From Bugula neritina (lineage: Eukaryota; Animalia; Bryozoa), in NCBI GenBank assembly GCA_964035545.1, contig OZ037768.1:22229319-22293318 (forward strand): a stretch of 64,000 bases of DNA, read 5' to 3'. A model generated the notes under the pieces. It ran no database searches, was not told the origin of the DNA, and saw only the letters and a list, made by a program, of their open reading frames with translations. The stretch's first letter is position 1. Each line of letters begins with the position of its first letter. The position numbers and the translations under genes were made by a program. Below are positions 1 to 64,000 of the stretch, piece by piece.

Positions 1-389
1 ATTAAGTGGGTATAGACTATCAGTTATCACTATGGAGTCTAAATTAAATATTCACTTTTACTTTTAGTGATTTACTTTGACTTCGAGTATGTGAACTTCA
101 ACTTCAAGTTTAAAGTCAAACTAAGTCCTCTAACTTAGTATCAGACTCTGAATGACACTTACAGTCACACTCACAATGTGACTGTCATTCACGGTGAGTT
201 ATTCACCTTCGGAGTCACACTCAATCTCAGAGTTGAGAGTGAGTCACCGTCAGTCTCAGTCTGAGTCAGTGTCGCTGAGAGTGAGTCAAACTCAAATTGA
301 TATTCGGAGGTCGAATTAGCTGACAACATCGCAAATGTAACTGTTTTGTAACAATACACCATCATTAGCATTTGATAAATCTAGCTTAC

Positions 390-469
390 CGATTGTCATT
401 GCCACCACGACGACCATTAAAATCCTGGCCATGTGAATAATTATTGAAGCTATCTCGATAATCTGCCAT
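390..469 (-). CDS. First coding exon of a gene running off the left edge; N-terminus resembles eIF4H/RRM-type RNA-binding proteins
   Basis: ATG at 469 in context AACATGG, reading MADYRDSFNNYSHGQDFNGRRGGNDN(R), followed by donor GTAAGC. Upstream acceptor TTGCAG at ~549 and donors at ~582 and ~679. The resemblance to eIF4H (MADF...GGRG) is from memory and only suggestive. Confidence 0.5.
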
Positions 470-679
470 GTTGAAGTTTCCAGGTTGCGCGCAAGCGCGA
501 TAATAAACTCACGGCGAGTCAATGTCGTCCAGCGTTTAAAGTTTAGCCTGCAAATGTTAAAATATCCCGCGTGTAAGCTTACGGCTATTATAACTTATAA
601 AGTTAGCACCGTTAATAGAGCTATATGGCATTTATAGAACTCAATTGAGTATTATCAACAAATATAAAATTCCGCTTAC

Positions 680-1020
680 AGCAGCACCTAGTTGGCAGTC
701 ACTGAATGCAATAATTGGAGAGAGAGTTCAAGTTAGTTAATACAACCAACCAATCACTGAACTAGAAATTATATCTTTTTAATTCACTAAACTGGTAAAG
801 GTCATAATATTTCCAAAATATTTTTTTTAGTTCAGTGTATACAACCATTGAACTATAACTATAGTTTCAGTTCAGTGTATACATAATACAACTATGTATA
901 TACGAATACCGTAGAGGTATTCACCCCCAGCTTGGCGCTGCTTCTAATAATAGTGATCATTATAATGCCGTTCACGTGTTATAGGTTAAAGCGTAGAAAT
1001 AGCCATAGGTGTCGATTGTT
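680..1020. promoter_or_regulatory. Probable bidirectional promoter region with E-box CACGTG (973-978) and a minus-strand pyrimidine tract CTCTCTCTCC (726-717)
   Basis: Lies between two divergent genes. The motifs are read directly; their function is inferred. Confidence 0.45.
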
Positions 1021-1774
1021 GTCAGTATAACTATTCATATTGTACTCTATTAGTATTAGTATTAGTATTAAATTTACTATAACTTTAACTATAAGTATAC
1101 ATTTACATTAGCTGATGGTAGTATTAATACCAATACTCATACTCAAAGTTAAAGTCAATCTCAAACGTGTGAAAGTCCATATGCATTATGATTATCATTA
1201 TGATTATGATTATGTCTGAATTATGATTATCATTATCATTATGAGTCACTCATTATTATTATGATAATGATTATTATTATCATATTCGGCTAGTGAATGT
1301 TATGCCCATAATGATACTGATTACATTTAATGATTTATGTTTACTGATTAGCCTTAGGCTTAGCATTATCATTATGATTATCAGTATCAGTATGGTTATT
1401 AATAAAGTTAGTACTTATAGTAATATTTATATACTAATAATATTTATATTCAATTTCATATTGATATTCATTTTGAATAATTCATTAAATGATTAATTGT
1501 GTCTTGTGATATAATCATAATGACTTTCCTACAGTATGATATTATAATTATTTATAATACTCAATATTTTTCCAAGTGCGGTATTGCTATCGATGTTGAT
1601 TTTAATTCTGCTCGACGTGTGTTGGAAATTAACTTATAATATTAATACTGATAGCACTAATTCTATTGCTAAATATAAAATAGTAAATATTTTAGGATTT
1701 GTTTAGTGAAACCCTACTGTCTAATATGTAAATAGCTTATATGTAAGTATGCAATGTGAATGTTTTAGTGGAAA

Positions 1775-4700
1775 ATGCAATTGAAAAGCTTAGAGACTGA
1801 AAAAGAAGCTGAAAATAAAGGCAAAAGTATACCGATGAGCTTAAGTGTCAAACATAACATATCTCAATCCCAATCACTACTGGATCTCTTTTGGAAACTT
1901 GCTGTAACAGATGAAGAAGAGAGAATTAATGCAGCCACACAGTTGGTGGCCACTTTAAAAAAAGTAACTGACTTTGCTCGGTTAAAATTCGAGTGTTGAG
2001 ATTTTTATGTTTTGTTGATCTAATATATACCTTGTTATAAAAGATTCACTTAAAGTTTGTCATTTACCTTTTTAAAACTAATTTATTAGCTTGTGCGTAA
2101 TGTTTACAATTTGTATCATATCAATTCCTTAAATCTAAGAAAATAGCTTCTAATGCTATAGAAAAGTTCAATATGGGACAAGTTCTATTTACATATAAAT
2201 ACAAATTTGTGTCAGAATGTGGAAAATGGAGATGAAGACGATTCACTCCAGTATTCGGCGAAGCGTCTGCTAGTTGGTCTCAGCTCTAACCGCCAAGCTG
2301 CTCCTCTCGGCTTCGCCACCGCTCTCTGTGAAATCTTGAGAGAGTTTTCAGACAATTTCCATACAGCGCAGCTTATTGCTATGATAAAAGAATGTCTACA
2401 GCCTGCCAAGCAAGACAACCGTTCAGTATGTCACGTCTCTTAAAGTTTCGAACATTTAAAATGTGAATTCAGTGGAAATTTGTTTTAATTTAATTTTACA
2501 ATAAAAGTTTAAGCATTTATTGTTTTCTAGCACCATACCCACTGCAGCATAGGAAAAATACTGGCATACTCAAGTCTTATTCGGTCTGGAATAATAAAAC
2601 AGGTGAGTTGAAGGTTAAAGTTGCCATCAGTTCTGACCTTTGGTCTGTACTTGAACGATCGATTTTTTAAAAATACCATTAAGATTATGTTGTGCTTTAA
2701 AACATAAATACCACCAATTACAGCTCCAACACTAACAACGTTTTTGTCACTAAGTTTAAAACCTTGAACTTCTTGCACAACTTGTTGTATTCTGTTGATG
2801 TTGCGAACGTTTATGTTGCTATAAATCATGTGACTACAGGCTGGTGATGCAGACGTTAGAGCTGTTGTCAGTTCTCTCGTTACTATCAAGACTCGGTATA
2901 CTATGCTCAGCTCAGCAGCTACAGACTGTCTTATCCAACTCTGTCAGGCAGTTAGTAACTTTAAATCTATCTAATTATATCACCCTAGTATCAGCTTAGT
3001 TTTATATATTAATATCACCTTAGTATTACCTCAGTTTTGTCTAATAATTTTACCTTAGTATTAGCTCAGTCCTATCTATTAATATCACTTGCTAGTTTAA
3101 CTCTTGTCTCGGTTGTTATATAAAGCTGCTTTGTGATGTGCCCATTCACCTGAGTACATAACACAGTTCACCTGAGTACATAACACAGTTCACCTGAGTA
3201 CATAACGCAGTTCACCTGAGTACATAACACAGTTCACCCGAGATTTTGCTGAGCTCTTAACATAACACATTGGCTGTGCTTGAAACTGCTGCGATGAATC
3301 TTGAAAGCTAGGACTGTAAAGGACACTAATCCTACAAAAATATTAGCTGTACTAGTCTCAAAAAGCAATATTTAGATAGCAAAATGCTTGACTAGTCTCA
3401 TGATGTTGTGGACACAAACTTCCTAGCCGGACACATCAGCTTAAAAGCTTTTTCCATAGAACTTTTCTTATCTTGAAAAAAATTCTTGAGATTCACTGTT
3501 TATGTTCGTAAAAAATAACATATTTTCTACTGGATGAAAATAAGTTGATAGCTTTTCTAGAGATGTGTGCTACATTGTAGAATATATATATTTATACTTT
3601 TGCTAAATTAATAAGTGCCACTGAAGCTTCTCAATTGCAAGCTTATATAAATTACAGTCAGCAATAGGTCTGCTATTTGTATGTTTGGTTTCTCATCAGC
3701 TGCCTCCAGACGATCTGCGTGACATCGTAACTGAACTACTTGGTGAGGATCTCACAAGTGGGTGGGAGAAATGTACAGCAGATACCTTACAGCTGCTCCT
3801 TGTGCTACAGGAACAGGTACTGTTTCTTTTATTGCACACTCAGCAATACCGGCAGTAAAACAATGCACATCTGCACTAAAATAGTGCATATCTGCAGTAA
3901 GAAAGAAACATGGAATGGCCATAGAAAAATATGTTGAAAGCATTTTTCGAATTAAACATATTTTATGGCGATTCAAGTTTTTGTTCTGGCAACTTTGTTG
4001 ACTAAAGTTATCTAAATCATTGACTCTTCTTATCATGCCATCAAATTAATACTGGCTGAAATAAGCAAATACTGTCATCTTTTTTATAAATAGTGAGACT
4101 TGTATCTTTTTTTTAATTTGATTTCAAGCTTTTTGTAGGCTATAAATCACATTTAATTGACCATGTTCTTTTCTAAGAATTATGCGTTTTTATCACAATT
4201 GTTACTAATTATTCTATCTTGAGTTTTGGGTATTAGAAAGTCTTTCCTGAAGTCTCGGAACACAAATCTGATCACCGGTTGCTGCCGACTGAGTAAGAAT
4301 CTGGAATGCTGTCAAGGCTGTACTGTGATAGTATCGTATTTTTTTAGAAAGTTCTAGACGCAGAGTATATTAGTGAACACTGGGGAGTAGAGAAGTTGGT
4401 GTGTCGTAAGACCTTCCCCTATCTGGCTAGAATCATGGTACAGAGTACGACTCACCACCCTATTGTACACCCTGTGAATGCCATGATAGTGTCACAGGCT
4501 GTCGCTGCCGGGCCTAAGGTCAGCAGCAAGCTGTGGAAGGATGTAATCATAGGTTTGTATGCGTCTCTGCAGTTTTTAAATGTTTGGTCCCAAGAAGAAT
4601 AACTGAGTAATATAGTATATACTAATAGTACTAATAGTACTATTAGTACTAGTCCTATTAGTACTAGTACTAATAGCATAGTTACTCTGTAGTATATACT

Positions 4701-7651
4701 AATAGTATAGTTACTGTGTAGTATATACTAATAGTATAGTTGCTGTGTAGTATATAATTATAGTATAGTTACTGTGTAGTATATACTAATAGCATAGGTA
4801 CTGTGTAGTATATACTAATAGCATAGGTACTGTGTAGTATATACTAATAGTACAGTTACTGTGTAGTATATATACTAATAGTATAGTTACTGTGTAGTAT
4901 ATACTAATAGTACAGTTACTGTGTAGTATATACTAATAGTATAGTTACTGTGTAGTATATACTAATAGTATAGTTACTGTGTAGTATATACTAATAGTAT
5001 AGTTACTGTGTAGTATATACTAATAGTATAGTTACTGTGTAGTATATACTAATAGTACAGTTACTGTATAGTATATACTAATAGTATAGTTACTGTGTAG
5101 TATATACTAATAGTACAGTTACTGTGTAGTATATACTAATAGTATAGTTACTGTGTAGTATATACTAATAGTACAGTTACTGTGTAGTATATACTAATAG
5201 TATAGTTACTGTGTAGTATATACTAATAGTATAGTTACTGTGTAGTATATACTAATAGTATAGTTACTGTGTAGTATATACTAATAGCATAGTTACTGTA
5301 TTGTATATACTAGTAGTATAGTTACTGTGTAGTATATACCAATAATATAGTTAACACATGGTATGGTATTTTAGGAGAAGTTTACAACACGGAGAAACAC
5401 TCCCGATGTTATATGATTTACCAGCTCATCTCAGAAGTTTTAAAATCATCTGACAAGATACAGTCTGTAAGTCTTCTGGCTTTTATCAGTTTGACCGCTT
5501 GCTTCTTCCAATATGGCTGCTGCTGGTTTCTGCCAATATGGCTGCCGATTTTGTTGCAACTCTACTTTACCTAGATGTTGCTTGAATCAGTTGCATAAGA
5601 ATAGTGTTTTTAGACATAAATTTGCTATTCTTGTACCTCACTACATGTTAGTACTGTGATTGTATACATGTTCTTGGCTAGGTGGCCAGCATCTTCTGCC
5701 CTGAGCTAATTGGTCCGTTGATGCGGCAAATGACCAATAGAGATACTTATCTGCACAAAGCTGCAGTTAAACTTGTAAGTGTTCATTGTTCCTATAGTTT
5801 ACCGGAATCTTCTTCTATTTCAACTCTTGGTATGAAAGTTCAAGCTGGCAATGTGTGCTACTAATATTGTGAGGAGCTTTGTTATGAGATTTGTTATGAG
5901 ATTTGTTTCTTATAAAGAAAGTCACAAGTTTTATCCTCATCATTCAAGTCTTAGCTTCTTGAACTTATTTAAAGTTGTACAGTTTTTATAGAACTTTAGT
6001 ATTGAAGTAAACTAGGTACAGTAAACCGATAAATTAATAAACTAGATCAATAGATCAATATACTAGGTGTAGTAAACCAATAGATCAATGAACTAGGTGC
6101 AGTAAATTAATAAACTCAGTACATTTATGGATTGTTTTCTTCAAAGATCTTCATCTCGACTCCTTGCGTTATCCACCATTACTACCAACTGTATTGAATA
6201 CACCTAAACTCAGGTCATCTGTATGCTATACATACATATATATGTATATATATATGTATGCTATACATACATACATACATATATATGTGTGTGTTATAGA
6301 TGGCCGATATAGTAGATGTTATCAAAAAGACAAGTAAAGGGAGCTTACAGCTGGAAATACTGCGCTGTCTACTCACAGAGCCTGGATCCTTCATGTTTGA
6401 CTCTATCACTGCTACCAGAACCGTCTCAAATATCATTTCTAATGTGAGATTTATAATATATACTAGATCTAAGAGGTTTTCTGTGCCATTGAATAATCTT
6501 CTTGTAACTTAGACTCGTGTTTTATTTACAAACAAGTTCAAGAATGTTCTGTTATTCTACTTGATGTAGAGTCTTGACCAAAGCAGACGCATCCTGATTT
6601 GTGAATACAAAATGTCTGCATAATATCGCTGTATGTTAGCTCAGTTTGTAAATCTCTCATTGGTCTATTCAGTATTGGAGTTATGCTTCCAATAGTTTTC
6701 TGATTATCATTTTCCAGCTGTCGGCTGATGCTGCTAAAGAGTTTAGCCAGGATTTAATGAGTGTCATATCGGCAGCAGCACCTCTCTGGTGAGTCTAGAC
6801 TTTAGTAGATCTGCTGTCCCTAATCTGGTGGTTTCTTTAGTCTTTTTTATCCTATGTAGGGTTGTGAGTAACTTAGTGAATTCTAAATCTAAACATTTGT
6901 ATCCATGCGCTGCCACCTGCCGGATGTTATTGCATGTCATGTGGTGGCAAATGTCACTTGCTGTGACAGTGTCACATGATGTCACTTGTCACATACTATT
7001 GCATTTCATTTGGTGTCACATGTCACTTGCTGTCACATGTGCTATAAACCTTTGAGAATATATTGAGATGGGATTTTGCAGTGGTCGCCGTGGTGATGGC
7101 ATAGTGTCATGGTCCTCCATCACTCTCACACATCTCCTCAATATTCCTTCCATGAGACAGGATGTGTCCGACTCAACATGGCAGACAGATATACTCAAGT
7201 TCCTGTTTCTACATAGCTGCTTTGTCCTCAAACAGCCGCTACCCAAACTAGACCATGTAAGTCTCTACTGTAGGTCTGCTCATAGTAAGTGTATGTTAAT
7301 GTAGGTCACGTGTATATTATATGCGTTTTACCAATATATTAAAGTGGTATGCTTTTTACATAGACAAATGTTTGGTGTGTTGAAATGTTGAATTCTACTC
7401 AAATGATTTCACGTTTTACTTCGACCTGTGTTGTTTTGTCTCTTCAAGATCTGAACCAAACTTGATGTCTAAATATATATTTTATATACTACTCAGTATA
7501 AATATATGTATTGTATATATTACTCAGTGTGAAGAAGTCGTTACTTTGACAGACTCTGACAGACTGTCTATTAAAGAAGCCTTACTCAAAGGGTTGAGTA
7601 TCCTCTCCACATTTCAAACAGGTGAATGTGTGTGTATATCTGTATACAGGT

Positions 7652-7720
<69 letters not shown>

Positions 7721-10700
7721 GTATACAGGTAAGTGTGTGTATATCTGTATACAGGTAAATGTGTGTGTATGTCTGTATACAGGTTCTATATATTATGTAA
7801 CTAAATGCAGACGTATCTCTCTATGTAGGTCACAAGGGAGGTTCCAGTAAAAAAGCAGACGGATTGGATTACATGACAATTCTTGACTCACTATTCAAAT
7901 ATGCTTCTGTAAGTGGAATTCTTTGGAAATACCCTGTACTTGCGGTAGATATTGGCTAATGAAAGGGTATTGCTAACAGCTTAGTTATTTGTGTCAATGA
8001 CTGAAAAGTGTTCTGTCGTACTCAGTGGATGAAAGCAGAGTTAAACGTGCCTTTTTATAGAACTGAAAGTAACTCTGTGTGACATGCAATGAGCTCTGCA
8101 GCTGTTCCAGTCTAGAGCTCACTGGGTAGAAGAAACTGTCACTGTTTAGTTTCCTAGTACAATAAACCTGCCTGGAGACGCATTTCTCTGTAGACTATTA
8201 TATAGGTATATGATGTGTAAATAACAATACGCCATACAGTCTAATATCTATTGCAGAAGTTGGTTAGCTCCACCGAGAGTGTTGAGACATTTAGAGTTGT
8301 GTCCCCGCAAGAGTTGGACATCTGGAATCAAGTGGAAACAACGTGTAAAAAAATCACTAAACACCAAAAAGTACGTTTGAAAAGTTATTGATGCCGTCTT
8401 ACAGGCATAAGTTGAATACTAGTGCGGGAATTTTTAAATTTGTTTTTTTTAATCTGGTTCAGTAATTGAGTTCTAAAACGTTAAAATATGCACAATGAAA
8501 TGTCATTTGTGGTTTAAATGGTGCTTAAATTCTTTGTGTTTTTTGTGTGAAATCAGATATTGAATATTTTGTGATTCGGTTTTGTGTTTGGTAAGCAGAT
8601 TAAAATTGTATTTCTAGTTTATTATTATTACTGTGAAATACCTGCGACTTTCCTTCTTTTAGAGTGTGGGAGGAGACAAATCTAAAAGTGCGATGTTTGA
8701 AGCGTTTCAACTGATGCTGCAGTTGTTTGGCCTTCACCTTTACATAGTAGAGTCCTCGGAGAGAGCTGAAGTTATGGACACCATTCAGGTAGTTGCAATG
8801 ACCTAATTATTTTCAAACTTGAGTGCAAACCCTGTCAAGTAATATATTCTTCTGCTGGTTTCTAGAGTCAGTAAAAGTTGGAGTAATCTCCACGTGTCAA
8901 CCCAAATGGAATATGTTGTTAGGCTTGTTTGGTGATTGTCTGGTGCAGTCAATATAAGGTGTTATAACCGGCGATATGGTAGTCGACAAAGTTCTAACTA
9001 AGCAGTTTAGCAGTCAAACATAAAATGATGAATTGTTGTACTAGAGAATGATAATATAATTGAGTAATAGCTGTGTTGAATTTTGGTTCTCTTTAGTTTG
9101 TTTTAATAGTAATGCTCTTGTTTGCAGGAGATAACTACGTGCTTCAGCAAGGCTGTGAGTCGTACTCGCACCAACAAGGAAGGTGTGTATGATGGTTATA
9201 TGTTGTTTACCCGAGTGGTTGTTAGTATTATTATAAGGGTTGTGCTTATTTTAATATCTCAAGTTGCTATGTATGGCTATTAAAATGTGCATAGAAAATT
9301 TTTTAGAACTAATATAGATGTCAAAAATATGTGGTCAAATTAGCATAGTATATCATGTTATAGAAATAGTATAGACAAGCTATGTATATATTGTAGAACC
9401 AGTATAGACATGCAAGGTATAGATTGTAGAACTATTATAGAACTACGTATGTATTTCGTAGAACCAGAATGGTGTGAAGTTATCACTGAAGTACTCATCA
9501 GTTTGATGTCAAAATCCTCTCACCTGCTGCGTACTGTCAGCACCAGCGTGTTTACGAAGATTCTACCCATGTGTAACACTGCGTCTATTCAGCTTATCCT
9601 AGATGTGAGTATTATAACATGTGTAACACTGCGTCTATTCAGCTTATCCTAGACGTGAGTATTATAACATGTGTAACACTGCGTCTATTCAGCTTATCCT
9701 AGATGTGAGTACTATAACATGTGTAACACTGCGTCTATTCAGCTTATCCTGGATGTGAGTACTATAACATGTGTAACACTGCGTCTATTCAGCTTATCCT
9801 AGATGTGAGTATTATAACATGTGTAACACTGCGTCTATTCAGCTTATCCTAGATGTGAGTACTATAACATGTGTAACACTGCGTCTATTCAGCTTATCCT
9901 AGATGTGAGTATTATAACATGTGTAACACTGCGTCTATTCAGCTTATCCTAGATGTGAGTACTATAACATGTGTAACACTGCGTCTATTCAGCTTATCCT
10001 AGATGTGAGTATTATAACATGTGTAACACTGCATCTATTCAGCTTATCCTAGATGTGAGTATTATAACATGTGTAAAGTTACATTTATACCTCCACGATT
10101 TTCAGTCAGAAATTCAATTTGGCTGAGTTGAAATTTCACCGAGTTGCATTGCACTGTAAAAGCCACTCGTCGAAATTATTGGTTTCTGGTAACCTAATCG
10201 GCCGATTTCAGAATAACCATCATTGGGAAGGATAACTCCTTGTATATATCAGTATTTATGTTTATAATTATATCGACTGCCTTTCTCAATTATCGGCTGC
10301 CTTTCTCAATTATCGCTTTTATGCTGTCAGTTCAACTAATTTATTACGTTTTCAAAGGGCGTCAAATAGTGATTAAACGAGTTATATTTTAATATTATAA
10401 AGTGAGCTTCCGCATCAATATGTGACCTGGCACCACAAAACAAGGGATGTATATAAAATGTTGAAAACCTAGTTATTACTATGGAGTGATAGAACAGACT
10501 TTTTCAAACATTTTGCACTTTATTTGAAGTCTCTAGCATAAATAGAACTTGAGATATCAGTATTTATAAACTTAAACGTTTTTAGAATTTCTAAATTACT
10601 GTTTCGAGAAAATCGCGTTTAAAGTTGGCAACTCTACAATAAGTTGAGAATTATTTGTTTACAATTTACAAGCCTTAGCAACGGGTCTTTGTATGATAGG

Positions 10701-13700
10701 AATAGTGACAAATTTGGTATCAAAATAATTGTGAAAGTTTGGGCTTTCTGTTAAACTAAATTTCATGCTGCCTCAACATAAAATTAGGTCAAATATGGCC
10801 GCCAAACTTTTTGTCTAACTTATTTGTCAATTTGCTTTTTACTTTGTTTAATGATTGAAAGGTTCAACAATTCCAGCAAAGAAGAGGATGTTTCAGCAAA
10901 TTTGTGTGTTGAGATATTTGAATTAGGCATCCAAGTCAGCAGGAAGTCATATAAAACAAAATGGCAGCTGCTTCCTGTTATACATTGAATATCTTCCTCT
11001 CCTCTAATATATTGTGTAATATATCGAACTGCAGCTATTGAGCTGTGCTGTTTCATAGTTATTGCTTAATAAGTAGAACACTTATGAGAAAATCATTTGA
11101 CTATTATGAGATCATTCGAGATTTATTCATAAATATCTTTATAATCTCTAACGGCAACTAAATTTAGCAATTGATGTTGAAAATATAAACATAAAATCAG
11201 CGATTAGAACTTTTGAGTTTTATTAGGCATTAATATTCACATTTAAAACATCAAATACACTATTTTAAAAAACTAATTAAATGCAGTAACAAATCCAGCC
11301 TGGATACAACCATTATGCTTGAATTAACTCTAATTAAAAAAAGAAAATTAAGTAGCTTCTACGGTTTTTGCAAAAAATGCACTTTTCATCTTTCTACTTC
11401 CTTGGTCTTCATAATATGAGTTTACGGAGTATGGACACATAACATCATGTATGTGGCAAAAGCTTCATCACTATCATCAGCTGATTTTCTAGCAATTATA
11501 GATGCTGCTACTTGACATCTATTCTGCCAATCTATCCATCTATTGTCTATTCCAGAGCTGCAAGTACAATGTTGACTTTTTTAAATAACAAAAGAAAACG
11601 GTAGCTTGATTAGAAATTATAAGCAGTTATATTATAAAAATTTAGTTGGTTAAACACTCTTGTATTATGGCAGCAGTTAATTGTGATCCTGCATTTTATC
11701 AACATTTAAATGTATTGAATTAAACAGAACAATTTAAATTAAAAAAATTGTTGAAAATTTTCAAGCACATCATTAAAAGACTGCAAACCTTTTTATGAAT
11801 GAAATAAGCAGAAGCCATAACCTTGCAAGCCAAAATTCAGAGTGTCTACATTAGGAGTGTTAGATTGATAGGTAGTAGAGTTGTGTAGGTATAAGTCTTC
11901 ACTCTAATGCCCTTACAAGTCCACTTTCTAAAATGTACAGAATTATTCTATATTAACATAGTATTATCAGTAAAATTACACATTATGCACTTGAATATCT
12001 AGCATATCTGCAATTGGCAATTTTGAAGCAATGTCTTTCGATAACTATTAACCACTCAGGCATTTAATTGAGTAAAAAAGCTAGCTAAATGCAACTGAAT
12101 ATATTAAAGACATTTACTATAAAATCAATTTGAATTCAATAAATTACTTTAAAATATGAATAAACTTTTGCTCATCCTTTATAATAAAATTGAAAAGTTT
12201 AGACTGTTTATGCATTCAGTTAGTGTTACTACTCACTAAATAAGACTAAAAGTAACTTACTGAAGAACTAAGTCAGTCAACTATAGAATCAATATGAACT
12301 CGCATTAATATTTCATCATTATACTCATTTACATTTAATCACATTTACCATTTCAATTTGTTTATAGGTGATGCTTTTATCAATATAAATAGGATTACCA
12401 ATTGAGTTTTGACAGTAACTGTAAGCCTGCATAATGTGATAAAGATTTTATCATTATATTTTAAATCAAACTTTGAGCTAATTTGAAAATCACAAAAGGA
12501 AACGGTAGTTTGACTAGTAGGCCTATTGTTAATACTAATAGTAATAGTAATAGTAATCAGTAACTGTATTCACAAAATCTAAGACAGAGGCTAAAAGTTA
12601 CTAAGAATAAGTCCAATGTATATTTAAATATTAACTATAGAATAAATTAATAAATATAATACTATCAGTATAAGTATCAAGTTTTAAGACCGAAGGCGAA
12701 ACTCAGAGTCAGACTCAAATAGTGAATTTATAATTATTAATTATTACTTATACTAATACTATTAATATTAATGAGCTACATTTGGTTTCACTGCCAAATA
12801 CCAGTATCAGTAAATCATCATCATGAATAATATTCATTAATCATTATGATTATCATTATGAGTAACCGTACCTCAAACTGTGAGTCATAGTGAGAGTCAT
12901 TTAAACAGTTACTAGTAGTAGTATAGAATAAGAATAGAGTCAATAGTGAATAGACATAGTCACATACTCATACTGATACTCCTAGTCATAGTGAATGTGA
13001 TAGTATAAATATTAATAAATTGATAACTACAAATAATCCTGGCAACAATTCTAAGTTAGTAGCGTAAATGATTGTTTTGAGCATAATTACCTGTATTGTT
13101 GTGATTTTCAAGCTTGAACGCTAAAGATAAAGATTAAGTTTAGCATTTATCACCAAAGGGCAAAACAGCTCAGTAACTTAAAAGCTAACTTTGGATGGAA
13201 CACGATGAAAAACTAAAACTAGCCTGCGATTTTAAATACGATGCTTCTGATAATGCGAAGAAAGAGGTGTAAGCTAAACTCATTTGATAAAAAATAAATT
13301 TGCAAGATCTCACCCTATGAAAATGACTAAAATTGTCTTCTTTCTTTATTTGATAACTTCGCAATTTTTTCATCATTTAAAAAATTGAATGCCTTAGTTA
13401 CCAACTTTAAATGCAATTTTGGAGCTGAAGAAATTATCAAATGCTTACGAAAGTATGATTTTTGAAATCCTTGGACTTTTTTGTATTAGAAAAGTTCAAA
13501 ACCTAAAAACTGGAAAATAATTTCAAAGTTAAGTATATCCAAATTAAACCTTCATTTACTACACTTTATAAACGCCGCCACATCCCCGGTTTTGTCGCGA
13601 CTGGTCACATATGATGTTAACGATATTCGGTACAACTATAAAGGGGTACTCAGACGAGTGAAATTAACTGAAACTCAATACTTTTTTCAGCAGAGCTATA

Positions 13701-16700
13701 AACGCAACTTAACACTGTGTCTATTCAACTCATGTCTATATTTGCTGTTATATGCTGATAATTAAGTTGAACTTTCTTACATCCAGGTGTTTCAGTCTGA
13801 AGACGACGAGTTTGACCCGGACGGAGAGGAAGTGGATATGGTGGAAGACGTAACGTCGCCTGATGAAGCAGACGTCAGTGAGGTACTGATATCCTGATAC
13901 TTACCACATGTGCGTATCTCACAGATAGGAAATAGTGCTGTGTTGTGCTTTGTTGCCATGACTACTGAGAGCTCTCCCTTTTCATATGTGTATGACGTGA
14001 TGCTATTCGATAAAACCCGTGCGTGTTTATAGACCCTATCCCCGGGGAAACCCCTGATGGAAAGGGTTTTTTCAAGTTAGTCTAAGGATGTAACAAAGGA
14101 GAAATTATGACTGAAGGCTCTTCCTAACATCACCAGTGGCCTTTTCTGGGGGTCAAACCTCTGACCCCGTGTTAACTAAACTAACTCTCTAACCCCTAGG
14201 CTACAGCTAGTTTATATTCAATAGTGTATGTTTATTCCATATATGACTGTGAGTAGAACATATGCCCGAAGTATATTTATTTTACTACCTTGTAGCTATG
14301 TTATATATATATATATGTATACCCTGTATATACTCTGTGTATACTCTGTGTATACTCTGTGTGTACTCTGTGTGTACTCTGTATGTACTCTGTGTATATG
14401 CTGTGTGTGCTGTTTTGTGCTGCGTATAGCCGTATACGCCGTGTTTACAGACTGCTGGGGATGAAGGTGAAGACTCCTCAACCTCTTCAGATGAATCTGA
14501 TGATGACTATGAAGAAGAGGCTGGTGAAGAGGTTGATGAGAATATGAGAGCCACTCTACAGGCAGCGCTAGGGCCGGCTGCCATCACTGACGCTGACCAG
14601 GTTAGTTGACGCGTCTAAGTGACACGCTGCCGAGGTATGTTGTGAGAGCATGCGTACTAGGGGTTCATTATTATGTCATGCTGTCGCCTGTACACTGTTT
14701 CATATCTCAGGAAGATGACGATCTCTCAGATAGCGAGATGTTCAAGTTGGATGATGCTTTGTGCGCTGCTTTCCGGGGAATGATGAGTAAGAATAAGAAC
14801 TCGCCGGCGGAACTTGAGAAGAGACGGCAGATAATTTACTTCAAACTCAGGTGAGTTCAGATCCCCACCCCCGCTTTGCTTAGTAGTTGGAGATGAAGTT
14901 GTGATATGATTAGCCATGTGTGGCTTGTGTGTTGCTGACTTGATTGTGTGACTCGGATCAGTATTTAATAGTATTTTACAACTAGGCGCTTCCCTCAAAT
15001 TTAGAATGAAGAGTCTTTTTTTAAAGGAAATAGTACATAGAACTTCAACTAAATGATTTCATGCAAATAAAACACGAAGTCAATAAAATGTTTTTTTCAC
15101 AGTATTCATTATTTGTTTTAAACAGTATTTTTTATGTTGTTTTATTCCTGAAAAAGAAAGCAACTCCTAACAAATGAAATCATGACAGTTTTTTTTATTA
15201 TATGCAAAATGACATACATTGTTTGTCATGTTCCTACATATTTACCTAACGGGGTAACTTCTGGAGATGTTTGTGTAGCTGACTGTGTTTTCATTGCAGG
15301 TGTCTGGATTTGGTGGAGGTCATAGTAAAGCATTCAACTGACGGGGAACATTTGATGGTATGTAGTTGTGTAGTACTGTCATATAATAACTAGGAGGGTT
15401 TCTGCCCTAGCCCTGAGTATTACAGCAATAACTAGGAGGGTTTCTGCCCTAGCCCTGAGTATTACAGCAATAACTAGGAGGGTTTCTACCCTAGACCTGA
15501 GTGTTAGAGTAATGGCTAGGAGGGTTTCTGCCCTAGCCCTGAGTGTTAGAGTAATGGCTAGGAGGGTTTCTGCCCTAGACCTGTGTGTTAGAGTAAAGGC
15601 TAGGAGGGTTTCTACCCTAGACCTGTGTGTTAGAGTGATAGTTATTCTCACAACTGTGTGTGTATCATGGAGGTTTATGTTGGTTGCAGGAGTTGGTGGT
15701 TCCCCTGCTCACTATGACGGAAGCTAGTTACAAGGAGAAGGAGATGAAGGAGATCGGAAAGAAAGCTCAAACTCTGTATAACCATCTCACTTCTCTGAAG
15801 AAGGTGTGTCTTTGGGATATTACTTGGCTAACTCCGCCTACTTCTCATTTAGTCGTATCACCTGCTAGGAATGGATATTTTGTACTGAATATAATTTAGC
15901 ATGAGATCCAATTGTTGAGTCTAAGATCAATGTAGGGTGGGTTGGCATGGCAGCTTCCATTGTGGTTTGTGATTGAATAGGACAATACTGTTTATTCTGC
16001 TGTTCAACTCATGTTCGTTAATACTACATCTGTGGTTATGTTCTCCATTATTTTTAGATACCAACTGCCACCGTTACGGATTTAGATCGTGCCACTGATA
16101 GAGTCAAGGACATACTTACCCTCTCAACCAACGGTACGTACAGACATCTTTGAACATTGCATTATTTGTAACGTATGATTCTTAGTTGTGTTTTATCTAA
16201 TTTTAGTCTTTTTGTGTATTTCTTTATTAGCACAAACATTTATAAGGGCTTTTTTTATTGGCTAGTATGCCAAGCTACTAACCATTCAGCTAATGTGTTT
16301 CAATCTGCTAACCAAGTAATCTGATGCGTTGACCAATCAACTTCCACTAAACATTTTAGCATACGTCTGGCCAATCATGAAGGATTTAGCTAATGGGTTG
16401 AACTTGATGGTATGTTATATATTTAAAGTGATTAGCTCTACTCTCTTTCTATATAAGCAATATGTGTCTGTTTAATATATATATGACACTATGTTCATGT
16501 TAGCATACATTAAGACATAATATATACCATGATGTCTAGCATGTATACTCACTACCATATATAATATACACCATGATGTCTAGCATGTATACTCACTACC
16601 ATATATAATATACACCATGATGTCTAACATGTATACTCATTGCCATATAATATAATATAATATACACCATGATGTCTAGCAAATATACCTACTACTATAT

Positions 16701-19700
16701 GTTTGTTAGATAAAGCTTCTATCTCATGCTGAGTATAAACCAAGTCAGAAGTCAGCCAAAAGCAAAACTGTATGTATGATATATATTACATATATATTAC
16801 ATATTTATTACATATATATTACATATATATATATATATATTACATATTTATTACATAGATATTACATATATATAGATATAAATATACATTGCATATACTA
16901 CGTATACTAGATATACAGGCAGCTGTATGTTGCACTATTTAATACCCAGCTGAGTAGCTGCATTATGTCAGGAGTTATCCTCTCTAACTATGAATAGTTT
17001 TTGGATCATGCAGAGCTGCTGCGAGGTCACAGGTCACCAGAAAAAGAAGAAAACTTCTTCTAATCTTTGTGTTATAACTTAGATACTGTAGTCTAAATAT
17101 GTAATCAAATGTGTAACCAGCAATAATGAGTGTTTGGTTTAGATTTTTCTGTAGTTGGCGCAGAGACGCTCTCAATATTACAGTCTATCACTGTACAACT
17201 TTTTTAATATCTCCGTAGTGGTGTTTATATTCTATTAGCTGCAACCTCTCTGCTCAGCAGACCCTGTCAACGTGCATTATACTTGTAAGTTACCTTCCCT
17301 ATGCTGTGTGTTACTTCAATTCTTGTGCTTTATTAGAAAGGTGAAGATGTTCTGGTTGATGCTGTCGTATCGGAGGTCCAGGCAGCTCTCAAGGAGTTCC
17401 TCAACAAAAGGTTTGTCTCACTTTTCATCTCGACTTTTTTATTTTCTCAAGGTTTCTGGTCACATGATACTATTTTATTCGTTAGAGAGTTTAAGGTTTG
17501 CTGAATTCACTTGGCATAGAAATATTTACACCGGAAAAATAACTTGTGTATTGTAAATATATATGTGATATGAATGTATTATTTAATGTTAGGTGATCTA
17601 CTTGTTTGAGTATCCTTGTCTTCATATGCAATACAATCCCTTTGTGCTAAACATTATATTGGTTGAAGTATATGGTTCTATTTATTGTTATTCTATACGT
17701 TGTGTGTATATTGCGTCTATGTTGTAAATAATGTATAATGTTGTTTTATATTATGATTGTGTGTAATCTACTGTTATATTGTGTGTATAATTATGTTGTG
17801 TATATGCTGTTATACATGTTATATACATGTGGGATTTATGTAATATTGTGTATATAGATTGTGTGTATTATGTTATATAGTAATATATGTAATATTGTGT
17901 ATATAGATTGTATATATTATGTTATATGGTATGATATGTTATATTGCAGGGAGAGCAAATACAGTCATACTCTGTTCCAGTCCCTGTTTGACAGACAAGC
18001 TGTAAGTTGCTCTGTTATACCATATTCTGTAATATACTGGTTGTTATATTTATGCATTATATAGTGTTTTTGTGTATTTTATAGTATAATTATTTTATAT
18101 TTTTAATATCATTTTTATATATTCTTATACATTCACTCACTCACTAACTTCAAACTGAATATACGACACAATCTAATATAACAAGCTATACTTCATCATT
18201 ACAACTTATATTGAATCTGATGTATTTTACATCCATCAGTTGCCACTGAAGAACTGAACATGCCCCATATACAAATTTATAAAAACAAAATAGATGCTAT
18301 TTGTCCAGGTTTTCGGGTATCGTGTTAGTAAATAAAAAACTGGAGTGTTTGTAAATGTCTGCGTGCTTAGTCTATTTGTAGCATAACGTAGTTGTATGCC
18401 TTTCAGCTGGTAAAGTTCTAATATTGTATTACCAATGAAAAGCACGAGGTACTCACGCCCCACCCAACATACGCTTGAAAGAAGTAGATCTCTGGCACCT
18501 ACGTATAGCATACTTTATTATAATATGTTAATTAGTAGATATGTTGTACACGAATCTCCAACGACTACTGTAGCGATATAGTTGTATTCTGATTACAGCC
18601 ATTGTTCTGGGGAAGTAACTCCGATCTGCTAGAGGCCATATCTAACGAAGGAGTGAGAGTGTTTTGTCGGGTGAGTTCATTGTGGTCTGCTTTGTAAATG
18701 TATTTTATTATATATATTATATTTTATATATTCTATTACATATATTCTGTTACATATATTCTATACAGCAATATATCATAGATTCTTTTATACCTTATGG
18801 AGTGTAGACTTGGTGGTGATTTTAATTTAATTTTTAGAAATCGCAATATCTATTTAAACTGTTTGAGAACTGGAAACAAGAGATTTACTGATTGGTTTAC
18901 AATGGTCAATCAATCCCTCCTCCTAGAGTTATGTTTATATAATTCTCTCCGCTATGCTCTATAGTTACTGTCTGTTGTGTTGTAGACGCAAGCTTGCTCT
19001 TTGCTGTCACAGCTAATAAACAGAACTGTGGTGAGTCATCTTAGACTATCTCTCCCTCTACAACAGGGCCAACTCTATACATTGCTGCATACTTTTCGGA
19101 TGTTCCCTAATGAGGATTTTCGTGTTTTAGGCTGGTGAAAAATAGAATAAAGTTGTGAAATAGAAATCGCCATAGCAACTGTAGTTTGTATTAGTATATC
19201 TTTTTCTTTTTTCTTTTAGACTTCCCAAGATAACGGCGCAACTTGGCTCGAGTTCACCAAATCACTACAGATTGTAATAGAGAAGGTATGAGACATGTCA
19301 TACTGTTTCCACTTACATTTAGTCATGCAGTGTGTTAGTATCATACAGTATATACAGTATGTTACAGTATATACGGTATATAGTAACATACTGTATATAC
19401 TGTAACAAACTGTATATACTGTAACGTACCGTATATACTGTAAGGTACTCTACATGCTGTAACATACTGTATATACTGTAACAAACTGTATATACTGTAA
19501 CAAACTGTATATACTGTAACGTACCGTATTGCTTGTAGGTGTCTAAATATTCTGCTGTGAACTACAAGGCAGGATTTCTACCAGAGTTCTTCGGTATTCT
19601 GAGTAAAGTCAAGGCTGTTGACAAGACAGTAGTAAGTTTAAGTGATGTTAGTAGTTCGTAGAGTAGTTAGTAGAGTAGTTAGTAGAGTAGTGAGTAGAGT

Positions 19701-19958
19701 AGTTAGTAGAGTAGTTAGTAGAGTGAATAGTTGCTACTATTGTGAGGTGTGTATTATTCCCACCAGGTGCTGGATCTCGGATCATTTGAAGGAATCAGTG
19801 AGAAGTTCAACAAAGATCTCCAGAAACTGTACAGGAAGTTGGTCAGCGCCAACTCACAGCCCGCTGTCGGCGTCAGTCCGGGTCGTAAACGGAAGGTCTC
19901 TGCAACCTTCCCTTCTAGTGATTCTGATAAACCCACTAAGGCTATGAAAACGCCCTAA
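1775..19958 (+). CDS. MYBBP1A: Myb-binding protein 1A / POL5 (DNA polymerase phi family) nucleolar protein, ~30 exons
   Basis: GT-AG exons join in frame: [24 protein letters not shown]; [31 protein letters not shown]; [12 protein letters not shown]; FLFLHSCF; [26 protein letters not shown]; acidic tract; [16 protein letters not shown]; [13 protein letters not shown]; C-terminal GRKRK. These match recalled MYBBP1A blocks. Stop TAA at 19958. Confidence 0.9.
3146..3243. repeat. 22-bp tandem repeat, ~4.5 copies
   Basis: Unit ttcacctgagtacataacacag. Confidence 0.9.
4610..5352. repeat. ~29-bp intronic minisatellite, >20 copies
   Basis: Unit gttactgtgtagtatatactaatagtata; ends ~20 nt before the acceptor at ~5374. 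Confidence 0.95.
7618..7785. repeat. Donor-containing repeat with embedded (TA)n
   Basis: acagGT(g/a)a.tgtgtgt.tatctgtat repeated 3-4 times; (TA)n at ~7654-7717. Confidence 0.85.
9568..10076. repeat. 50-bp tandem repeat, 10 copies, spanning a MYBBP1A exon end and 5' splice site
   Basis: Unit catgtgtaacactgcgtctattcagcttatcctagat|GTGAGTattataa; GT at 9605, 9655 ... 10055. Confidence 0.97.
10422..13608. mobile_element. ~3.2 kb non-autonomous or decayed DNA transposon with long imperfect TIRs and ATAT flanks
   Basis: Left end GTGACCTGGCACCACAAAACAAGGGATGT versus right end reverse complement GTGACCAGTCGCGACAAAACCGGGGATGT. ATAT at 10418-10421 and 13609-13612. A second inverted match (aaaatcgcgtttaaagttggcaact / aaaattgcatttaaagttggtaact) lies ~185 bp inside both ends. 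Confidence 0.85.
14035..14208 (-). mobile_element. tRNA-derived SINE copy
   Basis: Aligns by eye with 54633-54848 (ctgatggaaagg...aattatgactg...cttcctaacatcacca.tggcc); degenerate A/B boxes on the minus strand. Confidence 0.8.
15388..15640. repeat. 42-bp intronic tandem repeat, ~6 copies
   Basis: Unit ctaggagggtttctgccctagccctgagt...; fills most of a short intron. Confidence 0.9.
19335..19530. repeat. ~20-bp tandem repeat with inverted leading copies
   Basis: tacagtatatacagtatgt followed by (ctgtatatactgtaacaaa)n, next to the acceptor at ~19538. Confidence 0.8.
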
Positions 19959-20202
19959 GGCTATGCTGTATATCATGTATACTAGTGTGCATTACTGTAT
20001 ATACTGTATACTAGTACGTATTACTATGAACTGTATACTAGTATGTATGACTCCATATACTGTATACTAGTGAGTCTGTGGAGTTTGTGCAAAGAAATGT
20101 ACGAAAGATAAGAAAATGTATTTCTAAATGACATCAGCTTCTCTTCCTCTCAAATACATGGTAGTGATTCATTCTCTCTGTAAAACTGACTGCATACTAT
20201 AT

Positions 20203-20217
20203 TTTTATTGAATAAAA
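20203..20217. terminator. Back-to-back poly(A) signals for convergent genes
   Basis: TTTTATTGAATAAAA: AATAAA on + (20211-20216) and on - (20209-20204). Confidence 0.55.
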
Positions 20218-20333
20218 ATATGTGAATGATTTCAAGTGAAAATAACTTCTATTATTACTAAAATATTATATAATAAATAGTAATATTGATATGTCACTAG
20301 TGTTACTTTATCAGCACTTATGTCAGGTGAGAC

Positions 20334-21931
20334 TCATTGCTTTGAATAACATGGAATGACTAATATTGGAAAGTTACTCAAAATCAGTGTTCGTTCAAAC
20401 TGCCAGCAAGAGTTGTCTTCTTCTGAACTGGAAAAACTGTGGCAACTGCTATTTTTAGCACACATCATAGCGCATGCTTCCAGCAAGTGACGAACTTTTA
20501 ATGTTAGTGGATACCCATTGGCCATGTCACAGTCTTTAACATTTTCTGACAGCTTAAATTGTGTATGCATCAGATTTGTGTTGGCTGTGGTGGTTTTTGT
20601 TGTTTCTGTAGTGGTTGATGCTGTTTTTGTGGTGGTTTTTGTTGTCTCTTCAGGAGTTGTTTTTGCAGACGTTGGTGTTGTTTCTGTAGTAGTTGAAAGT
20701 AGTCCTGCATCAACTATTGCTGCAATCAAGCATTTTTATAAGTCGAGCTTCATGTCTAGCTACGGTAATAACAAAATTTGATACGCAAATCTTCGATTGG
20801 GATGCAACATTCTGTACTATAAGTTTTCCATCTAACAAATAATCTTAACACAAATTATTTCACAGTCATTTTATATCTCATCTCATGGGTTGGAGAAAGC
20901 ACTGCTCATTCTGAAGTGTTCTATTGCAATGCTAACTGTATATTATTGTTACTGGCAATAATTATGCGGCTATGGCCAGGCATATACCACTGTTTTAGCA
21001 GATTTTGGCCCAGGAAAAGCTGGGGCATCTTAACGTAAAATATTTTGATTATCAATAGTCGCACAGTTAGCTCAACAACTCCAATACAAATGTTAGCTAA
21101 TAACAGTATTGATAGACTAAAATGTGCGAGTATAATTACTATACCTGATGGACAGTTTTTCTGGCAGATATGGGCCAGTGGATCATTCTTGAGAAATCGA
21201 ACTTTTCTGGAACTTTTGAGTCGCCAGACATACTCGGCCTTCGCTGCAATACTTCCTTCAACAGGAGGAAAATAATCGGCATTTGTGACTTGTGTGCCAT
21301 CAACCAGCCAATAGGATGATCCGTCTCTTTGCTCGATGCCAACATACGCTGTTGGAAGAAATTATGATGTATGTTACCAGCTATCATATAGGTGAAGATC
21401 ATAAGGAGTTATGCTTCCTTTTCAAAATATGTAGTATAGTTGAATTATATTATACAACAACCATGTTGAGTAAACTTAGATGACTTCTTGTAGTACTAGT
21501 CTGATGACTGCACATTTTTTACTTGCAAAATAAACATATTAAACTTAAAGAATTTTTTTTCTGTTCCATCAGACTTTACGTTAGCCTAAGCTCAATGAGT
21601 TATGTGCAATACAATATGAATAACTATCAATAATCTCATACTTGAGGCTCTTAGACTATAATAGTCATGAAATATAGTTTTGTTATAACAAACCACTGTC
21701 CACGCTCTGATTCTTGAGTAGTTTGGTTAAATGGTCCAACACATCTTCCGTTTTAATAGCAGCTAAATGTCCTCCATTAAGTTGACAATCTTTTGCAGCA
21801 CTTTCAAACGTTAGTGTCTCATTCCTTAGTGTGTAGCACACGTTTTCCCAGCTCACGGAGCAGTTACATAACTCAGCAACAGCAGACGTCTGTGACACAC
21901 AAATCAGAAGGAAAAGGCAAGAAAAAAACAT
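20334..21931 (-). CDS. Secreted C-type lectin domain + Thr-rich stalk + PAN/apple-like domain protein, 3 exons
   Basis: Signal peptide MFFSCLFLLICVSQTSA; CTLD motifs WENVCY, TFESAAKDCQLNGGHLAAIKT, YVGI, WLVDGT, ICQK; TTTETTPTS stalk; CAMMCAKNSSCHSFS...CW. Confidence 0.85.
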
Positions 21932-22623
21932 AGCGCACAGAAAGGTGTTGTCATGAATAAGTGATACTTAAGTATTAATTAGAAATGTGCAAGTTTTGTA
22001 TTTAACACATAATAATATACTTATAACACTACTCTGAGATTGATTTATCGAGTAGCAACATTAAATGATGAATAATTGCCGTCTTAATAACAACTTTTAT
22101 TCAGAAGGTAAACGCATTTCAACATGTTTAAAATTGTCACTCATAGTGCAGTAAGGTGCAGTCAATGAAGCATATCAATGAGAGGTTTCCTTTTTCAATG
22201 TGACAGATTATTGATGTGGATAAATTATGCATCATGTAACAGGATCCTGAGAGTTTAACTTCTGACATCTATACAAAATAACACGTCTGCATTGATATAC
22301 ATGCTAAATTTGTTTGATGTCCTTCACCTGAAAAGAAATTAAAGTCTTATAAAATTTTTAGCTCTCCAAACCGATTGTATAAAATTAAACAACCTAAACA
22401 GTTGCAACTTCTCATTGCTACATTAAACAATTTTAGACTGCCTCATTGCACTACCAGGATTATATCATTACTGTTTATTGCAAAATGTAAAAAAGTATAT
22501 AATCATAATATAAAAGATATTAAACAAAGGAACATTGGTCATTTCCACAAAGTATATACAAAGCATACCAGTTAGGCAACTTGAAGCAAGACTACCAACA
22601 TAAAAATGATTAAGAAAAAAAAA

Positions 22624-32776
<10,153 letters not shown>

Positions 32777-33096
32777 TTTGATTTTTCAGTCTCAGTCTGA
32801 CTCTGAGTATTCTAACTTGAAGTTGGACTTCTAGTTCTAGTAGTAGTAGTGCACACTACCAGTACCTGTACTCAAGTAAGTAGTACTAGTAGTTTTAACT
32901 CCAAGAAAATCGCTGATAGATGACTTAGAATTATTTAACTTTTTAGATAAAAAAACTTTGGGTTCGTCAGAATTGGACACTTTATAGTAATATAAATGTT
33001 TATATTGTATCAAATATCAGTATCACTATCAGCATGAGTATCAGTACTCAGTATGAGTATGAGTGTGAGAAAATCGCACTTGACACAAGACTAATT

Positions 33097-33119
33097 TTTC
33101 GCGCTGAAACAGTCACGTG
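33097..33119. promoter_or_regulatory. E2F site TTTCGCGC and E-box CACGTG upstream of MCM3
   Basis: Consensus TTTSSCGC at 33097-33104 and CACGTG at 33114-33119, ~320 bp upstream of the ATG; MCM genes are established E2F targets. Confidence 0.65.
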
Positions 33120-34289
33120 TGCTTTATACTTCAATCCACAAAGAATAGATGGGCTTTTAAATATCCCCCACAAGTCAGCCGATCTTATTGTTTGGTTCCA
33201 CGGCACTAAGACTACGAGCTACTTATATGGAGTTTTCTTCTCATTATAAGAATTCGCCTAACCAAATTTGTTGAGGATAAATTGTAAATCATTATTATAT
33301 TATGCACCAGATTCAGAAAATTGAGCTAATATGTGATGTATAGCAATTATTATTATAAATGTTAAGCAGTTAAATGAGGAAAAAACATTTGTGGTTAACA
33401 AAACTTGGCACATTCATAGGTAAAATCTTATATACACTGCTCAGAATTTATTAAGTCTGGACACTAAATGCCAATTTCTCCATCTTTTTACAAGTGCAAC
33501 TGATCAAATTAACTGCATCTCATAGACAAAAACTATTAGCTGGTATATTCACCATTGATTATAACTTTAACAAAGTTGCATTAGCAAAGTACCTTTTGGA
33601 ATTTGCTGAAGCACCCCTGGGTTTTACTAGTGCTCTTAGCCGAAAACTCCTAGTCAGTAGTTTAAACAGCACATATAACAACATATTTTCAAGTGACAAG
33701 TGATAATGACACCTGCCAACTTACAGCAGGTGTCTGCTGCAGTATTATCTTGTAAAACAAAAGGTCAAAGTTGGATAATATAATTTTTTATCTCCCTGTA
33801 CACAATATCATATATCACAATAGTATTCATATATTAATAAAGGCATATAAAAAGTTAAAAAGTACATCATTGAGCATTTTATAAGAATATATAAAAGTAA
33901 AATATAGAAATATGTGATAATTTTATCATAATTTTTATGATATATAATTAGATTCAATTACATTATAGCTTACTTTTCTCATCTCAAAACTGATTATACA
34001 AATTAAGTCATTTTCTACTTGGAAATAAATAAATGATGCATTCCCTCGTGCAATCCAGTTCTTACCCAACAGCCTGGAAATATAATCTCAAATCCTGAAA
34101 CAAAATGTAATTTAAATAGTCTCAAACGACCATATCACAAAGACTAGCTTGTTCTTGATCATTCTTGCCATGCAGAAGATTGATGTTCAGTTTATTCTCA
34201 TTTAACACTGAATATTCCTTTCTAGTTATAGACGGTAGCCATGTTGAACATACGAGATGATTTCGCTGCTGGTTGGTAATGAGAACGTT

Positions 34290-37200
34290 CTAGAAGCGTT
34301 GTGAGGATGAGATGAGCTCATCACAGCTGTCTACGCCGTCACTGAACATCAGGTTGTGCATGTCAAATGAGCTCTCCGTGTCTAAACTTGATGTAACGCT
34401 CTGTGTGTCGTGGAATGGTTTATATCTACCTACACTGTACACTTTCAGGTCTATGCCACTTTCACCTGCAAAAAGTTTTGTTATATAATTATTATATTAT
34501 TTCTTACATGATGTTTGCAACTCTACATTGCAAAGCTAATTTTTTATCGCAAATTTTTGGTATATGGTTATTATAGCTAAAAAAATTCATAACATTTTGA
34601 TACCAGCTGTATATAAACAATGGCTATTGTTTCAGAAAAATTAAAGTTAGGTGATGAGAAATTGGAAAAAAGGATGTGTTATAGATGAAATATATATATA
34701 GCTAAAAGAGCTATGCCCTGGCAAAATGTTAACCCACACCCCAAACCAAATTTTGGGTGTTTAAATTGCCTCCCTTGCTACAAAATAGCATACGGTGTGT
34801 ACTTGATGACATTTTTAATTTTGCTGTATTATTTATTAATTGGATAACTCAATATGTATGAATTGCAGATCAATAGTAATTTTAAAATAGCTAAAGCTAG
34901 CTCTCCATTCTTTTTATTTGTACTGTGAGTTTAAGTGAATGTGCACCAGATATAAATATGTAAATACAATTGAAATGAGCATCACGTACTTCATATTTAT
35001 TTAATTGAGGCTCAATTCAAATTGATCAAAGTGAACTCAATTTATTGCCCGAATAGACTTGGTTCTAGCTTATGACTTAATTTTCTGGCTTGATTTTTTA
35101 AAATTTTGCTAACTAAAGGTGTGAAATTGAAGAACTAAGATGTGAACTAAAGCCATCAAGTAGCTTATGTTTAGACCAATGGTGCAGCGAATAAAATTTT
35201 ACTCCACTGAATTATTCTAGAAATAGCTAAGAAGTCTTTTAACCTTTTTATTTTATGCAAAGTTGAACAGCTACAAGCTAAAATGTAAAATAATGGCTTC
35301 CACCAGGATTCGAACCTTAAACCTCTAGCTTGTAAACAAGCTAGTTAACCATTACCCTATACTAGGGCTACAAGATGCTTAAAATAACCAAAGTATCTTT
35401 ACTATGTTTGTATACATATAGAGCAAATCAATAGCAATTAACATGATTGTCGTCAGATATACAGTGTTGAGTTACAGTCTATTTTTAAGTCAGAAGTACT
35501 TGAAAATAAAATTATTTTTAAAAGAAATATCATAATAATATGTTTCTTAGCAATTATTGGAAGACGATTATACAGCTTAACTTTGTAGTCTGTAACTCTT
35601 TCTAATAATAAACCTAAAGATGTGCTTAGTAGAAGTCAAGTGTCTAATTGAACTTTTTACGCTCTGCTGCTATTCAATAACAGACTTATGAGCTGGGCTC
35701 ATAAAGCCAGGCATATATTGACACTTTAAGTAATTAAGTGAGCTAACTGAAGTGGTGGAGTTTTTAGTCCATTTGTCAGCTGGAAATTGATCCAATGCTA
35801 ATCAGCAACTTTTTGCATTTCAATGGCTAGACTCAACTCAATTTCCCCCTCTTTTGTCAATCAGTTAATTGGCGTGTAAATTACATTAGCTCATCAATAA
35901 CACCTAGCTGTTCGAACACGAAGCAAGACCACCTCAATCCAACATACATATTATTTGAGAACTTGGGTTATATTGCTTATAAAATTTGTAAAATTGATTT
36001 GAGTAAATAATTGACTGAGTGTGCAAGTGTTTGAAGCTCATCAATCTGTTTGCCAGTTTCATATTGAGTAGCAGCAATATTAGCTGTTATAGCATTGAAC
36101 GTCTGCACTAAAGTCTGCACCCCTGAGAATTCACAGCTTTTGTATTTGCTTAAAGTTTTTCATTAAAGAATATTCAGTTGTATATTTGCTATGAAATTAG
36201 GTGCATATAGTTGACAATGATTCTACAAAATATCTAACTGTATTCGTCAACTAAGGCTTGTAAATTTTCTGCTTATTCCACAGGTTAAAAAATATTCCCA
36301 GTTAGAGGTAAATAAGGTGCTCGTATCAAAGATGTTTCTGGATTAAAATAAAGCAGCATTTGGAGTTGAGAGAAACCAAAACTATTGCTTTAGGGGCATG
36401 AAAGGCCAAAAACCTACAAAATATCAGCTAAATTTTGACATCACATCTAGCCTGTGATTATTTTCTTTATTGCCAAAAAATGGTGGGAGGGAGGTTCAAC
36501 TAATTTGCAATGGTACTTCAAGCCTTACTATACAGTCTTTATAAAAGTCAATTAAATAGACGAATAGTTTGCATCATCATATAATATTATTATAGATGCA
36601 GAGTTAAAGATCTTTGCTTTGCTTGAACTTCTAACTTTTCATTTATTGGTTAAATTTGGGGCGTTATTGGTTTATTTCACGGACAGACTGTAACTCTAAG
36701 TCTACATGGTAATGGAACAGGCACTGCAACTGGCTGACGGTTTAATCTCACCTGAATTTGTGGAGTTCTTTGGAAGTACGTGAGTGTTTATCATCTTCTT
36801 AATCTTATCCATGGCCGGGTAGCAGAACTTCAAACTTCCAGCTGAACTTGGAGGAACTGTAAGAGCAGAATAACACAACTCCTGTACATATTTCAACTAG
36901 TCTATTGCTGCATCTCATTCTATCGCAGCTCATAGTGCATATTACTCGAAGGATGTGATTTAACATGCTTCGAAAGATGTAAATTTTTATAGCTTAGCAT
37001 TTGTTACAATATTTCTACTCAACATTTTGGTTTTAGGTTTACTAATGTATGACTTAACACTGCAAAGTTAGAATGTTATGTTCGCTATAATATTTGCTAC
37101 AGATTGCTTATTTTCATTTTTATAATAAATGCCAAGTGAATGCCACAAATATTTTTGTTTAATTATATATATCGCTCTTCCCATACATGCGTGTGAGTTT

Positions 37201-40200
37201 ATATTCCAATAGAGTATATTTCAATAGATTGGACTATTCAATTATAATGATTAAACTATGCAGAAGATAAGAAATGCAGTAGAAGTGAAAAGCTCGCTGT
37301 ATATTCTTACGTTATACTTCCATATAATAGTGTCTAAAATTAACATGTTTTGTATGCATATAATATATAATATATGTTATAGCTACATACTATTATATTG
37401 TATACATATACTATAATAATATATAATACCATAAAGACTGTTTTCAAGCTGTTTAGTGCAAAGGATGTTTGCTGAGGCTGTTGATGCCACTGCTGCCGCT
37501 GTTGTTGCTGCCGCTACTGTAAGAGGAGCTGGTTCAGGTGATGGAGTTAGAAATTCTACCTCAGTAAAACTACTCACTAGATCTGGGCTGGGCTACATAA
37601 CAAAGGACGTCATGTGTGAACCGATATACACTGTCAAAGAATTCTAACGTCTGCTACTTATAAAACTAGTATGGGTGTCATTTTATCAATTTGAATAGTA
37701 TTTAGAGTTGTCCGCTCAGGTGAGGGACTAACATCATACATAGCAAATGACTTTTAGCAATGCAATGGTATGCAGTAGTGACTTTGGCAGTCTCCTTCTG
37801 ATTAATTCCGATTGTTAATTATAGACACTTTAAAGCTTTAGAATTTTTTAACTTATAAATAAAACAATAGATTATAGACTGAGCAGTTGGAGTGCTTAGT
37901 ACACATGCACTCATCAGTTTTAGCCCAGGTTGAATAATTTGGCCATAAAGGAAATGAGACAAGCGAAGATGTTAACTAAAAAGCTAAGTGGATTTATCTA
38001 TTCACTCCAACCTTTATATAAACATTTATTCTATGTTGCACCAAGATTAATAACACTGTGCTAATAAGCAGAGGGTCAATTGTAAAACATCACTATGAAT
38101 AAAAAAGATTATTGTTGTATGGCATATAACCTCATTAATTGCACCTTTTTCTTAACTTGGTATTAAACTACTCAACTAACAATACATTATCAGATTTATA
38201 TTTATTTGAAACAACTATTAGCTTACATAAAAGCATTTTTTCTAACTTTAGAAGTTGTGTACCTAAAGGTAGCTGACCTTAGGTAAAACTAGTATTGAAT
38301 GTCACTACTGTAATGCAGTATTACTGCTATATATAACATAACTGTTGCTGTAATAATATTATATTCTATAATATATATTACCAAAATATATATATTACCA
38401 AAATACGCTGCCATACCACAGACATTGCTACTGTATCACTGCTATATATATTATTACTGTTAATTAATACTATACATAGTAATACTAGATTTATGCTATA
38501 TAATGTAATATCATTATGCTTTATTACTATATATATAACTATTACTGTATTACTGCTTACACTTTAGTATAGCTACAACTGTGTTACTATTATGTAAGAA
38601 GTTATTACTGTTTATACATGCTATATGATATAATTGCTAAAATAATATGAAGAAGGAATAATAACTTTAATTCTATAACTAACCTGGGTGGAAGTTGCCG
38701 AATCAAATCCCGTATCACAATCCTAAAATATTCAACAAGAATTCTAAATTACTTGAAAATATAAATTCACTTACATTTCTTAATTTTAACAACTCTAGTT
38801 TTTAAGTACCTTTCTTTTGTAATTGAAAGGGCACATGAAGAGGGAAGATGCACCCTCTACCCTCCTTTTCTTTTAAATATTAGTTATATTTAAGGCTATT
38901 TACTACTCTGGTATGGTAGCCACCCCCCCCCCCCTCAAGTAAAGCTTTACTAATTGTTGGAGCAATACTCTCTGTATTACTAGAATATAAGGCCACATTG
39001 TATTTTCTTTCTCATAGACTGCCACTTGCTCTAGCTATTCAAACTCCTTAAACTGAAATTATGAATATTCAGCAAAATCAATTAATATACTCTATACTCA
39101 CAAATATACTTAATTATTCATACTAAACGATGCTTTTGTGCAATGATGTCGCTATATCAGTACATAAAAGCTGCAGCTCAAGAACAAAAACAAAACAGAT
39201 AAAACACGTATACAACCTAATAATAATTATATAAACAGTATATTCAAGCATATACTCCTTGGGTTATTATCTTTTTCAATGCCTATGAATATAAATAAAC
39301 TTTTTTGCATGTATAAAAAGTCAAAAATCAATAAAAAAATTTACATTTTCAGTTGCTTAAGTACTTGAACCTTGATTGAACTGTGAAAAGCGCACTGCTG
39401 CTTGGAGAGGGGATATTATTTTTTCACGCTTGAAGAATCCCTGACGCACTTCATTTACCCAGTATGCATTAAAATATATACTTCATTTATCATCTACAGA
39501 CTGTTTGAGCGTTGGATGCTCAAACAGTTTTGTTTTATAATAAATGCTGCTCTGATATTGATGACTTTCCAGGTTGGCTTTGAAGTCTGTTGTATTATAT
39601 AATTAATACTAATTAATGCTGACTTTCATTGCATGCTATTCTTAGCTGCTGCTACTGACAGCTTAATCACTGAGTTGGCTTGAAAGTTTGAACTTTAAAC
39701 TTTGAAGTAAGCTCAGTGATTAGGCTGTGTGTTGCAGCAACTAGGACTAGCATATGCAATAATTAGCAAAAGTGTCGGGATCCTTTAACAACTACAGGCC
39801 ATACGCGCCTTTTCATGTTCTTAGAGTATTGTTTCAAATGCTATAAAGACGACACCATTTCCAGTTAAATTGTAAAATCAGTGAAATAGTTTTGCACTAT
39901 AATGTGTATATGCAAAGAAATAAAATGCTAATAAGCAATTCTAATTATAAATGATGTGTATTCATATATCACTGTGGCTACGTAAAATAAAATAAAATGT
40001 TATCTATGATCTACATAATATGTACATTAATTATTATTATTATTATTATAATTATATAATACTTCTATATACATATCCCAATAATGACTAATATATGCAC
40101 ACTAGAGATAAACATTATGCTGGTACACAAATTTCTTAACTATATTTACTTACATAAGGTTTTGTTTTCACATAAATTTACTAACATTTAATTTTATTAT

Positions 40201-42487
40201 ACATATTAAAGAAACTATGTAGTATTTTTTATAATTTTATATATGTCTCTTCTACAGATCTGTTTTCTTATATACTTACAACTATACTTATTGTATAGAT
40301 TGAATGTAGTTTCTGTATTTCACAGTTCTTTCTTTTACATACATGAGCTGTGTAGCTTGTAATACAGTAGGTACGATAATGCGTTTAGTAACTAACTGTA
40401 TCTATATGTGGTACACTGTAAATAGTAATTCACCAAATAGTAACTTACACTGTAAATAATAAGTCACCAAACAGTAACTTACACTGTAAATAGTAAGTCA
40501 CCAAACAGTAACTTACACTGTAAATAATAAGTCACCGAAGAGTAACTTACACTGTAAATTGTAAGTCACCGAAGAGTAACTTACACTACGAATAGTAAGT
40601 CACTGATGGGTAACTTACACTACAAATAGTAAATCACTGAAGAGTAACTTACACGTTCACTTGCCGAGCTGAAGCTGGAAGACCAAGAGCTCTTCATAAG
40701 ACTGTTGGTGTGAATTCTGTTGCCATAATAAATCTGGTGGTCGATCAGGTCGTAATCTGGGCGGTCAACTACAAGCGCTATTACTTTATCTTGACGTAAG
40801 CAGCGCGCTACCTGGGCACATGTCATCAATATAGCCTGTCTACCATCAACTTCGACGAGTTTGTCACCAACCTGCAGTCTCCCGTCCTACAAATGTTATG
40901 TAGAGTAAGAATTTAGCCTATAGATGTAAAATGGCGATATGAAGACAGCCTACCTATTGTAGTTCATACCGCATTACAAAATTTTTCTAAAAATTATTCT
41001 TTTTTATGTTGCAAGTGGATCATATAACACTCCTAATATCTGCATATTTAAGCTTACAGCTTTAAATATAATTTTGAAAAATAATATTACATAATAATCG
41101 TCAAACACGATTTGGGAACAAAACTCCAGACTTTTATGCTGTAAAGTCTCTTGGGCGATACGCTTCAGCGATTTTACTTTTAAAGCTCTTCAACTGGGAT
41201 ACTAGTTATAGTACAGTATGGTGGTAGCTGGCAACCATGGTAACTTATGAAACATTTTTTAAGAGAATTACTCATCAAAACAGTTAGTCCTGATACTGCA
41301 AGCGGCTTTTTAATTTCCTTTAAAGATTTTGCAGTTTGCTCAACAGTTTAGAGACAAAGATACTTGATTTACCACAGTGTACTATCATTGCTAGACACGC
41401 TACGATGATAAAGGTGTTCTACATTGTTACTTCAACAAATACATAAGTAGGGCAAGTTTCTCAAATATAGTTAGTATAATAGTATTGTTTAATAAGGAAA
41501 TTTGTATGCTATAGCTGTATTATATTATATTTCATGCCTTATTTTCATTTCCTCTGAATGCATTGGAATTTAAAGAGGTTGAGAAACTTAAAATCTTGGA
41601 GATGATTTTATATGCTGGGTTATAAAAATAGCTCAGTTTTATAATTGAAATTGTACAATGTTCAAATCTCTGAGGTATATACTGGCTTCCTGATGTGCAG
41701 TTGCTAAGCAATGACTCAAATAATAATAAATAGAATATTGATTTTGTTAGCCTAAATGAAAAGAAACTTTAATACACTAATAATAACCATTTTTGAAATA
41801 CAGTATTAAGCTTGCAGATGTTAGTTTTGTAAAACTGGTAAACTGCTGTAATCAGTGTACTGTATAGCTATTGTATGTAACTAGTATAACTTTTACGAAG
41901 ACTGTTGTGGGTTACTGTAGAACTGATTAATTAAATTACGTTGTACTATCACTATTATAGAGAAAGAAATTGTTAAAATATACCATTAACTGTAAATCAG
42001 AGCAGTGTATTAATTTCATAGTCATCTGAAATGCTAGACAGAATGGAATAGACGTGATACTTGATGCTAACATTATTCAAGACAAAATAATAGTCATACA
42101 ATCCAATTCAATGCCCAATAACAGGAACATGTATCTTCCTTCATAAATAATTCCACTGACCTTTTCATTTAGGTGCAGTGATAGAAAAAAATTTTCAATA
42201 GCTTAAGTTCTTAAACGTTCCTAGTAAATTTAAGTTTTAGCAATGGGTTGAAATTTTGCAAGAACATCATTTTTATACTAAATTTCTTATTTGGAACCCA
42301 GGCTTTTGTAAGTTACAAAATATTTCTCTATTGACTGCATCTACCTCACCTTTTCCGCTGTTCCCCCAGGCAGCAGAGCTCTTATGGCAATCCCAGAACC
42401 CCTGGAGCCTACTATGGTGATGCCACACCCATCCACGGAATCACACGGTAAATGCAGCTCAAACTCTGCTACTGTCGGTAACCTCAT
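34290..42487 (-). CDS. Single N-terminal PDZ domain protein with Ser-rich tail, ~6 exons
   Basis: Exon 42487-42350 GCGITIVGSRGSGIAIRALLPGGTAEK joins DGRLQVGDKLVEVDG...IALVVDR (PDZ signature). In-phase downstream exons at ~38722-38684, ~37593-37429, ~36857-36752 and ~34466-34290 (TAG). Confidence 0.78.
35290..35375 (-). mobile_element. SINE/tRNA-like head fragment
   Basis: Minus strand gtagccctagtatagggtaatggttaa...ggttcgaatcctggtggaagccatt; B box present. Confidence 0.5.
40430..40655. repeat. 34-bp repeat, ~7 copies, each holding the PDZ-gene donor
   Basis: Sense-strand gt|GTAAGTtac...gtgacttactattt repeated from the exon end. Confidence 0.9.
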
Positions 42488-44417
42488 GCTGGAAACAGTT
42501 ACAAATTCTAACATGTTGAGAGGAATTCAATGTAAAACATTTTATACAACTTCTGTGCAAATACATGCTACATAATATAAATGCTTTAAAACTAAACTAG
42601 GTTGTAGGTGAAAAAGGCATCATATAGTATAGCCTAAAGTATCATTATATCACAAATTTAAATTGATAATAAATACAAATAATAAATAATAAATAACATA
42701 TAAATAATATTGAAGCTTTATTTTTTGAAAAAATGATAATTTTTTCTTGTGTACAATTGAATGTTGCTAATTGTTTTCACACATTTAAAATGCAATTACT
42801 TTTACCTTTGATCTAAAAAAAGCAGGAATTTATTGTATTTGATGGTCTAAAATTTATGTTGAAATTTTAAAAACACAGTTAGTAGTAATACAAAGAATCT
42901 ACTTACAGTTGAAATATACTGTATACAATCAAATATGTAGCTGGTCTCTTATCTACAGAAGTTACTAACTGACTGACACGCGATCAATCTGAAGCAACTG
43001 AAAGGCACAAAGATGAACAATTAAATATATATTAGACTAGTGTAATGATTGTAACAGTGGAAATACTATAATATATTATTGATTATTAGACAAGATACGT
43101 TGCGTCATATGTGCCTATAGCTCACTTTCTGTTCAGTACTCTAACTTTTATAGCCTATAGGGCTAACATGATAATATGTATTTACTCCCAAGCTAAAAAA
43201 ACAATTTTTATACTGGTTAATTAAATGTCAGGGAGAGAGCGGAGTAGATATGAGGTAACACCCTCAACTTTAGTTGCAAGATATTAACATATGCATATAG
43301 CCTGTAATTCTTGATTACTGTGATATCTACGAAATGGAGGCTTTGTTGAGCCCCCCTCCCCCTATTGCATGGGCTGAGAACTAGCCATTAGTCTGGAAAT
43401 GTCTTCTGCAACATTGGGTAGTCAAGCCAGTTAAAGGGAGTTGTCTATAAGCAATCACAGGTTGGGAGTTCAAAGTTCGGACCTAAATCTTCAACTCCAA
43501 ACTCAAGAACCACATATTACTGCACTCAGCTACCCCTAACTTAAAGCTGCTTATAGAAAGATCTTATCTGAAAGTCTATGGGGCTTGTATGCCTTTTAAT
43601 GAGTTGTGTATGGCAAGTGCAAACAGCAGACTACAAGTAGGTAGATATATATCAGCTTGTAGCAGGTGCACTAGATGAGTGACAGCTTTATGTACTTAAA
43701 ATACTTAATAATGTTTAAAAGTTAATATTTATTCCAACAGTTAGAGTTTGAGATTTAAAGTTCTTTTAATGTTTGGATGAAGAAAAGGTATTTGGAACAT
43801 TTGGTTTGATAGAGATAACTGGAGAATAACTAAATCCTAAAATATTATTCCTAATTAACAAATTATTTTAAAAAGAGTTACCATATGCCACAACAAGTCA
43901 TCGGTTACTTATAACTTACAACTAAAGATAAATTCTACCTATAGAACTTTTGTGCCAGAGACAAGAATATTATCCGTATAGAATAAACGAAGATAGATAT
44001 CAACCTCAGTATATACGTCACACTAGTCACTCTTTAACTTAAAGCATGGTGTACTCTAGGCAGGTGTATGGGAATCACAAGGACAGACTATGTAACGTGA
44101 ATGACAAACAAACCATCTTAAAGAATATTGCAAGCTTATTTTATTGATTTTTTGCTAATTGTATATATATACTTTCAAATCATTTAAATTTCTTTGGTTT
44201 TTGAATCGTGGTGCTTATAAAACATAATATGTTATTAGCAAAATGTGTTATATACAGCTGAGACTTCTCAGTCACTCTAACAGCGCCTTAAACTAACCAT
44301 CAGCTGCCATGATGACTATGTAGAGAGGGAAAAGCAGCATCTCTATGACAACAGACAGCAGCCTACTTACTGCATGGCTGAATATTTATAATATTGTATT
44401 CACTCAGCAAGTGTAGA

Positions 44418-44535
44418 GTCGCTATCCCTGATAGAACCCCTGATAAAAAGTTTAGTATTTCAAACTGACTAAAGGCTTTTTTTGATGTGGCAGAGGAGCA
44501 ATTATAACTGAATGTTCTTTCAAATTAACATCAAA
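44418..44535 (-). mobile_element. SINE 3' fragment
   Basis: cgctatccctg...cccctgataaaa...ggagcaattataactgaatgttct matches the other copies. Confidence 0.6.
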
Positions 44536-46115
44536 TGTGTTTGGAATAAACCATGGTTGTGTCCTTTGTTATTATATAATTATTTAATCCTTGCTATATG
44601 TTATATAATGTTATGTAACATTATATAATTCATTACATAATGATAAGTCCATTATACTACAATCTTATAAAATTTATAGTAGTCATTGTACAATATTATA
44701 TAATTTATTATGTAATGATAAATTTCTATTGTAATATAATGTTATAAAATTTTTACTATTTATTATGCAATCTTGTATGGTTTTAGTTATTAGTTATGTT
44801 GTAGTTAAAAAGCAATGTTGGTTTAAGCTTACAGTTTATACTATTTTTATATGTAATGAAGAATGTATAAACACACCCTCAGTACTTTAAATACAGCATT
44901 TTATGCTCACAGGAACTGGCTATAAGAACATATGGAATTACACCATAATTATAGTCACAGGCTATGTCTAAGTTTTCATGACACATTTCGCTTAGTGCTC
45001 TCCACCCTTACACTTTTGTATTGTTCTCATTGTCCTCATGCTATGTGCACACAAAGATCTTACGCACCTCTGTGTACTTCCAGCCTAATCTGACCCATAT
45101 TAGGTAGACAACTCCGACAAGTATAAATAATATTTTCATAAATATTACTACATGGTGAGCCATCAGCTAAGACAGCTTGGTAGTGGTAGCGTATGTAATA
45201 AAAACAGCAGCTTCTCTGATGGTTTGGGGATACAGTTACTATAAATTTAAATGAAATAGCTCACATGAGGCAAACTTGAGAAATTTTGATAACAGAAAGT
45301 GATTTTTTAAAAAATAAATCAAAACTTTTAATTCATTTAAACTGATTGCTGTAAAATAATTTAACTGCCAATTTCATTTCCTAATTTTGTTGGACGAGAA
45401 GACTATTTTTTTCATTTTTGCGGATCTTGAATTATATGAATAACTAATAAAGATACAACAAATAAATAAATGTCTATAGATGGAAACACAGACAAAGATA
45501 ATTTAGAGTTTTATAATGGTTTATTTTTTCCAATCTTCTTTTTACATTGACTTAGCTTTGTATTTTACATTCTTAAGTTTAAACACGTTTTTGAATTATA
45601 GTTTCATTACTACAGAATTTCAAATCTTAATATTAATTCTTGAATTGCTTGAACAATGTACTGAGTGGTTTCTTTGTTTCATTGAAAAGGTAGCTTTCGC
45701 TTTCCGCAGCCTAGTTCCTGAAATCAAATGAAACAAACTTTAACATACAATATGGAAAGCATCAAGAATGTCACTATAAATTATTATAATTTTTGTACAC
45801 TCTGGAATAATCCAGAAAGGAAAACATATTTTAAATTCTTAGGAGTAGCCAAAATATGTTATATACAAACTCTCTGTTTTACAAGCCAAGAGACGAAAAA
45901 AGTTTTACTGCTATAATGTAAAAAACCTGTATGAAAGCTGATTAAGTTAAACGTATTTGTTACAATTAAATATGTATTGTACAAAGCTATCATCTCTGTG
46001 CTCAAAGTTTTTCACTATGCAAAGTTATCTAACTAGAAAAGAATGAGGCCTATTATGGCTACTACAATCTTGCTGCTTACAGTAGTACTTGATTATTTGA
46101 GTTTATATATAAGCA

Positions 46116-49100
46116 TTACCATGCTATTGCTACTATAATGAGCATTCCAGTCACTGTAGACACAATACTCTGAGGTACAGTTCCCTTGTTTACAGCAGAA
46201 TCCTTCCAGATTATCTCCCATGTAATGGTAACAGTTTTTGCTGCAATAATATTATGCAAAGAAGTAGATAGCAAAGCGAAAACGTTATATTGGTTTAAAA
46301 CCATATATCACCTATAGAATTATTCAAACTTACATAAACCATTGCCAGCTACACATTCTACTCTTTCTGTTACATCATCTGTCCCAGAACCCAAGAGTAG
46401 CTTATGAGATGTTTCTGTGGTTGCAACTCCATTACGTGTCCAGGTAAAAGTAAAGGGTGGCGGGTTGGCATCCACATGTTTGCTACACTCTAGTTCATCT
46501 TCAGTTTGTCCCAGGGTGAAATCCATTATGATTGGACTTTGAACACTTTGTTTTATAGCCAAGTCTGCAGCAATAAAACATTTAAATGTAGGTTTTTCAT
46601 TAACTTATTGATAAAAATGTAAGTTTTTTAAAAAAGATTTATCCTTTACACTCAAGTAACATAATTAAAATATTTGTTGCTCTCACACTGTGGTCTGATG
46701 ATAATGGTCCTTTGAATCCTTTCTTCAGTTGAGTTAGCAGGAGCTGCAGATGCACAAGTTAAATTAAAACCCCCACGATCACTTTTAATCGGTGTATATT
46801 TTCCAGCCACTACTTCGCCATTCACTTCTGAACAAAATAATCAGTCTACTTGTACTAAATGTTAATAATTAAGGGAACAAAACTCTTCGATACATAGAAA
46901 TTAAGGATTTCCAAACCTATTAAATGTAATCATTATAACATAGTGATGAGTGCATGTTAACTATATTATATGATGAATAAAATCTGCAAGCACAAGTTTA
47001 TAATAGCTTTGCTTGAGAATCAGTATGTACATTTTCTATTTCCTTCCAAATTTAATTAAACATAAGTTTTAAAAACAATATTACTAAAGTTTTTATAAAT
47101 GGGTCAGGAACGCCATTTCTCCCAGAACAAAATATTGTTCCAAAATTGTTCGACAGCTACATAAGGTAGATTTGATAATTGGTATATATAATATTATCTA
47201 TTCAACAAGTATTGTATAGTTTTTTTATTTTGAAATATTAAAGTTAAATATTGGTTCAGTATATGGCTAATGATAATAGTTTTGTAGTTTTTTAGTTTTT
47301 ATATTTTAATCTAAGATGACAAGCTTAAAGTTATCCGAAATAGATTTTGTAACAAAACAATTTACCTAGTAAAGTTTTCCTGTTTTATTTCAATTTATCT
47401 CATAAAATACTATTTTTTAATAAGAGTTGGTTTACAAAACATTTGATGCCAAGAAATTTAACTTACATTCTTCCTAGACAGAAACCAGCAATCTGTGTGT
47501 ACTAAACACAGCTATACTTACTGTATTCGTATCTTGAGGAAGGAGCTAATCCTGTAGAGCTACAAGTAAAACTAAATTCCTTTCCTTCCTCAACTTTCTC
47601 TGGCACATTAAAAGTTATTCTGCTAACTGTAAAAATCATTCATCTCCTTAAAAAGGATTTTAGGATTTCAAAATAAACCTGCATAGATATATAGATGAGC
47701 TAAAAGTAAATGACAGTAGAGATAAACACATGAAATATTCTTGGTGGGTCTTGCACAGATAAAGTGAGTAACATTTGAGGATTAAAACATAAAAGTGAAA
47801 AATTTCTGCAATTTTTAATCAGAATATTGTCTATAAAAACATGTTGACCAAATTTCATTCAAAATTAACATGTATAGGTGTAAAGAACTTGGCTAGAAAT
47901 GCTACACAAAACCTCTCAACAGAAACCACAAATGATATATATCTATAATATATATACTAATTATACTACCCATACTGGTGCCACCAACCACCACCTATAA
48001 ATATTACGTAACACGAGAATTTGTAATTGAGATAAATATGAAAGTAATATAAAAGCTAAGAATGATGTACTAGAGTTTGCTAAAATGTCACAACATAAAA
48101 GAAAGCAGTTGCTTGAGAATGTTTACCTTTAATATCGAAAGTGACTGTTTCAGACAGAACTTCCCCCACACCACCACTTCTTTCAAATGCTCTACAATAA
48201 AATTTTCCGCCAAGATTCGAATCAGTAACAGTCAGTCTAACAGTAAGATCAAATCCTCTCGGGTTGCCTACTGAGTTACAGTATGCATTACTGAGTGTAG
48301 GTGCTTCTATCCCAGGGACAACCTTAGTAGCTGGCGCTGATGATACCTCCCAATTTGTTTCGGATTCACTACTTCGAGTACATCCTATTTTGTAGATTTC
48401 GCTGTCTCCATCACCTTCGTAACGTAACTGGAGCCTTCTTAGATTAGTAAAAATCGGATGCTTTACATGTGAATGTTATCACCTCATTTGTGTAGACATT
48501 TGGTGGACTTTGAGATCTGTATTCTATCTTTGTAGATGGTTGTGCTAAACATAGGGATATCAACAGTTCAAATTAAAAAAAATAGAACAAAATTCAACTG
48601 AAAATGAATAGTTTACCAGCCCTAGTTTTAAATACAGCAGTATATTATAGTAGATAGCTTAATAGATGAAACAGAGTTCACTAAAACTAGGCTGTAATTT
48701 TATGTAGTGATATTGTCTGATCAACTCACACAGTGCACATGCACAGTGCACATTTATACATTTCACTTTATTGCAAAACAGAAAGGAAATTTGGTAATGA
48801 AAATTAAGTTGGATAGCTCTGCATGCCGTACAAGTTAAAGATGCTCAATTCAATAGCCTAACACTCTTGAGGCAATATACAAAAGTATATTTATAATATC
48901 GCTTTGGGGGCGTTACCTATCATGCAAAGGTATTTACCCTGTTTGCTTTAAAAATACATTTAGTTTAATACAGTATGAGATAACAAATTGAACAAAATAA
49001 TAGTAAAAGACAAAGCTGTAGTGTATATAAATGAATTGCTTTTAGCCAAATATATTCAGGTAAACTTGTTATATGTAGGTACTTTTAAAACATATCTGGC

Positions 49101-49336
49101 TACACAACAAACAGTTTTTACAATTACATCAGTGTCATGGCAGCTGTGTGATATGATTTATCTCTCAGATAGATGGAGCTGTTGTTGTTAATAAGACACA
49201 TTGGAAGACCTAAAGTTGACTTCTCAGTTACTAACTGCAACAGAGCTATGGAGATACCTAAAGTATATATATATTTACCAATTGTGTAGCCAGATAGAGC
49301 TAACACTAAGAATGTGGTTAACCAGGTGCAATTCAT
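46116..49336 (-). CDS. Immunoglobulin-superfamily surface protein (~3 Ig domains), probably GPI-anchored
   Basis: Signal peptide MNCTWLTTFLVLALSG; Ig motifs GGKFYCRA, VEEGKEFSFTCSS, FNLTCAS, LECSKHVDANPPPFTFTWTRNG...VECVAGN; hydrophobic C-terminus ending at a stop. The 5' exon joins are not fully resolved. Confidence 0.75.
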
Positions 49337-50245
49337 TCTCCTAAAAACAAGAAGTAGTGGTGAAAAACATTCACTTAACTTATAATTCTACCAATAGCAC
49401 AATAACTTTTTTTATCAAGAGAATGTTTTTAAGAGAGAAAACATTGCTGAAAGATGAACAATTTAGAAAAGTTTATGACGAATAAAATAAATCTTTATAG
49501 GAAACAAGTTTCTAGCCAGGTTAGGATTTGCAAAATCTGAGATATAAAATGATAAACCCAATCAATCTAAATTCAAAATTATACAGGATAGCCTGCTACT
49601 AACAAATAGACAATTACTGTTTAAATATGTTCAACATACAAGCAACTGGAAGTGAACCTTCTCTCTCTCAACAGATCTTGTAAACTTTTCAACTTCTCAC
49701 TGAAACAGCTCCCAGGGAAGGAATTAATTATCAATAAGGAATATCAGCTTACAGAAAAGTAAATATAACTTATAAGCTGTTCAACAGCTGACTGCTCATC
49801 TAAACCAAGTTCCAACACACTTTGTATTGTTGCATACCATGTCAGTATGTAATAACAATTGTTTGATAATTTAATGATAACTTATTTGCTAATAGGGAAA
49901 GATCCAAACTGGAATGTAATTATATATAAACTATGTAATGAAAACAATTAGCACTGGGTAACACCAGGTAATGCTTCAAAGTTCTAAATTGCAAGTGGTA
50001 ATATCAGACCTCTGTTTACAGTTTCTCTCTCCAATACATGTGTCACTATAGGCCAGCAGCTAACACTCTTGCCAGCAAATACTGCCATGAGTAATTAACA
50101 GCAGATGTCCAGACTAGCAAACAATTATTGCTGACAGTTCAGTCTGTTAATTGATAGAGACAGAAGTGACAAAAGATTTCATTATATTATTTTTAAGCAT
50201 AACTCCAAACTCCAACAGTTCGAAAAATTTTGGCAGATCATCTAC

Positions 50246-50280
50246 AAACACACACGCACACACACTCGCACACATTTTCG

Positions 50281-50350
<70 letters not shown>

Positions 50351-50387
50351 CACACACACTCACACACACACACACACACGCACACAT
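50246..50387. repeat. (CA)n microsatellite
   Basis: Imperfect CA run. Confidence 0.97.
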
Positions 50388-50907
50388 AAAAACATTGATC
50401 AGCGAAGTAGTGAGAGTTGTCTTTTCTAAGTTGAATGTCCCTTTCTGTAATGCTACAACTATCGCTATACAGTCTAAAATGCAGGAGTTGTCTTCTAACT
50501 ATGTCTGCATGGCTTTATATGAAGTTTTGTTATTTCCAATTAGAATGAGTGCTTGTAGCTGCGCTTGTAGGCTTCATCTATAAACAACTAAAATAGATCG
50601 CTTTGAAATTGCTCTGAGACAGAGTAGAAACAGTTTTGTACCATATACATCTAGAAGGCCAAAAAAAAAATCAAAATTCTGTAACATTTTCATACCAGCA
50701 AGCATGGATGTTTTTCAGGCTTTCCAGCTTGTCTCATCTATTTATAAAGAAAACTAAAAATTGGCCTTCAGAATAGTATTTGTTTGCATATGTTTCCTCT
50801 CAAAGACCCCCAGCAGGTTGCAATGGAGTGCTATTCATACATGTGTTAATACTTCAACTTGGAAAGTACTCATAACTCAATAAAAAAAACTCAGACAAGT
50901 TTACATT

Positions 50908-51091
50908 CGCTATCCCTGTGAGAGAACTCTGATGGAAAAGGTTTTTGTTAGAATGGGCTAAGAAGTTGTTCAGATAAGGCACAGGAGCAATTATGACTGG
51001 ATGCTCTTCTTAACATCACCAATGGCCTTGTCCGGGCTCGAACCACTGACCTCGTGTTTACTAAGCAAACGCTCAAACCCCTAGACCACAT
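50908..51091 (-). mobile_element. tRNA-derived SINE copy
   Basis: A box TGGTCTAGGGG and B box GGTTCGAGCCC on minus, followed by the shared body. Confidence 0.88.
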
Positions 51092-51543
51092 AACTCAAAA
51101 AGATTAGTAATAACTCCTTTTCTCAACACCCAGCTAACGTTTGTGCTGTATTGGTAGCTGTTTGAGTCATGAATTAGTAAAATAAGGGCCTTGACATTGG
51201 CTCAGATTTAGTGAAAGTTTTAGTGAAAGATCTATTTCAACATACCTCTAAATTGTTTTGAGCTTCTTTAAAAGTATGCACTGAAGTTTTTCAGACAGAT
51301 CTTCTAACTGTTGCATTATCACAACATTTTTTAATTTACTCTAATCTGTTTCATGTAAGATTCAAATAATAGTTCAAGATAAGTCCAGCTATTTTCACAA
51401 GCTAGTTTCCCGTGGGTTTCATTAGCTTCCAGCTAGCAAACTTTTGTTTTCTGTATTTAATGACTCTCTTGGTGACAGCAATGATGACTGTTATACCGAC
51501 ATATTCTGTTGGATGTTTTGTATAAAACTGGTTTTTTTAGATA

Positions 51544-51872
<329 letters not shown>

Positions 51873-53328
51873 GTATGTGTAGCGTTGCAATATCATTATA
51901 CGGTGCTTTGCAGTTAAGATACAATGCTGCAGTATTCAATATACGGCAAAACATTTTTATAAATAAATTTAATCTTATAATTTAGTTTATTAAATAATTC
52001 ATAATATTGTAAATTGCATAGTACTATATTATATACAATTAGGCTGCTATGATTATATAATATTATATATTATTATAGATTCTACCAGCTAAACTCTTTG
52101 TGTGATTCACTATGATATCTCATTGCTGTCAAGTCCCTATGGTAATGGTAGACTATCATGTAATCTATATAAATACTACAAACTAACAAAGAAAAGATAA
52201 AAATAGTATTATATATAATTCATAAAGTTTATAATATTAGCAAGTATAGTAATTTTATGCACATGTTTTACACATTCATATTTCATTAGTTACATAACCA
52301 CGTTGTAGAAACTAGGTAACAACCCAATCAAAATATTTACATATCCCTTGTGAATGCCCAGTGAAGCAATTTTAAAAATTAGTTAAATGCATAGATGAGC
52401 AGGACTCCGCCCTCAAGCTTGTCTGTTATTAATCATATAATATATCAGGTGATGTACTTCGTGATGACCAGAACTTTAAGTCAGCATATATTGATCTTTT
52501 ATCTGCTGCTTAGAAATGAATTCAAAACATGCAAGTAACTTTGTTTGAGTTTATGCGGTAAAACTCTAAGATGTAGGTATTAATATTATGTTACTATTTG
52601 GAGAAAGTTTAGTCTAATAATACGTTATTATAGAAAAGACAATATAGGTTAATGTTATGCTATTATATTGGAGTAAATTCAATCTAATAATATGATATTA
52701 TAGAAAGGAAAATAAAAGTCATGCTTCATTCTTAATATAAAATCAAAAAGTTTTAAGTTGCTTTGAAATTCAAAATTGTAGTTAGTTTCGTGATCCTCTA
52801 CAATTTATATAAATAATTTGAATTAATTTTAATGCAAATTAAATAGAAGTTACCTAAATGAGTTATTCTAATAATATTTAGATATAGATTAACTTAAATA
52901 TTTTCTCACACAACAAGCATGAGCACGCATAGATATTACTACATATCAATTATTACATAATAGTTTATTTATAGAAATACCAGTTTCATAACAACAATGC
53001 AAATATTTAAAAAAGTTACCAAGTGGTTTATTCAAAAACATGTTTTTCTGCTAATAATTTCTTACATAATAACGGTTTACTGTATGTAGAAGTAATGACA
53101 TGTAATTATAGCTAATGATATACACAATAATGAAGTCAAGAGCATACATTTCCGTAGTGATCAATGCTAACTAATTTATCATACACGTAGCTCATATAGA
53201 TTAGCAAGGCAGCTATCTCGTTAACAATCCCTGGTCCTGTATCAATAATTATTAATATTGATATAGTACTGATAACGCAATGCTTTGAATTCACTGATAG
53301 AACTCGTGGAACTATTGCTAGTACTCTG

Positions 53329-53457
53329 ATTGGCTGGCAGCTGTTCAAGAGACACTCCTATTGGTTGGTCGATTGGCTAGTAGCAACGTGCTCGTTCAAC
53401 CTTGGCTCTTTGCTAGTAATTTTGTCAAAGTCATTGGGCTGCATAGTGTAGGTAAGC
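53329..53457 (+). promoter_or_regulatory. Three inverted CCAAT boxes and a non-coding first-exon donor for the synaptotagmin-like gene
   Basis: ATTGG at 53329, 53360 and 53372; AG|GTAAGC at 53452; acceptor TTTCAG just before the ATG at 54038. Confidence 0.55.
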
Positions 53458-54037
53458 ATGTTATGTAATGCTAGCATTGTCTGTGGTTGAAACTAGTTGA
53501 AATTGTATATTCTGTTATGTTTTAGCATGCAAATATTTCGTTATTCGCTATTTGCTATTTACAGTTGGTTGTTTGCAGCCTCACATATAAAGCAATTGAT
53601 TATCAATAAGTTGGTATCCTGTATTTGTTGCTGATAAAATGATGAAATGACAGACAACTAGATAATAAAATATAAAAAGACGTAAGTATTGTATCATCTT
53701 TATATTGTATCATCAAGTAATAATTATGATTGTGGTTTGTATTTTAAATAAGTCTAAACAACCTTTGAAGTAGACAAATTTAGATGGCTTGTAAATGCTC
53801 ACTGCTTTTCAAGACTGTATATAACTGAGCTTATACAATAATTGTTACATAATTAGCCATTTGAAATGTGTTCATTTGAAGATGTTTTTTTGTTTTTAAA
53901 ACTGTTAAAAAAAACTTATCTATTTCCAATAAAAAACCAAGCCACGAAACTTTTGTTATTAAACTAATAAAAACACTGTACCTATAGAATGTCACATTTT
54001 GAATTAATGCAGATCTTTGCATACTACTATTTTCAGA

Positions 54038-57000
54038 ATGTACGTTGAAATCACCCTCGGAATTATCTCCACTATTTTGGCCGCCATTGCTGTAATTATA
54101 GCAATATTAGTAGCAAGACACAGGAAACATAAGTATGCAACTGACGAAAAGGAGCGAGAGCAGGAGAGAAGGAGAGAAGAGATTATATACAGCAAACCAA
54201 AGAGGCGTATCGGGGTGGGAACGCTTCATTTAGCAGACGGTAAATCTAAACATTTTTAATGAAACCTTTTACAGGGTAGGTCATATATATTATTAGTGTA
54301 AATTAAATGGAGTAGCTGTGAGCTAGTAGTTGAAGCACTGGCTTGGGGTACTCTGTGTCATGGCATCAAATCCAGGTGATTGCAAAAGAGCCTTTAAAAT
54401 TCTTGTGAGATTATATTAATGAGACTTTAAAAAGTGGGTTGCTTACTAAAATATTGATCTTATTATACACTGCATTATATCTGATGAGGGTGAAGCATTT
54501 TAACTCTTAGATTTCAATTACTATTTGTTTGTTATTTCTTCAACTTTTCTCGTTCAGAGGTAGGACAAATTTACTGACTCCATGCAATATGGTTCAACAT
54601 TTTGTATCTGATATTGTTTTACATTGCATAACTCACGCAAGTTCATAGTTCATATCCCTGTGAGAAACCCCTGATGGAAAGGTTTTTGTTAGAACGGGCT
54701 AAGGGCTCAGGACTTGTTTAGATGAGGCACAGGAGCAATTATGAGTGGATGATTTTCCTAACATCACCAATGGCCTTTATCGGGGTTCGAACCCATGACT
54801 TCAGGTTCACAAAGCAAACGCTTTAACCTCTAGACCACGGCTGCTCCCTACATTGCATAACATGTCATACATAATATTTAAAGTAGTGACATTTAACTTA
54901 TCATTATCACATGAAACACACAAACTGTTGAGCACATATAGGGCATTTATTATAAAATGGTGGGAATGTGTTATAACCACTTGCTAGTCTACATATAATG
55001 TATTATGAAACATATTTTCCACTACATCTGCAGTAAAGGCAGGATTGATGGAAAGAAACACAATGCTAACAAGATTTAACCAGTGCCGGGGATATTATGA
55101 TTATAAATACTTATAGGTGTTACATAAGACGTGCCAATAATGCCATTTCCTTAAGTCATAATCTAATGACTTATAATGAACTTTTATAGGAAGTTTAAAG
55201 GAAAAGTTTCATGATTTTTGATATTATTATTCCTACAGGTATTATAGAGGTAGAGGAACAGCAGGTACAGCTGCCAACTGCTGATCTGTCAGAAATTGAA
55301 GGCAGCATTGATGGTAGGTTTGCTGACAGTAGTGTCTACTGCTTGTCTTTTTGTCTAGAATATTGATATTCCAATAATGTCGAGTACCTTGTTAACTGAT
55401 GAGTGTAGCAGCCGCCTACATGTTGCTACGCTGCGTCTGTCTTGCATGTGAAGCTGTGCATGGGAGATATTCATTATATTATGTTATATTATACAATCTC
55501 ATATTATATTATACTATATTATATTGTATTATATTATATTATGTTATACTATATTATATTGTATTATGTCATATTGTATTATATTATATTATGTTATACT
55601 ATATTATGTCATATTATATCATATTAAAACATAATACATTATATTATATTGCATTATATTATACGTATTGTATTATATTATGCCATATTATATTAAAATA
55701 TATTATGTCATATCATGTTATAATATAATATAATGCATTACATTATAATATTGTATTATATTATGTTATATTATATTACAGTATATTATATTATAATTTA
55801 CTCGTATTAAGTTACATTTTCATAATATGTTACATTATACTATCTCACATTATAATATGCTATAATATATTATTATATTTTATTATATTATACTGTATTA
55901 TATGTCCCCAAGTATATTACAGTTTAGAATGTTTAATGACTGTTCTATAGTTTATATTGCTTAGTTCATATGATATTTGGGTATTGCCTGTTGTACATTA
56001 GTAAAACTTACACTTTGGATAATTTAGATTATGAGCAATAATATACTTCATTATTCTCGTTATATTTTGTGTCATTTAGTACTGCATTATAACAGTAATA
56101 GCTATTGTGTATGCTAAGAAATGCGATGTAATAATATATGTGAGCCGATAGCGTCACTAGTAAAATATAGAAATGCTACTGTATATATCATCAAGGTGGC
56201 AACACTTCTGTTAAAATTATTAGCCAATGAAACAAGGTTTTACATTCTTTTCTTCAGAGTTGAACCCATCATCCCCTTCTTTATCAGAAACGAGAAAATC
56301 TGGAGGAATATTCGGTGGCATAATTAAAGTATTTGCTAAGTCGCCGTCAGCATCGTCCGATTCACCTTTGAAGATGAAAACGCAGACTCGAGTAAAAAAG
56401 TCTTCCCACAGTATTACGAGTCCAGAATCCTTTCAAACCGCGCAAGACGCCATAACTTCCGCCCAATCTCCTAAAACCTCCATCGGCTCCAACTACGACA
56501 GCAGTGGAAATGGCGAACCAGAAATCATTCTTTCCATTTTATACAACGACATGGCAGCTTCGCTAACTGTAACAGTCTCGTGTATAACTAACCTGGACAG
56601 CAAGTTGTATGACCACAACCTGTACGTCCAGGCAATACTCAGACCCAAGCACAACCAGAAGCAACGCACCCAGGATGTCCCGGCCATTCACCCGGAGTTC
56701 AACGAGTGCTTTTTCTTTGATAAGATAATGATCCTTGACCTCCCAACAAGTCACCTTATGGTCACGCTTCACAAGTCATCTACTGGTCGGCAGATTGCGG
56801 AACTTTTCATCAACATGGCGGCCATTAATATGAAGTATGGCGAAACGTCTCATTTCAAGTTCCCGATGGTGACCAAACGCCGCAGTAGAAAAGTAAGTAA
56901 CTGATATTTAAGCTAAACTGCTCTGTCATTGGTCATTTTACTTTAGTGGTACAATTTCATTGGATTAAATCACTAAAGATGTGCAATTGGATTTATTGTA

Positions 57001-59234
57001 TTTTTAGAACAAAAGTTACTTTTTGCTTGAAACTACATTGCTTTAAAAAGGTTTCGTGTATATTGAGTATGTATATAAGCATACTGTATATAGGCATATA
57101 CTCTAATATGCTTATACATGTATACATAAAGTCACTGCAAATGCATTCATATACTCTTTAATGCTTTGTATGTACCTAGACCCAATATGTAACTATGCAT
57201 ATACTCCTATATTAACTTGCATAAATCTTGAAATGCATATGCATATAATATATAATATAATATATGTATACACTTTGATATGAACATGTATATAATATAA
57301 TATAATATGTATACTCTTTAGGAGTCGACATTAGACAGGTTGCTGAGTGTAGAACTGGGACAGATTATGATATTACTACATTACCAAGTCTATCGTAACA
57401 GACTCAAGGTTCAAGTACACAAGGCAAGCCAACTTCCCAAGTCTGACTCTCCACTCTTCATTAAACCAGGTATGCAAATCTATATGTTGTATTTATATAT
57501 GTGCTGTGTTTATGTTATGTTTATGTTATGTTTGTGTTGTGATGTGTGTGTGCGTGTGCGTGTGCGTGTGCGTGTGCGCGTGTGTGTGTGCGTGAGTGCG
57601 TGGCTCGCACATTCTATATTATACATGGTGTGTGTTTTATAAGAAATATTATGTAATTTCAACAATCTAATATATTCATGCGTGCATACGAATATATATA
57701 CAAATGCATATATTTTGCATTTATCATACGTCATACATATTTATGCATTTTATCTTATAGATTATGTATATAATGTATTATAGATATTAATATATATTGG
57801 CTATTATAATATATAAAGAATATTATAACTTATCGTATAACAGCACTTAGTAAGTCTAAAAGCAGCATAAAACTAATGTAGTAGTCCAATGAGTTAAAGT
57901 TTGCTTTATTTATTAAATCGTAATGCCCATTCATGTATAATTTAGGTATTAAATACTAACAATGTATTCCATACTTTAATTACAGACTACCAAGTAGTCA
58001 TTGAGCTCTTCAACAGACACACCCACCAAATGCTCATCTCGAAGAGCTCAACGGTGCAGACCGGAGAGAATCCTATTTGGAATGAACCTTTCTTCTTTGA
58101 ATTAAACCTCCTTCAACTTGATGATCACTACTTGGACTTTACAGGTAAGCATTTTCGTATATAATACAACAAAATATGCTTAAATATTAGATATCTATGG
58201 GACATTTCTCTCATAACTCATTGTGTGTTGCTAGTACACTTTTCAGGACTCGTACTACGTATTACTACACTGTGCACAACTCATACTACGTATTACTACA
58301 CTGCTCACAATTCATACTACATATTACTACACTGCTCACAACTCATACTACGTATTACTACACTGCTCACAACTCATACTACGTATTACTACACTGCTCA
58401 CAACTCATACTACGTATTACTACACTGCTCACAACAAATACTAACATACTTTATACACAACACACAATACGATTCAATACATTGAAAATTTGCTTATCAG
58501 TTTGTCATTTAATAAAGTATTTGCATTGACCTATTGTTTTCACATTCCCCACAGCAGCTTGTTGTGTATGCACACTACACTCGGCTGTTTCGTATGCATG
58601 ATTATCAATTATGAAATCTCGATTCACACGTTGCATGTTTGCATGACATGCAGTCAGTGTAATAATTATAGATGGACTCACAGCATACAGGATAAAGATT
58701 ACAATTATTTACAGAAATTATGCCTAATTATTATATATATATATATATGATGTTATATGCCGAGGGTAAATGTAGCCTGCACTCAGTTCCGTAATTACAT
58801 TTGACACAACCTAGCTTTCCAGGCCATGATATGCAAATGGATATTATATATTCCATAAGCAATGAACTCACTTCTCTAACTAAGAATGTAGCTGTATTAT
58901 GTAGAAAATAACATGTACATTTTCACCTTTCACCACCACATCCTGTTCTCCATGTTGCCGTTTAATTATTGCTGTGCTACGCAAAAGAGCAAATCAAACA
59001 TCAAAACTATTATATGAAGGGATCATTGTGGGTACACATGCTGTTTTAGTGGTGGAGAAAAGTCGGTGCAAGCTGCACGATGATGTCATAGGTCATGTGC
59101 TGTTGGGACCGGATAATACCAGCAGTCAGGCTATCAACCAATGGAAAGAGTGCTCTCAGCCTTGCAAACTAGAGGAAGCTCAGTGGCATACTATAGTTCC
59201 AGTAATTAAATACTCTGTGGAAGCATTCAGATAG
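54038..59234 (+). CDS. Synaptotagmin-like protein (N-terminal TM + tandem C2 domains)
   Basis: TM ITLGIISTILAAIAVIIAILVA followed by RHRKHK; C2A EIILSILY...LTVTV...HPEFNECFFF; C2B LGQIMILLHYQ...RLKVQVHKASQLP, ENPIWNEPFFF, DVIGHVLLG, QWKE, QWHTI. Confidence 0.88.
54633..54848 (-). mobile_element. Full-length tRNA-derived SINE with 13-bp TSD
   Basis: Begins GGGAGCAGCCGTGGTCTAGAGG (A box), B box GGTTCGAACCC; TSD TACATTGCATAAC at 54620-54632 and 54849-54861. Confidence 0.92.
55468..55905. repeat. Degenerate (ATATT)n pentamer tract
   Basis: Period-5 AT-rich repeat. Confidence 0.9.
58248..58435. repeat. 31-bp tandem repeat, ~6 copies
   Basis: Unit actcatactacgtattactacactgctcaca. Confidence 0.92.
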
Positions 59235-59568
59235 TGTGTACCATGGAAACATTAACATAAAGTGTACCATGGAATCATTCAGATAGTGTGTACCATGGAA
59301 ACATTCAGGTAGTGTGTACCATGGAAACATTCAGATAGTGTGTACCATGGAAATATTCAGGTAGTGTGTACCATGGAAACATTCAGATAGTGTGTACCAT
59401 GGAATCATTCAGTTAGTGTGTACTATGGAAACATTCAGGTAGAATGCGCCATGGAAACATTCAAATAATGTGTACTATATGGAAACAGTTGGAGAGAGTG
59501 CACCATGGAAACATGCGGTTAGTATATACCATGGAAACATTCAGATAGAGTATGCTATGGAAACATGT
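59224..59568. repeat. 26-bp repeat, ~13 copies, starting in the last codons and stop of the synaptotagmin-like gene
   Basis: Unit cattcagaTAGtgtgtaccatggaaa. Confidence 0.92.
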
Positions 59569-60402
59569 AAATGAAAATTGGAACCAAAGCGTATGAGTAG
59601 TTCTTGAGATACTTTGAGTTTATAGTAATTATTATTTACCTACTCATTCAGGTCACGCTAGGATTCCTGTATACATATTAGATATGCCAACAACTGCACA
59701 TTATTGTAATAGTAAAGGACAAGTCTTTTCCGTTGCATATTTTTGCTTTAAAGCTTTACAGTTCCAAAAAATCGCTTTGCAAGGAACGATAATATTCAAT
59801 TCTACTGAAAGTGCATTTAAGAAAACTTTCTATAAAATGAACAGAATAAATATATATTTTAGAAAATTTGATATTAATATTTATTAAATATATTTCTAAA
59901 GAAATATTGTTCATGTACAGGTACTAAAAAGCAGTCGATACATATAAAAATGATCAAAAAAGATGTAAAGGAAAGTCTCTCAGTAATTATGCAATAAAAT
60001 GGACGGTTTTAGGTAGCTAATCTTGAGATCAAAGGTGTCTCTAGTCTCCAAGTATAATAAAACTTGAGCATGTAAATATAATAAATATTTAATATTTGGA
60101 CGGCTATAAGACTATAAATCACATACTTTAGCTCGTTATCAGGAACTTACAGTATCTATACACACCTTATGTGTTGACATTACAGGAATTATATCTACAT
60201 GTTAACAACGAGCTTATCTGTAGAGAGTATTTCAAGGTGTTATAAATCAAATAGAAACATTCACTTCAACACTGATTCAAATAGGAATTTGATAAAAGCA
60301 GTCAAGCAGTTTGACCAAAAGCAAATGTTTTTAAAAAGCTGCAATGTTTGATGATTGAAAAGGGTTCATCCATCAGTTTAAATCTCTGTGGATTTACAGT
60401 GT

Positions 60403-63400
60403 TTACCAATTCTTCTTGAATAAACTCATTTTAGGTAATTTTGTTTTACCATCAGTCTTTCCTAATGACTTCCTGAAACATTCAAACAAAACGTAGCCCA
60501 AGGATGTCATTACAAGTGAATGTAGATTATTACTTCTTTAACTCATTAACAAGCAGCTGATAAAGTTAACAACATCAATAGAAGTAATAATAATAAACTG
60601 ATGACTACCATCTTAACAAACAAAACTACCTGCTAGATGCCAACTGACAACGGTCTTTTTGGAGCCTAGGGCGTATAATTAGAAAAACTAAACATTTTTC
60701 AAGCCCATTGAGAGTGCAAGTTGAATTAATGTAGACATTATAAAATTGGAAAAGAAATTAATATTGCTCAAATTATGTATTGCAATAATCATTAATTGCA
60801 GCTATAGTGATGTAATACGTATTTATAGGCTGAATTCAAAAAAGAATTATATACACTCTTACTTTATACTACTAAAACTGTAATGCTTTTATATTAATTG
60901 CTAGGCAAACCTATGCCTACAATGTATATTGTTCTTCTTACACCCCTTTGACGGATGTTTTTATCCACCCCTTTAGTGCACAATTCTCTGGTAAATAAAC
61001 TCCGTTAAGCAGATAGTTATGTGTTCCAGGGGGTGAATAAAAAGCATGCATGGGTCAAAATGGGTGTAAGAAGAACAACACATTGTAGAAATAAATATGC
61101 CGAACAATTCATATTAAAGCATTTTTAGACCAGTTCTATAAATCTGATCTGCAGTTGTTCAGCAATAATTAACCAAATATTAAGTATTAATCCTATCTAA
61201 AATGTTCAACAAGACGATTATCAAAGTTATAACAGTTAATCAATGGTGACAGTGGTATATCATATGGTAGAACGTACATTGGCAGCAGTATGAGTATATT
61301 ATATGGTAGAACATATACTGACAGCAGTATAGCATATTATAGCACATATAATACATACCTCTCTTTAGTCGAAAACAGTTCTTGGTTTTCCGAAGAACTT
61401 CTTGAAAGCAGTGGAGAGGTATTAGGGGACGTGTATACAGGTAACTTAGAGCTATTGGATTTGCGTTCTTTGTTTGAAGTCTCTTTACTTCTTTGTTCTG
61501 TAAAATCATAATATGATAACTGGTATGACACTAAAGTAGCTGAGCTTAAGGCTGCATAAACCTATAACATTTTATAAATGATATACATGTATATCATATA
61601 CATTATAACATCTTAATGGTTTATAAAGGGTTAAGGTAATAAAATATTCCAGATTGTTACTGTGCAAATAATTTCATTAACAATATCTATAGTAAGTTTA
61701 AAACATGCAATAAGTGCTGCACTCTGAGGTATACTATTTCTAATAACAATTAAACTATGCAAATGCAATTGGTCACAAGAGATATATAAAACAATTGTTC
61801 TACCTTTATGACCATAATGTAGTTAATAGCAAAACGTTTCCATACATTCTATGATAGTGATATTAATGAATAAGGCAATTGATTGAAGCTTTACTGCACT
61901 GCTAGATATTGTATACAAGAAAATGTATATACAATTTCAGCAAGAGTTAGCATAATCCCTACTTTTCTAAACTTTGCATTATGGGAATGGATTTGTCATT
62001 GTGTCAATGAGATAATGTCATTCGAATCAAACTATAACCAAAAATATATTATTCAAATGAAACAGTCAATCAAATCCATTTGATGTATGGAAACAGATTA
62101 TAGTAAAATGACTGCTAACAATAGTAATAAGCCTTCACTTTTCGGTGTAATAAAATGATTCAAGCTGTTATTAGTTTATTTTTCTTTGATTTAAAAAAGT
62201 ACAAGTTTAGGCTTTTGTGTCTAATAAATTAAATTTGTCGAAAACCAAGGCATAGTGAGAGGTGTGTATAGCTGAAGAACTGAAGCCAATACAGTGTATA
62301 GTTAAAGAACTAAAGCTAACAAAGTGCATAGCTAAAGAACTAAAGCTAACAAAATGTATAGCTAAGGAACTAAAGCTAACAAAGTGTATAGCTAAAGAAC
62401 TAAAGCTAACAAAGAGCACATAGCTGAAGAATTAAAGCTAACAAAGTGTATAGCTAAAGAACTAAAGCTAACAAAGAGCACATAGCTGAGGAACTAAAGT
62501 GTGTACCTAGAGGTCCAGAGCTTCTGGGGAACTGAGGACTGTCTGTCACACCAACTGAAGGTAGACTGTCCGAGGAGCCGGTGTGAGAAGCAGACGGCAG
62601 GTTCAACAGAGACCGAGTGAACTCTGATGAGACTGAATCTTCTGACTCGACCAGAGAAGGCGACTCCTGCTCTCCAAACGTCTGCTCAACCTCTTCACCA
62701 TCCTGCTCGATCTCCTCAGTGTCTGCAATGACACTGAGGTCACATGACGACAGGTAGCGGCGGTGAGCTTCCCTTGGGTCACCTCGCCACTCTACCCTTC
62801 CTGTAAACAAATGTTCTGAAAACTGAGACTATTGAATAAAACTAAATATTATCTTCTATGTCTATCAATTATAGTAATCTTTAAATAAGCAGTTAGAATT
62901 TTTGTTTTTTGTTTTTATAAAATCAATTAAATAAAGCAAAAACTCGAGTGTAGTTTTTCACTTTTATTCTTTTGCTATTTCAAGATATTTTCTAGCTAAT
63001 GATTGTTTACAATAACTTGATCGTGAGTTTAAATAGTAATACTTGAAAACTGATTAGCAAATATATAAAAGGCTGTTTGAATTATTACATAGAAACTACT
63101 AAGTATTGTTCATTGTGAGAAGTTTCATTAATTACCAAGAAGTAGGAAATTGATTTTTAGATAAAGATAGTGGCAGACTTCAAACAATGACGAGTTAGAA
63201 AAGACAGCCGACCAAGCTTATCAAACTAATTGGGGAAGCAAACTTTTTATACTGAAATATCAACAAAGAAATGACCAATAGTTGCTGATAAAACTGCTCT
63301 GCCGGAAATCAACACTCATGAGAGGAAAACTCCTAATTCTCTTGAAAATATGCACAGTTTATACTAAAGTAGCTTTTCTAGCTTATAAATCATCACTCTT

Positions 63401-64000
63401 GAAGCCATTTAGCAGAATTTACACTTTTTATTAAACTTAGTTTCAATAACTCACTAGGTTGAGGTAAGAGTAGTAATAGAGAAATTGCGAAATTGCGAAA
63501 AGCCTGTGTTCTAGGTTAGAAATGTAGCAAAAGAAGTTACATTCTTGTGACAACGTTAACTGGTGTCCCAAAACAAAATTTATTAAGAAAATTAAAGAAC
63601 TTGAATTGCTATTGAAATTTTTCCATTACTAAACCTAAATGACTAGGTTATCGTGTGCCAGCCACTGCATGTAATTGAATTCTTCAAACTGATTACCACT
63701 AGCATGTTTTTTCTCAACAGAAAAAATTTCTCTGTATAGCTCCTAGATGTTAGTTACTTAAAACATACCTGACTTGGCCATGATGTCTTCTTTAACTAGG
63801 CCAACATCTGTGCTCTCTACTACACTATCATCATCACCTCGAAACTTAGAGTCGGACTGTTCGAAAGAATTTGTTCTCATTCTCGTTTCTTTTGGCAAGT
63901 CCGGCAAACTTTTATTGATTCTGGGTGTTGGAGCTAAACACTTCTTAGACTTCTGTTTAGCTTTTTTCAACTGTTTGAATATCTTCATAGTTTTGTCTCT
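60403..64000 (-). CDS. 3' exons of an unknown Ser/acidic low-complexity protein (5' end outside the window)
   Basis: Phase-compatible GT-AG exons at ~64000-63769, ~62801-62507, ~61498-61358 and ~60473-60403, ending ...KMSLFKKNW*. Confidence 0.7.
60918..61087. mobile_element. Fold-back MITE with TA ends (Tc1/mariner-like)
   Basis: tacaatgt.tattgttcttcttacaccc ... gggtgtaagaagaacaacacattgta; further inverted matches inside. Confidence 0.8.
62263..62505. repeat. 30-bp repeat starting at a donor of the last gene
   Basis: Unit atagctaaagaactaaagctaacaaagtgt. Confidence 0.9.

Follow-up and report, generated by a model that had tools for sequence, protein, structure and literature searches.

A period-6 hexamer tract beside the eIF4H/MYBBP1A divergent promoter of Bugula neritina belongs to a genome-wide promoter-side class and probably renews itself by slippage and hairpin template switching

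The window analysed here, a 64,000-nucleotide stretch of the genome of the bryozoan Bugula neritina (contig OZ037768.1 of assembly GCA_964035545.1, forward-strand positions 22,229,319 to 22,293,318), opens with two divergently oriented genes. The left-hand gene, eIF4H, lies on the minus strand: the coding part of its first exon, read from the translation, occupies positions 390–470 (ATG at 470–468, donor GT at 389–388), exon 2 is found about 0.9 kb to the left of the window, and the best match of the product among solved structures is 2dng, the RRM of eIF4H (E 1.3e-4). On the plus strand, the first coding exon of MYBBP1A (1775–1963, 63 codons, donor GT at 1964–1965) begins with an ATG at 1775, seven bases past a TTTTAG splice acceptor. 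The MYBBP1A/DNA_pol_phi profile is entered in exon 2 (profile positions 1–55, from 2216) and is followed by colinear matches in later exons up to 14851, the exons of both genes having been searched singly rather than as a joined spliced model.

Between the two genes, a stretch of roughly 168 nt (727–894) has no counterpart in a related Bugula lineage to which the locus was aligned; it holds a short internal direct repeat, TTCAGTGTATACA. It is followed by a conserved block on the plus strand (895–1019) with an E-box, CACGTG, at 973–978, around which 31 nt are identical in the two lineages. This block is a candidate MYBBP1A core promoter and would also contain a short, non-coding exon 1; the presumptive MYBBP1A transcription start site would then lie here, although it may instead fall between 1566 and 1770. 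Next comes the subject of this study, a hexamer tract of about 0.5 kb at 1020–1565 that separates the promoter region from the MYBBP1A start codon, and then an ordinary AT-rich spacer (1566–1768, plus strand) that ends in the TTTTAG acceptor (1763–1768), which is present here and kept in the related lineage. The order of conserved E-box block, tract, conserved acceptor and ATG exon fits placement in a first intron, and the tract most likely occupies the promoter-near part of a MYBBP1A 5'UTR intron, by analogy with the genes described below. A segment of the spacer (1583–1640) was considered as an alternative promoter and found no support, having five mismatches in 79 nt, near the neutral level.

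A twin of the tract is found on the other side of the promoters. This second tract (1–330) extends about 160 nt beyond the left edge of the window, follows a GC-richer lattice (T-S-A-S-W-N, where S is C or G and W is A or T) and represents the promoter-near part of eIF4H intron 1: it begins about 70 nt into this ~1.3-kb intron and spans only ~480 nt, after which ordinary intron sequence continues for a further 730 nt, indicating that the tract is tied to the promoter side rather than to the intron as such. The proposal, made in the original prediction, that two such tracts bracket a shared divergent promoter region is thus borne out, with eIF4H as the left and MYBBP1A as the right gene, and the same twin layout recurs at other genes.

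Close inspection of the 1020–1565 tract, which has no assigned strand, reveals a patchwork of short hexamer arrays with a period of six and a GC content of 23%. All of the hexamers first quoted for the region are found at their given positions: AGTATT occurs three times at 1052–1069, ACTATA ACTTTA ACTATA AGTATA at 1076–1099, ATTATG/ATTATC arrays begin at 1185 and 1220, and ATTATC ATTATG ATTATC AGTATC AGTATG lies at 1365–1394. Tandem Repeats Finder assigns 44% of the tract to five short imperfect arrays (3–16 copies, 75–100% matches), and the remaining 56% is still periodic, with 17 lag-6 pairs compared with 4–5 at lags 5 and 7. From 1001 to 1600 the GC content stays between 0.20 and 0.27, which is not the GC-rich, high observed/expected CpG composition of a CpG island.

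To what extent this pattern exceeds chance was judged against 1000 dinucleotide-preserving shuffles, which served as the null model for both A.T counts and autocorrelation. The tract contains 102 gapped A.T pairs compared with 74 ± 5 in the shuffles (z 5.3), and the autocorrelation of A.T reaches 0.27 at lag 6 (z 6.0) and 0.16 at lag 12 (z 3.8). Autocorrelation peaks are confined to lags 6, 12 and 18, and lags 10–11 show no peak. Ten chains of at least three A.T at exact 6-nt spacing are present, where the shuffles give 1.1 ± 1.0 (maximum 5). An "ANT-periodic" sequence, as the tract had been described, is therefore supported in so far as A.T is in excess and recurs every six bases, while the period-3 reading that the term suggests was rejected, lag 3 not being significant (z 0.8). 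The chains do not share a register either: their phases modulo 6 are 5, 2, 2, 4, 1, 3, 2, 3, 3 and 2, so that no phase spans the tract.

The related claim that A.T is kept while the hexamer drifts likewise stands in part. A.T does recur at lag 6 (41 pairs, against about 14 at other lags), but the periodicity of T.A is stronger (58 lag-6 pairs compared with 12.7). A phase-tracking lattice fit, which captures 2.24 bits in the tract and 0.31 ± 0.12 bits in shuffles, yields T(.85) S(.59) A(.77) T(.59) W A(.54), i.e. T[C/G]ATTA, as the repeat unit. T-[C/G]-A, recurring at six-base intervals, is thus retained better than A.T; the retention of A.T is one face of a T-N-A-N-W-N lattice. Whether the base at the S position is C or G is uncorrelated between adjacent units of this tract (8 same and 10 flipped at T?A steps, 7 same and 4 flipped at A?T steps). 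The 1020–1565 tract hence displays the sequence features by which we recognise the class to which it belongs: a period-6 lattice, W at alternate positions, and S in an A-S-T or T-S-A context. Readings of the units as GATA, homeodomain, AP-1 or telomere-like motifs, judged by eye from the sequence, were set aside, each fitting some units only.

Comparable tracts are found elsewhere in the window, the full set comprising 1–400, ~1000–1600, 4400–5350, 12000–13150 and 32350–33100. The last of these flanks exon 1 of MCM3 (32690–32776, minus strand), with an E2F-like site and a CACGTG on the far side of the exon, so that the order of these sites and then tract is the same as that of the E-box block and tract at MYBBP1A. 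An internal MYBBP1A intron holds a 29-nt minisatellite (4659–5353, 24 copies, 94% identity) composed of TAGTA/TACTA words; it scores as tract-like, yet it is a plain tandem array with a strong excess of G over C (skew +0.3).

In the 216-Mb assembly, a run of six A[C/G]T in phase, spaced by 6 nt, is found 49,008 times on each strand, compared with 5,918 for the reversed pattern. The position of tracts relative to genes was examined at ten loci of the CCT/HSP60 family in addition to the window; these genes were found by Pfam, the 10 kb around each first domain exon were analysed, and the ATG exons of the CCT genes were placed by their conserved N-termini. In all ten genes a tract lies 0.5–2.5 kb upstream of the first domain exon, whereas the gene bodies are at background (mean lag-6 pairs per 250 nt, 10–13 in tracts and 1–4 in bodies). 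At CCT1, CCT5, CCT6 and eIF4H the tract follows immediately on the ATG exon, within intron 1, and several of the CCT/HSP60 loci carry twin tracts around a gap of 0.35–0.9 kb, as at eIF4H/MYBBP1A. The two HSP60 genes (C1:28338300-28348299 and C2:6262550-6272549) have the tract upstream of the ATG exon, like MYBBP1A. In one of these paralogues, the CpG-containing block that immediately precedes the tract holds a perfect heat-shock element of four units. This element is some 1.8 kb upstream of the ATG exon, from which the tract separates it; the other paralogue is arranged head-to-head with HSP10, as in vertebrates. The succession of heat-shock element, tract and ATG exon supports a layout in which the promoter comes first, the tract second and the ATG exon third, as expected of a 5'UTR intron. 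Taken together, the MYBBP1A tract belongs to a genome-wide class located within ~0.1–2 kb of the promoters of broadly used genes, with lengths of 0.4–1.6 kb and many different hexamer units, in both orientations, built on one lattice. We found no description of such tracts in the literature searched, which included bryozoan genome and metagenome papers, and the class is unusual and apparently undescribed.

The behaviour of the S position was followed in tracts defined by any-base identity at lag 6, that is, with no reference to A.T. Where S stands in A?T or T?A, the next unit again carries S, but the choice between C and G is random, with 0.42–0.55 flipped at lags 6, 12, 18 and 24. Between adjacent units, the pooled counts are 267 same and 329 flipped, the fraction flipped at lag 6 being 0.49–0.55, whereas the identity of W is mostly retained (0.22–0.25 flipped at lag 6). 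Neighbouring units are therefore not alike at every position, as those of a short tandem repeat would be: A/T is kept and C/G is random. A 12-mer in which ACT and AGT alternate was also considered and rejected, as flipping is random at lags 12–24 too. The contexts of isolated S are skewed towards the self-complementary ones, with observed/expected ratios in tracts of 1.9 for AST, 1.5 for TSA and 0.74 for ASA/TST, compared with about 1.1 for all of them in the background.

In 13 tracts oriented by their genes there is no strand bias (C 1203 vs G 1243, ACT 321 vs AGT 297, TCA 228 vs TGA 236), and words resembling 5' splice sites or poly(A) signals are equally frequent on both strands. This lack of sense/antisense asymmetry argues against a role at the RNA level and against strand-biased, transcription-coupled mutagenesis; the latter, or a deaminase-type process, would fit the geometry but is not favoured, given the absence of C/G or ACT/AGT skew.

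The presence of arrays in both orientations is reflected in extensive self-complementarity. At 1185–1280 an (ATTATS)n array runs into its own reverse complement around a centre near 1247 (no strand assigned), with arms at 1185–1230 and 1235–1280 (72%) and core arms at 1219–1246 and 1248–1275 that match at 82% across a 1-nt loop. In total, 17 inverted-repeat pairs are found in 600 nt at the tract. Folded as single-stranded DNA, the whole tract gives a z of -5.25; over 18 tracts the mean is -1.27, compared with 0.09 in 11 AT-rich controls (p 0.009), although strongly negative values are seen in only some of the tracts. No Rfam family matches the tract.

A comparison with the related Bugula lineage reveals how such DNA changes. 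The orthologous locus was located with the MYBBP1A exon-1 peptide, which retrieved one ORF of 89% identity, its cluster mate being on JGI contigs of 16.3 and 9.1 kb. Flanks and introns are 91–92% identical between the lineages, eIF4H exon 1 and promoter (385–565) are 100% identical, and the only period-6 segments on the 12.7-kb locus of the related lineage are the two tracts. There the MYBBP1A tract keeps its place, size (476 vs 457 nt), GC content (0.233 vs 0.234) and strength at lag 6, yet the two versions are not collinear. Instead, a segment at 1307–1482 (no strand assigned) is inverted, as judged from three reverse-strand matches in inverted order: 1307–1394 (E 5e-25), 1397–1417 (21 nt, exact) and 1412–1482 (E 2e-14). 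Short matches suggest that the inversion may reach ~1285–1520, and inverted repeats flank the segment at 1306–1321/1380–1395 and 1203–1216/1508–1521. The AGTATT/ACTATA arrays are about three times longer in the related lineage and the ATTATS arrays shorter, while the twin tract at eIF4H is 83% identical where it can be aligned and carries indels of 183 and 30 nt. Alignable tract DNA evolves faster than neighbouring introns, and collinearity resumes at ~1539 with ~92% identity, an intron-like level. The slippage-type turnover that had been proposed from one genome finds direct evidence here, in arrays differently expanded and a tract rearranged between flanks that are 91–92% identical. The ferritin gene that adjoins eIF4H in the related lineage (contig 1–4500), which appears to be of the secreted type, has no period-6 tract over the 1.7 kb that precede its ferritin-domain exon. 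The gene may lack a tract, or the contig may stop short of its 5' end.

The substitutions in the tracts also differ in kind from those around them. Between the lineages, C<->G exchanges account for 10 of the 53 substitutions in tracts (19%), a small sample from one orthologous locus, compared with 12 of 281 in flanks (4%; Fisher p 6e-4), and the share of transitions falls from 65% in flanks to 45% in the tract. Some of the C<->G changes within arrays could reflect the alignment of non-orthologous units after slippage, although several stand in unique context.

An independent test is provided by a mobile element in the window. An intron of MYBBP1A contains a 3,195-nt transposon with terminal inverted repeats (10418–13612) that lacks a long ORF, ends in ATATGTGACC... 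and ...GGTCACATAT, and carries a hexamer tract of its own at 12200–13030. The genome holds at least 36 near-full-length copies with 88–99% identity, two of them at 99.3%, which indicates that the family was active recently. When 11 dispersed copies were compared, C<->G made up 13 of 93 variant states in the tract and 8 of 215 in the rest of the element (p 0.002), and C<->G and A<->T together 31 of 93 and 33 of 215, respectively (p 7e-4). Columns with gaps were about 20 times more frequent in the tract (19% vs ~1%), and nine of its 13 C<->G columns lie in an A-S-T or T-S-A context. Per S site, the rate of C<->G in tracts is about 5–8 times the neutral level (5-fold in the transposon copies, and an estimated 8-fold or so across lineages). 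The recurrence of the same spectrum in dispersed copies shows the signature to be a property of the sequence wherever it is located. The orthologous comparison, the inversion, the two tests of the mutation spectrum and the transposon comparison are new here.

These observations are, in our judgement, probably best explained if the tract is a self-renewing patchwork of palindromic microsatellites, remodelled by slippage and by template switching in hairpins, for which selection on phase is unnecessary. Such a process would act at the level of duplex DNA and not of RNA. Replication slippage would create, expand and contract the arrays, and arrays in both orientations would give rise to many inverted repeats and quasi-palindromes. 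Recombination, or polymerase template switching, between these inverted repeats could then invert the spacer, while template switching would rewrite bases to the complement of their hairpin partner, complement-type changes arising where both partners have an identical base. Homogenised arms and inverted spacers are known outcomes of template switching between short inverted repeats (PMC8604942, PMC7954356), and we infer that such switching is the cause of both the inversion and the complement-type changes seen here. In combination, these processes would keep a strand-symmetric T-N-A-N-W-N lattice, scramble C versus G at the S positions and accelerate evolution beyond that of the neighbouring intron. 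We may further speculate that unwinding or negative supercoiling on the promoter side favours hairpin extrusion beside promoters. The model has limits: template switching alone predicts A<->T flips about as frequent as C<->G, and the A<->T excess is weaker; the six-base unit and the promoter-side position are left unexplained.

The original prediction had instead invoked selection for the phase of ANT. In its broader form, this explanation regards the tract as a cis-element phased by selection, serving as a binding platform or DNA-shape element (a zinc-finger array, a minor-groove or shape readout, or an organiser of nucleosomes or supercoils). Several observations could be accommodated: the position beside promoters of broadly used genes is very regular, tract size and GC content are equal in the two lineages, a mobile element carries a tract as well, and a pattern in which S and W are kept and C/G is free would be tolerable to a minor-groove or orientation-blind readout; the periodic A/T clusters (PATCs) of C. 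elegans offer a precedent for functional periodic non-coding DNA (PMC4947018; bioRxiv 10.64898/2026.08.08.743475). However, there is no period 3 and no phase common to the tract, T.A outperforms A.T, the sequence is not conserved, and alignable tract DNA diverges faster than introns, with C<->G exchanges at 5–8 times the neutral rate, which is beyond what relaxed constraint can give. The dispersed transposon copies show the same spectrum, and the persistence of the tracts is uninformative, a divergence of ~9% being too low for it to bear on selection either way. The lattice can be maintained by mutation alone, through homogenisation of inverted repeats and template switching; selection for ANT phase is not supported, and we regard a selected element in the broader sense as unlikely. 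With a similarly low probability, the tracts may constitute a sequence-encoded, lineage-specific mechanical or topological buffer just downstream of busy promoters, which would extrude hairpins or cruciforms or exclude nucleosomes. The cell would need this buffer, as C. elegans needs its PATCs, and the self-renewing dynamics would be the way in which it is retained rather than a mere scar.

That the tracts are relics of a promoter-seeking transposon that carried hexamer arrays, in the way that Helitron minisatellites gave rise to PATCs (bioRxiv 10.64898/2026.08.08.743475), seems improbable. The 3.2-kb element does hold a typical tract in a family of dozens of copies, but its non-tract parts match nothing near the host tracts of the window, the ten other loci or the related-lineage contig, where tract-to-tract matches of low complexity are the only ones, and the locus itself has no other copy in the genome: a search of the assembly with window positions 500–2500 recovered no second copy, haplotigs included, its hits being limited to other tracts, on either strand and over 150 nt at most.

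Even less probable, and largely refuted, is the view that AT-rich (ATT)n/(ATTATG)n microsatellites simply decayed, independently of promoters; the original prediction had named such decay, together with AT richness, as the account that would overturn it. Short imperfect arrays do make up 44% of the tract, and short tandem repeats abound in human promoters as well (PMC3566118). The periodicity nonetheless extends beyond the called arrays, all ten test genes are marked by tracts in their 5' regions and not in their bodies, the S positions favour self-complementary contexts only inside tracts, and C/G carries no memory between adjacent units, which slippage alone should create. Finally, an RNA-level signal in the first intron (decoy 5' splice sites, U1 sites or splicing enhancers) is barely credible, for although the tract is intronic where this can be read (CCT1, CCT5, CCT6) and contains GTATGA- and GTGAGT-like words, the 13 oriented tracts show no asymmetry in composition or in 5' splice site-like or poly(A)-like words, the inverted segment retains its character, and Rfam returns no match.

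The self-renewing palindromic patchwork that we favour resembles several known systems without coinciding with any of them. Like the tracts, PATCs are abundant, periodic and non-coding. PATCs populate introns of genes expressed broadly or in the germline, and the tracts, intronic at eIF4H, CCT1, CCT5 and CCT6, may lie in genes of this kind too; in both cases it is the character and not the sequence that is conserved, and PATCs have been proposed to arise from repeats remodelled by mutational bias (PMC4947018; bioRxiv 10.64898/2026.08.08.743475). Unlike PATCs, however, the tracts have a period of 6 rather than 10, lack An/Tn clusters and are confined to the promoter-near first intron; their lattice is strand-symmetric with C/G scrambled and no strand bias tied to the direction of transcription, and any function is putative. 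With human promoter microsatellites (PMC3566118) they share short tandem repeats at gene starts and fast changes in length, but they consist of many hexamers, oriented either way, on one lattice; they are found at almost all of the genes of this type that were tested, and C/G is uncorrelated between neighbouring units. The inversion of spacers and the complement-type, multi-nucleotide changes are those of template switching at inverted repeats and quasi-palindromes (PMC8604942, PMC7954356, PMC7202029), which is known as a sporadic event and not as the maintainer of a genome-wide promoter-side class; that link would be specific to our model. Vertebrate CpG islands, too, are a compositional signature on the promoter side and may be seen as the imprint of a mutational regime that acts locally, whereas the tracts are AT-rich (23% GC), CpG-poor, periodic and built of repeats.

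If this interpretation is correct, a self-maintaining repeat lattice marks the first kilobase behind housekeeping promoters throughout the genome of an animal. After CpG islands and PATCs, this would be the third case of promoter- or gene-linked DNA whose character is conserved in the absence of sequence conservation, and the first such DNA to be built on palindromic microsatellites. The tracts would offer a natural system in which short-range template switching and C<->G flipping can be measured in vivo. In practical terms, they point to gene 5' ends in the annotation of bryozoan genomes and explain why short-read assemblies of these genomes break at such sites. For MYBBP1A itself there is no special consequence, the locus being a typical member of the class.

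Two further observations were made along the way. On a number of small contigs in the assembly (C154, C204, C213, C101, C80 and C231), the Cpn60/TCP1 genes lack introns and contain numerous in-frame TAA/TAG but hardly any TGA, which suggests that DNA of an organism with a ciliate-type genetic code, either an associate or a contaminant, is present in the assembly. Within MYBBP1A, a 50-nt unit is repeated about ten times at 97% identity (window 9568–10076), starting inside the exon that matches DNA_pol_phi 573–622. Each unit consists of the end of the exon and a GTGAGT donor, amounting to a tenfold amplification of a 5' splice site, and the use of a later donor copy would shift the reading frame because 50 is not a multiple of 3.
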